From: Candidatus Melainabacteria bacterium 17Bon1m
GTDB taxonomy: Bacteria > Cyanobacteriota > Vampirovibrionia > Obscuribacterales > Obscuribacteraceae
Length of the DNA: 64,000 bases
Assembly (NCBI GenBank): GCA_032128875.1
Contig: JAVLKG010000004.1
Location: 352,001 to 416,000 of the forward strand
Reading direction: 5' to 3'
Positions within the stretch are counted from its first letter, which is position 1. Each line of letters starts with the position of its first letter. The translations under genes were made by a program, and so were the position numbers. This document shows, piece by piece, positions 1-64,000 of the stretch. Below the pieces are notes generated by a model, which saw nothing but the letters and a program-made list of their open reading frames with translations, had not been told where the DNA came from and did no database searches.

Positions 1-2
1 TT

Positions 3-653
3 GGTGTGCATGACTTTGGTGAAGATGCGCACGGACAGCCGTATTTGATTATGGATTATGTTAATGGTGAAACTCTAGAAGAGCTGATTGCTGATCGTCA
101 GAAGTTGGATCCTGGCTTTTGCGTTCCCATATTTATGCAAATTTGCGATGCACTGACAACGATGCACAACAAAGGTTTTGTGCATCGTGATCTAAAACCA
201 AGCAACGTGATTGTGAAAGTCAAAAGCAGCGGCACTCACATCACTCTGGTAGATTTAGGCATCGCAAAGTCAATTGTTGAGAGTAGTGCTACGGCTAGAC
301 TAACTGCACATGGGCAGATGTTTGGTTCTCCCACATATATGAGTCCTGAGCAATGCATTGGACAAGATGCAGATTTTCGCAGCGACTTGTATGCCTTAGG
401 CTGCTTGATGTATGACGCTCTTAGCGGCGGTCCGCCCTTTGATCATGACAGCACTTACAACGTTATGTGGCAGCACGTCAATGAGCCACCATCGCGTCTG
501 CCCTTCCTTGAAGAGCACTCCAAAGTGCCAGAACACATGCAAACGATTATGTTCAAGCTTTTGCAAAAGGCGCCGAATCAACGCTATCAGAGTGCGGATG
601 AAGTGAAAGCTGAACTTGCTCTGCTTTTGCAAGAAGCGAGATCAGGACAGTAG
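3..653 (+). CDS. Ser/Thr protein kinase (Hanks type), 5' truncated by window edge
   Basis: HRDLKPSN catalytic loop, DLG (DFG-like), GSPTYMSPEQ, SDLYALG; N-lobe lies before base 1. Confidence 0.93.
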   Translation, partial: GVHDFGEDAHGQPYLIMDYVNGETLEELIADRQKLDPGFCVPIFMQICDALTTMHNKGFVHRDLKPSNVIVKVKSSGTHITLVDLGIAKSIVESSATARLTAHGQMFGSPTYMSPEQCIGQDADFRSDLYALGCLMYDALSGGPPFDHDSTYNVMWQHVNEPPSRLPFLEEHSKVPEHMQTIMFKLLQKAPNQRYQSADEVKAELALLLQEARSGQ

Positions 654-685
654 TTGCAGTACCGAGCATTGCCGGTGATGATCGC

Positions 686-1150
686 TCAGTTCCTATAGAA
701 ATCAACCCATTCGATTTGAATCTCTTTGTCTTTTGGTTCAACGAACCCCGCTGGAGAGGTTATATAGATTGTGTTTCCTTTTCGTTTTAGAGTAAAACCT
801 TGAGCAAGATCAATCACAGTCTTCTGCGTCGCGAGAGGAATTCTGCCCTCGAATTTCTTGGTAGCAGTTGAAAATTTCAAACCTTCAAGCGCTTTAAAGT
901 TTCGAAAAAGAAGTCGAAAGGTGCGAGGCCATTCACCTTGTTTCAATCCAAATTGCGTTTTTCCTATGCCACCATAATGTTTCACTGTTATCTCAAAAGT
1001 ATTTCCCTTTTGGGTTGCTGATACATAATCGGCCCTGGGACGTTTGTCCTCGCGTTGCTCCCAAACCAATTCATGTGCAGACACATTTGCATTGAAAGTG
1101 CATAAGTGCAAAAGCAGGAGAAGGATGAACGCTGAAAACGCTTTTCTCAT
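686..1150 (-). CDS. hypothetical exported protein
   Basis: 154-aa ORF with Sec-type signal peptide. Confidence 0.7.
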   Translation of the reverse strand: MRKAFSAFILLLLLHLCTFNANVSAHELVWEQREDKRPRADYVSATQKGNTFEITVKHYGGIGKTQFGLKQGEWPRTFRLLFRNFKALEGLKFSTATKKFEGRIPLATQKTVIDLAQGFTLKRKGNTIYITSPAGFVEPKDKEIQIEWVDFYRN

Positions 1151-1168
1151 CGAGAATTGTAGAGAGTC

Positions 1169-1648
1169 TTATCCACCAGAAGGAAGAAGTTTGTCCTGCT
1201 CTTTTATGTCGGCTTGAGTGTTAAAGATTAGTCTTGTGATTTTGCTAGCTGTCTTCATTGCGGCAGGAAATTGCATTTTGTAGTGCTTCTTGTCGAAGAC
1301 GATGACCGGAGTCTTGTCCGATGTCCAAGAAGTCAGCAACCTATTGGTAGTTGCAGTACCCGGCAAGTTTGCCATGTCCGCGCCTGCCGAAAGGCACACG
1401 ATCCCTAAAATGGTGAAAACCGGCCCAAAGAAAATGGGCGCCCAGATTGCATCTTTGACTTTGGCAATTGCTTTTTCTTTTCGCTCATTGGGCGGGCAAA
1501 AAATAAGCCATGGCGAAATGATTGTGAGCGGCAGAAATCCGCTCCAATACCAGATTTTTCCTTGCGCTATAGCGACAAAGGCTTTGAAGAGATACCCGGC
1601 GCCCATGATCATAAGAATGACGCCAAAAGCGAGACCTAATTGCTCCAT
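1169..1648 (-). CDS. hypothetical membrane protein
   Basis: 159 aa, about 3 hydrophobic segments, GAGGA RBS upstream. Confidence 0.7.
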   Translation of the reverse strand: MEQLGLAFGVILMIMGAGYLFKAFVAIAQGKIWYWSGFLPLTIISPWLIFCPPNERKEKAIAKVKDAIWAPIFFGPVFTILGIVCLSAGADMANLPGTATTNRLLTSWTSDKTPVIVFDKKHYKMQFPAAMKTASKITRLIFNTQADIKEQDKLLPSGG

Positions 1649-1933
1649 GTGGCAATCCTCGGCAGTTTAGTAAGTGTGACGCCTGGCAAGCGCCGACACT
1701 TCCACATTACAACGTTTCGCGGTTTTGCGGTAGGGCGCGAACGAAAGGCATCCGCAGTAAGTGTTTCGGGACGCTTCTCTACGGGGGCTGGGCTGACGTA
1801 AAGGGCATCTCACTTGAATTGATCGGTTCTAGCCCCAATCAGCAGGAGTTCTATAATGGACTTTCGGGGTTGGTTTGTGCCTTTTGTGGGGCACTGGAGC
1901 TGCCAGAGTTCAAAATGAGAGCAAATCCGAAAA

Positions 1934-2878
1934 ATGACTGATGCAAAATCCAATCGTAAGCCCAATCCGCATCTAATTATTCCTGCCGGAACGCAGGTAG
2001 TTACGTTGGTCGAGATTCGGAGCAAGGCAGGACAACCGTTAAGAAGAAAAGGTACGGTCGGAACTATCCTTAAGTCGCCGGTCGATAACGAACATGCTTA
2101 CTTAATTCGGTTTCCCGATGGAGGGCAAGCAAGTCTCCACCGACAAGAGCTCGTAATAAGAAAGCATCTTCAGAATGTAGATTTTGATAGACCAGATCCT
2201 TTGGGAGATCGTGAGTTATTTGATTTTGTTATTTATCAGTGTGTAGTCGGATCGCGCGCCTACGGCCTTGACGTTGAAGAGTCAGACATCGATCGCCGCG
2301 GAATTTACTTGCCTTCTGCCGAACTTCATTGGTCACTTTATGGTATTCCTGAGCAAATCGAAGACACCGCAAATGAGGAATGTTATTGGGAATTGCAAAA
2401 ATTCCTCATTTTGACTTTAAAAGCAAATCCAAATCTCCTTGAGTGCCTTTACTCTCCGATTGTGGAAAAATGTTCTCCAATCGCCCAAGAACTTCTAGAT
2501 TCGCGAGACTGCTTTTTGTCCAAGCTTGTTTATCAAACCTATAACGGCTATGTTCTTTCTCAGTTTCGGAAGTTAGAACAGGATCTCAGAACGCGTGGTG
2601 AACTGAAATGGAAGCACGTTATGCACCTTGTTCGCTTACTGGTTTCCGGCATCACAATTCTTAGGGAAGGTGTTGTGCCTGTGAATGTAGGGGATTATCG
2701 AGAAAAACTCATGCCAATTCGGCTGGGTCAAGTGTCGTGGGAGGAAGTGAACGATTGGCGATTGCAACTTCATAAGCAGTTCGACGCAGCATTTGAATCA
2801 TCAAAGTTGCCTGACAGACCAGATTACGAACAGGCTAATAGACTGCTGATCAAGGCTCGAAGGGAGATGGTTAAGTAA
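1934..2878 (+). CDS. Pol-beta-fold nucleotidyltransferase (PF10127, RlaP/YcgL-like) with N-terminal SH3-like extension
   Basis: VVGSRAYGL..ESDIDRRG motif, KANPNLLECL, KHVMHLVRLL. Confidence 0.85.
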   Translation: MTDAKSNRKPNPHLIIPAGTQVVTLVEIRSKAGQPLRRKGTVGTILKSPVDNEHAYLIRFPDGGQASLHRQELVIRKHLQNVDFDRPDPLGDRELFDFVIYQCVVGSRAYGLDVEESDIDRRGIYLPSAELHWSLYGIPEQIEDTANEECYWELQKFLILTLKANPNLLECLYSPIVEKCSPIAQELLDSRDCFLSKLVYQTYNGYVLSQFRKLEQDLRTRGELKWKHVMHLVRLLVSGITILREGVVPVNVGDYREKLMPIRLGQVSWEEVNDWRLQLHKQFDAAFESSKLPDRPDYEQANRLLIKARREMVK

Positions 2879-3642
2879 TGGAATTTCCAAAACAAGTTGT
2901 TGAGGCAACGCAGAGCCATCCATTTCCACTGTTATTCGCTACCATTAGTGGTGCCCACTTATACGGATTTCCTTCGCCAGATTCTGATTTTGATCTTCGT
3001 GGCTGTCACGTACTGCCCGTTTCTGAGCTGATTGGGCTTGAGGCTCCAAGCGAAACCTTGGAGTCATCACGTATGGAAGAAGGTCTGGAGCTGGATCTTG
3101 TAACGCACGACGCAAAGAAATTCTTTCTGATGATGTTGCAGAAGAACGGATATGTCCTTGAACAACTCTATTCTCCTCTGGTTGTGCATGGAACAGTGGA
3201 ACATGAGGAGCTGAAAGAAATCGGTAAGAAGTGCATCACAAGGAATCATAGTTATCACTACCTTGGATTTGCGCTGACCCAATGGAGACTATTGTTCAAA
3301 CAAGAAAAACCTCGTGTTAAACCTCTCTTGTACACGTATAGAGTTCTTCTTACCGGAATAAACTTGATGCAGACTGGGGTTATCGAAGCGAATCTTGTAA
3401 CTCTGAATGAGAAATTCAGATTGCCTTATATTGCCGAGTTGATCGAGCAGAAGCTTTCGGGTGTGGAAAAACAGCAAATAAAAGGTGCAGATATCAGCTT
3501 TCACGAGACTGAATACAATCGCCTGCGAGCCCAGCTTGAAGATGAGTTTGACAAGTCTAAATTGCCAGAATTGCCGGACGCAAGGAAGGAATTAGACGAC
3601 CTTCTGCGACGGGTAAGAATGAACAAACTTACACCGATATAG
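2878..3642 (+). CDS. second PF10127-family nucleotidyltransferase
   Basis: SGAHLYGFPSPDSDFDLRG, NGYVLEQL, KPLLYTYRVLL; TAATG stop/start overlap with the upstream gene. Confidence 0.85.
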   Translation: MEFPKQVVEATQSHPFPLLFATISGAHLYGFPSPDSDFDLRGCHVLPVSELIGLEAPSETLESSRMEEGLELDLVTHDAKKFFLMMLQKNGYVLEQLYSPLVVHGTVEHEELKEIGKKCITRNHSYHYLGFALTQWRLLFKQEKPRVKPLLYTYRVLLTGINLMQTGVIEANLVTLNEKFRLPYIAELIEQKLSGVEKQQIKGADISFHETEYNRLRAQLEDEFDKSKLPELPDARKELDDLLRRVRMNKLTPI

Positions 3643-3653
3643 TAGCTTCAAAT

Positions 3654-3684
3654 GCAAATGCCCGGCTGGGCGCCAGGCATTTGC
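3654..3684. terminator. hairpin between convergent genes
   Basis: GCAAATGCC...GGCATTTGC inverted repeat. Confidence 0.55.
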
Positions 3685-3703
3685 TGTCCTTCGTGGATGG
3701 ATC

Positions 3704-3997
3704 CTACTTTGTGTTTGTCTGAACTTTTACGCCATCTTTAGTCTTTACCTGAATCGCTTGTGATGCTGATGTGCTGCTGCTCGTACTCGGTGAAGTTGTC
3801 GCGTTTGTGGTCGTCACGTTGGTGTGATTTACATTGATTTTGGTTGATTTCAATGGCGGTCTCATTGGTTTGCTGACACCGGCGCTGCCTTGTCCCCATG
3901 AGGCTGGTTGTCCTGAGCCGGCGCCGGTAGTGTCTGCATAGGCGGCCGCGATAGGAATCAGTGTCACAATTGCTCCCAATACAAAATGCTTTCTCAT
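3704..3997 (-). CDS. small exported low-complexity S/T/Q-rich protein
   Basis: MRKHFVLG..AAAYA signal peptide; GGGAG RBS before ATG at 3997. Confidence 0.7.
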   Translation of the reverse strand: MRKHFVLGAIVTLIPIAAAYADTTGAGSGQPASWGQGSAGVSKPMRPPLKSTKINVNHTNVTTTNATTSPSTSSSTSASQAIQVKTKDGVKVQTNTK

Positions 3998-4039
3998 GGT
4001 TGTCTCCCTGTGCGATAGTCGTTGAGTAGTGTCTATCTG

Positions 4040-4067
4040 TAAGAGAAAAATTGATCGAATTGGTTCC
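4040..4067 (-). promoter_or_regulatory. ECF-sigma-type promoter
   Basis: GGAACC-N16-CTCTTA, about 40 nt upstream of the start. Confidence 0.5.
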
Positions 4068-4144
4068 ATGGAAACAGCGATGGGATGCCAAAATTGAACA
4101 TTTTTGAAGATGGTTTTGTGGCGCTTGGCTAAGTCAAAGTTAGG

Positions 4145-4726
4145 TCACTTTGTGTATTTCGCGACCAGTTCGCCAACGCTTGCTATACGTGCTTTCAGAA
4201 GTCCTTGCATTCTTTCCAGCGCTGAGTCCGTTAGTTGTTGATGGTTCGATATGACACCATCACTGACTACTATGAGCTTGTAGTCTCGCATGTAAGCGTC
4301 ATTTGCCGTGTACATCACACAAATGTCTGCTGCTATACCTGCCAGCACCAGTGTTTTTGCACCTAATTTCTTCAAAAGGATATTGAGTGGCGTACCGAAA
4401 AATCCAGAATGCATAGGTTTTAAAACAAAGAAATCTTGTTTGGTAGGTTTTAGCGCAATTGCAAGATCACGGCCATTTGAGCCCGTTTTAGTGCAAGCAT
4501 CTAGTTGTTCATTGAAGTTCGAGTGCCAGTTATTGAAATTGTCGTTGAGATAGATGACGGGTATTTCGGCCTGACGTGCCGCTCTTTTTAGACGCGCCAA
4601 ATTTTCAGCCAGCAGAGGCAAGCCTGCTAACAATTCTTCATTGTCCGGAAAGTCAAGTCTGTTGATGACGTCAATCAGAAGTAGTGCCGTATCCGACTGC
4701 GGCAGCTTACCTTGAGATGAAGTCAT
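4145..4726 (-). CDS. isochorismatase-family cysteine hydrolase
   Basis: ALLLIDVIN, K..HSGFFGTPL, AGIAADICV (Asp-Lys-Cys triad). Confidence 0.9.
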   Translation of the reverse strand: MTSSQGKLPQSDTALLLIDVINRLDFPDNEELLAGLPLLAENLARLKRAARQAEIPVIYLNDNFNNWHSNFNEQLDACTKTGSNGRDLAIALKPTKQDFFVLKPMHSGFFGTPLNILLKKLGAKTLVLAGIAADICVMYTANDAYMRDYKLIVVSDGVISNHQQLTDSALERMQGLLKARIASVGELVAKYTK

Positions 4727-4737
4727 TTTCCCACTCC

Positions 4738-4962
4738 TTAGCCGGGAACGTCACGCGGATCGTTGCCATAACTGTCGCGCAAACGGATGCTGCCGTCTTC
4801 ACCATGCAAGTAGAACTCGACCCCATCTTGTTTTGCAAGTTTTCGTCCACATTCATCAGCATCTGCCTGTGTATCAAAAGTGGCTGCATAACCGTTGACG
4901 TTTTCTCGTTTCACCGCCCATTTATCTTCTTTTCTTACTACGTGAATGTTTGGTTTGCTCAT
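4738..4962 (-). CDS. DUF2188 family protein
   Basis: HVV..KWAVK..FDTQ..GR..A..LHGEDGSIR..DSYGNDP; GGAGG RBS. Confidence 0.88.
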   Translation of the reverse strand: MSKPNIHVVRKEDKWAVKRENVNGYAATFDTQADADECGRKLAKQDGVEFYLHGEDGSIRLRDSYGNDPRDVPG

Positions 4963-4984
4963 TGTAGAAGCCTCCCCTGCCGGA

Positions 4985-5152
4985 TTAGGCGCTTTCTCTC
5001 AACTCGAATTCATCAGTATCCAGGATGGAGATTGTTCGCTTGCGGGCGTCGATTAGTTTGACGCCGTCCTTCCAATACTGCTCTGCAAACATCATCGCTA
5101 GTTCGAAGCGAGGAAACTCAAATACGTTTGCCTCCGAAATTACGCTCCACAT
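4985..5152 (-). CDS. 55-aa small protein, not in ORF track
   Basis: Manual translation MWSVISEANVFEFPRFELAMMFAEQYWKDGVKLIDARKRTISILDTDEFELRESA; GGAG RBS, upstream promoter, paralogue at 10512-10706. Confidence 0.75.
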   Translation of the reverse strand: MWSVISEANVFEFPRFELAMMFAEQYWKDGVKLIDARKRTISILDTDEFELRESA

Positions 5153-5181
5153 CTGCTAGTCTCCATCTCGATTGTGCTGAT

Positions 5182-5209
5182 TCAGACCGCTTTTGGCGAA
5201 ATCAGTTCC
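5182..5209 (-). promoter_or_regulatory. ECF-sigma-type promoter
   Basis: GGAACT-N16-GTCTGA. Confidence 0.65.
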
Positions 5210-5246
5210 ATTGTTTTAGGAGGAGATTGCACATTCTAACGAGCAC

Positions 5247-5280
5247 AAAAAAGACGACTATGAGGGTAGTCGTCTTCTTT
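5247..5280. terminator. intrinsic terminator, probably bidirectional
   Basis: AAAAAAGACGACTA-6nt-TAGTCGTCTTCTTT. Confidence 0.75.
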
Positions 5281-5330
5281 ATGGTTCGAGGAGCCTCAGC
5301 CCGTTCACAAAACGAACTGATGTATGAAAC

Positions 5331-5726
5331 TTATCGGTAGGTTCGCGTGACCGGCTTAACAGGCTTTCCAGCTTTTGGTGCTCCGAAGTTTTTGACGACG
5401 GGCTTTGCCGTGGCAGGCATCGTATAGCTGGATCTTCCCTGAACAGGCGTTGTGGTCGAGCCAATCGGTCTGACATAGGGCGTAGAGCCGCCCTGGTTAG
5501 TGCTCTGGGTAGTGGCCTGAGCGCTATTAGTAGAACTGCTGCTACTGCTTTGCTGTGTTGTCGCTGCATTGGAGGGCTGATTCGTAGATTGCGATGACTG
5601 CTGAGTAGTCGCGCCAGACGAATTTGATCCGCCAGCCATGCTTGATGCTTGCGATTCGCCTGCGTACGCGTATAAATTGGGCAGCAGAGCAGTCACGACT
5701 CCTAGCAACGTGTAGCGTCTCTTCAT
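5331..5726 (-). CDS. exported low-complexity S/T/Q-rich protein
   Basis: MKRRYTLLG..YAYA signal peptide; AGGAG RBS before ATG at 5726. Confidence 0.72.
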   Translation of the reverse strand: MKRRYTLLGVVTALLPNLYAYAGESQASSMAGGSNSSGATTQQSSQSTNQPSNAATTQQSSSSSSTNSAQATTQSTNQGGSTPYVRPIGSTTTPVQGRSSYTMPATAKPVVKNFGAPKAGKPVKPVTRTYR

Positions 5727-5755
5727 ATTCAACTCCTGTATGGCTTGGCAGGGTA

Positions 5756-5783
5756 TTTGACAAGCTAATCACTGTAAGGTTCC
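5756..5783 (-). promoter_or_regulatory. ECF-sigma-type promoter
   Basis: GGAACC-N16-GTCAAA. Confidence 0.65.
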
Positions 5784-5798
5784 CAAAGCGAAGGGATT

Positions 5799-6428
5799 TT
5801 AATTTTTGCCTGTGGCTTTAACGGCAGATTCAATGACCTTGAAAGCGACGCTGGAGTCGCGCCATCCCAGGAGTTCAAATACACGACCCTTGCACATTGC
5901 ATTCACGTTGAAGAACAATTCGTATTCGCTTCGAATCGATGCAGGGATGTCCTTCCAGTTTGTCAATTCATCATAACGAACAGAATGGTTGTGAACACCG
6001 ATGACTCGGTCATTTCTCACCGTTTTTCCATCCTGAACCTGCTCTGCTTCAAGGACTCCGAGGATCTTCACTTGGACAAGACATCCGGGGAAAGCCGGTT
6101 CGTCCATGAGCACAATAATATCTAATGGGTCACCGTCTCCTGCAAGAGTGGATGGGACAAATCCAAAATCGAATGGCCACGCCAGACCCGCATGAAGGGC
6201 CGGCCCACATTCGAATAAATCCAAACTAGGCACGTACTTATATTTACTTCTGCTGCCTTTCGGGTTCTCGATAATGGCCCTGACAAGACCAGTCTTTTCG
6301 TCAATTATTCCCTTGCTTAGAGCAACTTTCAGCAAGCTGCCCTTCAGCATATCGGTCCCGTTGACCTTTATTTTCGGATTGCGTTTTGAACTCTTGCTTT
6401 TGCCTGCCTGCTTGCTTGTTTTTTTCAT
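5799..6428 (-). CDS. ppa: family I inorganic pyrophosphatase with K/S-rich N-terminal tail
   Basis: IIENPKGSRSKY, FGFVPSTLAGDGDPLDIIVL. Confidence 0.9.
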   Translation of the reverse strand: MKKTSKQAGKSKSSKRNPKIKVNGTDMLKGSLLKVALSKGIIDEKTGLVRAIIENPKGSRSKYKYVPSLDLFECGPALHAGLAWPFDFGFVPSTLAGDGDPLDIIVLMDEPAFPGCLVQVKILGVLEAEQVQDGKTVRNDRVIGVHNHSVRYDELTNWKDIPASIRSEYELFFNVNAMCKGRVFELLGWRDSSVAFKVIESAVKATGKN

Positions 6429-7327
6429 GAGGCTTCTTTTTTATAGTCGGCATGAACGCCTGTACCCATGTTGGAGGGTTTATCCAGATTACCTTTCGTG
6501 AAAGGCGCCGCGGGAGCCTGCTCAATCTGGGCTTTTTGAGTGTTCTTTGCCATCATCGCTTCTGTTGCTCCAGGCAACAGGGAATCTGACATGCTAAAAA
6601 TTCCGGCGCCTTTACCGACTGCGACTTCTGGTTTTGGCTTGAATACAAGATCAACGATTGCATCAATTACTTCCTGAGCATCGCTCAGGGGAGGAATCGG
6701 AACCGACTTTCTGCCAGTGTAGTTTGCGGCATGGTCGAAAAATGGAGTGTCCATTGCCATCGGAAGTACCGTACAGACGTGGATTCGATCTTTCTTCAAT
6801 TCTTGCAACTCTTGTCTCAAGGCTGCGCTCAAGCCGACAACGGCATGCTTTGCCGCTGCATAAGAGGCGTAATAAGGCGCCGGAATCTTGCCTATCATCG
6901 AAGCCACGTTGATGAGGGTGCCTTGTCCCTTTTCCATAAAATGTTGCATGGCAAAATAACTGCCACACATTGTTCCTGCCATATCGACGTCAATAACTTT
7001 CAAATGATCTGCTAGTGGTACTTCAGAGAAAACACCTATGGCGGCCGCACCGGCATTGTTAATCCAGACATCCACTTTGCCGAAACAATCGAGAGCCTGC
7101 TTGAAGAGCACAGCCACCTCGTTTGGGTCGGCAACGTCGGTTTGAACTGCAACCGCACTTGCTCCCAGCCTTGCGCATTCCGCAACCAGCTCTGCCAGCG
7201 CATCCTGTCGCCGCGCCGCCAGGACCAAAGAAGCACCCATTTTGGCAAATTCCAAGGCGCATCCTTTGCCGAAGCCACTCGAAGCGCCTGTTATAACAAT
7301 CGTTGTCCCGTATAATTTTCTATCCAC
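6425..7327 (-). CDS. SDR family oxidoreductase (probable GTG start 7327)
   Basis: TGASSGFG, NNAG, YAAAK. Confidence 0.92.
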   Translation of the reverse strand: MDRKLYGTTIVITGASSGFGKGCALEFAKMGASLVLAARRQDALAELVAECARLGASAVAVQTDVADPNEVAVLFKQALDCFGKVDVWINNAGAAAIGVFSEVPLADHLKVIDVDMAGTMCGSYFAMQHFMEKGQGTLINVASMIGKIPAPYYASYAAAKHAVVGLSAALRQELQELKKDRIHVCTVLPMAMDTPFFDHAANYTGRKSVPIPPLSDAQEVIDAIVDLVFKPKPEVAVGKGAGIFSMSDSLLPGATEAMMAKNTQKAQIEQAPAAPFTKGNLDKPSNMGTGVHADYKKEAS

Positions 7328-7466
7328 AGCACAGCCCTCACAAAGAATGCAGTTTGTCCCCTCAATGACTGCATCTTTGTATGACTGAACCAAAGGGCGA
7401 AGTATCCCACTCCTAAGTCACGAAAGCATGTAACTTATCTATGGAAAACTAGTAATGTGCCTCGAG

Positions 7467-7997
7467 TCAGGCGATTTGCACTTGAGGCTTGGTTTTTGGC
7501 TGCAATTTAAAACTGCCGCTAGGCTCCATCTCACCTAAGGCTCTAGTTGCTTCTCTATGCAGCCAGCTGTCGCTACCGTCTGTGTCCAAACAGCACTGTA
7601 TGGCACGCTCCAGTTGGCGAGTACCTTCAGCATTTTTATCGAGGGCGATACAGATTAGACCAAGTTCGTAATGAACATTTGCCTTTTCCATGGATGAAGA
7701 GTGGTTGTTCTCTAACAAATTCAAAATTAGTTTGGCAGTGCAATAAGCTGCGCTCAAATCACCTATTTCAATAGAGCGAGAGGTTTGTTTTTTAAGTTTT
7801 GCAATTTCAGCCGCGGAATGAGGTTGCACCATATCTAATACCTGTCCTGTCTCAGTACGGTAGAAAACGAGTGGCCACGCAAAAAAATGTGCATAGTCTA
7901 TGAGAATTTTATAGATGGACTTTTTCAAGGTATATAACCCGATTTCGGTATAGAACTTGAGAGTTCCGACTTCTTCGGGCACCTGTCGTGTACTCAT
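7467..7997 (-). CDS. hypothetical TPR-like protein (start may be 7832)
   Basis: ANVHYELGLICIALDKNAEG helix-pair pattern. Confidence 0.5.
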   Translation of the reverse strand: MSTRQVPEEVGTLKFYTEIGLYTLKKSIYKILIDYAHFFAWPLVFYRTETGQVLDMVQPHSAAEIAKLKKQTSRSIEIGDLSAAYCTAKLILNLLENNHSSSMEKANVHYELGLICIALDKNAEGTRQLERAIQCCLDTDGSDSWLHREATRALGEMEPSGSFKLQPKTKPQVQIA

Positions 7998-8220
7998 CTA
8001 TACCTCGTGATTTTGCCGTCAGCATTAAGTTTGCTTATTTCCCGCAGCTACTGGCTTTTATGGGTTTGCATCTCTTAACTAACTGAGGACATGCGCGGCG
8101 TCCTCGGTTTGAATTTGCTGGCGTCGTCCAAATTAGCTTGTCAGAAATAAGTTTCATTAGTCGCGCAATTACTGCAATTTCTTGGTGGTAAAAAAAAGGT
8201 CTTAGCTTTCAGTGATTATT

Positions 8221-8248
8221 GGAACAATCGTAGTGATCGTCTGTCCAG
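8221..8248 (+). promoter_or_regulatory. ECF-sigma-type promoter
   Basis: GGAACA-N16-GTCCAG, 35 nt before ATG 8284. Confidence 0.5.
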
Positions 8249-8283
8249 TTTGCAGAGAAACCAACCCCGATGAGGTATATAAC

Positions 8284-8913
8284 ATGCCGAGAACCAAGGC
8301 AAAAACTGCAGTTGCAAGCGATATCACTCAATTGCTACATGAAGATCATCAAAAGGTAAGAGAGTTATTTTTTCAGTTTGATAAAGCTGAAGACGAAGAC
8401 GAAAAGGAAGAGCTTGTAAAACAAATTATTACCGAGCTTTATGTTCATGCAAAACTAGAAGAAGATATCGTATATCCAAATGTAGAGGAAGAAGCTGAAG
8501 ATGCTCAAGACTTGGTCGACGAAGCCGAAAATGAGCATCGTATGGTCAAGTATTTAATGGCCGAACTTTCACAGATGACCGCAGATGAAGATCAGTTTGA
8601 CGCCAAAGTAACTGTCCTCTGCGAACTAGTCACACACCACATTCGCGAAGAAGAAAAGGAAATGTTCAAAAAGCTTCGCGAAAGTGGTGCGGATCTGGAA
8701 GAGCTTGCACAACAAGTTCGAGAGGCAAAAGAAGAACTGATGGCAGAACCAATTCCTCCAATGCAAGCAAGTCTCTCAATTGGAGACGAAGAGATTGAGT
8801 ACGAAGGAGAGGACGAGGAGGAAGAAGATCAAAGTAGAGCAAAATCCTCTTCGAAAGGACAAAGCAAATCTAATGTTCGTGGACGTTCGAACGGAAGAAA
8901 GAAGAGCGCATAG
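8284..8913 (+). CDS. hemerythrin HHE domain protein
   Basis: EDH, HAKLEEDIVYP, EH, HHIREEE motifs; GAGGT RBS. Confidence 0.9.
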   Translation: MPRTKAKTAVASDITQLLHEDHQKVRELFFQFDKAEDEDEKEELVKQIITELYVHAKLEEDIVYPNVEEEAEDAQDLVDEAENEHRMVKYLMAELSQMTADEDQFDAKVTVLCELVTHHIREEEKEMFKKLRESGADLEELAQQVREAKEELMAEPIPPMQASLSIGDEEIEYEGEDEEEEDQSRAKSSSKGQSKSNVRGRSNGRKKSA

Positions 8914-8939
8914 AACCAGATAAGACCAAAACAGATTAC

Positions 8940-8971
8940 AAGGGACGGACAGCAAACAACTGTCCGTTCTT
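8940..8971 (+). terminator. intrinsic terminator
   Basis: GGGACGGACAG-7nt-CTGTCCGTTCT hairpin. Confidence 0.6.
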
Positions 8972-9036
8972 GATGATCAAAAACTTAGATGAACTCATGG
9001 AACAATTTTTTTCGCATGTGTGTCAATCTGAACAGC

Positions 9037-9052
9037 TGAATGAATTCATTCA
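9037..9052. promoter_or_regulatory. TetR-type operator palindrome, copy 2
   Basis: TGAATGAATTCATTCA, same as the core of 51887-51904; next to extended -10 TGTTACAAT (9058-9066). Confidence 0.65.
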
Positions 9053-9083
9053 TTTATTGTTACAATCGGGTTTAAAACGAAGC

Positions 9084-10484
9084 TTGAAAAACTCCCGCCC
9101 TGCCCATCTATCGAAGATCACGACAGTTTCTGCCAGTTTCTTGTTATTGCAATTGTGTTCCATAAGTGCTCTTGGGGCAACCCATGTAACTGAGATTGGT
9201 AGGTCCCCAGCTGGCACGCCAACCGAGCCGGTCAAATTCGGTTTCGTTTCAATAGGTCGACAAATAATTGCCGATCGATTGACGGATGAAGCCGTTCTGC
9301 GAAAGAAGGGAGTAAAGGCCGAGCTTCAGCGCAGTTTCAATTTGGCAATAGATGAGTGCAAGTCTATTGAATTTAGCCAGGTCATCAACTTATCGCAGCC
9401 AAAGTCGCAGCAACAGTTAACTGTCAAGCTGGACGGCTGTCGGGCAGACAATGAATCAATTCTTTTAAGCGGCATACTTATTGAAAGCAGCTTTCTTCTT
9501 AGGAATGAAGAAGGAAGGACTTTCCAAAATGGAAAGGATTATTCAATTGTGGACAATGGCACGCTGTTGAAGATACACGCGGAAGGCAGTGCGGCCAACG
9601 AAAATAAGCTAACAGCGCGATATAAGTGTTGGCTCAGCCGTATCGACACAATTGCCATGGATGAAAACTATACACTCAAAGTTGTTAAAGGAAACGGCTA
9701 TACATCGGCACCGGAAGTCAATACTAATCTTGAGGGCAAAATTCCAATTGCTAATGTCTGGGTAGTTGGTGGCGAAGCCGGCATCGATTCAGGAAAAATA
9801 TGGGAAATAAGGCAAAAGAGATCCACAAAGGGATTGTACAAAAAGCCTGCCTGTAGAGCATCTTTTGTCTCATTGCGTCAAAAGTTGGAATCCGGAGATA
9901 AAATCAAAATTGGTTTTTTGGGTGACAGCGTAACTGGTGGCAGTAGTGCCAGAGAAAAGAAATTTGCATTTCCTCAATTAGTCGAAGCAAGGCTGAGAAA
10001 AGAGTTTCCAAATGCAATCGTAGAAACTGCGATTCTTGCTATGGGTGGAAAGAAGTGTGCTGACACAATTCCGCTATTGCCAGAATTTTTAGACACACAA
10101 AAACCAGACATCTTGTTTGTGGAATTTGTCAACGATTTGTCCGCAGGAATAGAAACTCTGGCAGCTCCTTACCAACAACTAGAAGATATTTGTAGACAAC
10201 GCAGAATAAAGCTTTGTCTTATTTCTCCGCACTACCCAATCCCACTGCTGGCAAATGCCCGCAGCTGGTCAACTATAAAGGACAACCCTTATTTCAAATT
10301 TTTGAGAATAATGACGCAGGGTCGCGGGACAGAATTGATCGATGTGTCCAGTCGATGGCAACATCTAGAGGATGAAGGCTTACGTCCGCATGTTTTGCTG
10401 GTAAACCGTATAAACCATCCAAACAATACGGGACATCAGATCTATGCTACAGAGCTGCTGAAATGCTTTGGAATAGCTGATTGA
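9084..10484 (+). CDS. exported SGNH/GDSL hydrolase (start revised from 8970 to probable TTG 9084)
   Basis: FLGDSVTGG, EFVND, NHPNNTGH; signal-like segment follows 9084. Confidence 0.82.
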   Translation: MKNSRPAHLSKITTVSASFLLLQLCSISALGATHVTEIGRSPAGTPTEPVKFGFVSIGRQIIADRLTDEAVLRKKGVKAELQRSFNLAIDECKSIEFSQVINLSQPKSQQQLTVKLDGCRADNESILLSGILIESSFLLRNEEGRTFQNGKDYSIVDNGTLLKIHAEGSAANENKLTARYKCWLSRIDTIAMDENYTLKVVKGNGYTSAPEVNTNLEGKIPIANVWVVGGEAGIDSGKIWEIRQKRSTKGLYKKPACRASFVSLRQKLESGDKIKIGFLGDSVTGGSSAREKKFAFPQLVEARLRKEFPNAIVETAILAMGGKKCADTIPLLPEFLDTQKPDILFVEFVNDLSAGIETLAAPYQQLEDICRQRRIKLCLISPHYPIPLLANARSWSTIKDNPYFKFLRIMTQGRGTELIDVSSRWQHLEDEGLRPHVLLVNRINHPNNTGHQIYATELLKCFGIAD

Positions 10485-10511
10485 GCTGTAATTGAATGAG
10501 CTTTGTTCAAC

Positions 10512-10706
10512 TCAAGCGATGTCTCGTTTTTCGCGATTGACGGTCGGAATTACGATGATGCGCTGATTTGTAAAATCTACAGCCCTTGTGCCTTTGATTT
10601 CCGACGAGTCTGCGTATTTCAGGGCGTCTTCGAATGTCTCAAAGGTTTTGGTTTTTTTTCCCAGTGTGACGGTCCATTCTGCCGGCTGTTTTTTCTCGTT
10701 TTTCAT
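10512..10706 (-). CDS. 64-aa small protein
   Basis: MKNEKKQPAEWTV...; GGAAGGTGG RBS; ECF-type promoter; paralogue at 4985-5152. Confidence 0.72.
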   Translation of the reverse strand: MKNEKKQPAEWTVTLGKKTKTFETFEDALKYADSSEIKGTRAVDFTNQRIIVIPTVNREKRDIA

Positions 10707-10729
10707 AACTGCCACCTTCCCGATGGCAG

Positions 10730-10757
10730 TGAGACTACAAAAGTGTCTCCAAGTTCC
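10730..10757 (-). promoter_or_regulatory. ECF-sigma-type promoter
   Basis: GGAACT-N16-GTCTCA. Confidence 0.65.
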
Positions 10758-10932
10758 AGATAAGTGGCCTAAGTACTCACGCGGGATCAATTACATCTGT
10801 GAAACTCTCGATCCGTGCGAATTTATCTGCGTACAGATTAAATTCGCGCATCTTGAAAAGGGAAGTGCGGTATCTTGGCGAGCACGTCAAATGACGACAT
10901 CTTTAAGGTCATCAGATTTAAAAGGAGCAGGC

Positions 10933-11589
10933 ATGGCAGAAGGGAATCGCGAAGATTCAAGTGACATGCAGCGACGACCCGATAAAGCGGGTGGCGTCAC
11001 GCGCAGATCGTTTTTGCGGCATCTTGGAGCTGCGGGTATTGCAGCTGCCGCATTGCCCGGAGGAGCAAATTCAAAAGATATGACGGCTGAAGAAAAGACT
11101 TTGGATACTGTGGCGCCAATTGCAGGAGCCGTCCCTGTGACGCTCGTAATCAACAAGAAAAAGCATGCGCTGAAGATTGATCCTCGCACTACTTTGCTTG
11201 ACTGTATCCGCGAAAATTTGGAAATCACGGGCACGAAGAAAGGTTGCGATCATGGGCAGTGTGGAGCCTGTACAGTTCATGTAAATGGTCGACGAGTCAA
11301 TTCGTGCTTGACACTTGCAGTAATGCATGATGGCGATGAAATTACCACTATAGAAGGTCTGGGACAGCCAGATAATCTGCACCCTTTGCAGTCTGCGTTT
11401 ATCGACTGTGACGCCTACCAGTGTGGATATTGCACTTCTGGCCAACTCATGTCGGCGGCGGCTTTACTGAATGAGCCTTGTGGACATTCTGTCGATGATA
11501 TTCGTGAAGCGATGAGTGGAAACATTTGCCGCTGTGGCGCCTACCCCAACATTATTGCCGCGATCCAACAAGTTCGCGCAAAGGCTTAG
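10933..11589 (+). CDS. paoA: aldehyde oxidoreductase 2Fe-2S subunit with Tat signal (PaoA/YagT-like)
   Basis: TRRSFL Tat motif; GCDHGQCGAC, QCGYC, CRCG; AAGGAG RBS. Confidence 0.9.
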   Translation: MAEGNREDSSDMQRRPDKAGGVTRRSFLRHLGAAGIAAAALPGGANSKDMTAEEKTLDTVAPIAGAVPVTLVINKKKHALKIDPRTTLLDCIRENLEITGTKKGCDHGQCGACTVHVNGRRVNSCLTLAVMHDGDEITTIEGLGQPDNLHPLQSAFIDCDAYQCGYCTSGQLMSAAALLNEPCGHSVDDIREAMSGNICRCGAYPNIIAAIQQVRAKA

Positions 11590-11600
11590 GGCTGAGAAAA

Positions 11601-12599
11601 ATGAAACTATTTGCGTTTGAAAAGTGTTCTGATATATCTGATGCGGTAAAGAAAACATCCGCTAGTGATACCGCGCAACATGGCGCCAATATTCGTTTTG
11701 TTGCTGGTGGTACCACTCTGCTTGATTTGATGAAATTGAGCGTTGAGACGCCGGATACCCTGGTAGATATCAATCGGCTTCCTTTAGATAAGATTGAAAC
11801 CACCCGTGATGGCGGTATAAAAGTTGGCGCTCTGGTTAGAAATTCTGATCTTGCTAATCATCCATATGTGAAGTCGCATTTCCCCGTACTCTCCGAAGCA
11901 CTCTTGTCGGGTGCTTCCGCACAGTTGCGAAATATGGCGACGACTGGTGGCAACCTTCTTCAAAAGACCAGATGCGTTTATTTCAGAGACACTGCATATG
12001 CATGCAACAAGCGTGAGCCAGGCAGTGGATGTCCTGCAATCGAAGGTGAAAATAGAACACTAGCTATCCTTGGCACCAGTGATAGTTGCATTGCAACCAA
12101 TCCCTCTGATATGAGCGTAGCTCTAATGGCGCTGGAAGCAACCATCGTGATTAAAGGACCTGGGGGCGAGCGAGAGGTGGCAATTGATGAATTCTTTCTT
12201 TTGCCGGGCTCAACACCGCATATTGAGAATGTTTTGAAACCCGGCGATTTGATCACGCATGTTGTGGTTAAGCCTATTCCAGCAGGAAGCAAGTCTGTAT
12301 ATTTGAAGCTTAGAGATCGCGCTTCTTACGAATTTGCTTTGGCATCGGCGGCGGTGATAGTGCAAGTCGAAAATGGAAAGGTTTCTCGTGCGCGCATTGC
12401 CATGGGTGGTGTTGGCACTAAGCCCTGGCGTTCGCTCGAAGCTGAAAAGTTATTGTCCGGCTCAGCAGCTAATGAAGCAAATTTCCGTAAAGCTGCTGAA
12501 GAGGCACTTAGAAATGCAAAACCTCAAAGCCACAACAAGTTTAAGATCGAGCTTGCCAAAAGATGCGTAAGCCATGCCTTGAAAATGGCGACAACCTGA
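11601..12599 (+). CDS. paoB: aldehyde oxidoreductase FAD subunit (PaoB/YagS-like)
   Basis: AGGTTLLDLMK, QLRNMATTGGNL, Cys-bearing insert, KLRDRASYEFAL. Confidence 0.9.
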   Translation: MKLFAFEKCSDISDAVKKTSASDTAQHGANIRFVAGGTTLLDLMKLSVETPDTLVDINRLPLDKIETTRDGGIKVGALVRNSDLANHPYVKSHFPVLSEALLSGASAQLRNMATTGGNLLQKTRCVYFRDTAYACNKREPGSGCPAIEGENRTLAILGTSDSCIATNPSDMSVALMALEATIVIKGPGGEREVAIDEFFLLPGSTPHIENVLKPGDLITHVVVKPIPAGSKSVYLKLRDRASYEFALASAAVIVQVENGKVSRARIAMGGVGTKPWRSLEAEKLLSGSAANEANFRKAAEEALRNAKPQSHNKFKIELAKRCVSHALKMATT

Positions 12600-12669
12600 T
12601 TTCGAAGCAGGCTTGAACGGCAAACTCGGAAAAACAGACTCAGCAATCATTGATTTAAGAGATATAGAA

Positions 12670-14889
12670 ATGCCAGCTACAAAAGACAAAAGTAATTCTC
12701 CTATCGGAAGAGAAACTAAGCGCATCGACGGTCCCCTGAAGGTGACTGGCAATGCTATCTATACTTCCGATCATAGCTTTCCTGGAATGCTGTATGCAGT
12801 GCCTGTCGGATCTACGATTGCTAACGGTTCGATAGCAAAACTCGACACCAGAGACGCTGAGAAAATGCCCGGAGTAAAAGGCGTGTTTCACCGTGCCAAT
12901 ATCGGCAAACTTTTCAGAGTGGCACCAAATTCTGACTACAACGCTTTCTCAGATGAAGACCGTCCTCCGTTTGAAGATGATGTTGTTAGGTATTACGGTC
13001 AGTACGTTGCTGTTGCTGTTGCAGATACATTCGAACAAGCTACCGCAGCGGCCGAAGCTGTAAAAGTCACTTACAACGAAAAGAAGCCGAATGTCGATAC
13101 TCATCTCACAGCTGATACCAAGGTAAAAGTTGATAGTGAGCGAGGTGACGCACAAAAAGCATTCGATTCAGCCAGCATAAAGTTGGACGAAACCTATGTC
13201 ACTCCTGCAGAAACCCACAATGTGATCGAGCTTCACTCAAGTGTCGCTGTTTATGATGGCACCACGTTCACCCTGTATGAAACTACGCAGGGCGTAATGA
13301 ATCATCGCAATGTGCTGTGTCAGGTCCTTGGCGTTGAACCCGAACATGTGAAGGTTATATCGAAGTTTTTAGGCTCTGGGTTTGGCAGCAAAATCACACC
13401 TTGGCCACAAAGCGCGCTCGCTGCTGCTCTAGCAAGAAAGCTGGGTAAACCGATAAAAATCGTACTTTCTCGTAAGATGGCATTTCATGCTGCGGGTCAT
13501 CGTCCTCGCACACAGCAGCGCGTGCGAATTAGCGCAGACACCAGTGGAAAGCTCACATCTATTCAGCACGACTACTTGAATCACACATCAATGCTGGACG
13601 ATTACAAAGAGAACTGCGGAGAGTGCACAAAGTATTTCTACAGTTGTCCTAACGTCCGTATAACAACAGCGCTCTCCCGCAGAAACATCGGCACGCCCAC
13701 CTCGATGCGCGGTCCCGGCGCCGTGCCCGGTCTGTTCGCAACCGAGTCCGCGCTGGATGAATTGGCAATCAAGTTGAAGATGGATCCGATGCAACTTCGA
13801 CTTATCAATGAACCTGAAAAGGATGAAGATCTGAACATTCCTTTTGCCTCTCGCAATCTCGTAGATTGTTATAAGGCTGGTGCAGAAAAATTCGGATGGG
13901 CGAGAAGAGATCCGAAAATCGGCTCAATGAAACGGGATGGACTTACGCTTGGCTGGGGAATGGCTGGTGCAGGTTGGATCGCCGAGCGCTGGCCGGCGGA
14001 GGCCACTGTTGAGTTGCGTAATGACGGAACCGCTAAAGTCTCCACTGGGACACAAGATATAGGCACTGGCACTTACACGGTACTTGCACAGGTTCTTGCC
14101 GACAAAGTCGGTTTGAGCCTGGAAAAATGCGAAGTGGTGCTTGGTGATTCTTCTTTGCCTCCCGGTCCATTATCTGGTGGCTCGATGGCTACCGCCTCAT
14201 TGATACCTGCTGTTGCTAAAGCCGCTCAAAAGGCGATTGGGACTCTTTTGAGTGCCGCGGTAAAAACGCCAGGAGCCAAGTACTTTGGCGTTGACCAGAA
14301 GGAAATGACCTACACCGAAGGTATGGTTCACAAAAAAGACGAATCAGCCTCAGCAGGTATTCCCTTTCAGCAAGTTCTTGACTCTGGAAACTTCAAGTTT
14401 ATCCTCGGCAAGGGCTCATCCGAAAGCACTTTTACGGGCAAGCCTGAATCCTCCAAGCATTCCTATGGTGCTCACTTTGTTGAAGTTACGTGGCAAGAGG
14501 AGATTGCACGTTTGCGCATCAGCCGTGTTGTCACAGTTATCGACGCAGGAAAAATAATCAATCCGAAAGCAGGGCGCAATCAAATCGAGGGCGCTGTGGT
14601 TATGGGAATTGGAATGGCGTTATTTGAACATACCAATTATGAGCCCACCAAAGGCGCACCACTCAATAGCAACTTGGCGGACTACATTCTTGCCGTCAAT
14701 GCAGACGTTCCGGATCTGGAAGTTCATTTTCTCGAGTTCGAAAACAAAGACTTGAATGAATATGGTGCCCGAGGAATTGGAGAAATCGGGCTTGCCGGAC
14801 TGGCTGCCGCAATTGCGAATGCAGTTCATCATGCCACCGGTATTCGGATACGTGAATTGCCAATCAAGATCGAAGATCTTTTGGTGTAA
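12670..14889 (+). CDS. paoC: xanthine-dehydrogenase-family molybdopterin subunit (PaoC/YagR-like)
   Basis: RIDGPLKVTG, GSGFGSK, MRGPG, QDIGTGT, GARGIGEIG. Confidence 0.92.
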   Translation: MPATKDKSNSPIGRETKRIDGPLKVTGNAIYTSDHSFPGMLYAVPVGSTIANGSIAKLDTRDAEKMPGVKGVFHRANIGKLFRVAPNSDYNAFSDEDRPPFEDDVVRYYGQYVAVAVADTFEQATAAAEAVKVTYNEKKPNVDTHLTADTKVKVDSERGDAQKAFDSASIKLDETYVTPAETHNVIELHSSVAVYDGTTFTLYETTQGVMNHRNVLCQVLGVEPEHVKVISKFLGSGFGSKITPWPQSALAAALARKLGKPIKIVLSRKMAFHAAGHRPRTQQRVRISADTSGKLTSIQHDYLNHTSMLDDYKENCGECTKYFYSCPNVRITTALSRRNIGTPTSMRGPGAVPGLFATESALDELAIKLKMDPMQLRLINEPEKDEDLNIPFASRNLVDCYKAGAEKFGWARRDPKIGSMKRDGLTLGWGMAGAGWIAERWPAEATVELRNDGTAKVSTGTQDIGTGTYTVLAQVLADKVGLSLEKCEVVLGDSSLPPGPLSGGSMATASLIPAVAKAAQKAIGTLLSAAVKTPGAKYFGVDQKEMTYTEGMVHKKDESASAGIPFQQVLDSGNFKFILGKGSSESTFTGKPESSKHSYGAHFVEVTWQEEIARLRISRVVTVIDAGKIINPKAGRNQIEGAVVMGIGMALFEHTNYEPTKGAPLNSNLADYILAVNADVPDLEVHFLEFENKDLNEYGARGIGEIGLAGLAAAIANAVHHATGIRIRELPIKIEDLLV

Positions 14890-14951
14890 TCAATAGGATT
14901 ATCCGAATCAAGCTATCATATAAGCGGACACATGCAGGAAACATCTAAGGC

Positions 14952-16061
14952 ATGAGCGAGATACAAGAAATACTGTCCTTCTATGAGCAATGCTTGCGAC
15001 AAGAGCGCAGATGCGCGCTGGCAACTGTGGTAAAAACCTCCGGACCGTCCTATAGAAGTCCGGGTGCACGCTCAATTGTTTGCGATGATGGCTCGTTCAG
15101 AGGAGGACTCTCTGCTGGTTGTCTCGAGGGTGATATATCTTGTCGGCTCGATGGTGATAAGAAGTCCTTTGTCGTTGAGTACGACCTCTCGGCTGAAGAC
15201 GATGTGCGAGGCTTTCCATTCGGTTGTGGTGGTTCTGTAGAAATACTTGTAGAACCTCTGCCTAATGCACAAGCGATGCACGCGGCAGAATGGTTCGCTT
15301 CGCTAGATCAGCCTGCTGTACTGCTGACTGCGGTGAGCGGTGGTGGTAGTATCGAGATTGGTGCCAGATATGGAATGAATGCGTCTTGCGATTCGACTTA
15401 TCACGGCAAATTAAAGTTTCAGGGAATGGAAACGCTTGCACTGAGTGTTCTCTCTGAGCGCAAAAGCAAAGTAGTGCCAATCGAATCAAATGGCAAACAG
15501 ATAAAAATCTTTGCCGAATACTATGAGCCACCAATTAACTTATACGTATTTGGTGATGGTGAAGATGCTCGTATTTTAGAAACTTGCGCAGTTTCGCATG
15601 GGTTGAACGTCACTAGGGTTTCGCGAAATGAATTGCGCTCTGCGGAGCCATTAATCAAGATGTTTCCGCGACTTGGACATGCCTTTACCGCAGTCATGGC
15701 ACATGATCTGAATATCGATAGTGATGTTGTACAGCAGTTACTTTTGATCAATCCTCCTTACCTCGGAATTATGGGACCGCGCAGTCGTACCGAGCGAATG
15801 TTCAATTCATTCGAACCAAACTGGCAAGCTGCCATTCATCGAGGCAATATTTTCTCTCCTATTGGTCTGGACATGGGCGCCGAGACACCGCGAGAAATTG
15901 CACTTTCGATTTTGGCGGAAATCCACACTGTTGCGCGTGGCCGTGTTCCACAGCATCTGCGCGATGCAGATGGAGCTATTCATGAGCGTATTTTTCGCGT
16001 AGGCGGCAGTGAATCGAAAAGAGTCAAGTCATATTCGGCGAGCAAAGTTTCTCTTAGATAA
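14952..16061 (+). CDS. xdhC: XdhC/CoxI family Moco chaperone
   Basis: ALATVVKTSGPSYR, SAGCLE, GCGG, SPIGLDMGAETPREIALSI. Confidence 0.9.
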   Translation: MSEIQEILSFYEQCLRQERRCALATVVKTSGPSYRSPGARSIVCDDGSFRGGLSAGCLEGDISCRLDGDKKSFVVEYDLSAEDDVRGFPFGCGGSVEILVEPLPNAQAMHAAEWFASLDQPAVLLTAVSGGGSIEIGARYGMNASCDSTYHGKLKFQGMETLALSVLSERKSKVVPIESNGKQIKIFAEYYEPPINLYVFGDGEDARILETCAVSHGLNVTRVSRNELRSAEPLIKMFPRLGHAFTAVMAHDLNIDSDVVQQLLLINPPYLGIMGPRSRTERMFNSFEPNWQAAIHRGNIFSPIGLDMGAETPREIALSILAEIHTVARGRVPQHLRDADGAIHERIFRVGGSESKRVKSYSASKVSLR

Positions 16062-16637
16062 TTGGACAGAAAGGTCTTAGCTGTAGTACTTGCCGCCGGC
16101 GCTTCAAGGCGTTTTGGAAGTCCAAAGCAGCTTGCTGTCTTTGGTAATCAAACGTTGGTCGAACATATCCAAGCAGTATTGCTCGGCAGCTCTGTTGACG
16201 AAGTTTGCGTTATTGTCGGATGTAGCGCTGAAGCGGTCCGCTCCTATATTTTGCCCGGTGTGAAAGTTTTGCATAACGAACAATGGGATGAAGGTATTGC
16301 CGCATCGATTCGATGTGCAGCCCATTATGCCGATAAGACACAGAGCTCTCATCTGTTTCTGTTTGCCTGCGACCAACCCTTCGTGACTCCATGCCTGGTA
16401 GACAAAATGGTGGGCTTATCGAAGTTTGAGCCTGACAAAATCGTTGCTTGTAAATACGGTGATTCTGTCGGCGTTCCTGCCCTTTTTTCAAATAACTATT
16501 TCGAGGTACTGAGCTCTCTTCGGGGAGACTCAGGCGCAAAATCCATCATCAAGAAAGATGCAGGAGCTATATTTGTAGACTTTCCTGAAGGCGCAACAGA
16601 TGTGGACTGCCCATCTGACTTGCCTCTTCAAATTTAA
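16062..16637 (+). CDS. mocA: molybdenum cofactor cytidylyltransferase (MocA-like)
   Basis: LAAGASRRFGSPKQL, CDQP, GDSGAK; genomic context. Confidence 0.85.
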   Translation: MDRKVLAVVLAAGASRRFGSPKQLAVFGNQTLVEHIQAVLLGSSVDEVCVIVGCSAEAVRSYILPGVKVLHNEQWDEGIAASIRCAAHYADKTQSSHLFLFACDQPFVTPCLVDKMVGLSKFEPDKIVACKYGDSVGVPALFSNNYFEVLSSLRGDSGAKSIIKKDAGAIFVDFPEGATDVDCPSDLPLQI

Positions 16638-16722
16638 CCAAATAGTTGAGTGAAGCGGGATATTTTTCCTGAAAAGGCAGTCCTCTCAGGATGGAGTATT
16701 CGCGTTAGAGAGGGACTCACTA

Positions 16723-17586
16723 ATGATTTTGGTAACTGGTGCCTGTGGGCGTGTAGGTGGTCGCGTAGCAGAAATTCTTGCTGACAAACAAATTCCATTT
16801 CGTGCGATGTCTCGTACACCTGACAAGCTGAGAAAATCTGAAATTGTAGATGTTATCTACGGCGATTTCGAAGATCCAAATTCCCTGGATAAGGCATTTG
16901 ATGGAGTCAGGACAGCCCTGGTTATTTCCGGAAAGGCAATGCCCGGCAAACGCTGCTTTACTCACAAAATGGCCTTTGATGCCGCCAAACGTGCTGGTGT
17001 TGAACATATCATCTATTTGTCTTTACTTGGTTCGAGCGCCAATTCTGTCTATGGCTATTGCCGCGATCACTATGAAAGTGAAAGGTTTTTGGCAGAGACA
17101 GGGATTTCTTTTACATCCTTACGCAATGCCTTTTATCTCGATATGTTTTTTGAGAAATTCGGAATCGATGGAATCTTGAGAGGTCCGGCTGCGGACGGGA
17201 AGGGTGCGTTCATAACGCGTGAAGACGTAGCGCAGGTTGCTGCTGCTGCTTTATTGAACCCGCCAGTTGGTGTTGTGGAAATAACGGGACCTGAAGCTTT
17301 AGGACTTAAAGACATTGCAGAGCGCTTTTCCCATCTCACTGGTACAAAGTTGCAATACGATGCAGAAACTATTGATGTCGCTCGTTCGCGAATGCAGGGC
17401 GCATTGAATGATGAGTGGAAGCGCGAGTTAGAAATCGAATGGTTCGATGCGATCGCGCAAGGTGAGCAATTACCGGTCAACGGAAATTTCAAAGCGATGA
17501 CCGGGTTAGAGCCTTATTCGATAGAACAGTATTTCGAAGAGTTTCCACACTTGTTCGATATTTTGAGAACCAGGCGAGCCGCTTAA
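16723..17586 (+). CDS. NmrA-like atypical SDR oxidoreductase
   Basis: ILVTGACGRVG; AFITREDVA. Confidence 0.85.
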   Translation: MILVTGACGRVGGRVAEILADKQIPFRAMSRTPDKLRKSEIVDVIYGDFEDPNSLDKAFDGVRTALVISGKAMPGKRCFTHKMAFDAAKRAGVEHIIYLSLLGSSANSVYGYCRDHYESERFLAETGISFTSLRNAFYLDMFFEKFGIDGILRGPAADGKGAFITREDVAQVAAAALLNPPVGVVEITGPEALGLKDIAERFSHLTGTKLQYDAETIDVARSRMQGALNDEWKRELEIEWFDAIAQGEQLPVNGNFKAMTGLEPYSIEQYFEEFPHLFDILRTRRAA

Positions 17587-17805
17587 AGTTGCTGTTGTCA
17601 TGTACTGCTTTCTTTCCGCCTGTCATGCGTTTCGTCGAGTTTTTCGCTGGAGTGTATAGCGAAATTTCGCACAGCGTATTGACGCTATATATAGGTATGC
17701 ACCCTGTTGTCAATAACAGTATTACAGTTTTGTCATGCTATTCACTTGATTAGCCTGGATAATCGGTCTCTTAGGCGATACAGCTGACTCGACAACCGGA
17801 CGCAC

Positions 17806-18585
17806 ATGCATAACAGTCGACTCTATAAAAACAGATACTTCGCACTTCTGGCTTCAATTCTTGCGCTGACAATTTTGGCGCCGATAGTTGAGCATGGATT
17901 TTGGGCGCGCATGTTGATCGGGTCACTTATGTTCGTCGCATTGTGGACGGGTTCGGTCGCAGTGAGCACGAAGGGCAATGTTTCGGGTTGGTCAATTGCA
18001 CTGGCGACTCTTGCGTCTTTCTTGTGGGCCATTGGGTTTTTCGCTGAGTCTTTGCCCGTGAATGCCGTCTATCTGCACTATATTACCTACACCGTTTTGC
18101 TCGTTTTCTTCGGAAATGTTGGACGGTTGATGCTTGAAGATATTCTTCAAGGCGAGATCAATTTCAATCGTATTTGCGGTGGCGTTTGTGTTTTTGTTTT
18201 GATCGGACTTTGCTTTGCGATGCTGCACATGACTGTTGCCGCGGGCGACTCCAAAGCATACAGAGACAATTTCGATCCTTCCTCAAACTTTGCGGATTCG
18301 CTTTCTCACGAGTATAGATATCCAATTTTTGTCTATTTCAGTTTTTGCACACTTTCGACTGTTGGCTATGGAGACATAGTTCCGGTCAGCCGTTTAGCGC
18401 GCTCTTGCGCTATGTTGGAATCAGTTACCGGACAGCTTTATCTTGCAATCTTGGTGGCGCGTTTGGTTGGGTTGCATATCGCGACCACGTCCAGAGGTCA
18501 GTCGACAACTGGTACTTTTGAAGTTTTAGAAACGGTGGAGACAGACGAAAAGCGCAGGCGTTTGGAAGAAACGCTTCGCAAGTAG
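17806..18585 (+). CDS. potassium channel family membrane protein
   Basis: YFSFCTLSTVGYGD selectivity filter; multiple TM helices. Confidence 0.9.
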   Translation: MHNSRLYKNRYFALLASILALTILAPIVEHGFWARMLIGSLMFVALWTGSVAVSTKGNVSGWSIALATLASFLWAIGFFAESLPVNAVYLHYITYTVLLVFFGNVGRLMLEDILQGEINFNRICGGVCVFVLIGLCFAMLHMTVAAGDSKAYRDNFDPSSNFADSLSHEYRYPIFVYFSFCTLSTVGYGDIVPVSRLARSCAMLESVTGQLYLAILVARLVGLHIATTSRGQSTTGTFEVLETVETDEKRRRLEETLRK

Positions 18586-18608
18586 ATTTTGTATTCCCAA
18601 CTGAATGA

Positions 18609-18637
18609 TTGACTACCGTACGGAGGTATGGTAGCAT
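18609..18637 (+). promoter_or_regulatory. sigma70 promoter overlapped by a putative LexA (SOS) operator
   Basis: TTGACT-N17-TAGCAT; palindrome CTACCGTAC-GGAG-GTATGGTAG at 18613-18634. Confidence 0.65.
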
Positions 18638-18643
18638 CACAAA

Positions 18644-19048
18644 TTGGATACTCTGTTTGTTTCAGCTTCCAAGATGTTTCTCCCAGGTGCGCGATCTTCA
18701 GCAGGTTTCCCTTCTCCTGCGGATGACTATTTAGAGAAAACCCTAGACCTCAACGAGCTTCTCATAAGCAATAAGGTTGCCACCTTTTTTATGAGAGTCG
18801 AAGGCGATTCACTTAAACCCAGTGGAATACGCCATGGCGATATGCTCATTGTTGATAGATCTATCAATCCAACGCACGGCAAAATTGTCGTTGCCGTAGT
18901 ATCAGGTGAATTGGTTATTCGCAGGGTAGAGTCTCGCGATGGAAAACTTGTACTGACCTCCGATGATGCATCTGTCAAACACGAAGTGATTGATGGAGAA
19001 GAGATTCAAGTCTGGGGAGTCGCGACATCTTCGGTTCACGTTCTCTAG
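18644..19048 (+). CDS. umuD: UmuD-like S24 family protein (alternative start ATG 18674)
   Basis: [26 protein letters not shown]; directly upstream of umuC. Confidence 0.88.
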
Positions 19049-19052
19049 TGCT

Positions 19053-20324
19053 ATGGGCAGCGAGAAGTACGCGCTAATCGACTGCAACAACTTTTATGTT
19101 TCGTGCGAACGTCTCTTCGATCCGAAGTTGGAAGGCAAACCTGTAGTGGTGCTTTCTAACAATGATGGTTGCGTCGTGTCGCGCTCCAATGAGGCGAAAG
19201 AAATTGGTGTGGCAATGGGCGTGCCATACTTCAAAGTTGCATACCTGGAAAAACAAAAAGGACTGATCGCTCGTTCGTCCAACTATGCCCTTTATGGCGA
19301 AATGTCATCTCGCGTAATGAAGCTGCTCAGTGGATTTGCGCCGGGACAGGAAGTTTATTCCATTGACGAATGTTTCTTATCTGTCGGTGGACTACCAAAT
19401 GCGGTGCAAACTGGACGGGAGCTGAAGGCGATAGTTAAGCAGTATCTTGGATTGCCGGTTTGCGTTGGTATTGCACCGACAAAAACTTTGGCGAAACTTA
19501 GCAACAACATTGCTAAATCTACTCCGCGATTTAATGGGGTTTTCGATTACACGGCTCTGTCAGAGGAAAAGCAAGCTCAAGTTCTAAAGGCGATGGCCGT
19601 TTCAAAAGTTTGGGGCATCGGCAGAAATCTGACTGAAAAACTGCAGGGGAGAGGAATTTATACTGCATTTGATTTGCGGCAAGCCGACGCTGACCAGATT
19701 GGAAAACTTTTCAGCGTGGTGGTGAAAAGAACAATTCTCGAATTACGAGGTGAAGCCTGTATTGGTTTAGAACATGTCGGCGAAGCAAGAAAGCAAATTT
19801 TATCGTCGCGTTCTTTTGGAAGAAACGTTTTTGAACTTTCAGAACTGGAAGAAGCCGTCGCTCAGTATGCCACACGCGCCTGCGAAAAACTTCGGCGTGA
19901 TTGCTCTGTTGCATCTGAGGTTCAGGTCTCTGTACGAACAAGCGCCTATTCCGACAATAGCTTTGCTGATTCGAAAGTTATTGTTTTGCCGTATGCCACC
20001 GATGACACTATCGTTTTAGTCAAGACTGCGATCGAGGCTCTGAGACAGGTTTATCAAAAAGGGTATTCCTATCAGAAAGCGTCAGTCTCTTTTGGAAAAG
20101 TGCAGCCTAAAGAAGGCAGACAAATATCACTCTTTGCACCAAGTGGTGCTGAAGAAAAGTCAGAAAAGATGATGAAGGCTCTAGACGCAGCAAATTCGCG
20201 ATGGGGACGCGGCACCATTTTTCTTGCAGCCGAAGGGATCGAAAAACCTTGGCAGATGAAAGCCGAACATAAGAGTCCTGCATACGTTTCCGATTGGAAT
20301 GACTTGCCGCGCGTCAAGGCATAA
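19053..20324 (+). CDS. umuC: Y-family DNA polymerase V subunit UmuC
   Basis: [25 protein letters not shown]-terminal WQMK..SPAY. Confidence 0.95.
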
Positions 20325-20940
20325 CGCTTTGATTTGCGGATTCGTGTTTTAGTATCTTCGCGATTTCTTCGATTTGCGTGCGGTGTATGCTTTGGTGTGC
20401 TCCAGCAAACACCAACCACTTCCTGGCATTTAGCGGACCGAACCATGGGTGGCTGTATGTAGTCTCTGGAAAAGCATCAATCTTTGCGGTTTCGGCTGTG
20501 CGTACAAACTTTTGAGTCATTTGCTCAAATCGCGCAAGCAAGCCATCTGTATTAACCTCTGGATTCGGTTTTAAATCAGCAATAGTACTTCCCGGCAGAT
20601 CTGCCCGTCCATTTGATAGCGATAGTAGTACGCCTCTGATAGACGTTCCTGCAATGATCATGTGTTCGAGTGCCATTGCAACAGACCAAAATCTGGAGTT
20701 ATCTTCCAATCCTCGTAGTCTTTTGATCAACCTTTTCTCGCGTAATTCTTGCTCAGTTAGCTGACTTACAATTTGCAAAACCGCTTCTGACTCCTCTGCG
20801 AAATTGGCAATTGCTTTGGCATTGTCAATGGTGGCAAACCTGCGAGGAAAAATCAGATACTTTGCGATAAACCATTCGTGAAATGGCAGACCTGCACCTG
20901 GCTTGCCCAGCGCCGGCGCCGTGCTGGATTGAGTGCTCAT
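20314..20940 (-). CDS. DinB-like family protein
   Basis: [16 protein letters not shown], HxxxH..QI. Confidence 0.8.
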
Positions 20941-20951
20941 GGTTGTTTCCT

Positions 20952-21482
20952 CTAACTCTGGGGAATTGCTTTCTTGTATCCGAGTACTTCGAAATCAGGA
21001 CTAGGGGTAAAGTCGATGTCTGGGAATCTTTCGTATCCTCTTCGCTCGTACATCGCTTTTGCTGTTTGCATCAAATTTGTCGTGTGCAATGTAATATGAT
21101 CAAATCCTTGCGACTTGACCCATTCTTCGCACGCGTTAATGAGTTCTCCACCTATTTTGTAATTGCGATAATCAGGCAAAACGGCTAGCAAACGCATCTC
21201 TGGATAGGGGTTTTTGACTAGCTTTGCGCCCATCTTCCATTCATAGGGAGCACAGATTATCGCGCTTCCTACAATTTTTCCATCCATCTCAGCAATGACT
21301 CGTGCCAATAGTGAACCGGCAAGAATGGTCTTTCGTGTGTCCTGCTCGTAGCGATCCCAGTATTCAGGGCTACGGGAGCCCGCGTATTCGCTGTAGGCGG
21401 TACGTGTAATGTCTGCCATTGCTTCGTGCTCGTGGCTGAGAGCTTGTCTGATTTTGATTTCTGTCTGCATTATTTGTGCCAT
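20952..21482 (-). CDS. GNAT family N-acetyltransferase
   Basis: LAVLPDYRNYKIG; AKAMYERRGY. Confidence 0.9.
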   Translation of the reverse strand: MAQIMQTEIKIRQALSHEHEAMADITRTAYSEYAGSRSPEYWDRYEQDTRKTILAGSLLARVIAEMDGKIVGSAIICAPYEWKMGAKLVKNPYPEMRLLAVLPDYRNYKIGGELINACEEWVKSQGFDHITLHTTNLMQTAKAMYERRGYERFPDIDFTPSPDFEVLGYKKAIPQS

Positions 21483-21487
21483 CTAAT

Positions 21488-21546
21488 AAAGTACTTGCAA
21501 AATGCAAGTACTTTTATCTTAGTAAAGTTACTTGCAAATTGCAAGT
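21488..21546. promoter_or_regulatory. two palindromic operators, probable HxlR sites
   Basis: AAAGTACTTGCA-N3-TGCAAGTACTTT (21488-21514) and ACTTGCA-N3-TGCAAGT (21530-21546). Confidence 0.8.
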
Positions 21547-21564
21547 GCCTGTTAAAATGGATTC

Positions 21565-21999
21565 ATGGCAAATCCCGAAGCGACTCCTAGATCTCCTTGT
21601 GTGTTCAGTAATGTCCTCGACATATTGGGCGACCGCTGGACTTTGCTGATTGTTAGAGACCTGTTCTTCTTCGGTAAGCACGAGTATAAGGAATTTTTGA
21701 GCAGTCCCGAAGCGATTGCCACAAATATTCTTGCTTCACGACTGCAGAAGCTTGTTTGCGCGGGCATCATCGATGAGATGCCGCACCCGGAAAACAAGTC
21801 GCGCAAGCTGTATTTCCTTACTGAGCGCGGTAAAGACTTGCTGCCCATGCTCATTGAAATGGCGAAATGGGGCGAGAAACATTTGACAGAGACAGAAGTA
21901 ATGCGCCCTTTGTTTGAAGTGATTCGCAGGGATGCGGCGGCGTTTCAGCGCAAAGTTCTCAGAGATTTGAAAAACTGGGAAAAAGCGCATCTCGCCTGA
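21565..21999 (+). CDS. HxlR family winged-helix regulator
   Basis: RSPC..LDILGDRWTLLIVRDL, ILASRL, YFLTERGKDL. Confidence 0.9.
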   Translation: MANPEATPRSPCVFSNVLDILGDRWTLLIVRDLFFFGKHEYKEFLSSPEAIATNILASRLQKLVCAGIIDEMPHPENKSRKLYFLTERGKDLLPMLIEMAKWGEKHLTETEVMRPLFEVIRRDAAAFQRKVLRDLKNWEKAHLA

Positions 22000-22002
22000 C
22001 TT

Positions 22003-22191
22003 TTAGAAAGTTCTGGTGACCTGACCGAATCGACCATTCACTGTGTCTTTCGCTGGTATGTTCTTGCTGTCGATGTACAGCATTTTGCCGCTGAATCCAA
22101 CAAATACACCGTATGCAAATGCGAACAGAACTATCGTTGCGATCATTGATACTGTCTGTGAGTTTTCAAATAGCGTTTTAGTCTTGTCCAT
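22003..22191 (-). CDS. small hypothetical membrane protein
   Basis: 62 aa with one TM segment. Confidence 0.4.
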   Translation of the reverse strand: MDKTKTLFENSQTVSMIATIVLFAFAYGVFVGFSGKMLYIDSKNIPAKDTVNGRFGQVTRTF

Positions 22192-22343
22192 TTTTCTGCC
22201 CAGCCCTGAGCTGCTAATTCGATTATAGAATCCGCAAAACGCTCTGGCGCGCCTTCATACGGCGTTTTTACGCTGAGCTTGAATGTTTTGATACTTTTTT
22301 GACGACAATGAAAATGTCTCGCGGGCAAAGCTTATTTTGTGAT

Positions 22344-22775
22344 CTAAATGTGATCGTTGAAGGACAGTTCAAATACAAACTCCGGTTCTTTATTTATGTC
22401 GGTATAGCGAATCCAATTCGGAACCACTCTAAAGTAGCGTTGGTAGTCCAGGTGAGCGTATTTCTCTGAGCCTGGATTTTTCTTCAGGTGGATCTCCTGA
22501 TACTCCTTCAGTTTGTCCGCTTCTACCTCAATTGCTCGCCCCTCATATTGGACTGTGACACCAGTGTCCCAACCTATAACGATTGAAGTGTTAGAATTCG
22601 CCAGCAAATTGCGATATTTCCGCGTGGTGCTAAATGTAGCGAAGATCAATTCGAAGTCATCTTTTACCGAAAATACAACAACTGCTGATTGCGGATGTCC
22701 TTCCCACAAGCTGGAGACAACAGCAAGAGATTGATCTCGAATAAATTCGGCTACTAGTTTTTCTCGATCATTCAT
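22344..22775 (-). CDS. pyridoxamine 5'-phosphate oxidase-like FMN-binding protein
   Basis: PQSAVV, TRKYRNL, VQYEGRA. Confidence 0.82.
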   Translation of the reverse strand: MNDREKLVAEFIRDQSLAVVSSLWEGHPQSAVVVFSVKDDFELIFATFSTTRKYRNLLANSNTSIVIGWDTGVTVQYEGRAIEVEADKLKEYQEIHLKKNPGSEKYAHLDYQRYFRVVPNWIRYTDINKEPEFVFELSFNDHI

Positions 22776-23539
22776 TGAGCTGATTTCAGCGTCTTTTCGC
22801 CTGGGGACATTGTCTGCTTCAAACGGAAGGTGAACCAGTTTGTTTGCTTGCCGGTAAGCGAACGATCATTGCCTATCGGTTTTACGCCTTTTTCCGCATC
22901 GCGATACCAGCCTTCATCATAAGCGCCCATATCGGTGTAAATAGCGTTTTTTGCTCCAAGCTCTTTTAAATCCAATCCAAACTGAGTGAGAGTCAGAGGA
23001 GTTTTGCTCTCGAACATGACTGTTTGCCCATCTTTTAGTTTTGCAATGGCCCGGCGTTGGAAAAGCGTCTTGTCTTTGAAATGAGCCGGAACCCCATTCT
23101 CCACTACTAAAAACTGTTGAAAAAGCGAAGCGCGTTTTTCAGAGAGATCTTTCAAAAACTCAGGAGTAAATATCTTTCCTTTGTTTGTTGAGATCATCTC
23201 AATAGAACCGTTGCAAATTACACCGGCACCACCGCAAGCGTTTGACACAAAATGTTTGTGGTGCAATCGTCCATCAGACATGTAAATGCCATCGATCGAA
23301 CCAACGTAGCTCGTAAACGCGCATGGAATACATAACATTACTGAATTGTCCGATTGTTTTGGGCGTTTTAGTTCGAAAGACGCTTTTAACGGACCTTGAT
23401 AAAACATTGTGTAGTCGACGCCGGAAGAGGCCTTGGCTGATTTAATCTCCAGGCTATCGCCCTTTGCCCAGGTGGGGGTTGAAACACTTACAAGGGTTGA
23501 AAAGAATGTCGCAAGAACCAATATTACTCGAGTATTCAA
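22772..23539 (-). CDS. exported protein, possibly phosphodiester-glycosidase-like
   Basis: signal peptide; RRAIA, LGAKNAIYTDMG loosely resembles the NAGPA-type motif. Confidence 0.55.
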   Translation of the reverse strand: MNTRVILVLATFFSTLVSVSTPTWAKGDSLEIKSAKASSGVDYTMFYQGPLKASFELKRPKQSDNSVMLCIPCAFTSYVGSIDGIYMSDGRLHHKHFVSNACGGAGVICNGSIEMISTNKGKIFTPEFLKDLSEKRASLFQQFLVVENGVPAHFKDKTLFQRRAIAKLKDGQTVMFESKTPLTLTQFGLDLKELGAKNAIYTDMGAYDEGWYRDAEKGVKPIGNDRSLTGKQTNWFTFRLKQTMSPGEKTLKSAQ

Positions 23540-23672
23540 ACCTAAGCTCCTCTCCGCACGTCGGGGCTAGTTTGTGCATGCTGTCAATCTTAGTCGAATT
23601 GTTCATTAAATGCCTGAATCCATTTATACTAACGATTTGCAGGCAATTTTGCTCGAAAATTTAAGGCTACCT

Positions 23673-24410
23673 ATGACGGCAAACAGCGAAAAAACGAAGC
23701 TGCTTTTATTCCTTTCGCCAGAAAGTTGCGAAGATGCATGCGTCGCGAACAGTGTCTTTAAAGACGAAGCACAAAAGATGGATCTGATCTGGACGTCCAA
23801 TTCAAAATTATTAGTAGGTTCTTTGAGCGAAAATTCTGTGTGCAATCAGGCGACACTAGAAGATTTAAAAACAGCTGATCTCGTGATCCTCTTAGATAAT
23901 TCTTCATCCAATGCTTCATCTGCATTGAAATCAAAATTTCCAGGGTGGACCGGTAAGACCGAGTCATGGGATCTTTCTTCAGGTGACGTTCAAAATATCA
24001 TTGGGCAATATGTCGGAAAAATTCTTGTCCGTTTGATTTTGCAGGGTGGAAAACGGCAGTCTTCATCGACACAAAGTGTTTCATCCAACCCAAATCTTCA
24101 CACCTCCGGTGGTGGCACAGTGGGTGGTTCTAAAGATGCAAATAATGCGGACTCAAAGAATTCAGGTTCTAAAGATTCCATTCGTGTATCTCGTGAATCT
24201 AAGGGCCGTGGTGGCAAAACTGTGACCATTGTTTCTGGTTTGACTTTGGATGATGCAAAACTTCAAGAGCTTTCAAAACGCTTGAAGCAAGTCTGCGGAA
24301 CAGGTGGAACAGTTAAAGACGGAAAGATCGAAATTCAGGGTGATCAATGCGATCGCGTATTGGCTGAGCTGCAAAATAGAGGCTACAAGGCAAAACGCTC
24401 CGGTGGATAA
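23673..24410 (+). CDS. SUI1/YciH translation-initiation-factor domain fused to a degenerate LMW-phosphatase-like domain
   Basis: C-terminus RESKGRGGKTVTIVSGL..LKQVCGTGGTVKDGKIEIQGD; N-terminus QATLEDLKTADLVILLD. Confidence 0.85.
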   Translation: MTANSEKTKLLLFLSPESCEDACVANSVFKDEAQKMDLIWTSNSKLLVGSLSENSVCNQATLEDLKTADLVILLDNSSSNASSALKSKFPGWTGKTESWDLSSGDVQNIIGQYVGKILVRLILQGGKRQSSSTQSVSSNPNLHTSGGGTVGGSKDANNADSKNSGSKDSIRVSRESKGRGGKTVTIVSGLTLDDAKLQELSKRLKQVCGTGGTVKDGKIEIQGDQCDRVLAELQNRGYKAKRSGG

Positions 24411-24510
24411 AGAACGGAGTCAATTGGAATCACGGTGTCCATTTTGAGAATAGAAATTATCAGTCAAATCTCACAAATCAATAGTGAAGCTATTAAGAAG
24501 CAGAAGCGGA

Positions 24511-25656
24511 CTAAGTTTCAACTTCAGGCGCGTATTCTTCTGGCGTCATGTTGAAGGTCCATGCTACAGCTTCACGGGCTGTTCGCATATTCGGCGGCAC
24601 ACGCAAAAAGTAGGTGCGAAAACTTCCGTCAGGCTCAGGTGACGAATTCGTTAAACGTACCAACATAATCGGTTCGTCATTTAATTGGTTTTTACGATAA
24701 AGAGTTCCATACCTATCGTGATGAACGATCTGTCCGCCTGTATCGAGGATGTATTTTTGAATGCCATAGCGATCGATGAGAACTCGTCTTGTTTCGACAT
24801 TATCCTGTCGCTCTATGTTCTCTACAGTAGGCTCTATTTTGATGGCATATTCGGTGGCTCTAGTATTTTTCCAAACGAAAATATCCAACCCGTCCCCATA
24901 AACAACTGCCGGACCATCGCTATGATGCGTGCGATACAGCTCGTCGACATGAAACTCAGTGGGTCTTTCGCATAAGTAGCAACAGAGTTCGGAAAACATG
25001 TACGCATGTGTTGAACGTGCAAGCTCTTGGAGAATATCTAGTCGTTTTTTGTCTTTAATCTCGATTTGAGTTTCGAAAAACTCAGCGGCCGCTCGTGCAA
25101 TCGCCAACCTGATTAGCGATGCTGAAGACCACTCAAGTTCATTAAAGAGTGGTGGCAGCGTAGACGGACTGTCCATCATGGCCTTAAGTACATCCATGAG
25201 ATTTTTTCGTTGGTCGATTTCCTCTTGTTCTTCCTGAAATGTCAGGCGCAAATCCGTTGTTACTTCGCTTCTGACCTGAAACGGCAACGATCTCACTTCT
25301 CTTTCTGGGAGAGTATCCCAAAGAGCGCGAAAGAAAGTATCGAAGTCCTCCGAGGAAATTGTTTTCTCCAGCGCCTTTCGCGAAATGGATCCACATTTAT
25401 CCTCCATTCTTGCAAGCGGAATCCAGTTATTTTGACCAGATTCTTCTGCTGCTTTCAGCAAGTCGCGGGGGTTCGAAAACCAAAGATATTTTGGTGTCGG
25501 TCTGTCAGTATCAATATAGATTTGATCTATTAAGTACTCCACTCGGGTGCGATCAATTTTGTCTGTCGACGTGTAGTTCGAAAGAATTGAGTCTCGCAAA
25601 CCATCCAAGTAGTTCTGCAAGTCTAGGGGATCGAGTTTCTGTTGCTCGGAATTCAT
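24511..25656 (-). CDS. DUF6745-like domain protein
   Basis: H..DGPAVVY.DG, NVETRRV, EPDGSFRTYFLRVPP..TAREAVAWTF. Confidence 0.78.
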   Translation of the reverse strand: MNSEQQKLDPLDLQNYLDGLRDSILSNYTSTDKIDRTRVEYLIDQIYIDTDRPTPKYLWFSNPRDLLKAAEESGQNNWIPLARMEDKCGSISRKALEKTISSEDFDTFFRALWDTLPEREVRSLPFQVRSEVTTDLRLTFQEEQEEIDQRKNLMDVLKAMMDSPSTLPPLFNELEWSSASLIRLAIARAAAEFFETQIEIKDKKRLDILQELARSTHAYMFSELCCYLCERPTEFHVDELYRTHHSDGPAVVYGDGLDIFVWKNTRATEYAIKIEPTVENIERQDNVETRRVLIDRYGIQKYILDTGGQIVHHDRYGTLYRKNQLNDEPIMLVRLTNSSPEPDGSFRTYFLRVPPNMRTAREAVAWTFNMTPEEYAPEVET

Positions 25657-25729
25657 TTAGATGTCTCGAATGAGCATAAGGGTCTAATGAGATTCCTAGA
25701 CTGAAATGCCCGCGCTCAGACGAGTTTAG

Positions 25730-26233
25730 TCATCTGCCCGCATTGCCAGCGTTATTTTGTTTATCAGAAAGCTTTTTGACCAGGGCAGTCTCAAGTTTTG
25801 GAATATTGATTTTGAGCTTCTTGAGCAACTGATGTGCGCCGCTCTTTGGGTTTTGCACAATAGCGAGCAGCAAATGGACATCGTCTACACAGTCACTTTC
25901 GTAGCGACCCGCCAGTGCTTCAGCGGCCCTCAACAGTTCATAGGCAGTGGGTCCCCACGCACTTTCAGGCGGGCTAGGCTTGTTGGGATTTAGTTTCCCT
26001 TTTACAGTCTCCAATTCTACAAGTGCTTTCTCAGAAGAAAAGCCTTCTTCCTGCAGCAAAGCTGCTGCTGCGGACTTCGGCAGCTCGGACATAGAAATCA
26101 GCATGTGCTCAGTGCCGTAGCGCACATAAGTGACTCTGTTCTGGTCCTCTAATGTGTTTGAAAGCTCTCGCATGGTGACGAGATTGTTTGAGAACTTTCT
26201 TCGTGACATTCTTAGCTGGATTCCTTGGGACAT
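25730..26233 (-). CDS. stand-alone Clp N-terminal repeat domain protein
   Basis: GTEHMLI and DDVHLLLAI repeats; no AAA domain. Confidence 0.75.
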   Translation of the reverse strand: MSQGIQLRMSRRKFSNNLVTMRELSNTLEDQNRVTYVRYGTEHMLISMSELPKSAAAALLQEEGFSSEKALVELETVKGKLNPNKPSPPESAWGPTAYELLRAAEALAGRYESDCVDDVHLLLAIVQNPKSGAHQLLKKLKINIPKLETALVKKLSDKQNNAGNAGR

Positions 26234-26960
26234 GAATGCGAATCTATCTATTCATATCAAGCAACTAAAACTAAAGGATCAATCCGCGAGTATTGCCCTC
26301 GGTGTCATCATGCCCCAAACAGGCTGGATCCTTTCAGTTCTATTACGGACAAGCGCCCCAGCTTAACGTTATGGGGACCTGAAATGGTTCGATTTAATGT
26401 TCATTGGGATGCCGGACCCATTCCTAACCATTTTATCTTTCTCGGCTGCCAGCCTGTGAGGCTTTGAGGGATTTGGAGCCAAAATGCCATGACTGAGGTT
26501 TGGAAGTTAAACCGATAACCGTTTAACTTCTCGAGGTGGTTTTTGACTATCAGGGCCCTGCGCCGAGCAAAAAAAAAGTGCCCTGGTTTAGCCGATCAGA
26601 AAGCCGCATCCAGTCTCGTTTATCGAGGATTTATAAACGTTTTAGTGTACGAAAAATGACCATTAGAAGCCGTTAATCTGAGCGTTTTTTGCCACTGTGT
26701 ACACGTTTTCGTTATTGACTTCTTGGCTCAAAAATCCGATAGTGAGACCAGCAAAGCGATGCGATGGTTTTCGAAGCAACTGCCAAGCATTCCATCACCA
26801 GAACACCTTTCAAGTTCAGGATCGATTTGTGGGCGCCGAAGAAACTTCGCCGCGTATCTACTTACTAAGCAAATTTAGCGACCTACCGTTCGCCTGGAGC
26901 GTGCCACTGCGCGCCCTGAATTGAGCGGTACTTACCACTTTACGAAAGGGGTTCTTTCTC

Positions 26961-27926
26961 ATGCTGCATAACGTACTTTCAAAACTGGTCAAAGACGATG
27001 TCTCTCGTCTCCAGCGCTACAAAAAGCTCAGCGTCTCCTACTCAGGACCCAACAGACGCTTGAGCAGCCTTGTTCCACCGGCACTCAATGCAGGGGACGA
27101 GTTCAAAATGCAAGCTCGTCACTTGATGGTTCGCGAATTTTTGCTCTCTCTGGCAGCTTTCGAGCGCACTTGCTGCATCCACATTTCCTCTTCCTGGAGA
27201 AAGTCTCGCGCTTCTATGCTCGTATTCCGCGGCAGAGTTCTCGGCTGCATTTACACCCGCAAGGATCTCGATGCTCCGGTCTTCGCAGAAGAAGCTTTCA
27301 CTTTGACCCAGACTGAACTTGGCGAAGTAGATACTGAAATCAGCGCTTATGAAATCGATGAAGAAATTGCACTTGCTTCCGCAGCACTTTTCTCCAGACA
27401 TACCGTCGCTGAGGAAGTTGCCGACGTGCTTCGCTCTCCATTGCAAGAGTATAAAAAGTTCCTTGAAGTTGATGCGAGTGGTTGCATCTTCGTCAACGAC
27501 GCTGATAATCAAACCATTTGCAGAGTCTATGTGCTTAACGGACTCATCGTCGGCATTTATTTGACAAGTGAAGGCTGGCTTGCGAAGGACATTAACCTGG
27601 TAGAAGACATGGTCGAGCTGGACCCAACCCTCTCATGCGAAACCTTCTTCATGCCCACTCTCGACTTGCAAGCGATTTACCAAGACGGATTTGCAGCTTC
27701 GCGTGAAGCTGGGTCGATTGTGATGTTCGACTGCAGCGTGAGAAATTCGGATGCGAAGGTCGATATATTTGCCAACTACGTTGTGACTTTCAAACGCACT
27801 TCATCCTTCTTGGCAGATAAAGCCAATTACTTGGATAGTCAAAAGAAAGTTATCGATGAATACACCGCTTATTCGAACCCGACTCCGGCTATCAAGCATG
27901 CTCACTCAGTGCATCCTCTGGTATAG
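26961..27926 (+). CDS. hypothetical protein
   Basis: 321-aa ORF, AAGGGG RBS; two similar internal modules (MLVFRGRVLGCIY and VYVLNGLIVGIY). Confidence 0.75.
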   Translation: MLHNVLSKLVKDDVSRLQRYKKLSVSYSGPNRRLSSLVPPALNAGDEFKMQARHLMVREFLLSLAAFERTCCIHISSSWRKSRASMLVFRGRVLGCIYTRKDLDAPVFAEEAFTLTQTELGEVDTEISAYEIDEEIALASAALFSRHTVAEEVADVLRSPLQEYKKFLEVDASGCIFVNDADNQTICRVYVLNGLIVGIYLTSEGWLAKDINLVEDMVELDPTLSCETFFMPTLDLQAIYQDGFAASREAGSIVMFDCSVRNSDAKVDIFANYVVTFKRTSSFLADKANYLDSQKKVIDEYTAYSNPTPAIKHAHSVHPLV

Positions 27927-28065
27927 TTTGCCTGCTTGATGAAGGCCTGGTGTCTTTACTACAACTAATTGACGGCTCCGCCGTTTGCCTTCTTCAAGAG
28001 CTTGTCGCGCTTTCCGCCGGCAAGCTCTTGGCACTACTTATACTTTCCAGCAGAGGTTTTTCTAG

Positions 28066-28944
28066 ATGGGCAAGAAAAATAAGTCGGATAAGAAAGAAGG
28101 AAACCCTCGGCAGAAAGGTTCCGCGAAGTCCAAAGATGTTGAATCGAAGGTCGCAAAAAACGTTGAGCGGATGAAGGGCAAAGTGTACGAAGCTGAGCTT
28201 CGAGCGCTACAGGAAGAACTTTGCCATTTGCAAGATTGGGTGAAAGAAACCGGTAAGCGTATCATCATCGTCTTTGAAGGGCGCGATGCTGCGGGGAAGG
28301 GGGGAACAATCAAAGCGATTACCGAACGTGTCAGTCCGAGAGTTTTCCGTCTAATCGCGCTACCCGCGCCGACTGAGCGCGAGAAATCGCAAATGTATGT
28401 TCAGCGCTTTGTGAAACATTTTCCAGCAGCAGGTGAGATCGTGATTTTTGATCGCAGCTGGTATAACCGGGCCGGAGTCGAGCATGTAATGGGCTTCTGC
28501 ACAGACGAGCAATATAATCGCTTTCTAGAGCTTTGTCCGTTGTTTGAGAAGAACGTTGTTGAAAACGGTATTTACTTGTTTAAGTTCTGGCTGGAAGTTA
28601 GCAATGAAGAACAAAAACGTCGATTCGAAGCGAGAATAGATGACCCACTTCGGCAGTGGAAATTGAGCAATATGGACTTGCCGTCGAGAGAGCGCTGGTA
28701 TGACTATTCGCGTGCTCGTGACGCAATGCTGGACGCGACCGACACTGACCACGCTCCATGGAATGTCGTGAGTTCTGATGACAAGAAGCGGGCGAGATTG
28801 AATATCATTTCGCATTTACTCAAGCAAATTCCGTATAAACCTGTGAAACGCCCGAAAGTTAAATTGCCTGAGCGTAGTCGAAAGAAAGAGTACGACGATA
28901 TTTCTACGATGCAAAATCGTCGCTGGATTCCTGAGACATATTAG
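28066..28944 (+). CDS. ppk2: polyphosphate kinase 2
   Basis: FEGRDAAGKGG, FDRSWYNRAGVE, SDDKKRARLN. Confidence 0.95.
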   Translation: MGKKNKSDKKEGNPRQKGSAKSKDVESKVAKNVERMKGKVYEAELRALQEELCHLQDWVKETGKRIIIVFEGRDAAGKGGTIKAITERVSPRVFRLIALPAPTEREKSQMYVQRFVKHFPAAGEIVIFDRSWYNRAGVEHVMGFCTDEQYNRFLELCPLFEKNVVENGIYLFKFWLEVSNEEQKRRFEARIDDPLRQWKLSNMDLPSRERWYDYSRARDAMLDATDTDHAPWNVVSSDDKKRARLNIISHLLKQIPYKPVKRPKVKLPERSRKKEYDDISTMQNRRWIPETY

Positions 28945-29117
28945 TTTGAACCGCCGACAACAAGTGCTGGTGGCAAACTTTTATCTTCTGGATAAGAATT
29001 TCGGCGCCTGCGGTTCTAAAATGTGTTAATCGGTGTCCTTTTGGCGATATCTGAGTGCTTTTCAAGTGCTTGGCTTTCGATTCGTTTTGGCGCACAAGCA
29101 GAGGAAAATAAAAAGCT

Positions 29118-29903
29118 ATGGCGAAGACTCGACTCACTGAAGGCGTCACGTCAAATGATCCAAAGACAAAGCGATGGAGGTCCATGTTCGCCTCTGCGCG
29201 AATGGCTTATGGAGACGGGCAATTCAGACAGGCTGAATCGCTGTTGGCGAGAGCGGCATTGATTGCGGCGGAAATTCCGGAAAGCGAATTTGCGCTCAAG
29301 ACGACTGAGATTGCGAGTGCTGTAGTCTTGCTTGCCAGCGGAAGAACAGTCGAAGCGATACCGCGACTTCAAAAATCGATAAATCAGCTTGAAGGTTCTG
29401 TCGATCATTTGCAGAAGGAATTATTGGCAGTTACGCTGCGCTTTTACGCCTCCGCGCTCATTGACCAAGGCAAAGAGCGTGATGGTGAAACCGAACTCAA
29501 GCGTTCAATTGAAATCTTGAAAGATTTGGGATACGAAGCTCGCGTGCAGCTTGCGTATTCACTCTGCGATTTGGGTGGGCTATACCTGCGTCAAGGACGT
29601 CTCAGTGAAGGCGAAAACAACGTCATAAAAGGGTTGAAAATCATTAGTCAGGAGTTGGGGCCAGAGTCAGCTGAATACACTCGTGCAGACATGATTTATC
29701 AATTGTGCTTGCCGATGACTGACGAAGTGAGAATGGACTCTGTCGGTGATGCAATTGAAAGGATGCAGTATGGCTTTGGCTTCAAGCATCCAAATATTGA
29801 GCGCGCTGTAAATCGTTATTTGAAAGTACTGACTGAGCGTGGAGACAAAGAAAAGCTGGAAGAAACGAAAAGAAAGTTCAATATCTCCGTGGTGAAAAAA
29901 TGA
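29118..29903 (+). CDS. TPR repeat protein
   Basis: LAYSLCDLGGLYLRQG-type repeats. Confidence 0.75.
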   Translation: MAKTRLTEGVTSNDPKTKRWRSMFASARMAYGDGQFRQAESLLARAALIAAEIPESEFALKTTEIASAVVLLASGRTVEAIPRLQKSINQLEGSVDHLQKELLAVTLRFYASALIDQGKERDGETELKRSIEILKDLGYEARVQLAYSLCDLGGLYLRQGRLSEGENNVIKGLKIISQELGPESAEYTRADMIYQLCLPMTDEVRMDSVGDAIERMQYGFGFKHPNIERAVNRYLKVLTERGDKEKLEETKRKFNISVVKK

Positions 29904-30068
29904 TTTTTCATTAAATCCGGGCCTTTGTGTCTAGAAATTGGCTCACTCGTATAAATCCCACTATCCGAAGCAATATTAGCGTCCCAGTGCTTTCGTTCCA
30001 GGCATGCAAGCGAACTCCCTTGTGCGCTTTCGACCGATACTAACCTCTCCAATGCTAGGGGTCATACC

Positions 30069-31424
30069 ATGGCGATTGAGCAACTTTCCCGCGCGGAATC
30101 CGCGTCAGATTTTGGCCGTTTTAATAACCTGAATTTATTGGATCTCAGCGATTCGAACGAAGGGCCGACACGACACGATGTCGGTTCAAATTCTCCAGCA
30201 AAGCCGGAAGAACTTGTCCTAGATTTCTCCGTGCCTGTATTTCCTGGAGAAGAAAAGCCCGTCGCTGCGCCAGCAGAAGTTGAAAGCAAACTCCCCAACA
30301 AGTACGAGAAAACTGTTGCCGGGCAGCTTGAGGACATGAACGACGAAGCGAAGTTCACGGCTCATACCCGCGACGCGCTTCTTCGTGATGCTGATAGATT
30401 TCCGCCAGTTCGTGACGATAAAGAAAGTAGTACAACTTATACGATGGAGCTAGTCGGGTTTTCCGATCGTGAAATACCTGATGGTCAGACGATCGCCGAG
30501 CCATACAAGCGCTTAGTAAGTATCACTGTTCCTGATACTGCTGCGTCCTTGAAAGACTGCAAATTCGAGTTTCAAGACAGGGAGAAAATCTCTCAGCGTG
30601 AATTGAATGATTTGGTAGCAAGAGCGCAAAAGCGTCAAGCGCAGTTATCTGAATCTGCCGATGAGACGCATAAGTTGTCGAATCCATCAAACATCTCTTT
30701 CTTCACACACGGAATTCGTACAGCCGCTGCTAGTTCCGATCTTTATGCCTTATCTCTGCAATTAACAAATGGGCATTCTGTTGTAAATGTTGATTGGAAG
30801 TCTGTTCCGCCTTCTGAGGAAAAAGGATTCAACCTTGTACAGGCGTACCGTGACGAAAGAAGACGTGCCGCTGAGTCGTATCCCCGCTTCGAGAAATTGA
30901 TCGATGATACAATTCATGCGGTTGGAGCCGAGCGCACTGATATGATCGCATTCAGTCATGGTGCCATGTTCGATACCAGGTATTTGCAGCATCGCAAAGA
31001 TTCTGGAGCGGCTTTGTTGAATCATGTGATTTTTTCGCATCCTGACGTTCCTAATCGCATAATGCCGCAGCCTGGACAGGATGGTGCGATTGTTCCTGAA
31101 AGCCGCCTCTATTCGAGCGTTTCAAATAGAACTCATGTGATTGGGTCAACTGCCGATATGGCGATGGCTGGAGCCGCGCAAAATGATGCCGAGGCTGACG
31201 GAGTGCCTCGCTGGAAGGCTATGCTTCAACCTAATGAAGCTTACTGGCGCATTGGTAATGGCGCGCAAATCAGCCGGACATTGGTTGAAGGATGCGGTGG
31301 AACATATGTTGTGGAAACACAAAAAGGTGAGAAAAAGGACGCTATGTGCCATTTCATCAATATGGCAGGAATTGCAGAGTTGATGAACACACCACAAGTG
31401 CTGCGGATATCGCAGAAGCGATGA
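30069..31424 (+). CDS. alpha/beta-hydrolase-like protein (DUF900-like) with long N-terminal extension
   Basis: FFTHG, VNVDW, IAFSHG elbow, SHPDV. Confidence 0.6.
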   Translation: MAIEQLSRAESASDFGRFNNLNLLDLSDSNEGPTRHDVGSNSPAKPEELVLDFSVPVFPGEEKPVAAPAEVESKLPNKYEKTVAGQLEDMNDEAKFTAHTRDALLRDADRFPPVRDDKESSTTYTMELVGFSDREIPDGQTIAEPYKRLVSITVPDTAASLKDCKFEFQDREKISQRELNDLVARAQKRQAQLSESADETHKLSNPSNISFFTHGIRTAAASSDLYALSLQLTNGHSVVNVDWKSVPPSEEKGFNLVQAYRDERRRAAESYPRFEKLIDDTIHAVGAERTDMIAFSHGAMFDTRYLQHRKDSGAALLNHVIFSHPDVPNRIMPQPGQDGAIVPESRLYSSVSNRTHVIGSTADMAMAGAAQNDAEADGVPRWKAMLQPNEAYWRIGNGAQISRTLVEGCGGTYVVETQKGEKKDAMCHFINMAGIAELMNTPQVLRISQKR

Positions 31425-31490
31425 CTTCTTTTCGTCCCAACAATCGTCCGTCTTTTCATATTATTCGTGCGATTGGTACAATCTCTTGTG

Positions 31491-32177
31491 ATGGAAAGCT
31501 CTGCGAATACCAAGGTTCTCGTCGTTGAGGACAATTTAGAACTTAATGACCTCTTGTGTGACACGTTGACGTCTCACGGCTACGCTGTGACTGCGGTTTT
31601 AAATGCTGAAGACGGCTTGGATTTGCTTTCGCGCGAGGACTTTCGGCTCATCCTTTTGGATTGGGAGTTGCCGGGTAAGTCGGGACTTGATTTATGTGCG
31701 ACGGTGCGCGCCCAAGGACTTGATTCATCCATTTTATTCTTGACGGGGCGGTCTGACATCAATGATAAAGTTGCCGGATTGGATACCGGCGGTGATGATT
31801 ATCTGACGAAGCCGTTTGAGATGCGTGAAGTGTTAGCGCGCGTGCGAACTTTGCTGAGCAGACCAAATGCACTGTCGCGCACCGTGATTAGTATTGCGGG
31901 TGTGCAGTTGGACAAAGAAAACAATACCGTGTCAGTCAATGGCAAGCCTGTCAAACTAACTCCGCAGGAATACAGCATCTTGAACATACTGATGACTCAT
32001 CCGGCCCGTGTCTATTCGGCAGACGAAATTTTGGATAAGGCATGGAAAACAGATGCAGAGGGATCCAACCAGGCTGTTCGTTCGGCAATCATGCGGCTTC
32101 GCTCAAAGATTGTTTCTGATGACGACACGGAAGTGATCATTTCGGTGAAGGGAGTTGGCTATAAGTTTGGTCCGTAA
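31491..32177 (+). CDS. OmpR family response regulator
   Basis: VLVVED, LLDWELPG, DDYLTKPF, VKGVGY. Confidence 0.95.
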   Translation: MESSANTKVLVVEDNLELNDLLCDTLTSHGYAVTAVLNAEDGLDLLSREDFRLILLDWELPGKSGLDLCATVRAQGLDSSILFLTGRSDINDKVAGLDTGGDDYLTKPFEMREVLARVRTLLSRPNALSRTVISIAGVQLDKENNTVSVNGKPVKLTPQEYSILNILMTHPARVYSADEILDKAWKTDAEGSNQAVRSAIMRLRSKIVSDDDTEVIISVKGVGYKFGP

Positions 32178-33222
32178 ACTTCCATATTCTCTTGCACTCT
32201 TAGTCTTTGTTGCGCAGGCGCAGTGGCTTGTATTTCACGCACAAACTCGACCCGACGAATCGAATGCTGGAACAACAAAATCGCAAATTCGGTCAACAGA
32301 ATTGCAGCCTCGATCAACTGAATCGCAGACTCACTCTGCGGAATTGCGCGCCCAGAATAATGCGCAACACATAAAAAATACTTTGACAGTTAAGGCTGTA
32401 CCTGGCGGATTTGACTTCATTTTTGGGACTAAACTTGATTTGGGTGTTCTGCAAGTATTCAATTTGCAGGATAAACTCGTCGGGCGCCCTTTGAGTTTGA
32501 ATCGTCCACAGTCTGTGTTTGTCAAAAGTGGTTATCGAGCTACGCTGGTAATTGGCGAAGATTTGAAGAAGAATCCGAGCTTGTTGAAACTCTTTCCTGC
32601 AAATGTAGTTAGTGGACTCGATCTGAATGGTATTGAGTCACCAACCCGAACAAATGCGAGAGAAATTCTTCGTCATGCGGGGCAGTTTAAAAATCTGAGA
32701 AAACTATACCTCTGGGGGTGTGATATCACGGACAGTGATATTGACCTCATTTCGCGCTACGACAAACTTGATACGCTAGCGATTTCTTATACGAAGCTGA
32801 CCGGTAAGACAGTGTGCAATCTCTCATCGTTGCCTCGCTGGAAGTATTTGGACGCAAAGCGAATAGACGACATTGGCTTAGTGATTGATAAATTGCCTCA
32901 GGCAAAAAGCATCGCCGACCTGCGTGTCTCCAGTAAAGAACTCACAGAGAAAAACTTTGAAAGCATTTCGAAGCTGTCTAACATTCAGTTCTTGGAAATC
33001 AGCAAAGCTCCAATGAGTGAGAGCACCGTAAAACTTCTTGCCAAGCTCAATAAGCTGCGATATCTAGTGATTCGCTACTGTCATTTTGATGGCAAAAGTA
33101 TTGAAGGGCTCGCAAAACTGAAAGCTTTGAAAGTACTTTTTATCAGCAGGGATATGGTCTATAGTTATCCATTCCTTGGCCGTAGTCATGGGAAAAGCAG
33201 AAGCTGGACGTTGAGCTTTTAG
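32155..33222 (+). CDS. exported leucine-rich-repeat protein
   Basis: LRKLYL..CDITD, LDTLAISYTKLT, LRYLVI repeats; hydrophobic N-terminus. Confidence 0.75.
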   Translation: MAISLVRKLPYSLALLVFVAQAQWLVFHAQTRPDESNAGTTKSQIRSTELQPRSTESQTHSAELRAQNNAQHIKNTLTVKAVPGGFDFIFGTKLDLGVLQVFNLQDKLVGRPLSLNRPQSVFVKSGYRATLVIGEDLKKNPSLLKLFPANVVSGLDLNGIESPTRTNAREILRHAGQFKNLRKLYLWGCDITDSDIDLISRYDKLDTLAISYTKLTGKTVCNLSSLPRWKYLDAKRIDDIGLVIDKLPQAKSIADLRVSSKELTEKNFESISKLSNIQFLEISKAPMSESTVKLLAKLNKLRYLVIRYCHFDGKSIEGLAKLKALKVLFISRDMVYSYPFLGRSHGKSRSWTLSF

Positions 33223-33227
33223 GAGTC

Positions 33228-35096
33228 ATGGCCCTTAGTTCGAAATTCAAATTGACTTTGATGCATAAGCTGGGGCTTTTGGTCTCGATTCCGCTTGTCG
33301 TCAATTTCATTTTGTATATGGATATGCAAAAGCGAATTAACTCGCTTGAGTTGTTGATTGATCAGCTCGCAGAGCGTCGTGACATGATGGTGCGCGCCAA
33401 CAACATCATTACAAATCAATATTTCGCAATTCAGTCATTGATGCAATTTAAGATGTTCGGCATTCAAAAGGAACGTCAGAACTGTTTGCGATTCATCAAA
33501 GCGATGGATGCAAATGTTCAGCCTTTGAGCGAAATGTTGACCAGTTCGTTGGGGAATCCGCAACTTGCCAAACGCCTATTGGCTTATCACGAGCAATGGC
33601 AAATTGCGTTGAAAGAATCACAGTTTGCAATGGATGAACAAAACCAAATCGCATCTTTCTTTGATGATCTCGAACGCAATCAACGATTGAAGCGCACAAT
33701 GATTGGTTACCTAAACACGCTCTACGATGTTTCTAGTGAAGCCCGAACTGCTGTCGAAAAGAGCACCGCCGAAGAAGGGCGTTCGAAAGAGCAATTGCAA
33801 AATCTGTACAGACTGGGTTTGATCATAAACAGCCTGTCTGTGCTTGCGCTGGCGCTTATCATCGGTTATTTCATGGTTCGCAAAGTTCAAATCTTGGGAG
33901 AGAATTTCGAGCGTTTTGCAAATGATAAACCTCTTTTGCCACCATTGCGGGCACAGGATGAATTGACAGAGCTTGATAAACGCTTTCGTCAAATGGCAAA
34001 TAGCATCGAGAATTTCAAGTCAATGCAGTCCGAAATGCTTCAAACTATTGCCTCATCCCGTGACGAACTCCAAACTGTTATTGATACTCTGCCGTCTGCT
34101 TTGTTCATTACTGATGAAAGCGGCAAGGTAGAGTCTATCAATAAGTTTGCAGAGCAACTCTTGGGCATCGACCTGGACTACTTTGATGAAGCTGGCTTGG
34201 TGAAAGCATTCAAGATAAAGAAAGAAATGAAAGCCAATTTTATGCAGATGCTCTTGCGTGATGCTGCCGAAAGTCCTATTGAGATGGAGGCATTAACCTC
34301 CGATCGAGAGATTGTTCCCGTCCGGGTTTCAATCACACCCTTTCATTTTGAATCGAGTGGACAGAAAAAGTATTTGACTGCAGTAGTTGATGAGACTGAA
34401 GCGTTCAAACTGCGTCAAGCGAAGTCCGACTTCTTTTCTATGATCAGTCATGACATGCGCACGCCCCTCACGACCATCAATGGTTTATTGCAAATGGCGC
34501 TGGTTGACGCTTTCGGCGAAATTCCCGAGTTGGCAAAGTCTAAGTTTCGACTCTCGCTTAGCAGTTCTTCTCTATTGCTGGATCTGATCAATCGATTGTT
34601 GCGCGTTGAAAAGCTTGGAGGGGGAAATATAGAGCTCTATCTTGAAAGCGCTGACATTGCAGATATCGTGCATGAAGTTGAGAAGGTTGTTTTACCTCAA
34701 CTGGAAGCTCGCCAATTAAGACTAACTGTCGATGCGCAGTCGTGCGTCACTAAAATGGATAAATCGTATGTTCTTGAAGTGATTATGAATTTGGTCACTA
34801 ATGCGATGAAGTACTCTCCCGATGGTGGGCAGATAAGAGTCCGCTCGACGGTAGAGGACGGAAAAGAGATTTTGATCGAAGTCGAAGACGAAGGACCTGG
34901 TGTGCCTTCTTCCAAGAGACAAGTGATTTTCGAGCGCTTCAAGCAAGCAGACAAGGATAGAGATCGCAAGATTGGTTTTGGACTCGGGTTGGCGATCTGC
35001 AAATCTATCGTGACTCAACATGGCGGCACAATAGGTGTGGCCGATGCAGACAATGGCGGCTCTCGCTTCTGGGTTCGACTACCGATTTTGACCTAG
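33228..35096 (+). CDS. sensor histidine kinase with PAS domain
   Basis: 2 TM helices, SHDMRTPL, NAMKYS, DEGPG, GLGLAI. Confidence 0.95.
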   Translation: MALSSKFKLTLMHKLGLLVSIPLVVNFILYMDMQKRINSLELLIDQLAERRDMMVRANNIITNQYFAIQSLMQFKMFGIQKERQNCLRFIKAMDANVQPLSEMLTSSLGNPQLAKRLLAYHEQWQIALKESQFAMDEQNQIASFFDDLERNQRLKRTMIGYLNTLYDVSSEARTAVEKSTAEEGRSKEQLQNLYRLGLIINSLSVLALALIIGYFMVRKVQILGENFERFANDKPLLPPLRAQDELTELDKRFRQMANSIENFKSMQSEMLQTIASSRDELQTVIDTLPSALFITDESGKVESINKFAEQLLGIDLDYFDEAGLVKAFKIKKEMKANFMQMLLRDAAESPIEMEALTSDREIVPVRVSITPFHFESSGQKKYLTAVVDETEAFKLRQAKSDFFSMISHDMRTPLTTINGLLQMALVDAFGEIPELAKSKFRLSLSSSSLLLDLINRLLRVEKLGGGNIELYLESADIADIVHEVEKVVLPQLEARQLRLTVDAQSCVTKMDKSYVLEVIMNLVTNAMKYSPDGGQIRVRSTVEDGKEILIEVEDEGPGVPSSKRQVIFERFKQADKDRDRKIGFGLGLAICKSIVTQHGGTIGVADADNGGSRFWVRLPILT

Positions 35097-35224
35097 ACTC
35101 GCTTGGTAATTGGCTCCCAAGTTGGAACGATTTTGTTATGTAGCCCAGGCATTATGCCCTTGTCCCCAGCGGACAGCCTTCATCCTCCCATCCTCATTTA
35201 ACGGGAACCAGCAACAAGCCCGGC

Positions 35225-35263
35225 CAGTCAACCCGCCTTCCATGAGGGCGGGTTGGCTGTTTT
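35225..35263 (+). terminator. intrinsic terminator
   Basis: 15-bp stem (2 G-U) followed by TTTT. Confidence 0.8.
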
Positions 35264-35413
35264 CATGCATAAAGACAACTTTCTGGGGAACCACAGCACA
35301 GAAAAGTTGCTGCCAAATATGTTGGAACAGTAATGTTATGTTGAGACTCCATTGTGTAACAGCTCCCCCTGTTACCTGACGAGGAAAAAGCCAACGCTGC
35401 CTTTCGCCCAAGC

Positions 35414-35451
35414 GATGACCATCCCAATTGCCGTGGGGTGGTCATCTGTTT
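35414..35451 (+). terminator. intrinsic terminator-like hairpin
   Basis: GATGACCATCCCA-7nt-TGGGGTGGTCATC followed by TGTTT. Confidence 0.65.
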
Positions 35452-35485
35452 GTAGACTCTTCAACCACGCGCACGAAAACGGGTG

Positions 35486-36367
35486 CTAGCCGTTCTTCAA
35501 TCTGATTGCGAGTACCGGGCTTATTACGCCGGCAAGCATGATCGCAAGGTTTATCCAAATCCAGCCTTGAGTCATCCATGCATCATCGTCGCCGTATTTT
35601 CTCACACGTTCATCAGGATCCATTCCGAAATACCCAATATCATGACCGTTGTGGGTGTACATCCAATCGTCAATTTTGTCGACGTTGGTAGAAACTTCCG
35701 AGCCTTCTTTTAGATTGGAAAGTTTTTTCGGCTCTGAGGTGAGCAGCCCTTTAATGTCACTTCCGTCGATTTTTGTGACTTTGAACCAAATGTGTTCTAC
35801 AGCACCGCTGTCTTCAAATGGGGCTTGAACAGCGAAGGTGTCTTGGGGTGCTTTATCGCGGAATGCTTGTTCGAACGTACTAAATCGATGTCTTGCGATT
35901 GCGGGGGCTTGCTCAATAATACTTTGCTTATCGACTTTGACCCCCATAAAGCTGCTGTTTGACGGATGTCCCAACATTTCTCCTTGCGCGGGACTCAGCA
36001 GTGCACCTGCAACTACGCCTACTATCATTGTTGCCAGTACTCTTTTTCCGAGTTTGTAACTTGCGAGTTTGTGCAAACCTTTACCCAACAGGCAGCCTAA
36101 GAAATAGACGAGAAGCCAGATGTAAAAGCCGCCTTGGAAAAATTGGTAAAAACATCCGAAAGCAAACCCGACACCAACTGCGCCAGCCGCTGTACGCAGC
36201 ATGATTGGCATCGGTAATTTGGTTAGATGACTGGTGAATCGACCGGAGCATTTACGGCATCGATTGCCGACAGGACATTGCTCCATGCAGGAGGGACATA
36301 TTTGCGCCTGGCAATCAATGCAACTAAGCGCGCTATCTCCGCAACTGTGGGTTTTCATCGCAATCAA
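35486..36367 (-). CDS. membrane protein with N-terminal zinc finger and DUF2314 (YegJ-like) domain
   Basis: CIDC..ICPSC..PVGNRCRKC; TM helices; EHIWF..GLLTSEP..IDDWMY. Confidence 0.78.
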   Translation of the reverse strand: MIAMKTHSCGDSALSCIDCQAQICPSCMEQCPVGNRCRKCSGRFTSHLTKLPMPIMLRTAAGAVGVGFAFGCFYQFFQGGFYIWLLVYFLGCLLGKGLHKLASYKLGKRVLATMIVGVVAGALLSPAQGEMLGHPSNSSFMGVKVDKQSIIEQAPAIARHRFSTFEQAFRDKAPQDTFAVQAPFEDSGAVEHIWFKVTKIDGSDIKGLLTSEPKKLSNLKEGSEVSTNVDKIDDWMYTHNGHDIGYFGMDPDERVRKYGDDDAWMTQGWIWINLAIMLAGVISPVLAIRLKNG

Positions 36368-36699
36368 TCCATAGTGACTGTGTCCAATTTGAGATTCCGT
36401 GTTTATGTATATTCCCGAGTTCGGAAAAAAGATGCAACTCTCAGCCTGTTAGAGTTTTCGGACTTTGAGCTGGTTGGTGTTCGAGCAGAAACCGATGCGG
36501 TGCGGGTGGAAAAGTTCAGCGCTTTAGAGTGGCGGAAAAGCGACCAAATGGGGAAACTACGAAGCATTTGCCGACGTATTGGCGCAAATTGTCACGGGAT
36601 TATAACTACCGTTTGCCTAACCTCGATTTACGCCAAGCGATTCCCCCCGATGGCGTCTCTCTGAAATTCAATAGCTTCTTCCATGTTGGAGGTTACCCC

Positions 36700-38673
36700 A
36701 TGGCTTGTGATGCATCCTCGAGTAATTTGGTGTCGAGTTTGGAAAAGTGGAACGCGGCAAAAACGGCCGGCAGCGGTGATACCACATCCATGGAAAAAGA
36801 GATCGCGCAACAACTCCAAAATGAATATTCGACGTTGTCTTCACAAGCCATGAACAGCGATCCAAATCGAATAAGCGACATGCGAGAGAAGATAAATGCG
36901 GAGTTGGCACAAAAAGAGGCGGCTTGTAATATGCCGCATATGGAACTTGTTGAAACGAATGGTGGATTGCGAGTTGTCACCGCTGGCGGCAAAGATGGTT
37001 TCAATGTCAAAATTGATGAAAATCAGGTTGAGCAAGCAACAGTTTCGTTATCATCTAAAACTTTTACAGATGGTGCTGTAGCAGGTGCTGTGAGTGCAGT
37101 TAGCTCCGCGGATAAGGCATCTACTGGTGACAAGGCAGCAAGTACTCAACCCTGTGACAAATCCGCAGCAGTGTTGGACGCAAGCCGGCCTCCGGTTGTT
37201 CACAAACCTGTAGCGAAGTATGTTCCTGGAGACAGACCAATCGCCGGAGGAGATAAGCTTTCACCGAGTGATATAGACGCGAAAATGGAACGCGATTATC
37301 ACAATAATATGGTCTACAAATTTAAAGACGGTTCTTCAGTTAAGTTCGATCAAGCTCAACCTCCAAGAGTTGCAGAACTGATGAACGCTCGTGGTGAGCG
37401 AATTTCGCTTACTTATCGAGGTGAATCAAAAGCACCAATTAGTTTTGTTATGACCGATAAAAACGGTGCGGTGATTGAGTCTGGTTTTAAAGGGACGCGT
37501 GATCGTGAATGGAATATCGACACTTCCCATTCCGGCTGGAAGGTTAAAGATGCTTTCCGGGGAGCGCGCATAACCGACATTGGTATCAGCGATGATTTGC
37601 AATTAGTTATGAAAGACAAGAATGGGAATTTTCTGGAGCACCGCAGAGATGGTGATGTTCTCAAAAGAGATTTTCGTGGACGCATAACAAGCGAAGTCAC
37701 CATAGTCGGTCGAACTACTGACTTCACCTACAGTGGCAAAGATAGCAATCCATCCTCCTATACGATTACTGATGGTGGTGGTGCGATTATTGAACATGGT
37801 GAGCGTAAGAATCACTCTTGGAACACTTTTAAGCCAAAGCAGGGGGTTACAACCCTGGATCCTGGCAGTCTGAATAATCCAGATAACTTGGTTCGTAATC
37901 CTGCGGATAAAGTTGCGTCCATACAAATGAATCATCGCACTGGAAATGCTGTCATGATGCATGCGAATGGGGACCGCACATGGCGGCCTGGTGATGACGA
38001 GAGGTTGTGGAGGAAGACCATCGGCGGTGCCGAAACGATTACGCATCCAAACGATAATGGAAAGCCAGAGATGCAACATTTTGTCAGTACCGATGGTGTG
38101 AAAACCAGATATGAGTATGACAAGAATGGTCAAGTCTTGAAAATGACACAGCACCATCCAAATGGTGAGGTAAATAAACTAAGTCGCAGAGATGTTTCGC
38201 AAGACTTCGTCGACGAGCATGGAAAGCGTCAAAAAATTGAAGCCTCGCACCTTGCTGATGGTTCTGTTCGCATAAATTATCTAGAGAGGAATTTGCAAGT
38301 CGTGCAGCGTCCAGATGGTAGCGAAGTCCATGAATTTATGGCTAAAGATGGGCGCAGGCGTGTGCACAGCACAGTTGATACGAAAGGCACTGCTACCGAA
38401 TTTGTATATAACACCACCACTGGTGAACCGATACGTTTAGAGATCACAGACGCTAAAGGAAATCACGATGTTTGGACAATCGAGTCGCCAATCAAGACTG
38501 GCATCGATAATCCGGTGTGGAAGAATCAGGATGGTACAAAGAGCTTCGAAGGCACAGTTTCGGTCGAAAAAGATGGTTCTGTGAAGTATACAGGTCGAGA
38601 TGGGCGCGTAACATTGAAAACTCTACGTGGTGTCACGCTTGATGTCACGCCCAGTCCAACTATCTTGCAGTAA
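36700..38673 (+). CDS. large hypothetical protein with YD/RHS-like beta-hairpin repeats
   Basis: GGAGG RBS; TRYEYDKNGQV, GRTTDFTY, GTATEFVY. Confidence 0.8.
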   Translation: MACDASSSNLVSSLEKWNAAKTAGSGDTTSMEKEIAQQLQNEYSTLSSQAMNSDPNRISDMREKINAELAQKEAACNMPHMELVETNGGLRVVTAGGKDGFNVKIDENQVEQATVSLSSKTFTDGAVAGAVSAVSSADKASTGDKAASTQPCDKSAAVLDASRPPVVHKPVAKYVPGDRPIAGGDKLSPSDIDAKMERDYHNNMVYKFKDGSSVKFDQAQPPRVAELMNARGERISLTYRGESKAPISFVMTDKNGAVIESGFKGTRDREWNIDTSHSGWKVKDAFRGARITDIGISDDLQLVMKDKNGNFLEHRRDGDVLKRDFRGRITSEVTIVGRTTDFTYSGKDSNPSSYTITDGGGAIIEHGERKNHSWNTFKPKQGVTTLDPGSLNNPDNLVRNPADKVASIQMNHRTGNAVMMHANGDRTWRPGDDERLWRKTIGGAETITHPNDNGKPEMQHFVSTDGVKTRYEYDKNGQVLKMTQHHPNGEVNKLSRRDVSQDFVDEHGKRQKIEASHLADGSVRINYLERNLQVVQRPDGSEVHEFMAKDGRRRVHSTVDTKGTATEFVYNTTTGEPIRLEITDAKGNHDVWTIESPIKTGIDNPVWKNQDGTKSFEGTVSVEKDGSVKYTGRDGRVTLKTLRGVTLDVTPSPTILQ

Positions 38674-38699
38674 CGCCATATCAAATGGTCGGACAATAA

Positions 38700-38849
38700 A
38701 AAGAGAAAGGGTGGATTGCGCTTTGGACAATCCACTCCTTTTGGTTCTCGTCGAAAAAGCAGCGGTGGCAAGAGACAGAGGTATGAAAAGTCCGAACGAG
38801 GGAACCACCGCTTGCGATATGCTATCGCCTCGTTCTTTCCTTTCTCTTT
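38700..38849. ncRNA. candidate structured RNA or element of unknown family
   Basis: 11-bp terminal helix, three internal arms, 8-bp loop-loop complementarity. Confidence 0.55.
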
Positions 38850-38862
38850 CCATATCAACGAA

Positions 38863-40245
38863 TTAGGAAACTTTTGCTTCGAAGTTTGGGAAAGTAATTC
38901 TCACCAGAGTTCCTTTGGTTTCGCTCGGATCAAGCAATTCCACTTTCGCCTTGTGCGAATTGGCTATTTCCTGAACAATAGCTAATCCCAGACCGGTGCC
39001 ATTTACCTTGGTGCCAAGTACGCGATAAAAACGTTCAAAGACCCTCTTTCGTTCTTGAACAGGAATACCAGGCCCGGTATCTTGAACTGTCACCACGGGC
39101 GGTGGACCAGCCTTTACGGTCACATTTACGATACCGCCGTCCGGTGTATAACTGACAGCGTTATTAACTAAATTACTAAGCATTTCGCGTAGTTCGGCCT
39201 TGTCGCCGAGCACTAAGCTGCGCGTCGATGAAGGATGGAAGAATAGTTCGATCTTCTTGTTTGCTGCCTGCCTGATGAGATCCGATGTAACCTCAGAGGA
39301 GAGATCATTGAGTTCGACTAAGTCGTGCGGTTGAGCGCGGCGTTCTGAAGCTCTTGCCAAAATCAGTAATCCGCCGACGAGTTCCGCAATTCTGTCGGTC
39401 CCAGCATCTATTTGATTCAGCACATCTGAAAAATTGCCATTCGCAATGCGTCGACCATATTCAATGTAAGCTCGAAGCCCAGCGACCGGGGTCCTCAGTT
39501 GATGTGCGGCGTTAGCAACAAAGCGCTTCTGCTCTTCCATGTGATTATCGATTCTGCCAAAAAGAGAGTTGATTGACTCAACAATAGGAACAATTTCTTT
39601 GGGAGTGTTTTCATTCTCAATCGGAGTGAGATCGGATTGAGATCTTTGCTGAATTTCTTTACTCAGCTCTATTAGGGGTCTCAGCCCATCTTTTACACCG
39701 TAGCTTACTGCCGCCACGCTTAGTAAGCCTAGGATTATTTGCGGAACAACAATGCTAAGGAAGATTTTGTGAATTAACTCATTCCTTGCGTTTAGAGTGC
39801 GAGCAACTTGAACAACAACAAGTTTTTTAGGATCTTGCCTCAAAGGCATTCTAATTCTCGCAATTCTTACATCGTGTCCATTCACGACAGAATTTCTGAA
39901 TGCAGGTATGTCGGTGTTTACTTCCTTGATAGGCATTGGAAGAATTGCGTCTCCCGCCAATCTGACCTTTTCCAAGCTTAGTACTTGATAGAAGAAATCG
40001 TCTCTGTCTTTGTGGCGTAATACTGCTTGCACCGCGTCTGGTAAGTCAGCGACTATGCCCTTCCGGTCTTCTGTCAATCGAGCGGCGACTGCGTGCGCTG
40101 CGTTTAATAGCTCTTTGTCGTATGAATCATTGGCAAACCATGCTGCCAAATTGTAAGCAACAAATCCTGTCAGAACGAACATGACGCAAAGCGGTACCAA
40201 TAGTACCGTTAGAAGTTTGCGGGTAATTGAATTTTTGATGTTCAA
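38863..40245 (-). CDS. sensor histidine kinase (TctE/QseC-like)
   Basis: AAHQLRTP, NAVSYT, DTGPG, GTGLGL. Confidence 0.95.
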   Translation of the reverse strand: MNIKNSITRKLLTVLLVPLCVMFVLTGFVAYNLAAWFANDSYDKELLNAAHAVAARLTEDRKGIVADLPDAVQAVLRHKDRDDFFYQVLSLEKVRLAGDAILPMPIKEVNTDIPAFRNSVVNGHDVRIARIRMPLRQDPKKLVVVQVARTLNARNELIHKIFLSIVVPQIILGLLSVAAVSYGVKDGLRPLIELSKEIQQRSQSDLTPIENENTPKEIVPIVESINSLFGRIDNHMEEQKRFVANAAHQLRTPVAGLRAYIEYGRRIANGNFSDVLNQIDAGTDRIAELVGGLLILARASERRAQPHDLVELNDLSSEVTSDLIRQAANKKIELFFHPSSTRSLVLGDKAELREMLSNLVNNAVSYTPDGGIVNVTVKAGPPPVVTVQDTGPGIPVQERKRVFERFYRVLGTKVNGTGLGLAIVQEIANSHKAKVELLDPSETKGTLVRITFPNFEAKVS

Positions 40246-40898
40246 GTGACTGTATATCCAAGATTTCGAATTGTCTTGATCGAGATACCTGATTTCTTCA
40301 ATTTCTTTCTAAGTCGGTGCACTGCAATATCGAGCGCATTGTTTGTAATCTCTTTATCCCAACTGCTCAGTTGTTCCATCAATTGTTCTTTGTGAATAAG
40401 TAAATTGCGCTGACGAACAAGAACTTCAAGTACTGCCAATTCTCGTTTGGTTAGAGTTACTAATTCATCATTTATATGCGCGGTTCGTTTTACCGTATTG
40501 AAGTGCAGGTTCTTGATCGTGACAATTTCCTGATTGCCCCAGCCTAAGCGAATCAGCGCTCGAACTCTGGCTTCTAGTTCGTTCATGTCAAAAGGTTTTG
40601 TAAGGTAGTCGTTTGCGCCAGCATCTAATCCGAGCACTCGGTCTTTTACTTGATCACGTGCACTCAGAATAAGTACAGGAACATTATTCTTTTTGCCTCT
40701 CATCTTCTTAAGCACGTCGATACCGTCGATGCCTGGCAAGCAGAGATCTAGAACCACGAGATCGTAATGGGTTGTTGAAAGTGAAATATCTGCGGCAATT
40801 CCATCTTCGGCATGATCGACCATATAGCCGCTGTCTTTGAGAACAAGCGACAGACCGTTAGCCAGGAAGTTATCGTCTTCTACCAGCAAGATTCGCAT
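40242..40898 (-). CDS. OmpR family response regulator (TctD/QseB-like)
   Basis: MRILLVEDD, VLDLCLPG, TIRNLGY. Confidence 0.95.
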   Translation of the reverse strand: MRILLVEDDNFLANGLSLVLKDSGYMVDHAEDGIAADISLSTTHYDLVVLDLCLPGIDGIDVLKKMRGKKNNVPVLILSARDQVKDRVLGLDAGANDYLTKPFDMNELEARVRALIRLGWGNQEIVTIKNLHFNTVKRTAHINDELVTLTKRELAVLEVLVRQRNLLIHKEQLMEQLSSWDKEITNNALDIAVHRLRKKLKKSGISIKTIRNLGYTVT

Positions 40899-41160
40899 GT
40901 GATTATGCCTCCATATCCTATTTTACGTTCTTTTTGTCCAAATAGAATTTTGGAAAGACATGGGAAAGATACAGCCAGTCCAGATCTTGCGCCCAAGAAA
41001 TTTCATCTGGAAAGCATAAAAATTGAGCAGTTAAGCCGATTTTTGGCTCATTTTGAAACGTTTACGAAAATTTCGGACTATAGACTAAAAATAGGTTTGT
41101 CCGCAATGCAAACGCGCCTACTGTGCGCGTTTTACCGATATTGCGGGATGCGAGGTCTAA

Positions 41161-42558
41161 ATGAACATACTGTCCTACAGAGGTCCGTCCACACCAGGTG
41201 GCGTATCTGCAACTCTCTCACGCGTGATAGAACAAACTTCTGAAGGGCAGAAATGGTGGTTTTTGCATGGGACTGGTCTGCGCAAAAGATCAGGTAGACA
41301 ATCAAAAACAGAAGATGTCTGTCAAATTCCCTTCAAAATGATTGAGGGGCATTACCGATATTGTAATGAGTTTCTCTGGCCGATTCTGCATGATTTGCCG
41401 CAATATGTTCATTTTGATGAATCTGACAGGCTTATGTATATTCAGCTCAACACAAGTGTTTCCTGGAATGTTCTCCACTCATTCCTTCCTGAATCTGCAG
41501 AACGAGTATTTATCAATGACTATCAATTAGCCTTGTCTCCCAAGGCTTTCAGAGAGGCCTCTTCTTCTCGAGTCGACCTTTTCTGGCATATTCCTTGGCC
41601 TCGTCGGGTTGAAGAAAAGTACGTGCCCTATCTCGCTGAAATCGCAAATGGAGTACTTTGTGCTGACAAAGTTGGATTTCACACTGAGGAGTACACAGCT
41701 AATTTTCTCCTATTTGTCGATCGTTATTTGACTGGCTTCAAGGTCGACTTCCCGTCGAGCACCGTATCGCGATCCGACGGCAGTCGCGTTTCAGTAGTTG
41801 CGCATCCATTGGGCTTAGATTCTGATTTTTGGCTGAAGAAAATTGAGGAAGAAAGTCCCATTTGTCGAGAAATAGATTTGACTAAGATCGTCAAATTTCC
41901 TTTCGTTCTTTCTGTGGATCGGGCTGACTATACAAAGGGGGTTGTTCAAAGACTCCAGGGCATTGACCATTTTCTTTGTAGCAATCCTGAGAAGATTGGC
42001 GGAATTACTTTTATCCAGATCTGTCAGAAGAGCAGAGGTGGTTTGTCAGCATTCGATAACTACTGGCAAGAATGCAGAAATCGAGCGGAAACTATTAACC
42101 AGAGATGGAAAGTAGGAAGTTGGCAGCCGATTGTTTGGGTTGATGTTCCGATTTCTCCGAACGTTTTGGCATGGCTATACCGTCGTGCAAATTCGATGCT
42201 TGTAACGCCCGTGCGCGATGGTTTGAATCTAACTGCAAAGGAATTTTCACTATGCTCGGACGGTGGAGTTTTGATCCTCTCTTCTCAAACCGGCGCATGG
42301 ACTGAGCTTTCAGATGATGTTTTGACATTGGCGAATCTACGACCTGAGACCATCTCAGAACAGATCTACTCTGCCCTATCTTTGCCACGTAAGGTTCGCA
42401 GAGAGAAAATGTCTCGTTTGAAAAAGACAGTCTTGTCCAACTCGCTTGCTCATTGGTGGAAGAACTTCGGTGGAGAGCTGGATTCGGCAGGAAAGATTAT
42501 TCCTTTGTCGGTGAAAGTGCATCACAGTGTGAAGAAAGAAAGATGGTTTGCGCGCTAA
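41161..42558 (+). CDS. otsA: trehalose-6-phosphate synthase (GT20)
   Basis: LWPILH, INDYQL, FWHIPWP, VDRADYTKG, RDGLNLTAKEF. Confidence 0.88.
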   Translation: MNILSYRGPSTPGGVSATLSRVIEQTSEGQKWWFLHGTGLRKRSGRQSKTEDVCQIPFKMIEGHYRYCNEFLWPILHDLPQYVHFDESDRLMYIQLNTSVSWNVLHSFLPESAERVFINDYQLALSPKAFREASSSRVDLFWHIPWPRRVEEKYVPYLAEIANGVLCADKVGFHTEEYTANFLLFVDRYLTGFKVDFPSSTVSRSDGSRVSVVAHPLGLDSDFWLKKIEEESPICREIDLTKIVKFPFVLSVDRADYTKGVVQRLQGIDHFLCSNPEKIGGITFIQICQKSRGGLSAFDNYWQECRNRAETINQRWKVGSWQPIVWVDVPISPNVLAWLYRRANSMLVTPVRDGLNLTAKEFSLCSDGGVLILSSQTGAWTELSDDVLTLANLRPETISEQIYSALSLPRKVRREKMSRLKKTVLSNSLAHWWKNFGGELDSAGKIIPLSVKVHHSVKKERWFAR

Positions 42559-42647
42559 AGAAGTCGTGCTTTGATTTCACTCTGTTTTCGAAAATGCAGC
42601 TCGCTGGTCACACTTACAAAATAGGAGCATCCATAACCAGCACCATG

Positions 42648-43697
42648 CTATTTGATTTTGCCGATTTTTACGCCATCAAAAAATTCGGGCGGCAATTTGG
42701 AGGCTTTAAAGTTTTGCCCGCCTGCCATAAACAGGTACTGCAGCCCCGCCGAAACGCATACTATTGCTTTGGATGGCAAGCCGGCCGCATCGGCAAGAGT
42801 GTACTCTTGCGCAGATAGTCCTTGGAAATTGAAGGCTTGCTCCATCTTAGGCTTTCTGCCTTGTGCTGCAGAAGCTATCATCGAATTCATTGCTTGAGTG
42901 CGCGAATCGTCTGTGATCAATGCGGTTTTTGGCTCTAGCACGATGACAGTGTAGTTAACACCGTCCGCGGTGCCTGTCCAAGTCGAGCCTGCTTTATCCG
43001 CGTTGATTTTTTCTTTAAAGCCAGTCGGAATTTTGAAGGAGAGTCGATAGTCGGGGCGCACCACACTTGCCCAATTGTAGTTGGACTTTGGTTTGGCTGG
43101 TGCTGCTGCTGCTGGCTCCGGGGTTGCTGCGATCGTTTCGGATTTAGGAGCTTCTGTTGCGACGGGCGCAGGGTCATCACCTTTATTGAAGCTGCTAATT
43201 AGCGCTCTGAACTTTTCTTTGAAATTTGGAGGGACTTCTTGTGGAAAAATCACTTTTGCAAGTAAATGAGATCGTTGGCGTGTTGAATACGGAGCCATGG
43301 TTAAGACCGAGTAGAAACCATTCGGCTTTTCTGACGGAATTTCATTCTTATCTGCCTCTGCATATTCTCCAGGAGACAAAGTGACTGTTCCGACAATTCC
43401 ACCGTCGCCCGGGACTATTGCCGGACGATCCGGGTAAAAGCCGTTTTTCTTATGCGCCTTGTACTCAAAGGTAATCTCGCCGCGACCCTTATTTATAAGC
43501 GCTTTTGGATATGTTTCCCGAATAAGCTTTTCGACTGCACCACAGGGATCTAGTGACATCGCAGACAAGCCTTCAGCACTTTGCGTGCTTTCCGCGCTTT
43601 CCGCGCTTACAGGCGTGCAGCTTATCAGCGGAAAAACCGCCGAACACCCGATTAGTAAAGATGCAAATACCAAGCTCGAAGATTTTCTTGACAACAT
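42648..43697 (-). CDS. hypothetical exported two-domain protein
   Basis: signal peptide; Ala/Pro linker. Confidence 0.75.
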   Translation of the reverse strand: MLSRKSSSLVFASLLIGCSAVFPLISCTPVSAESAESTQSAEGLSAMSLDPCGAVEKLIRETYPKALINKGRGEITFEYKAHKKNGFYPDRPAIVPGDGGIVGTVTLSPGEYAEADKNEIPSEKPNGFYSVLTMAPYSTRQRSHLLAKVIFPQEVPPNFKEKFRALISSFNKGDDPAPVATEAPKSETIAATPEPAAAAPAKPKSNYNWASVVRPDYRLSFKIPTGFKEKINADKAGSTWTGTADGVNYTVIVLEPKTALITDDSRTQAMNSMIASAAQGRKPKMEQAFNFQGLSAQEYTLADAAGLPSKAIVCVSAGLQYLFMAGGQNFKASKLPPEFFDGVKIGKIK

Positions 43698-43898
43698 GGA
43701 TCGGACTCTCCATTCCTATCGAACGATGTTTGCCACTGAACATTTTATCCTAATGGAGAGGATGCCCAAGATTGGCTGGAAAATAGCAGGCTCTAGCGGG
43801 ACCGCCAATCCGGCAACTAACTAAAGGATTGGAATCTTGAGAATAAGTCATGTTTGGCGATAAGATCATCCGAATTATTTAGGAGTTTTATTGAATTT

Positions 43899-44111
43899 AT
43901 GAGTGACGAGCCGAGCGCTGTAATTATTCAGCTGGATCAATTTCTAAAGCTGAAAGGCGTCACTCAATCCGGCGGCGAAGCCAAACACTTGATTCAGTCT
44001 GGCGAAGTCAGAGTGAACGGCGAAGTTGACACGCGCCGAAAGCGCAAATTGCGCCCTGGCGATGTTGTTGAAATTCACGATCAGAAGCTGATTGTCGACG
44101 ACAGCGTCTAA
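43899..44111 (+). CDS. S4-domain RNA-binding protein (YaaA/YbcJ-like)
   Basis: IQLDQFLK..SGGEAK..VNGEVDTRRKRKL. Confidence 0.92.
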   Translation: MSDEPSAVIIQLDQFLKLKGVTQSGGEAKHLIQSGEVRVNGEVDTRRKRKLRPGDVVEIHDQKLIVDDSV

Positions 44112-44177
44112 TTCATTGGAACACCAAAACGATTGCATTCCAAGTTTCGAAAAAATGCTCACCAATAAGGAGACACC

Positions 44178-44576
44178 ATGGTCAGTTTGAAAGACGCAAA
44201 GGCTGTGATTGAAGCAGCGGAGAAAAAGGCAGCAGAGATCGGTCAACCGATGAATATTGCGGTTGCAGATGCAGGCGGCAACCTGGTTGCGCATGTGCGC
44301 ATGGACAATGCTTGGCTAGGCAGTATAGACATCTCGATCAAGAAAGCGTTCACATCACGCGCCTTCGACATTTCGACAAAAGACCTCGCCCAGTACACAC
44401 AGCCTGGTGCTGACTTCTACGGTTTGAACACCTCTAATAATGGCAAGATTATGATTTTTGCTGGCGGTGTTCCGCTCAAACGCGACGGCAAGATTGTTGG
44501 CGCTGTCGGCGTCAGTGGTGGCTCCGGCGAGCAAGATCACGCGGTGGCAGAAGCTGGCGCAGCAGCCTTTAAGTAA
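44178..44576 (+). CDS. GlcG/HbpS family heme-binding protein
   Basis: IAVADAGG, RMDNA, KKAFT, GGVPL, GVSGG..QD. Confidence 0.92.
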   Translation: MVSLKDAKAVIEAAEKKAAEIGQPMNIAVADAGGNLVAHVRMDNAWLGSIDISIKKAFTSRAFDISTKDLAQYTQPGADFYGLNTSNNGKIMIFAGGVPLKRDGKIVGAVGVSGGSGEQDHAVAEAGAAAFK

Positions 44577-44601
44577 GCTCTAAATCGCTTAAATACTGAT
44601 G

Positions 44602-44636
44602 AAAAGCCTAAGGGAAGTTCCCCCTTTAGGCTTTTT
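44602..44636 (+). terminator. intrinsic terminator
   Basis: AAAAGCCTAAGGG..CCTTTAGGCTTTTT. Confidence 0.8.
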
Positions 44637-44719
44637 CAGCATAAAATAATAGCTTGCGTAAGTTTGGACCCGCGGCGTCGGGAAACCGGCTTTGATTGCA
44701 GTTTTATTGGAGTTTTGCT

Positions 44720-46417
44720 ATGCAAATTTTCGCCCCTGTCAAGACCAGTACTACCGTCTTTGAAAAGTACGAATCGCTGATAAATGATGCGATTGACGCG
44801 GTTCACAAGCGTGAGCATTATTCTCCATTTCCTGAGATGCCGTCGCCTGCTGACTACGGTGAGGGCGCCGAGGCCGCGCAAAAGGCTGTATACGAATCTC
44901 AGCTGGGCGGCAAGTTCGAACGCTTGAGTCAGACCTCCGATTCGTGGTTGGAAAGTGATGAAGAGAGCCCATACACCGGTAAGGCTTTGAAGATCAGCTA
45001 TCCAGTCTTCTCAAACATCGAGTCCTACATCGCGGCTGCACAAAAGGCAAATGAAAAGTGGAAAGCGACGGATGCAAAGACACGCGCCGGTCTTTTGGTA
45101 GAAACGCTTCAGCAATTGAAATCTCACTTTTTCGAACTTGCTTTCGCAACAATGCACACGACGGGGCAATCATATTTGATGAGCTTCCAGGCAAGTGGTC
45201 CTCACGCCGCAGATAGAGCGTTGGAATCGATCGCGCTTGGCTATGCAGAATTGACCCGTTTTGCAGATAAGATTTCCTGGGAAAAACCAGCTGGCAAGTT
45301 CAATCTCAAACTCGAAAAATTTGGAATGAACGTTGGTCGTGGTTTGTCACTGGCTATAGGTTGCAGCACATTCCCGACTTGGAACACCCTTCCTGGTGTG
45401 TACGCGAGTTTGATCACAGGCAACCCGGTTATCGTAAAGCCGCACCCGAAAGCAATTTATCCGATCGCGATAGTAGTGTCTGTGATTCAGAATGTTTTGA
45501 AGGAGAACGGATTCGATCCCAATCTCGTAATGCTCGCTTCTGATAAAGCCGAAAATCAAATCACTAAAAAGCTTGCAGAACACGCTGAAGTCAAAATCAT
45601 TGATTTCACCGGCAGCAATTCCTTTGGCAATTACGTTGAAGGTTTGCCGGGCAAAGTTGTATTCACCGAAAAGGCTGGTGTCAACAGCATCATCATCGAT
45701 AGCATTGATGATCTTGACGCAATGGCGAAAAACATCGCATTCAGCATCAGCCTCTACAGTGGACAGATGTGCACCGCACCGCAAAACATTTATATCCCAG
45801 AATCCGGTATCGAATTGAAGGACGGGCATGCTTCATTAGAAGATGTAGAAAAGGCTATTGTTGATCAAACTAAAGGTCTGGTTGAGCACCCGAAAGCAGG
45901 TCACGCTGTCGCTGGAGCAATTCAGAGCAAAGCCACGATGGAACGTGTCGTGAAGGCGAAAGATATCGGTGGCAAGGTCTTGCTAGAAAACAAGGCGATC
46001 GCCAATCCTGAATTCCCTGAAGCTCATACACAAAGCCCAATCATCATTGAATTGGCTAACGACAAACGCAATCTGGTCAAAGGCGAAATGTTCGGACCGA
46101 TTGTCTTCATTATTCCGACGAAAGATACAAACGAAAGTTTGGAACTGGCTTCCAAAGCTGCTCGCGAACATGGCGCCATCACATGCAGTGCCTATACTCA
46201 AGATGAGTCGACACTGCAGAAGATCGCAACAACTATGGCAGATGCGGGAACTCCGGTATCGTTTAATCTAACGGGTGGTGTTTACGTCAATCAGAACTCT
46301 GGATTCTCAGACTTCCACGTAAGTGGTGGCAACCCCGCCGGTAATGCGTCTTTCACAAACCCTGAGTTTGTTGTAAAACGCTTTGTTCGCGTTCAGTCAA
46401 GGATATTTGTGAAGTAG
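44720..46417 (+). CDS. paaN: PaaN-like aldehyde dehydrogenase family protein
   Basis: FQASGPHAADRALE, EKAGVN, YSGQMCTAPQN, FSDFHVSGGNPAGNA. Confidence 0.88.
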   Translation: MQIFAPVKTSTTVFEKYESLINDAIDAVHKREHYSPFPEMPSPADYGEGAEAAQKAVYESQLGGKFERLSQTSDSWLESDEESPYTGKALKISYPVFSNIESYIAAAQKANEKWKATDAKTRAGLLVETLQQLKSHFFELAFATMHTTGQSYLMSFQASGPHAADRALESIALGYAELTRFADKISWEKPAGKFNLKLEKFGMNVGRGLSLAIGCSTFPTWNTLPGVYASLITGNPVIVKPHPKAIYPIAIVVSVIQNVLKENGFDPNLVMLASDKAENQITKKLAEHAEVKIIDFTGSNSFGNYVEGLPGKVVFTEKAGVNSIIIDSIDDLDAMAKNIAFSISLYSGQMCTAPQNIYIPESGIELKDGHASLEDVEKAIVDQTKGLVEHPKAGHAVAGAIQSKATMERVVKAKDIGGKVLLENKAIANPEFPEAHTQSPIIIELANDKRNLVKGEMFGPIVFIIPTKDTNESLELASKAAREHGAITCSAYTQDESTLQKIATTMADAGTPVSFNLTGGVYVNQNSGFSDFHVSGGNPAGNASFTNPEFVVKRFVRVQSRIFVK

Positions 46418-46507
46418 TCCAAGCTTCATTTGTTGCAACCGGTAGTGTCGCCTTTGGCACTGCCGGTTGTTTCGTATTTGAGGAAACACTCCGGTGCTGC
46501 TGGAATT

Positions 46508-46714
46508 TCAGATCTTCAGTATGAAGTACAGTTCCACGGCGCAAAGCAAGAGAGCTATTGGGGGCAGGAGCGAACTCATAAATGTGTCAAAGCTCCAAAA
46601 TTGCTGTTCACCATCATCGTTCTCCAAAAACCAAAGCCAGCCGTTCACGGCCGCCAGGTGCCACTGGCCAAAGGCGAAGGCAATAATTACCAAAAGGCAG
46701 ATGAATTCGACCAT
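46508..46714 (-). CDS. small membrane protein
   Basis: GGAG RBS, 2 TM segments. Confidence 0.5.
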   Translation of the reverse strand: MVEFICLLVIIAFAFGQWHLAAVNGWLWFLENDDGEQQFWSFDTFMSSLLPPIALLLCAVELYFILKI

Positions 46715-46722
46715 ATTGCTCC

Positions 46723-46968
46723 TTACCGTGCCCAGCCGGCGTAATTTTTGATTTCTCTGTGAGGATCATGTGTTGGGATTGTTGGCGCAACTGGATTCTT
46801 TGCGCCATACGAGAGTTCGCCCCAATATTCCGGCCCCACTTTCCTGCGATCTTTGAAAAGGAATCGATTCGCCAAGATACAGCGGATCAAAGGGATCAGT
46901 AGAGTGCCTGCAAGGGCGCACACTACAAAGGCGAGTTCGAACAAGTGAGAATGTGACATGCCGCGCAC
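46723..46968 (-). CDS. small membrane protein
   Basis: one TM segment; stop codon 8 nt from the next ORF. Confidence 0.4.
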   Translation of the reverse strand: MRGMSHSHLFELAFVVCALAGTLLIPLIRCILANRFLFKDRRKVGPEYWGELSYGAKNPVAPTIPTHDPHREIKNYAGWAR

Positions 46969-47121
46969 CGGGTGATAGGTTCGAGGCGCTCGAACCTAGG
47001 AGATAGAAGTTTGGAGGGATTCCGGACTCTGAATATAATTCAAGGATTGGGAAATCTTTGGGGAGGCTAGCTTTCAACTCCCTTCCGGTGCGGAAAACCG
47101 TGGCTGTGCCCTTCGTCTTTT

Positions 47122-47184
47122 TTCCTCTTCCTCTTCCTCTTCCTCTTCCTCTTCCTCTTCCTCTTCCTCTTCCTCTTCCTCTTC
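47122..47184. repeat. perfect microsatellite (TTCCTC) x10.5
   Basis: direct reading. Confidence 0.97.
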
Positions 47185-47208
47185 TGCAAGCACAGTTACC
47201 CTATCGAT

Positions 47209-50200
47209 TTACTTTGCGAGGGTAAGTTCTTTTGGCTCCATTGCTACTTCATCGTTATTGGAATTTGCTTGTGATGCACGCTTTGCCAATTTGACCTTCC
47301 AGTCGTCTACGTATGTGAAGACCACAGGTACAACGATGAGAGTCAAGAATGTCGATGTGATCAAGCCACCAACAACAGCAATTGCCATTGGTGCGCGAAC
47401 TTCAGAGCCAGCTCCCAATCCGAGAGCGATCGGGATCATCCCGGCAATCATCGCTACAGTCGTCATCAAAATTGGACGCATTCTGGCTTCGGCGGCGCCC
47501 ATAAGTGCTTCGTGCCTTGGTACACCCTTATGCATTGCCATTAAGCAGTATTCGACCAGCAGAATTGCGTTTTTGGTTACCAACCCCATCAACATAACGA
47601 TGCCGATTAAAGCGTACAGACCGACAGATTGGTGACCAATTATCAGCCCCAACGCGGCACCACCAACTGCCATTGGCAGTGACATCATGATGGTTAGCGG
47701 ATGAAGGAAGTCGTTGAACAACAGTACCAAAACCGCATAGATGAGAATTACGGCGGCTGCAATCGCCATTCCAAATCCGGAGAATACGTCGCGTTGGATT
47801 TCAACGTCGCCACTCACGGATTCGCGCACAGATGCAGGTAAGTTTTTGAATGTTGGCAGATCGTGGATTTTCTTCAAAGCCTCACCCAAGGTGGTACCAG
47901 TGTTCAAAGTGGCGCTGATTGTAACTTGACGATCTCTGTCGTAGCGGTCAATTTGCGCGGGGCCACTACCAAAGCGTACTTCTGCAACTTCCTTGAGCGG
48001 GATCATTTGTCCACGGAAACTAGACACTTTCAAATTGCCAATATTCTCGATGTTCTCGCGGAGCTTCGGATCGATTTGCACACGGATGTTGATTTGTCTG
48101 TCGGCAAGGTCGAATTTTGCGAGATTGAAATCAACATCACCGACTGTTGCCATGGTGGCGGTGCGAGCTATTTGTTGAACGGACACGCCATGGTCAGACG
48201 CTTTTGCGAAGTCAGGAATAACTTGAATTTCTGGACGCTTGAGGGCCGAACTGGAAGTTACATCGGAGATTCCTTCGACAGAGCGCATTTCGATTGCCAT
48301 CTGTTCCGACGTCTTCTTCAGCTGTGCGGCGTCTCTGCCGACCAGCAAAATTTGAACCTTACCGCCTAGACCCATGGTGGCAGAAATGTTTGCACGAATT
48401 CCTGGAATGGTGGCAATCTCTTTTCGCACCATATCTTCGAATTGTTGTTGCGAGATTTTTCTGTGCGAACGCTCTTTGAGAATGACATATAAATTCGATT
48501 TGTTGACGGTGCCTGCGGTGCCGGAGGATTTTACGCCAGTGTTAGATGGCGTTCCAACTGAAGCAAAGACATGTTCTACTTCCGAATGCGAAAGCAATAT
48601 TTTGGTTACTCTTTTCGATGCATCGGTAGTTGTTTGCAATGTTGCGCCTGGTGGCAGTTCGATCGCTACCAGACTTTCACCACGGTCCGCGGAATTGACT
48701 AGCGACGTCGGCAGTGATGCAAGCATTGCGACGCTAATTATGAAAATGCTTCCTGCTATTGCGAGTGTTTTTCCTCTATGCTCAAGCGCCCAGCCGAGCA
48801 GCCTTTCGAAGAAGTGTTGGACTTTTCCTTTCGGTGGGTCTTCAACGGCACCCTTGAGCCAGAAGGCTGACATCATGGGTGTGATGAGACGCGCTACAAG
48901 CAGAGAGAAGAAGACCGCTACAGCCACAGTGACGCCAAATTGTTTGAAGAACTGTCCAGGAATGCCGCCCATAAAAGCAACTGGCAAGAAAACAACAATG
49001 ATGGTCATGGTCGTTGCGACGACAGCAAGACCAATTTCATCAGCTGCTTCCAAAGCAGCTTCCAGAGGTTTTTTGCCCATTTGAATGTGTCTGACGATAT
49101 TCTCGATTTCTACGATCGCGTCGTCAACAAGGATACCGATTACGAGAGCCAGTCCAAGAAGCGACATATTATTGAGCGTAAAGCCCAGCAACTTCATTAC
49201 AGCGAAGGTCGGTATCATTGACAACGGCATCGCCAGAGCCGCGATGGTCGAGGCGCGCCAGTCTCTGAGGAATAACCAGATTACTGCGATAGCGAGCGCT
49301 GCACCAAGCAACAACGAGTCGATGGTGGCATGGTATGAATCCATGACGTAGCTCAAGTTTGATCTGATGCGCGTAATTTCGACATCAGCTGGAAGAGTCT
49401 TCTTTAATTCCTTCAAGGCTTTGTCGACATTCTCGCCTACTTCCGCCATATTGCTTCCGGTTGAGCGGACAATTGAAAATGCGACTGCCGGCCGGCCATC
49501 AAGCATCGCGACTTGCCGCGGTTCAGCAACGCCATCTGTCACTTTGCCCAAAGAATCCAGTGCCGCCCATGATCCGTTCTGAAGAGCGATTCTAGTGTTT
49601 CTCAAATCGTCGACTGAGGCGGCACTGCCCAATGTTCTAATCGATTGCTCTTGCGAACCAACAGAACCTCTACCGCCTGGCATATTGGCGTTCATTATAC
49701 GGACCTGTGTATTCACAATGTCAGCTGTTACGCCAAGAGCTTCCAGCTTCGCAGGATTGAGATCTATGTTGATCTCTCTGTCGACTCCACCTGCACGTTG
49801 AACCTGCCCGACACCTTTCACCGCCAGTAGTGCGCGCGAAATATCGTTGTCGATGAGCCAACTCAGATCTTTGACGGATAATGTTTTGGATGAAACTGTG
49901 TAAGTAGCAAATGGGCCTCCTACAAAGTCAAGGCGTTGAATCTGTGGTTCTTGAATGGCTGCAGGTAATTGAGTTCTAATTCTTGTGACTGCATCGCGAA
50001 CGTCATTCACTGCGCGGTCTGTATTGGTGCCGAGTTCGAACTCGATTCGTGTTTGCGAAACGCCTTCGTTGAGAGTACTTGAGATATGCTTGATATTGCC
50101 GATGCCGGAGACAGCATCTTCGATCCTGCGAGCAACTTGTGTTTCTAATTCGGATGGCGCAGCACCATTTTCGCTTACAGTTACAATGACTGTCGGCATG

Positions 50201-50337
50201 TCGATGTTTGGATTCTCATCGATGCCTAGATTGAAATAGCAGATAATCCCCGAGATTGAGAGAATCAGGAATAATAGGATTGATGGTATTGGTTGGCGAA
50301 TAGACCAGGCTGATACGTTCCAGTTCATTGTGTTCAC
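47209..50337 (-). CDS. RND efflux permease (AcrB/AcrD/AcrF family)
   Basis: GILVDDAIVEIEN, KNAILLVEY, RMRPILMT. Confidence 0.97.
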   Translation of the reverse strand: MNTMNWNVSAWSIRQPIPSILLFLILSISGIICYFNLGIDENPNIDMPTVIVTVSENGAAPSELETQVARRIEDAVSGIGNIKHISSTLNEGVSQTRIEFELGTNTDRAVNDVRDAVTRIRTQLPAAIQEPQIQRLDFVGGPFATYTVSSKTLSVKDLSWLIDNDISRALLAVKGVGQVQRAGGVDREINIDLNPAKLEALGVTADIVNTQVRIMNANMPGGRGSVGSQEQSIRTLGSAASVDDLRNTRIALQNGSWAALDSLGKVTDGVAEPRQVAMLDGRPAVAFSIVRSTGSNMAEVGENVDKALKELKKTLPADVEITRIRSNLSYVMDSYHATIDSLLLGAALAIAVIWLFLRDWRASTIAALAMPLSMIPTFAVMKLLGFTLNNMSLLGLALVIGILVDDAIVEIENIVRHIQMGKKPLEAALEAADEIGLAVVATTMTIIVVFLPVAFMGGIPGQFFKQFGVTVAVAVFFSLLVARLITPMMSAFWLKGAVEDPPKGKVQHFFERLLGWALEHRGKTLAIAGSIFIISVAMLASLPTSLVNSADRGESLVAIELPPGATLQTTTDASKRVTKILLSHSEVEHVFASVGTPSNTGVKSSGTAGTVNKSNLYVILKERSHRKISQQQFEDMVRKEIATIPGIRANISATMGLGGKVQILLVGRDAAQLKKTSEQMAIEMRSVEGISDVTSSSALKRPEIQVIPDFAKASDHGVSVQQIARTATMATVGDVDFNLAKFDLADRQINIRVQIDPKLRENIENIGNLKVSSFRGQMIPLKEVAEVRFGSGPAQIDRYDRDRQVTISATLNTGTTLGEALKKIHDLPTFKNLPASVRESVSGDVEIQRDVFSGFGMAIAAAVILIYAVLVLLFNDFLHPLTIMMSLPMAVGGAALGLIIGHQSVGLYALIGIVMLMGLVTKNAILLVEYCLMAMHKGVPRHEALMGAAEARMRPILMTTVAMIAGMIPIALGLGAGSEVRAPMAIAVVGGLITSTFLTLIVVPVVFTYVDDWKVKLAKRASQANSNNDEVAMEPKELTLAK

Positions 50338-51822
50338 CTACTGTCCAACTGCTATTGGATCTTGATCGTTTAAGAATCCGGCACCAGCGACGATGACTTG
50401 TTCGCCCGGTGTGATACCAGAGTTGACTTCAGCCAGTTCTTTAACTCGAGCACCGATGGTGACTTGCTTTTTCTTGGCGATGCCATTTTCGTTGACGAAA
50501 ACATAGTAGACGTCATTGTCAGCAAGCACTGCGCTGTTTGGCACAACCAAAGCATTACGTTGCCCTCTGGCAATTTTGCCTTTGACGAACATGCCAGTCT
50601 TAAACTGAGATTCCTTCGGAATGGAGATACGGACTGTTCCGAGCCTGGTTGAGGTATCAACCGTCGGTGAAATTTGGAACACAGCACCTTTTGCTGTTCT
50701 GATGCCATCGCTGATTTCAGCTGGTTGACCATTGCTGAGGCGCGAAATATCCTCCTGGGACACTTGAGCTTTAAGCTCGATTTCGCCACGTCTAATCATC
50801 TCGAAAAGAGTTTTTCCGCCGGTTGAAACGTCACCAATATGCGCGAAGCGTTTGGTAATCAGACCGTCATCCGGAGCACGCACGATCGTTTGTTCGATCT
50901 GTGCACGAATTTGCTGCACCGTTGCTGCGGATTCATTAGCCGTGGCTCTAGATATGGTGACATCTTCCTTGCGTCCACCTTGTCTCGCCATTTCCAAACG
51001 ATTGGCTGCTTGCTGCGCCATATACTGAGCAGCTTCTAAGTTGTCTTCAGCTGCACGTACTGTGCTGCCGGTGGTGGTGGCTTCTGTTGACTTGGTTTGC
51101 GATTCCATCTCGCTGACAGCACCTTCTTTAAGGAGATTGGCGTAACGAGTCGCGTTGTTCTGCGCAAGAATCCTCGAAGCCTTTGCTTGGTCAAGCATTG
51201 CCCTTCTGTTCTGCACATCTGCTAAAGCTTGTTTGTATGCAGCTTCGAAGGAGCCAATGTCTTCCGGACGATTTGGTTGAGTGGCTTTCAGCACGGAAGC
51301 GCCTGCTCCTTGAAGCCTAGCTTCGGCGGCTGCAAGTTGTGCTCTGAGAACGGAGGAGTCTAAAGTTGCAAGTACCTGCCCTTTTTTTACGTAGTCGCCT
51401 TCTTCGACGTTGACTTGAGTAATGACCAGACCACCTGCTGATGAACCTACCGACAATGGATCTGTGGCTGAAATAGAGCCTGTAAGTTCCAAAACGTCTG
51501 GCATCGGTGCCATTTGGGCGGGCAGAACCGTGACTGTCGCAACGGGCACAGTTTTGGCGGTTTTAGCACCCGCAGCATTTTGAGCTGATTTGCTCATGAG
51601 CACCGAGCCTGCGACTGCTGCAGAACCTATAACGATAATCGCCGAAAGTGCCGCTACGACCGCCACGGAAGAGCGTTTTCGGGGCGATTTCAATGCCGAG
51701 AAAACCCCGTAAAGCTTGCCGGGCAATTGTTTTAAGCTCTTTTTCGATTCAGGGACTGTCTCGGAAGAGTGCTCGGCTGAACTATATATAGATTGCTCGC
51801 TTTTAGGGTCTAGCGTCATCAT
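50338..51822 (-). CDS. RND periplasmic adaptor subunit (probable start 51822)
   Basis: VEEGDYVKKGQVLA, IVRAPDDG; GGAG RBS. Confidence 0.93.
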   Translation of the reverse strand: MMTLDPKSEQSIYSSAEHSSETVPESKKSLKQLPGKLYGVFSALKSPRKRSSVAVVAALSAIIVIGSAAVAGSVLMSKSAQNAAGAKTAKTVPVATVTVLPAQMAPMPDVLELTGSISATDPLSVGSSAGGLVITQVNVEEGDYVKKGQVLATLDSSVLRAQLAAAEARLQGAGASVLKATQPNRPEDIGSFEAAYKQALADVQNRRAMLDQAKASRILAQNNATRYANLLKEGAVSEMESQTKSTEATTTGSTVRAAEDNLEAAQYMAQQAANRLEMARQGGRKEDVTISRATANESAATVQQIRAQIEQTIVRAPDDGLITKRFAHIGDVSTGGKTLFEMIRRGEIELKAQVSQEDISRLSNGQPAEISDGIRTAKGAVFQISPTVDTSTRLGTVRISIPKESQFKTGMFVKGKIARGQRNALVVPNSAVLADNDVYYVFVNENGIAKKKQVTIGARVKELAEVNSGITPGEQVIVAGAGFLNDQDPIAVGQ

Positions 51823-51886
51823 CTTTTCTGGTCTCCGGAGCCTGTTTGGCTTTTGCAGCTTTTGGGGGTTTGTAATAGCATTATAA

Positions 51887-51904
51887 ATGAATGAATTCAT
51901 TCAT
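51887..51904. promoter_or_regulatory. TetR-type operator, copy 1
   Basis: perfect 18-bp palindrome ATGAATGAATTCATTCAT next to a minus-strand TATAAT (51880-51885). Confidence 0.8.
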
Positions 51905-52060
51905 GCGCAGATCTAATGACATACTGATCTGGGAAATGTTCCGGCTTTTTTGCCGTGATTGAGCTCAGAGCCTGGTATCGTCCATAATGTGGGGTTTCAG
52001 GGCGTTCAAATGCCCGGTGAGTTTGTTCACAATAACCAGCTAAGTTGGAGCTTTTGCAAA

Positions 52061-52633
52061 ATGGCGCGTCCGGTTGACCCTGAAAAACGCATAGCAATTC
52101 TTCAAGCGGCAAAGAAGATTATTTTGCGCGAAGGTTATGGCGCCGCAAAGATCGCGCAGATTGCTGCGGAGGCGGGGGTAGCTGCCGGAACCGTTTATCT
52201 CTACTTCGAATCAAAAGAGGCAATTGCTGATGCACTCGCTGCGGAGTTCTTCCAGCGCGCGGCTGCTTTGACCGAAAAGTACGTTCCGAAGATTGTAGAG
52301 CCTAAGGGCATCGAAAAGTATATCGATGCTGTTGTTCAGTTTGCCATTAGTGAAAAACCGATTCTCGAGCAAATTCGTCCTGATCCAGGACTGGCTGATG
52401 ATGAGGATTCGCGCCAAAAGCGATGTCTTCTGCAAGAACATATGGGTCGCCTTCTAACAACGCTCATGGATGAAGGGAAGATTCAGAAATACAATGCCAA
52501 TGTGTTGGGTTCATTAATCTTCGGTATCATGCACAGTATCATTATGGGTGCAGTAATTTTTGAAGATCAGCCTTTGAGCGAGTACAAGAAAACGGCTTCG
52601 GATCTACTTCGCAGAGCGCTAAAGCCTGATTAA
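52061..52633 (+). CDS. TetR/AcrR family regulator
   Basis: IAAEAGVAAGTVYLYFESKE. Confidence 0.95.
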   Translation: MARPVDPEKRIAILQAAKKIILREGYGAAKIAQIAAEAGVAAGTVYLYFESKEAIADALAAEFFQRAAALTEKYVPKIVEPKGIEKYIDAVVQFAISEKPILEQIRPDPGLADDEDSRQKRCLLQEHMGRLLTTLMDEGKIQKYNANVLGSLIFGIMHSIIMGAVIFEDQPLSEYKKTASDLLRRALKPD

Positions 52634-52664
52634 CAAATATAGGTTCGAAACATGATGTCGACCG

Positions 52665-53225
52665 TTAGCGACGAAAACATTTTGTAGAGTGGTCGTTGAC
52701 TATTCCAACCGCTTGCATCCAAGCGTAGACAATCACAGGACCGACAAATTTGAAGCCACGCCGTTTCAGCTCTTTTGAAATCTGCTCTGAGAGTTCTGTC
52801 TGTGCCAGAACGGTTTTGCCGTCACCTTTGATGACCTTTCCTTTGGTGAAAGACCAGCAGAAATCGTTGAAATTCTCGCCTTCTTTCTGCATTTCGCAGT
52901 AGATTTTCGCGGCTGTGATTGTTGCTTCAATCTTTGCTCTTGATCGAATAATCCCTTCGTTTTTCAGAAGTCGCAAAATTTCTTTTTCCTTGAACTTCGC
53001 TACTTTTGCTGGATCAAAATTGGCAAACGCTTTGCGAAACTCTTCTCGTTTGTTCAGAATGGTGCTCCAGGACAAGCCCGCCTGAAATCCTTCGAGAACC
53101 AACATTTCCCACAGCATGCGCGCGTCGTGCTGCGGCACGCCCCACTCCTTATCGTGGTATTGCTGCATCAACTTGTTGTCACCTGCCCAACTGCAGCGCT
53201 GGCGCTGCTCTGCCTTGCTTACCAC
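52665..53225 (-). CDS. tag: DNA-3-methyladenine glycosylase I
   Basis: RCSW, YHDKEWGVP, LEGFQAGLSW, NDH..CF. Confidence 0.96.
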   Translation of the reverse strand: MVSKAEQRQRCSWAGDNKLMQQYHDKEWGVPQHDARMLWEMLVLEGFQAGLSWSTILNKREEFRKAFANFDPAKVAKFKEKEILRLLKNEGIIRSRAKIEATITAAKIYCEMQKEGENFNDFCWSFTKGKVIKGDGKTVLAQTELSEQISKELKRRGFKFVGPVIVYAWMQAVGIVNDHSTKCFRR

Positions 53226-53328
53226 GATATGCTCCGACGAGTTGAATAACTCGCTTATTCTTGCACATCGTTGGTATCAGATAGACCTTTAGTTAGGTTT
53301 TTCGTAAGCCATGTTATTTAGAGGCTAA

Positions 53329-54318
53329 TTACTTTACAGTTTCTTGTTTGTCCAGCTGTGAAACAGCTTGTGTGTTCATTCCCATCGATGCCATTTTTGA
53401 TTTGATTGTAGGAACCATCTCACGCGCCGCTTTCTCGCCCTCGGCTACAGCAAGCTTGAAGTCTTCTTTCTTCTTTGAGAGAAGCGAAATGCCCGTGACC
53501 TTGGGATTGATAATGAAATCAGCAATTTTCAGATGAAGTTCGTCGGCGCATGCCAACACAATGCTCGACATTCTGTTGCTTGTTTTGCCGAAGTTCATCA
53601 AATCTTCTGGCTTCAATTTTTTTAGTGGTTCGTTAACGTCTACTGCAATCAGTACATCAGAACCCATTGCTCGTGCGGGATACGTAGGCATGTTAGAACG
53701 AATACCGCCATCTGCGTAGACGTTGCCATCAATTTCTACAGCGCGCAGAATTGGCGGAAGAGTTGCACTTGCCCGCACAGCTTGGCCGAGATCGCCTTTT
53801 GTAAGTCTATATGCTTTCCCATCAAGCAAGTTGGTTACAACTGCTGCGAAGGTTGGGCTGAGATTCTCAATTTTGCGTTTGTCTTCCGGAACATTTTCAT
53901 TGATGAAGTCAGCCAAACCTTGTCCGTCATAAAAGCCTGGCTGTTTCTTCTTGCGGAACACCCAGAGTTTTCCACCCGCCTTTTTCATTAACTGAATCGG
54001 CACTGGCAGAGGCGCATATGCTTTTCTTAAACGACCATCTACAACCAGTTCTTCGATTTTGTCGAGAGGGACACCGGCACAATACAGGCTGCCGATGATG
54101 GAACCCATGCTATTTCCCACGATAATATCTGGTTTTATACCTTCTTGTTCGAGCACTCTCAGCACGCCAATATGAGCGGCTCCTCTGGTTCCGCCACCGC
54201 CGAGAGCAATGCCGAGCTTGGGCGGATGATTTGGCTGGATAGCTTCTTCGGCAAATGCCGCATTAGTGCCGAAGAGTGATGCCAATAAACACGAAAGTGC
54301 AACCACAGTGCGCTTCAT
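53329..54318 (-). CDS. exported patatin-like phospholipase
   Basis: GGGGTRG, GNSMG, DGG; signal peptide. Confidence 0.93.
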   Translation of the reverse strand: MKRTVVALSCLLASLFGTNAAFAEEAIQPNHPPKLGIALGGGGTRGAAHIGVLRVLEQEGIKPDIIVGNSMGSIIGSLYCAGVPLDKIEELVVDGRLRKAYAPLPVPIQLMKKAGGKLWVFRKKKQPGFYDGQGLADFINENVPEDKRKIENLSPTFAAVVTNLLDGKAYRLTKGDLGQAVRASATLPPILRAVEIDGNVYADGGIRSNMPTYPARAMGSDVLIAVDVNEPLKKLKPEDLMNFGKTSNRMSSIVLACADELHLKIADFIINPKVTGISLLSKKKEDFKLAVAEGEKAAREMVPTIKSKMASMGMNTQAVSQLDKQETVK

Positions 54319-54370
54319 TATCTTTGCCTCCGGGCGGCGAAGCAGAACCCACGTCCGCTTCTACGCCGGC

Positions 54371-54398
54371 TTAGACTGGCGAGGCGCCCCAGAGTTCC
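54371..54398 (-). promoter_or_regulatory. ECF-sigma-type promoter
   Basis: GGAACT-N16-GTCTAA. Confidence 0.7.
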
Positions 54399-54457
54399 CG
54401 CGGTAGTGCAATATCCGCTGTGGCTTCGCCTGTGGGCGTTTTGGGCACAATTTTGTG

Positions 54458-55516
54458 CTATTTTGCCTTGCTTTCTTCTGGCAGATCCTTGTCTGTACTA
54501 AACTGGTCTTGAAAAGATTGGTCCAGCTTTGCTACGGCGTCCGCTCCCGCGATATCGACCAGACTTTGACGATATCGGCGAGCAATATAGAACGCCTCCT
54601 CAATGTCTGTTTTCGCTTTGTCGATCCAATATTCCATTTCGATCTGTTTTATCGCGTCTTGCCCGGCGCGCGCCTCCTGGATCAAATTCTGCAACTTCGT
54701 AGATCGTGCCTGCGCGTATTCAATTGATTTGACACGGAATTTATAGTCTCTATAGTGCTCTGTCAGTTTGTCAGCAATGCCTCTAACCATCTGATAGAGA
54801 ATGATTGCCTGGGTTTGATCTAGTTGGGTATTTCTCTGCGATTTTGCATTTTGAAAATCTAGCCCCTGGGAAATTGCACCACTTGTGAGTTGAGATGCCA
54901 AAACAGTTGCTGGACTTGGTCCGTACACTGACTGCGCGGTGTTCGCGATCGAAATCATCGATGAGGAAATCATTCTCATCAGTATGTTGGTAGTTCTGTT
55001 TTTGTCACTACTCGGTATCAATTTCTGAACAACGAACTGTAAATCAGTACTTCGGTCGAGGGTTGCTGCCCATAGTGCCGTGATCTGCTCCTTCTCGTAT
55101 TTCGAATCTTTTTCAATGATGCTGTCTATTTCCGCATTAGTACGCTGCAAGATGATTGGCGATACATTGACTTTGTTTGCACGTTCGAGCAGGTTTTTGT
55201 GAGGCTTTGACTTTTCTTCCGGTTGCTTGCTCTCGCTGAAATTTATTGGTGCGATATCAGAACTTTGCACAGATTCTTTTTCATTTGGAGAGAGTGTTTC
55301 TACGGAATTCGATTGGAGTTTTTCTTCGGTTGGAGTGTGGAGATTTGATTGTTTGGTTGCGGCAAATGGAAATGAAAAGGCCGCTTGGCAAAAAACACTT
55401 TCAGCGAAAATTGAAACGGTAACAAGCAGCGAAAGTGAAAGGATTCCTTCTATTAGAGTGTAAGAACGAGAGATGAACATGCACCTTTCCAGTCTGGCAG
55501 TAGCGACACAAGCCAA
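54458..55516 (-). CDS. hypothetical exported helical protein
   Basis: 352-aa ORF with hydrophobic N-terminus; start uncertain. Confidence 0.72.
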   Translation of the reverse strand: MACVATARLERCMFISRSYTLIEGILSLSLLVTVSIFAESVFCQAAFSFPFAATKQSNLHTPTEEKLQSNSVETLSPNEKESVQSSDIAPINFSESKQPEEKSKPHKNLLERANKVNVSPIILQRTNAEIDSIIEKDSKYEKEQITALWAATLDRSTDLQFVVQKLIPSSDKNRTTNILMRMISSSMISIANTAQSVYGPSPATVLASQLTSGAISQGLDFQNAKSQRNTQLDQTQAIILYQMVRGIADKLTEHYRDYKFRVKSIEYAQARSTKLQNLIQEARAGQDAIKQIEMEYWIDKAKTDIEEAFYIARRYRQSLVDIAGADAVAKLDQSFQDQFSTDKDLPEESKAK

Positions 55517-55603
55517 AAACGACGACCGATAAAAAACACATGTTCCGCGCTTTTCGGCTTTATGAGAAAAAATGAGTTGTCAACGGCGTGTGCAAATGAC
55601 TGA

Positions 55604-56829
55604 CTACGTGTGCTGTTTTAGAGACGCCGTAAAACGATCGCAGTCAGCACATTCAAAAGCGTAATAAATCGCGTCGCCAAAGCCGTTTAAGTCTGTTTCG
55701 GAAATCTGTCCGACAAACATCATGGTTGTTCGGCAGTCAGGGCATTGAGGATAGCTAGGAAGCTGAATCCAAGCGGGATGCCCTCCGATTTGTGAGATTC
55801 CTTTTTCAAAATGACCTTCAACTGCAAAATAGGGCGAGCGTGATTTGTTTGATAAACAAAGGATTTCCCTCGGCATCTGAGGTGCGCTCTTTACCCACTG
55901 AGGGACGTCGATGTTGATTTTGTTGAAATCACACCAACGAGGCATTTCGTCCACTTCTTTCATAAAAAGTGTGTCGGTGAATCCTGAGCAAAATTCGCAT
56001 GTCACTATGTGCAAGTTTGAGTGCTTTGGACGTTTATCGTCCAGTCGTTCTGAATTAAACAGAACAACAAGGTTATTGTTACACCAAGGACATTGATTTT
56101 GTGAGTCAATGATGGCTCTCGCAGCGCTTTTGGAACTATTTCCTTGAATTTTTTCAAAAGGAACGGAATTAGAAGTGCAAAGTTCTCTTCTTTGTCCATT
56201 CTTCGTTAACTCCCAACCAGCCGAATAAGTGTAATTGCATGCTCATCGCTTATTTTCTTGTGAAACAGATTGATGACCTGCTCATCTCCAACCCATGCCA
56301 ACGCAGACAGAGCTTCATGAGGTAAATAGTCTATCCGTGAAAATAGTTTGTCTCTGATTTTTTTGTTGGCATTTCGGAAGAGGACGGCAGGTGTGAGCAT
56401 GTCTACCTTCAATAGCTCATCCAGAACTTTTGTGATGTCAAATTCAGTCGCTCTTCGCAGTGCAGTGGCGATCTCGCAAGCTGATTCCTCGTCACCTTTT
56501 TTGATACGTTTGATTAGCTCGTTGACTAGTCGATCCGCTTCGACGTTTGAAAGTTGGCAGCAGACTTCTGCCGCAGTTTCGGGATACTCAAGCTCTCGGA
56601 CAAGTGGATCGATCGGCTTATCTCGATGCATGATTAGCAGCACGTCGACGTTGTCTTTTGCATGCACAAAGGGATCAACGATTTTCTGATTGGCTTTAAT
56701 GATTGCTTCTTGACGGTCTCTTTCGGCTTTGTGAACACACGGCATGCAAAAACCACCGGTGCGCGCGGCTGTTGCCGGCAGGATTGTCGAATCACAGCCC
56801 GATTGCTGGCATTGAATACGGTCAGTCAT
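55604..56829 (-). pseudogene. frameshifted Cys-rich DUF1963/YwqG-like gene
   Basis: alternative frame YSAGWELTKNGQRRELC..CPWC runs without a stop into ORF 55604-56014 (SQIGGHPAWIQ..YPQCPDC). Confidence 0.72.
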
Positions 56830-56958
56830 CGTTTTCTGTTGAAGATTGATACGGAAAGGCACCCATATTATATGGTGAATGTGAGACTTTCACTTGATGC
56901 CTTTGCTAAGTGAAATTTTTGACGCCGAACAGTAAAATGTTTAAGAGATGCGACTATC

Positions 56959-57573
56959 GTGATTTGTGGAGGTTCGATGTATCAGGCGATGAGCAGCTTT
57001 TCTCGCCGTGTTATTTGGTCCGTCGCAGTTTCCTTATCGCTCTTATATTCTGCATTTCCTGCTTTCACCGCCGATGATTCAATGCATTGTAAGATGGGCG
57101 CGGAAGCGAGTAGTGGGACCATAGAAAGCATTTGTCAAAATAAGGCGGGAGTTATGGTTGCTAACGCAAAGTCCATAGTGGAACGTTTGAAGCCGGGTGT
57201 AGATTTCCAGGGTGAGTTGAAGCGGATTGCGGCGGAGCACAATTTAAAGGCCGGTGTAATTGTTTCGGCAGTTGGCTCTTTTAGAACTGCAAGTTTGCGA
57301 TTTGCCGGGGCAAATGAGGCAACGACAATTACAGGTCCTCTGGAAGTCGTTTCAGTGACCGGCACCATTTCAGAAAAAGGCATGCATGTCCATTTGTCTG
57401 TGTCTGATGCGAATGGAAAAACCATTGGTGGACATTTGATGCCTGGCTGCAAGGTATTTACTACGATCGAATTGGTAATTGTAGATTTAAGTGATGACTG
57501 GTCATTTGAGAGAAAGACGGATGAGCACACGACCTATCTCGAGCTAGATCCCCAGCCAATCGACGCAAAGTAG
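56959..57573 (+). CDS. PPC/DUF296 domain protein
   Basis: RLKPG, SAVGS, EVVSVTGT, HVHLSVSD, GGHL. Confidence 0.88.
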   Translation: MICGGSMYQAMSSFSRRVIWSVAVSLSLLYSAFPAFTADDSMHCKMGAEASSGTIESICQNKAGVMVANAKSIVERLKPGVDFQGELKRIAAEHNLKAGVIVSAVGSFRTASLRFAGANEATTITGPLEVVSVTGTISEKGMHVHLSVSDANGKTIGGHLMPGCKVFTTIELVIVDLSDDWSFERKTDEHTTYLELDPQPIDAK

Positions 57574-57664
57574 AGATTATCAGCTGCTGGAAACAAGATT
57601 AGCAGCATAGCGTCCAACGATCGCATGTTCTGATTTGCCTGCACCTTCTAGTTTGAGGTTGCAC

Positions 57665-58342
57665 ATGAAGTCGTGCGCGTTCAGCTATATTTCCCGATTT
57701 TGTGCTCTGAGTGCTCTTCTTTGCGCTGCTGTGATGCCCGCTTTTGCACTTGATGCGGAAACTCAATATTTGGATTCTGACAGCATTGCAACCCGCTCTC
57801 TTGCTGTTGCTGAGTCTATGAGAACAAGCGGTTATTGCTATGCCGGTGTCAGCAAGGCGTTGTCTCCTTTGGGCGTTGTTCTCACTGGCGCAGCCGCGTA
57901 TGAGGCTCGTGAGCAGTTACTGGTCGACTCTCGATTTACTCCTGTGTCAACTGATGAGAGTGTGGACTTAAGGCGCGGAGATATCATCGTTTTCAATAAA
58001 TCGATATCTCACCCCTACGGGCACATTTGCGTGTATCAAGGGAATAGACAGGAGTCAAGCGACCATGTTTCTTCGCTTTCGAATCCTGATAAATACGGTG
58101 GTTTTACAGTCTTTAGATTGCGTTCGCAGAGCTACGAAATCGCTGGCAGCGACGCACATCTTGAATGGATAGCGAAAATGCCGAAGTCGGCTCCGGACTT
58201 TCGGAACCTCAACACACCCGTTGGCAAGCCGAGTGGGGGCTTGAAAGAGTTTTTGCGAAAGGAGTTTCGCACGATCAGTAAATCTCCCGAAGGAAAGTCA
58301 CTTAAAAGCAGGCTTGTTCGATTTGTTATGTCTAGTTGGTGA
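57665..58342 (+). CDS. exported NlpC/P60- or CHAP-like peptidase/amidase
   Basis: GYCYAGV, GDIIVF, YGHICVY; signal peptide. Confidence 0.65.
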   Translation: MKSCAFSYISRFCALSALLCAAVMPAFALDAETQYLDSDSIATRSLAVAESMRTSGYCYAGVSKALSPLGVVLTGAAAYEAREQLLVDSRFTPVSTDESVDLRRGDIIVFNKSISHPYGHICVYQGNRQESSDHVSSLSNPDKYGGFTVFRLRSQSYEIAGSDAHLEWIAKMPKSAPDFRNLNTPVGKPSGGLKEFLRKEFRTISKSPEGKSLKSRLVRFVMSSW

Positions 58343-58406
58343 TCCTCGAAATTTGTTAATTGCTGATGCAGTTATAATTGCTGGTTGTGTTTAGAGGACA
58401 ACCAAA

Positions 58407-59126
58407 ATGCCACAGGTAACCGCTCAGCTTGCAGATGTAGCAACAGCTCAGATAACAGACGCTTGCATAAAGGGGAAAGTCAAATATGTCTGTGCACCTG
58501 CCGGGCTAAGTCCCGTTCTATCCGAACACGAACTGAAACACACACTTTGCGGGTCAGTTGTGCCTGTTCGCCATTACGGAAGTGTGGATGTTTTTTTAGA
58601 ACTGATCGAGACCACTCCAAACGTCGAAAACTGCATTTTAGTTATCGACAATAATGGACGAACTGACGAAGCGTGTATTGGCGATCTTGTTGCATTGGAA
58701 GCTAAGCACGCTGGGTTTGCCGCGATCTTGATCTGGGGCTTGCATCGCGATACCCGCGATTTGAGAAAAATTGGGCTGCCTGTCTTTTCATATGGTGCTT
58801 ATCCTAGCGGACCAGTACGTCTTGATGCGCGCGAATCAGAGGTGTTTAAGAGTGTGCGTTTTGGCGATGCAGTTATCACGAACGAGCACACCGCGTTTAT
58901 AGATCATGACGGCGCAGTTTTTGTTGAAACTAAATACGTCGATCAGGTAATTGGGGTTGCAAAAACGATTCGAGAGCGCGAAGTGAAACAGGCTAACGCT
59001 GCCAATAATGGAACTTCGTTGCGCGAACAATTCCGCTTCGACGAATTTCTCAAAGAACGGACCAACAATTCCAGTCTGACTTTCCGTGAGCATTTACGCG
59101 GTGTTATGAGTTCTATCGAAGAGTAA
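58407..59126 (+). CDS. RraA/HMG aldolase family protein
   Basis: ITDA, LVID, ACIGDL, GLHRD, DHDGAVF. Confidence 0.88.
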   Translation: MPQVTAQLADVATAQITDACIKGKVKYVCAPAGLSPVLSEHELKHTLCGSVVPVRHYGSVDVFLELIETTPNVENCILVIDNNGRTDEACIGDLVALEAKHAGFAAILIWGLHRDTRDLRKIGLPVFSYGAYPSGPVRLDARESEVFKSVRFGDAVITNEHTAFIDHDGAVFVETKYVDQVIGVAKTIREREVKQANAANNGTSLREQFRFDEFLKERTNNSSLTFREHLRGVMSSIEE

Positions 59127-59420
59127 GCGACTGCTTCGCAAGTCCAAACAAAAGCAAATATCCGACTTCTTCTAAGTTCATACTATTCGAATACCGCAGT
59201 CGAGATGTGCTATGCTTCAGCTGAATCGTCAGGCTCTTGTTCGACCTCAAGCGTCTAAGTTAAGGTTGAGCTTTGAAAAGCCGCATCAATACAGAGTTTT
59301 TAATAACCAGGTGTTTTGCCAGAATCAGTGCCATTCAGTTGGACTTGATTTGCTTGAACGAGTTTTCACTTCGCAAGGGTTTGCGTGGTGAGTCATTGTC
59401 ACAATAAGGTTTAATTACAA

Positions 59421-59696
59421 ATGCAGAATAAACTATTCATACGCAACCTCTCGTACAAGACAGAGGATGCGGAGCTTTCAGAGCTCTTTTCCAGTTTTGG
59501 AAAAGTAGTCTCTGCGAAAGTCGCAGTGGACCGTGAAACAGGAAGAGGTCGCGGATTCGGATTTGTCGAAATGAGCAGCGGAGAAAGCGCAAGCGATGCT
59601 ATGGCAGCATTGAACAGTTCGCAATTTGGCGGAAGACCTATCTATGTTGCTGTTTCAGAGCCGCGCGCATCACGTCCAAACGAACGTAACTGGTAA
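59421..59696 (+). CDS. RRM RNA-binding protein
   Basis: RNP2 LFIRNL, RNP1 RGFGFVEM. Confidence 0.95.
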   Translation: MQNKLFIRNLSYKTEDAELSELFSSFGKVVSAKVAVDRETGRGRGFGFVEMSSGESASDAMAALNSSQFGGRPIYVAVSEPRASRPNERNW

Positions 59697-59811
59697 TCTC
59701 AGTTATTAGAAATTGATGAAAAACAGTGTGGTGTAATGTACGAACATTACCTTAGTCAGCCTCGAAAACGCTGAGCCACACTGCGATTCCAATTTTTAAT
59801 GTAAATAGTCG

Positions 59812-60996
59812 CTACTTCGGGTTGCCGTCCTTCCCTAACGTCATGATTGGCGCAATGATTGTCGGATTTGTTGGCGCAGATTTGCCAACGGTTTGTCGCA
59901 AAATTGCACGTGAAACCAGGGGAACCGGATTAGTCACTTCCACATTGACCTGGAAGTCGTCGCTGCCTGTGTTTCTAGTGAGAAAAACGCGTTTGATTTC
60001 AACTTGATTGTCTATTTGCGCCAATGTGCTTAAAGCTACTGGAACATCCAATTTGACCTTGATGCCTTTGATGTCTTTGATTTCCGGATACTTTCCCTCA
60101 CCCAATGTCATACTAATTGCGCCGAGTTCTATGCTTTTCAGCTTGATACCAGCGGCTAGTTCTCTTTGGTCTTTGAAGGGCAATTCGACTGTACCGTCTC
60201 TGTCAATCACGATGCGATCGCCAGAAACTTTTGAAAAGCTTTTGATGCCACCAACAGCTTTATCTACGAGCTTTGCTGCTTCATGATCTAATTCGACGCC
60301 ACTCATTGTAAGGGTCATTTTGACGAGCTTCACCGGATCTTTCGATTCGATTTTTGTTGGCGGCAAATGTTTCAGCGCTTCGTTGATTTTTACTATCGGC
60401 GATTCAAGCGCATTCTTTGCCCAAACTGCTTCGAATTGATCTTCCTGTCTTGGTTGGTAGAACGACTCGACTGCAGTTGCTCTTATATTTTGACGTTCTG
60501 CTGAATTGGGATCGAAATGAGTCGGACCTTGGCGTGGGTGACATCGCATACATTTTTGTGGATCCGGAATTTCTTTCATTGTAGGAATCGAATCCAGACC
60601 TTTGACCAACTTGCCAATTTTTGCGTTTAGCTCATTTGTTCCCGGCATTAATTTTTCTATTGCTTGCCTGCTAGCAGCTTTCTCTTCTTCTGTGCTCGCG
60701 CACGAGTAGTTACGCCGCTGACGCCTTAGTTCGTCTCTTTCTTCAGGCTTGAGCTTTGCTTCAGCCTGATTTCTTCGGCCCTGCAGCCAGTAAATTTCTT
60801 CCGTGTTGGCGAAGTATTCGTCGCTTCGATCTTGCCGGAAATCTAGAGAGCGAAAGTTTTCAAAACCGTCGAGTCGTTTTCCCGCTCCGATGCCGAGTTT
60901 TCCATCGTCTTGCATTTGCAGGAGAAACTTCTTAAATGCTTCGTCCTGCGCTGGTTTGGGTGCACCTGGTCGTGCTACTTCAATTGGATCTGCCAT
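59812..60996 (-). CDS. hypothetical protein
   Basis: 394-aa ORF; single CMRCH motif; no signal peptide. Confidence 0.75.
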   Translation of the reverse strand: MADPIEVARPGAPKPAQDEAFKKFLLQMQDDGKLGIGAGKRLDGFENFRSLDFRQDRSDEYFANTEEIYWLQGRRNQAEAKLKPEERDELRRQRRNYSCASTEEEKAASRQAIEKLMPGTNELNAKIGKLVKGLDSIPTMKEIPDPQKCMRCHPRQGPTHFDPNSAERQNIRATAVESFYQPRQEDQFEAVWAKNALESPIVKINEALKHLPPTKIESKDPVKLVKMTLTMSGVELDHEAAKLVDKAVGGIKSFSKVSGDRIVIDRDGTVELPFKDQRELAAGIKLKSIELGAISMTLGEGKYPEIKDIKGIKVKLDVPVALSTLAQIDNQVEIKRVFLTRNTGSDDFQVNVEVTNPVPLVSRAILRQTVGKSAPTNPTIIAPIMTLGKDGNPK

Positions 60997-61193
60997 GAGA
61001 ATGTACCTGGGAGGTCGTGTCCGTATCTATACAGCCGACTCTCTCTTTAGACAGATTCCATGCGACTCTTGAGAGAAACTTTGTTTTGTTTGTTGCAATA
61101 AAATTGAAACAAATGGGTGATAATTGCCAGCATCCACTAGCGGCTCTTTGCGATCGGTTAAAATTGGCAGGACTGAAAAAAGAGGAAGGTGGA

Positions 61194-61691
61194 ATGCGTC
61201 AGCTACTGGTTTTGATGATTGTTTTGCTCTTGCATTTGAGTTCAGTTGCGCCAGCAGGTGCAACTGGTCCCTTTACTTACCGAGCACTTAAGGGCATTGA
61301 ACAAGTCACTGTCACTATGGAACACATTGCACCAGAGTTAAAGCCAGTCATTGACTCAAACAAACTTCAAGCGGCAATTGAGTTGCGTCTGAGACAAAGT
61401 GGTTTAAAGGTTAGTTCTTCTGCAAAAGACGCCTCATTTGGTTCTGTTGTTTTCGTCAATGTTTACGCAACTCAGCCAAACCCGAACACGCCATTGAATC
61501 ACTTTATCGATGTTTGCTTGTCGCGCAATGTTTTCCTCTCACCGACTGACTCAAAACCTTACGGCTCCAAAGTTTGGCAAACTGGAGCAATGGGACAGCT
61601 TGATTCGAGCAAACTAAAACAGTTTCCTGCCAAAGTTCTCGCTTCTGTGGATGAATTTATCAAAGACTGGAAAGCCGCAAACGGGCGCTAA
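61194..61691 (+). CDS. hypothetical exported protein
   Basis: MRQLLVLM.. signal peptide; GGAAGGTGG RBS. Confidence 0.75.
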   Translation: MRQLLVLMIVLLLHLSSVAPAGATGPFTYRALKGIEQVTVTMEHIAPELKPVIDSNKLQAAIELRLRQSGLKVSSSAKDASFGSVVFVNVYATQPNPNTPLNHFIDVCLSRNVFLSPTDSKPYGSKVWQTGAMGQLDSSKLKQFPAKVLASVDEFIKDWKAANGR

Positions 61692-61751
61692 AAACGGTTT
61701 GGCTGAGAATGCTTTCTGAGACGATATCTCCCTTAAAATATCGTCGAAGTC

Positions 61752-62756
61752 TCAATGCGCCTCAAGCTTCTTGATCATCGTGTCTAGGTGGCCGGCATAT
61801 TCGCGCTCCGATTCCGACGTTTTCACATTTTTCCTTTGTCCTCGTAAGACCTTCAACGCTTCGTCTCTGACCCACGATGGGCAGGCTGCGTCTACTTTCA
61901 GATGCGCAAAAGCAAGACCAATGAGGCAAGGTCCGTAGGTATCGTGCAGGTCGTCCTCAGGCGGGTTCGACACTCCCCACTCCCGCATGAGACGCTCGAA
62001 AAATTTCTTGCTGTCACCGGTTTTGTTTCTCTTGCGCCAACGCTGGAAGTGCTCCAACACGTCCGCTCCCTCATCATTTCCGTGAGGAGCATACTCATTA
62101 ACACAATCCCAATAGAACAAGTCATCCAAAGTCTCTCGAGCCTGAGGATGGTACTCGCTCCAATCAATATGCAAGTCGTCCCAGCTTTCTGCCTTCTTTG
62201 ACTCTTCTGGTTTTGAATTCAATGCGGTCGCGTATTCCTTCAATGATTCATCAGTACTCGGCAAGTCCTTGAACCTCAACGCTGCCCATTCAAGAAAGCT
62301 ATCGAAATTGAAGTCATCAACTTTGGCCAGCCGTTTCCTAAAACTGGGAACGATCTCAAGCAACTCAGAGCAGAAGCGCTGAAGCAATTGAGCATCATAA
62401 GTGTGTCGGCGACGCTCTAGGTCGTCTCTCCAATTCGCGTTGAATCCAGGTTGGGCATTGTACCGCACGCATTCTAAATCATCTCCCATGCAGACGTTGC
62501 TCACGTATTCGATTTCGACGAGTTTCATCTTGTTTAGGACTTTTACTTTCGGCAATTTTGATAACTGCGCATTGTACCCGTCGAGTATTTGAGGAAATCC
62601 GTCCCATCCTTTCACATTGCGGAAATGCGGTTTTACAAATAACAATGCGGGATTCGGACCAAAGTCCGGAGCACCTTCTTCGAGAAATGCTCCTGCGTAG
62701 CAGAATGGTCCGAAGTTTACGGACCTGAGTGTCTTTGACATGATTTGGATTTTCAA
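61752..62756 (-). CDS. hypothetical protein with YfeS-like C-terminal domain
   Basis: HP..FYWDC.NEYAPHGNDEGADVL motif. Confidence 0.6.
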   Translation of the reverse strand: MKIQIMSKTLRSVNFGPFCYAGAFLEEGAPDFGPNPALLFVKPHFRNVKGWDGFPQILDGYNAQLSKLPKVKVLNKMKLVEIEYVSNVCMGDDLECVRYNAQPGFNANWRDDLERRRHTYDAQLLQRFCSELLEIVPSFRKRLAKVDDFNFDSFLEWAALRFKDLPSTDESLKEYATALNSKPEESKKAESWDDLHIDWSEYHPQARETLDDLFYWDCVNEYAPHGNDEGADVLEHFQRWRKRNKTGDSKKFFERLMREWGVSNPPEDDLHDTYGPCLIGLAFAHLKVDAACPSWVRDEALKVLRGQRKNVKTSESEREYAGHLDTMIKKLEAH

Positions 62757-62961
62757 AGTTGTGGCTCCGCCCGTGGTTTCATTTTACCAGTGCGATTGTT
62801 GAACTCTCCGTCTGCGGGCTATGAAGCAATCAACTCGTTTCTTGGCGGCTCAAAGATTGCCGAGGGTGCAACCACAGGCGATGCTAACAAATGCCCCAAT
62901 ACAGAGGAAGCGAAGTGCCTCTAAGAAATAAATAAAAGGTTGCCCGCGCACCGTCTGCCTC

Positions 62962-63071
62962 TCTGCCGGAATACCGCCGAACGAGGGGGCCATAGCGAAG
63001 CCTGCCGAAGGCATCCGGTAGGACTTGGGCTTCGCTATGGGCGTTCTGTGGTAGGCTCACCGCCGGGCAGA
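62962..63071. other. long GC-rich nested hairpin
   Basis: 14-bp core stem plus three outer helices. Confidence 0.6.
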
Positions 63072-63174
63072 ATAGAAGGGGCTACCCTAGCTGACCTCCG
63101 GAGGCTGGAGTCGATCTAACCTACGCAGTACAATAGGAGAATAAGGTGGCTGCAGTAGCAGATAGGGTTCAGAG

Positions 63175-63630
63175 GTGATCAACAGAAGTCGGTGGCTTTC
63201 TTTCAGTCTCGGATTGATCAGCTGTCCCCTGCTGATGTACGGTTGCTGCGCTTTCGGTCCTGTGGCTGGACATAGCGTGGTTCTGCAGAAAGCAGTATCC
63301 CCTGAAGGCAAATATGTTGCTTCTGTGGTGACTTGGAGTCAAGGCGCATTGGGCCGTCACAGGGACTGGGTCACTGTCGATCGAGTATCAGACAGAGCCG
63401 ATCCGCGTTCTAACGGTCACGTCGTTTACGCTCAAGAGGATAGCTGTGGTGAATCCATCAAATGGAAGGGCGTCAACAGACTTCTAATCACTTACCAAAT
63501 TTCAGTCGGTGGCATCAATCGTCCGCAGTATGTTACACAGTCGAATACGACCAAAGACGGTAGCGTCGCCATTGAGTATGCGATTGGAGATCCCTGGCAA
63601 GAAAGGGAGCAGCAGCAGCATGGTCAGTAG
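63175..63630 (+). CDS. hypothetical exported or lipoprotein
   Basis: signal-like N-terminus with Cys; SPEGKY; IKWK..NRLL. Confidence 0.7.
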   Translation: MINRSRWLSFSLGLISCPLLMYGCCAFGPVAGHSVVLQKAVSPEGKYVASVVTWSQGALGRHRDWVTVDRVSDRADPRSNGHVVYAQEDSCGESIKWKGVNRLLITYQISVGGINRPQYVTQSNTTKDGSVAIEYAIGDPWQEREQQQHGQ

Positions 63631-64000
63631 AATTAGCTGGACTTGGCATTGGGGTTCCTTCGGTGCGGGACTGCTTTTGTCACTCGTGCTGGTAATTGCT
63701 TGGGGCGTTATGAGGGCGTACCAGAGCTACGATCTGGCGAAAGCCACTATCTCAAAACTCCAGGAAAAGTTGACGCCCGATGGCAAGCTAAAAGCTTTGG
63801 TTTTCCGTGAAGAGGCAAATGGATTTGACCCAAGAGAGCTTGTGGTAGTCGTCCAAGCATCTCACGACTTTCGTCCCAAAGGTGTTATGAGCAAATCTCT
63901 GGCTGATAGCAACGAACCCGATCTGTGCTGTTTTATCTTGGGTCGAGCAGACGTGGAAATCAAATGGAAACAGAATAACCGATTGCTTGTTTTATACTCC
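63620..64000 (+). CDS. paralogous membrane-anchored protein, 3' truncated by window edge
   Basis: manual translation MVSRISWTW..TPDGKLKALV..IKWKQNNRLLVY, open to the end; GGGAG RBS. Confidence 0.7.
   Translation, partial: MVSRISWTWHWGSFGAGLLLSLVLVIAWGVMRAYQSYDLAKATISKLQEKLTPDGKLKALVFREEANGFDPRELVVVVQASHDFRPKGVMSKSLADSNEPDLCCFILGRADVEIKWKQNNRLLVLYS

Follow-up and report, generated by a model that had tools for sequence, protein, structure and literature searches.

Introduction

Does a spacer that can pair with itself along almost its whole length encode a new structured RNA, or does its pairing have a more ordinary origin? The question is raised by the gap between two convergent genes in the 64,000 nucleotides of DNA analyzed here (the window), which come from a non-photosynthetic relative of cyanobacteria in the family Obscuribacteraceae, to our knowledge a lineage known from metagenome bins only. 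An earlier note had described this gap as a 150-nt multi-stem element with a kissing-loop pseudoknot, and had suggested a free noncoding RNA (ncRNA), a ribozyme, a 3′ stability element, or a small mobile element. The reading we favor, to which we give about an even chance of being correct, is that the spacer combines a bidirectional terminator hairpin with an orphan, minus-strand paralogue of a regulon promoter-leader module. We regard the element as a modest regulatory relic or a small-RNA (sRNA) candidate rather than as a new ribozyme or mobile element.

Results and Discussion

The Convergent Spacer and Its Neighboring Genes

The spacer is 189 nt long and is bounded by the stop codons of a plus-strand gene of 714 aa (36529–38673) and of a minus-strand sensor histidine kinase of 460 aa (38863–40245). 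The element of the earlier note occupies all of it, confirming that it fills the gap between convergent genes, and every sequence string that the note listed is present at its position. The 714-aa gene, taken from the ORF list, shows only a weak RHS-repeat match (Pfam RHS_repeat, E = 2.2e-4, at the cutoff), and an NCBIfam search with it returned no match. The kinase is PmrB/QseC-like, with 2CSK_N, HisKA, and HATPase_c domains and NCBIfam scores that all lie under the equivalog cutoffs; on the same strand lies an OmpR-family response regulator (40242–40898), nearest to TctD/PmrA/RppA/QseB. A coding role for the spacer itself was considered and rejected, as indels of 1, 1, and 9 nt between the G000 copy and that of the sister species G011 break the frame.

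The self-complementarity that had made the spacer appear unusual holds against shuffled sequence. An inverted repeat of at least 11 nt arises in 8 of 2000 dinucleotide shuffles, and an equal number of 8-mer inverted seeds in 1 of 2000; the minimum free energy (MFE) of folding corresponds to z = −2.08 on the plus strand (5 of 200 shuffles equally good), where the MFE fold includes the closing helix described below, and to z = −3.32 on the minus strand (0 of 200). We also compared the spacer with the 132 convergent spacers of 120–260 nt in the same genome, 73 of which were folded and gave mean z values of −2.5 (plus) and −2.8 (minus), and among these it ranks at the 52nd (plus) and 32nd (minus) percentile. 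Perfect inverted repeats of at least 11 nt are found in 29 of the 132 spacers, with that of the window being the only one to cover at least 60% of its spacer. The self-complementarity thus beats shuffles but is ordinary for this genome's convergent spacers.

A comparison with Rfam did not assign the element to a family: there are no matches in the 64-kb window at the gathering threshold, and under permissive settings the best sub-threshold match is to CC3552 (16.4 bits versus 50 needed, E = 1.9). This result and the lack of covariation described below leave the suggestion of a ribozyme without support.

A Probable Promoter-Leader Module on the Minus Strand

When read on the minus strand, positions 38850 to 38754 resemble a compact promoter and leader. 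The first feature is a direct repeat, GAAAGA-N5-GAAAGA (38834–38850), a putative OmpR-family regulator box, which also provides the right arm of the closing helix. A −10-like hexamer, TAGCAT (38819–38824), follows 9 nt downstream of the box, and 7 nt after this begins the 5′ arm of a stem that we call P1, AGCGGTGG (38805–38812). Lying 7 nt past the −10, the invariant A at 38812 is the probable transcription start. A pyrimidine-rich loop of variable length and sequence (38769–38804) separates this arm from the P1 3′ arm, CCACCGCT (38761–38768), which is invariant in all eight aligned homologues, and the hairpin is directly followed by a T5 run (38754–38758, within GCTTTTT).

The two P1 arms are the sequences that had been described as a kissing pair between two loops. 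Their complementarity is real (98.4% of 64 cells are paired across the eight homologues), but in the conserved fold they form a plain nested stem, which is incompatible with the GAACGAG/CTCGTTC arm, and none of the P1 pairs has changed on both sides in these homologues. A hint of paired changes around the −10 (covariation score 0.266 versus 0.178, 4 of 500 shuffles) draws on eight related sequences and on the T–A/A–T symmetry of the TAnnnT motif.

In its canonical form, the hairpin consists of an 8-bp stem, a UCCUCC bulge, a 7-bp inner stem, a C/U-rich loop, and a U run. This motif is not in Rfam, and a search of five canonical loci gave no matches at E ≤ 1. The stems of the canonical leaders vary solely by U-G/G-U changes that remain paired in minus-strand RNA and would be C-A on the plus strand, which speaks for the minus strand. 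Most members carry many T residues just past the stem (for instance, 5–6 T in the first 8 bases of the six canonical leaders), the clear exception being the orphan copy G009b (tail ACTCATCA, 2 T).

Distribution and Conservation of the Module

The module of box, −10, and hairpin occurs at nine loci in 6 of the 13 genomes of one Obscuribacteraceae genus. At six of these loci, it is positioned as the likely promoter and 5′ leader of an uncharacterized gene, "MPFP" (480–598 aa), and at the remaining three (the window, G011:C1, and G009:C83b, in 3 of the 13 genomes), it lies directly beyond the stop codon of a sensor kinase with no gene behind it. Searching with a first covariance model of the core gave two paralogous copies, in G011:C5 (29.6 bits, E = 1.5e-3 per genome) and G008:C125 (18.6 bits), each of which adjoins a paralogous kinase. 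The matches of this model in G062, G067, and G084 were attributed to chance, being embedded in long ORFs of a PKS-like gene and a Ser/Thr-kinase-like gene. A pattern search added G000:C22, G009:C83a, and G003:C224; two further matches, in genus g32, were dropped as they have no −10. The raw pattern count is unenriched (10 versus 16 for a reversed control in the same 104 genomes), and module membership therefore relies on alignment and context. A second covariance model retrieved all nine loci at 88–122 bits, in 6 of the 13 genomes of the genus, and no match in 91 genomes of other genera.

In the eight-sequence alignment, the invariant columns are those of the two hexamers (the second as GAAAG), the A and T at positions 2 and 6 of the −10 (8 of 8 homologues, at fixed spacing), the A that starts the stem, GCGG-GG, and CCACCGCT. 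Both hexamers are unchanged in 7 of the 8 homologues (G000:C22 has one mismatch), with a free N5 spacer between them, and the distance from box to stem is constant in length. Comparison at this level establishes the homology of the module, its fixed geometry, the recurrence of its box near paralogous kinases, and its retention in three orphans.

This retention bears directly on whether the orphan may be an inert, decaying relic of a lost regulon gene, in a spacer that merely terminates both convergent units through the hairpin at 38711–38735 and through P1 with its T5 run. We regard this as a genuine possibility, although not one that we expect to hold. The orphan of the window keeps 38 of 53 canonical-invariant columns and no longer has the inner helix or the UCCUCC bulge, as would be expected of a decaying copy, and the ORF list contains no minus-strand gene downstream of the module at this locus. 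The element is absent from the nearest kinase orthologues outside the sister species, in G007 (92%) and G008 (90%), showing that it is dispensable; a metagenome scan with the kinase gave eight loci, three of them informative (two G007-like and one G008-like), and the element is in none of these, in a collection that may lack records of the window's own genome. A non-circular test of constraint between G000 and G011 likewise leaves room for decay: of 37 columns in which the other six sequences all agree, 4 differ, as do 16 of 82 other columns, and this contrast is not significant (p = 0.18). At G000:C22, a one-mismatch box without a stem is found right after a paralogous kinase, and the folding of the window spacer is, as noted above, typical of convergent spacers. 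However, the three orphans, which share derived states, follow kinases that are just 73–80% identical in protein sequence, and in spacers that are otherwise unalignable they have kept the whole box (12 of 12 bases), the −10 A and T, and 7–8 of 8 stem pairs, which would be hard to obtain by neutral decay. Moreover, a role in termination would cover the stem but leave the box and the −10 unexplained.

Pairing on the Plus Strand and the Flanking Repeat

The alternative that the spacer specifies a plus-strand ncRNA, ribozyme, or 3′ stability element of about 150 nt, closed by AAAGAGAAAGG/CCTTTCTCTTT and with AGCGGTGG kissing CCACCGCT, has in its favor that all of its helices exist in the sequence, and that the plus-strand MFE fold (z = −2.08) uses the closing helix. 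In addition, three changes of G011 within these helices give G-U pairs on the plus strand, and orphan G009b has a G-U pair in AGCGGTGG/CCGCCGCT on the plus strand and a C-A mismatch on the minus strand. We nevertheless consider this alternative very improbable. The closing helix (38700–38710 with 38839–38849) is degraded in G011, where one mismatch and two G-U pairs have appeared without any compensating change, and both right-arm changes fall within the N5 of the box, which is free to vary, leaving the hexamers intact. As far as can be read from these sequences, the closing helix is the putative regulator box, a conserved direct repeat of the kind bound by proteins, paired with a terminator tail. 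The GAACGAG/CTCGTTC arm with its GCGATA/TATCGC sub-hairpin is likewise present in the window; in the minus-strand module, these two arms coincide in part with the −10 region and with the stretch between box and stem, and as helices they are not conserved, with 62.5% of 104 cells paired in the eight homologues compared with 98.4% for the plain P1 stem. In G011, the GAACGAG arm is disrupted by the 9-nt insertion, which together with a 1-nt insertion makes the leader loop 10 nt longer than in the window. We note also that the complete 150-nt unit is present in only two genomes, that its z-score is ordinary for the genome and it has no Rfam match, and that the plus strand of the canonical copies is antisense promoter DNA because these copies lie upstream of a minus-strand gene. 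The structure is therefore a composite rather than a single unit, whose conserved parts can be understood only when read on the minus strand. A 3′ stability element drops out as well, and of the functions proposed in the earlier note, only that of a free ncRNA may survive, in altered form: on the other strand, about 60–120 nt long, and derived from a duplicated promoter and leader hairpin.

A miniature inverted-repeat (MITE-like), non-autonomous mobile element with CCATATCAA as its target-site duplication is a suggestion to which we attach hardly any credence. It is true that a perfect 9-nt direct repeat brackets the region (38676–38684 and 38850–38858), and that the region has an 11-bp inverted repeat close to its ends. 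However, the left copy is 15 nt from the inverted repeat rather than abutting it, such that no terminal repeat is found at this side of the proposed duplication, and direct repeats of at least 9 nt arise in 109 of 2000 shuffles. We judge the left copy to be a chance repeat; in G011 it reads CCGTTTCCA, with 3 of 9 positions changed, and 1 of 9 positions is changed in the right copy. The first base of the right copy is the final base of the box, and its bases 1–3 complement the TGG that opens the box context (consensus TTTGGAAAGA). BLAST searches with the spacer against its own genome, 41 relatives, and 104 family genomes retrieved the syntenic G011 copy only, besides four short matches of 20–30 nt in family genomes (G088, G105, G077, and G086; E = 8.6e-5 to 0.0097). 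The element is thus single-copy in the 7.55-Mb genome (other matches at E ≥ 0.22) and has one syntenic homologue among 103 other family genomes, and the related loci in G007, G008, and G009 hold a small gene or other sequence rather than an empty site with a single CCATATCAA.

A Probable Terminator Hairpin

The left third of the element is readily accounted for. The hairpin at 38711–38735, with an 8–9 bp stem (GTGGATTG/CAATCCAC), resembles a bidirectional intrinsic terminator, and was recorded by a terminator scan on the minus strand (38735–38711, 9 pairs, tail CCTTTCTCTT). Downstream of the hairpin comes TCCTTTTGG on the plus strand and, on the minus strand, the T-rich tail CCTTTCTCTTTTTATTG (38694–38710), which contains the left arm of the closing helix. 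The hairpin stem is identical in G011, with two changes in the loop. Both this hairpin and P1 show the GC stem-loop followed by a U run that characterizes Rho-independent terminators, and termination is predicted at both. The hairpin at 38711–38735 would end transcription of the plus-strand 714-aa gene and of whatever exits the kinase operon, and the P1 stem with its T run may also halt read-through from the latter.

A Putative Regulator Box and a Candidate Regulon

Exact copies of the box number 13 in the 7.55-Mb genome, compared with about 0.9 expected; a crude ORF map places 5 of them between genes. The composite of box and TAnnnT has 10 matches, 7 of them intergenic, and precedes an AcrB-type pump, a KaiB-like/small-membrane-protein operon, and the MPFP gene, as well as a gene that directly follows a paralogous kinase and encodes a secreted low-complexity protein. 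In 11 paralogous two-component loci picked by kinase homology alone (46.7 kb), there are 15 perfect boxes at 10 of the 11 loci, compared with about 0.006 expected; TAnnnT lies 8–9 nt past 14 of 21 boxes, and one further box has AATAAT. The hexamer direct repeat with its 11-bp period, the fixed distance from box to −10, and the recurrence near two-component genes are all features of regulator-box promoters. Taken together, they suggest that the box is a binding site of the phosphorylated regulator, which would occupy the −35 position in class II activator geometry, and that the module belongs to the regulon of a PmrA/TctD-like two-component family in this Obscuribacteraceae genus.

A second perfect box lies on the plus strand between the regulator gene and a divergent GT20 gene (40953–40969), such that two perfect boxes flank one regulator-kinase operon less than 2.2 kb apart. 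TAnnnT is missing at its usual distance from the second box, which is also kept in the orthologous loci of G011, G007, and G008. This arrangement would suit a DNA-only operator, in which the orphan box acts as a decoy, a roadblock, or a looping partner of the box at 40953–40969 and tunes the operon without an RNA of its own, and the conservation of the upstream box in four species is in keeping with such a role. We find this improbable, however, since the orphan keeps a −10-like hexamer and a stem at canonical spacing, neither of which a pure operator would need.

A Proposed Path from Promoter and Leader to Orphan

In the reading that we favor, the phosphorylated regulator would bind GAAAGA-N5-GAAAGA where a −35 element would be, and the first transcribed bases would form the 5′ arm of the 8-bp, GC-rich stem AGCGGTGG/CCACCGCT, which closes a pyrimidine-rich loop and is followed by the T5 run. 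At the canonical loci, this hairpin would be the 5′ end of the MPFP mRNA. At the window locus, the downstream gene would since have been lost, and the product of a firing promoter would be a short RNA and nothing more, about 60 nt long if it ends at the T5 run or about 120 nt if it ends at the terminator hairpin. We infer binding by the regulator, promoter activity, the start site, termination, and a function of the short RNA from the arrangement of these signals.

A more ambitious version, which we hold tentatively and consider rather unlikely, is that the orphan is a live sRNA gene that arose from a duplicated mRNA promoter and leader, and that the canonical hairpin is a new cis-regulatory leader motif of Obscuribacteraceae. 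The adjacent PmrA/TctD-like regulator would then switch on the sRNA, and its pyrimidine-rich loop would act on the Shine–Dalgarno regions of regulon mRNAs. In this regard, the analysis found promoter-like and terminator-like signals, three orphan copies in 3 of the 13 genomes of the genus, and no copy in the two nearest kinase orthologues outside the sister species. Two RNA-labeled runs (X2 and X3) contain this stretch, in contigs of 23 and 19 kb; contigs of such length point to DNA in the libraries and are not a signal of transcription. The DNA runs X14 and X16, from near-identical strains (about 0.8% divergence), show no difference at 38398–39609 among the differences listed, and are uninformative.

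Comparison with Known Systems

The PmrA box is similar to the PhoP box. The latter is (T/G)GTTTA-N5-(T/G)GTTTA, about 12 nt upstream of the −10 (PMC3335776), and the hexamer-N5-hexamer just upstream of a −10 in the window matches PhoP architecture I (PMC3335776). As in PhoP-type class II promoters, the box recurs before several genes beside cognate two-component genes. The differences are that the hexamer here is GAAAGA, that the distance to the −10 is 8–9 nt as opposed to approximately 12 nt for the PhoP box, and that binding is putative and the window copy has no gene to drive. A full-text literature search found no GAAAGA direct repeat associated with a response regulator, and the titles and opening lines of abstracts on Obscuribacter two-component promoters contained nothing relevant.

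Small RNAs of the DapZ/MicL type are transcribed from a promoter of their own, located at the 3′ end of a gene whose terminator they share, and OmrA/B and MgrR are examples of regulator-activated sRNAs. The orphan is like these in its candidate regulator-box promoter just past a coding region, in a predicted short transcript ending in a stem and U run, and in an unpaired, pyrimidine-rich loop that could pair with Shine–Dalgarno regions. It differs in that the predicted RNA would start within its own terminator-like hairpin, and in that the module goes back to a duplicated mRNA leader and is one that close relatives do not have.

The ompA leader is a 5′-terminal mRNA stem-loop that protects against 5′-end-dependent decay. 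The canonical loci are comparable, as their probable start is the first base of the 8-bp GC-rich stem, such that the mRNA would begin with a hairpin and have no single-stranded 5′ tail; unlike in ompA, the canonical hairpin is followed by a T-rich run, and could equally be an attenuator. Finally, the hairpin at 38711–38735 is akin to bidirectional Rho-independent terminators in having T-rich tails on both strands, in a genome with strongly folded convergent spacers, although such terminators explain only the left third of the element.

Conclusions

The apparently exotic structured RNA of this spacer becomes interpretable once its minus strand is compared with its paralogues, and the case illustrates how a copied promoter and leader that outlasts its gene can mimic a designed multi-stem RNA when the wrong strand is read. 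The practical value of the motif is modest because it is confined to one genus. For the Obscuribacteraceae, it offers a first, sequence-level guess at the regulator box of a two-component family and at a small regulon, which would include an AcrB-type pump, a secreted low-complexity protein, a KaiB-like/small membrane protein operon, and MPFP. If the orphan is transcribed, it would be a case in which duplication of a leader gave rise to a small RNA.

Convergent Spacer and Its Flanking Genes

The element described in an earlier note as a 150-nt multistem RNA (38676–38858) fills a 189-nt convergent spacer, between stop codons at 38673 (+) and 38863 (−), and all strings listed for it are found in the window sequence at the positions assigned to them. 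The plus-strand neighbor is a 714-aa gene (36529–38673) with only a borderline RHS-repeat match, while the minus-strand neighbor encodes a 460-aa sensor histidine kinase (38863–40245, 2CSK_N, HisKA and HATPase_c domains), preceded in the same operon by an OmpR-family response regulator gene (40242–40898, −), from which a glycosyltransferase-20, trehalose-phosphate-synthase-like (GT20) gene diverges. In NCBIfam, the kinase is closest to PmrB/QseC and the regulator to TctD/PmrA/RppA/QseB, both below the equivalog cutoffs.

The spacer is self-complementary beyond its own shuffles, yet it is not exceptional against the genome. Its minimum free energy is −55.6 kcal mol–1 on the plus strand (z −2.08, with 5 of 200 shuffles equally good) and −61.0 kcal mol–1 on the minus strand (z −3.32, 0 of 200); only 8 of 2000 dinucleotide shuffles reach its level of inverted repeats of at least 11 nt, and 1 of 2000 has 8-mer inverted seeds as numerous. 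For comparison, we took 132 convergent spacers of 120–260 nt from crude greedy ORF calls (≥150 aa) and folded the first 73 of them, with 30 shuffles each, obtaining mean z-scores of −2.48 (+) and −2.82 (−), which place the window spacer at the 52nd and 32nd percentile, respectively. Perfect inverted repeats of at least 11 nt occur in 29/132 convergent vs 4/345 divergent spacers, and the window spacer is the only one of the 132 in which such a repeat covers at least 60% of the spacer, where ~0.5 would be expected (~0.4% per spacer).

The search for copies recovered a syntenic counterpart in the sister species G011 and nowhere else among 104 family genomes, the spacer being single copy in its own 7.55-Mb genome. 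The G011 spacer is 86% identical to that of the window, rising to 91% when the flanks are included (701 nt). The element is absent at the next closest kinase orthologues, in genomes G007 (92% amino acid identity), where a small membrane-protein gene reaches the kinase stop in its place, and G008 (90%), where there is another upstream gene together with tandem repeats; metagenome contigs with the kinase locus added only G007-like and G008-like loci. We note that the G008 repeats (G008:C223, 820–1010 of the fetched locus, downstream of the kinase orthologue) have units like GAACCAAAA/GTACCAAA, alongside an 18-nt GC-rich unit present three times, and that the kinase reading frame seems to continue into them. 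Two runs labeled RNA-Seq, X2 and X3, cover 36400–41000 in 19–23-kb contigs, but as their longest contigs reach 125–148 kb, they contain genomic DNA and are uninformative on expression.

Homologous Copies of a Putative Promoter–Hairpin Module

Directly past a kinase stop in genome G009, we found the related sequence AGCGGTGGC...GCCGCCGCT; this kinase is orthologous to a paralogue of the window kinase encoded on contig C22 in the window's own genome, G000 (79.7% identity, vs 75.3% to the window kinase). A covariance model of the core shared with G009 gave two more copies, G011:C5 (29.6 bits) and G008:C125 (18.6 bits), each between a minus-strand gene for a protein beginning MPFP and a plus-strand small membrane-protein gene, and beside a kinase only 47% identical to that of the window. 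First-model matches in three other genera lay inside long ORFs and were dropped. Beyond the stem, the similarity also covers the T-rich stretch that serves as right arm in the proposed closing helix (38700–38710/38839–38849). Of the 13 genomes in the genus, 6 contain, in total, nine loci that a second model, built on an 8-sequence alignment, scores at 88–122 bits; in 91 genomes from 36 other genera of the family, it detects none at E ≤0.05.

Six of these loci (G011:C5, G008:C125, G009:C83a, G007:C54, G003:C224 and G000:C22; fetched as L084–L087, L089 and L091) are canonical, with a T-rich tail and, ~25–90 nt after the hairpin, the start (ATGCCG...) of the MPFP gene, whose 480–598-aa product has no Pfam or NCBIfam match. 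The other three, in the window, G011:C1 and G009:C83b, are orphans that directly follow a kinase stop and are themselves followed by nothing but a terminator hairpin and a convergent gene's 3′ end.

Read on the minus strand, the invariant columns of the eight sequences begin with GAAAGA, five free bases and GAAAG(A), a box found at 38834–38850 in the window. After a spacer of constant length come an invariant A and T four bases apart, corresponding to positions 2 and 6 of a −10 hexamer (TAGCAT, TATCCT, TATTCT, TATGCT or AATAAT; 38819–38824 in the window), and six bases past it an invariant A, the putative start at 38812, followed by GCGG(T/C)GG. Finally, after 36–50 variable bases, there is an invariant CCACCGCT with a mostly T-rich tail, in the window a T5 run at 38758–38754. 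The resulting 8-bp stem, P1 (AGCGGTGG/CCACCGCT, arms 38812–38805 and 38768–38761), is paired in 98.4% of 64 cells with no covariation in the eight sequences; both strings, like the stem of the hairpin at 38711–38735, are unchanged in G011.

This layout reassigns most parts of the proposed RNA. The "kissing" pair is P1 itself. The closing helix has as its left arm the minus-strand T-rich tail of the terminator hairpin at 38711–38735 and as its right arm the box, both being low-complexity purine/pyrimidine runs; in G011 it acquires one mismatch and two G–U pairs without compensation, the two right-arm changes falling within the free N5 of the box. Pairing in the GAACGAG/CTCGTTC and GCGATA/TATCGC helices amounts to only 62.5% of 104 cells; these helices share bases with the −10 hexamer and the spacers on either side of it, extending to the box edge and the stem loop, with the GCGATA hairpin straddling the −10 and the GAACGAG arm broken in G011 by a 9-nt insertion. 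The 9-nt repeat, proposed as a target-site duplication, is no commoner than expected by chance (109 of 2000 shuffles); its left copy, CCATATCAA, reads CCGTTTCCA in G011, and its right copy extends into the conserved TGG-GAAAGA at the box edge. The suggested Rfam search gave no match for the spacer. With no such match, poorly paired arms and a single copy, the ribozyme, pseudoknot and MITE readings are unsupported.

Leader Hairpin

The canonical hairpin comprises an outer stem of 8–9 bp, a 6-nt UCCUCC bulge, an inner stem of 6–7 bp and a pyrimidine-rich loop of 22–27 nt (−16 to −20 kcal mol–1), and has no Rfam match. In a model-fitted 11-row alignment, P1 is 98.6% paired and the inner helix of the canonical leaders, TTATGGA/TCCATAA, 81.8%. 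Variation in the canonical stems is one-sided: on the minus-strand RNA it gives U–G or G–U (G007:C54, for example, has AGTGGTGG and TCCATAG), and as these pairs would be C–A on the plus strand, a minus-strand RNA helix is favored; the orphan G009:C83b is the opposite case, with C–A on the minus strand. The window copy has kept the outer stem and the C/U-rich loop and lost the inner stem. We note that the bulge and loop of the canonical leader resemble anti-Shine–Dalgarno sequences.

Box and Putative Regulon

According to PMC3335776, the PhoP box of architecture-I, class II promoters is a direct repeat of two hexamers, 5 nt apart and just upstream of the −10, which is the arrangement of GAAAGA-N5-GAAAGA. 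From this likeness, we infer that the box is the putative binding site of the family of regulators to which the window's OmpR-family regulator belongs.

The exact box occurs 13 times in the genome, vs ~0.9 expected at uniform composition; on the crude ORF map five are intergenic, and one more precedes the true start of a gene for a signal-peptide protein. Allowing one mismatch and requiring TAnnnT 8–10 nt downstream gives 10 matches, 7 of them intergenic, including those in front of an AcrB-family pump gene (C20) and, on C22, a secreted low-complexity protein (the box here being 42 nt downstream of a paralogous kinase's stop), a KaiB-like/small-membrane-protein operon and the MPFP gene. Another, outside the window (G000:C4:481548–481564, +; one mismatch, TAATTT 8 nt downstream), adjoins the regulator gene of a further paralogous kinase (41% identical). 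In 11 loci chosen solely for encoding kinase homologues (46.7 kb), 10 carry perfect boxes, 15 in all, vs ~0.006 expected; with two box-selected loci added, there are 19 perfect and 2 one-mismatch boxes, 14/21 with TAnnnT 8–9 nt downstream. A perfect box at 40953–40969 (+), between the regulator and GT20 genes, is conserved in G011, G007 and G008 but lacks a −10 at the usual distance; its role may be autoregulation, in reverse orientation.

The C22 locus (L082, G000:C22:20500–31500) is a second two-component cluster with three box promoters, at 4274–4290 (−), 5105–5121 (+) and 8124–8140 (−). Besides the MPFP protein, here 598 aa long and matching nothing in Pfam or NCBIfam, it encodes two kinases (73% and 46% identity to the window kinase), a single regulator, GGDEF and KaiB-like proteins, a small membrane protein and the signal-peptide low-complexity protein, whose promoter box is the one 42 nt past the kinase stop. 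The C20 locus (L083, G000:C20:46500–51101) has its box at 4131–4147 (−) with TAAGAT, ~290 nt upstream of the 1045-aa AcrB/AcrD/AcrF-family pump gene, at the contig end. In genomes G005 and G012, where an efflux-pump-like gene converges with the kinase orthologue, the locus contains a similar box ~1.1 kb from the kinase stop, upstream of the pump-like gene's 3′ end.

Possible Activity and Origin of the Orphan Modules

In the proposed mechanism, the phosphorylated regulator would bind the box and recruit RNA polymerase, minus-strand transcription would start at ~38812, and the nascent RNA would fold at once into P1 and end either at the T5 run (~60 nt) or at the hairpin at 38711–38735 with its T-rich tail (~120 nt). 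P1 with T5 and this hairpin would also stop read-through from the kinase operon, and the hairpin would, in addition, terminate the plus-strand gene.

Whether the orphan module is active or a relic turns on what has been retained. All three orphans, beside kinases 73–80% identical, keep 12/12 box bases, the A and T of the −10 and 7–8 of 8 pairs in the stem, with the remainder of their spacers no longer alignable, and they have derived states in common, distinct from the canonical copies, all of which speaks for activity. Pointing instead to a relic are the lost inner helix, the absence of the element in G007 and G008, a noncircular constraint test of G000 vs G011 that is not significant (4/37 vs 16/82, p 0.18), and a possible truncated box after the C22 kinase. 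The latter, at L082 5980–5996 (−), has one mismatch, directly follows the stop of the 73% identical kinase and is itself followed by ATCGCAAG, an 8-mer that recurs in the window element, between its −10 and its stem; it may be a truncated remnant of the same orphan module, or chance. The boldest reading, in which the orphan would be a small RNA driven by the regulator and derived from a duplicated leader, is one that we consider rather improbable.

Box promoters of response regulators, hairpins in 5′ leaders and bidirectional terminators, the kinds of elements involved, are all well known; new are the particular box, its inferred regulon among paralogous two-component loci of one Obscuribacteraceae genus, and the genus-restricted leader hairpin, which is outside Rfam.
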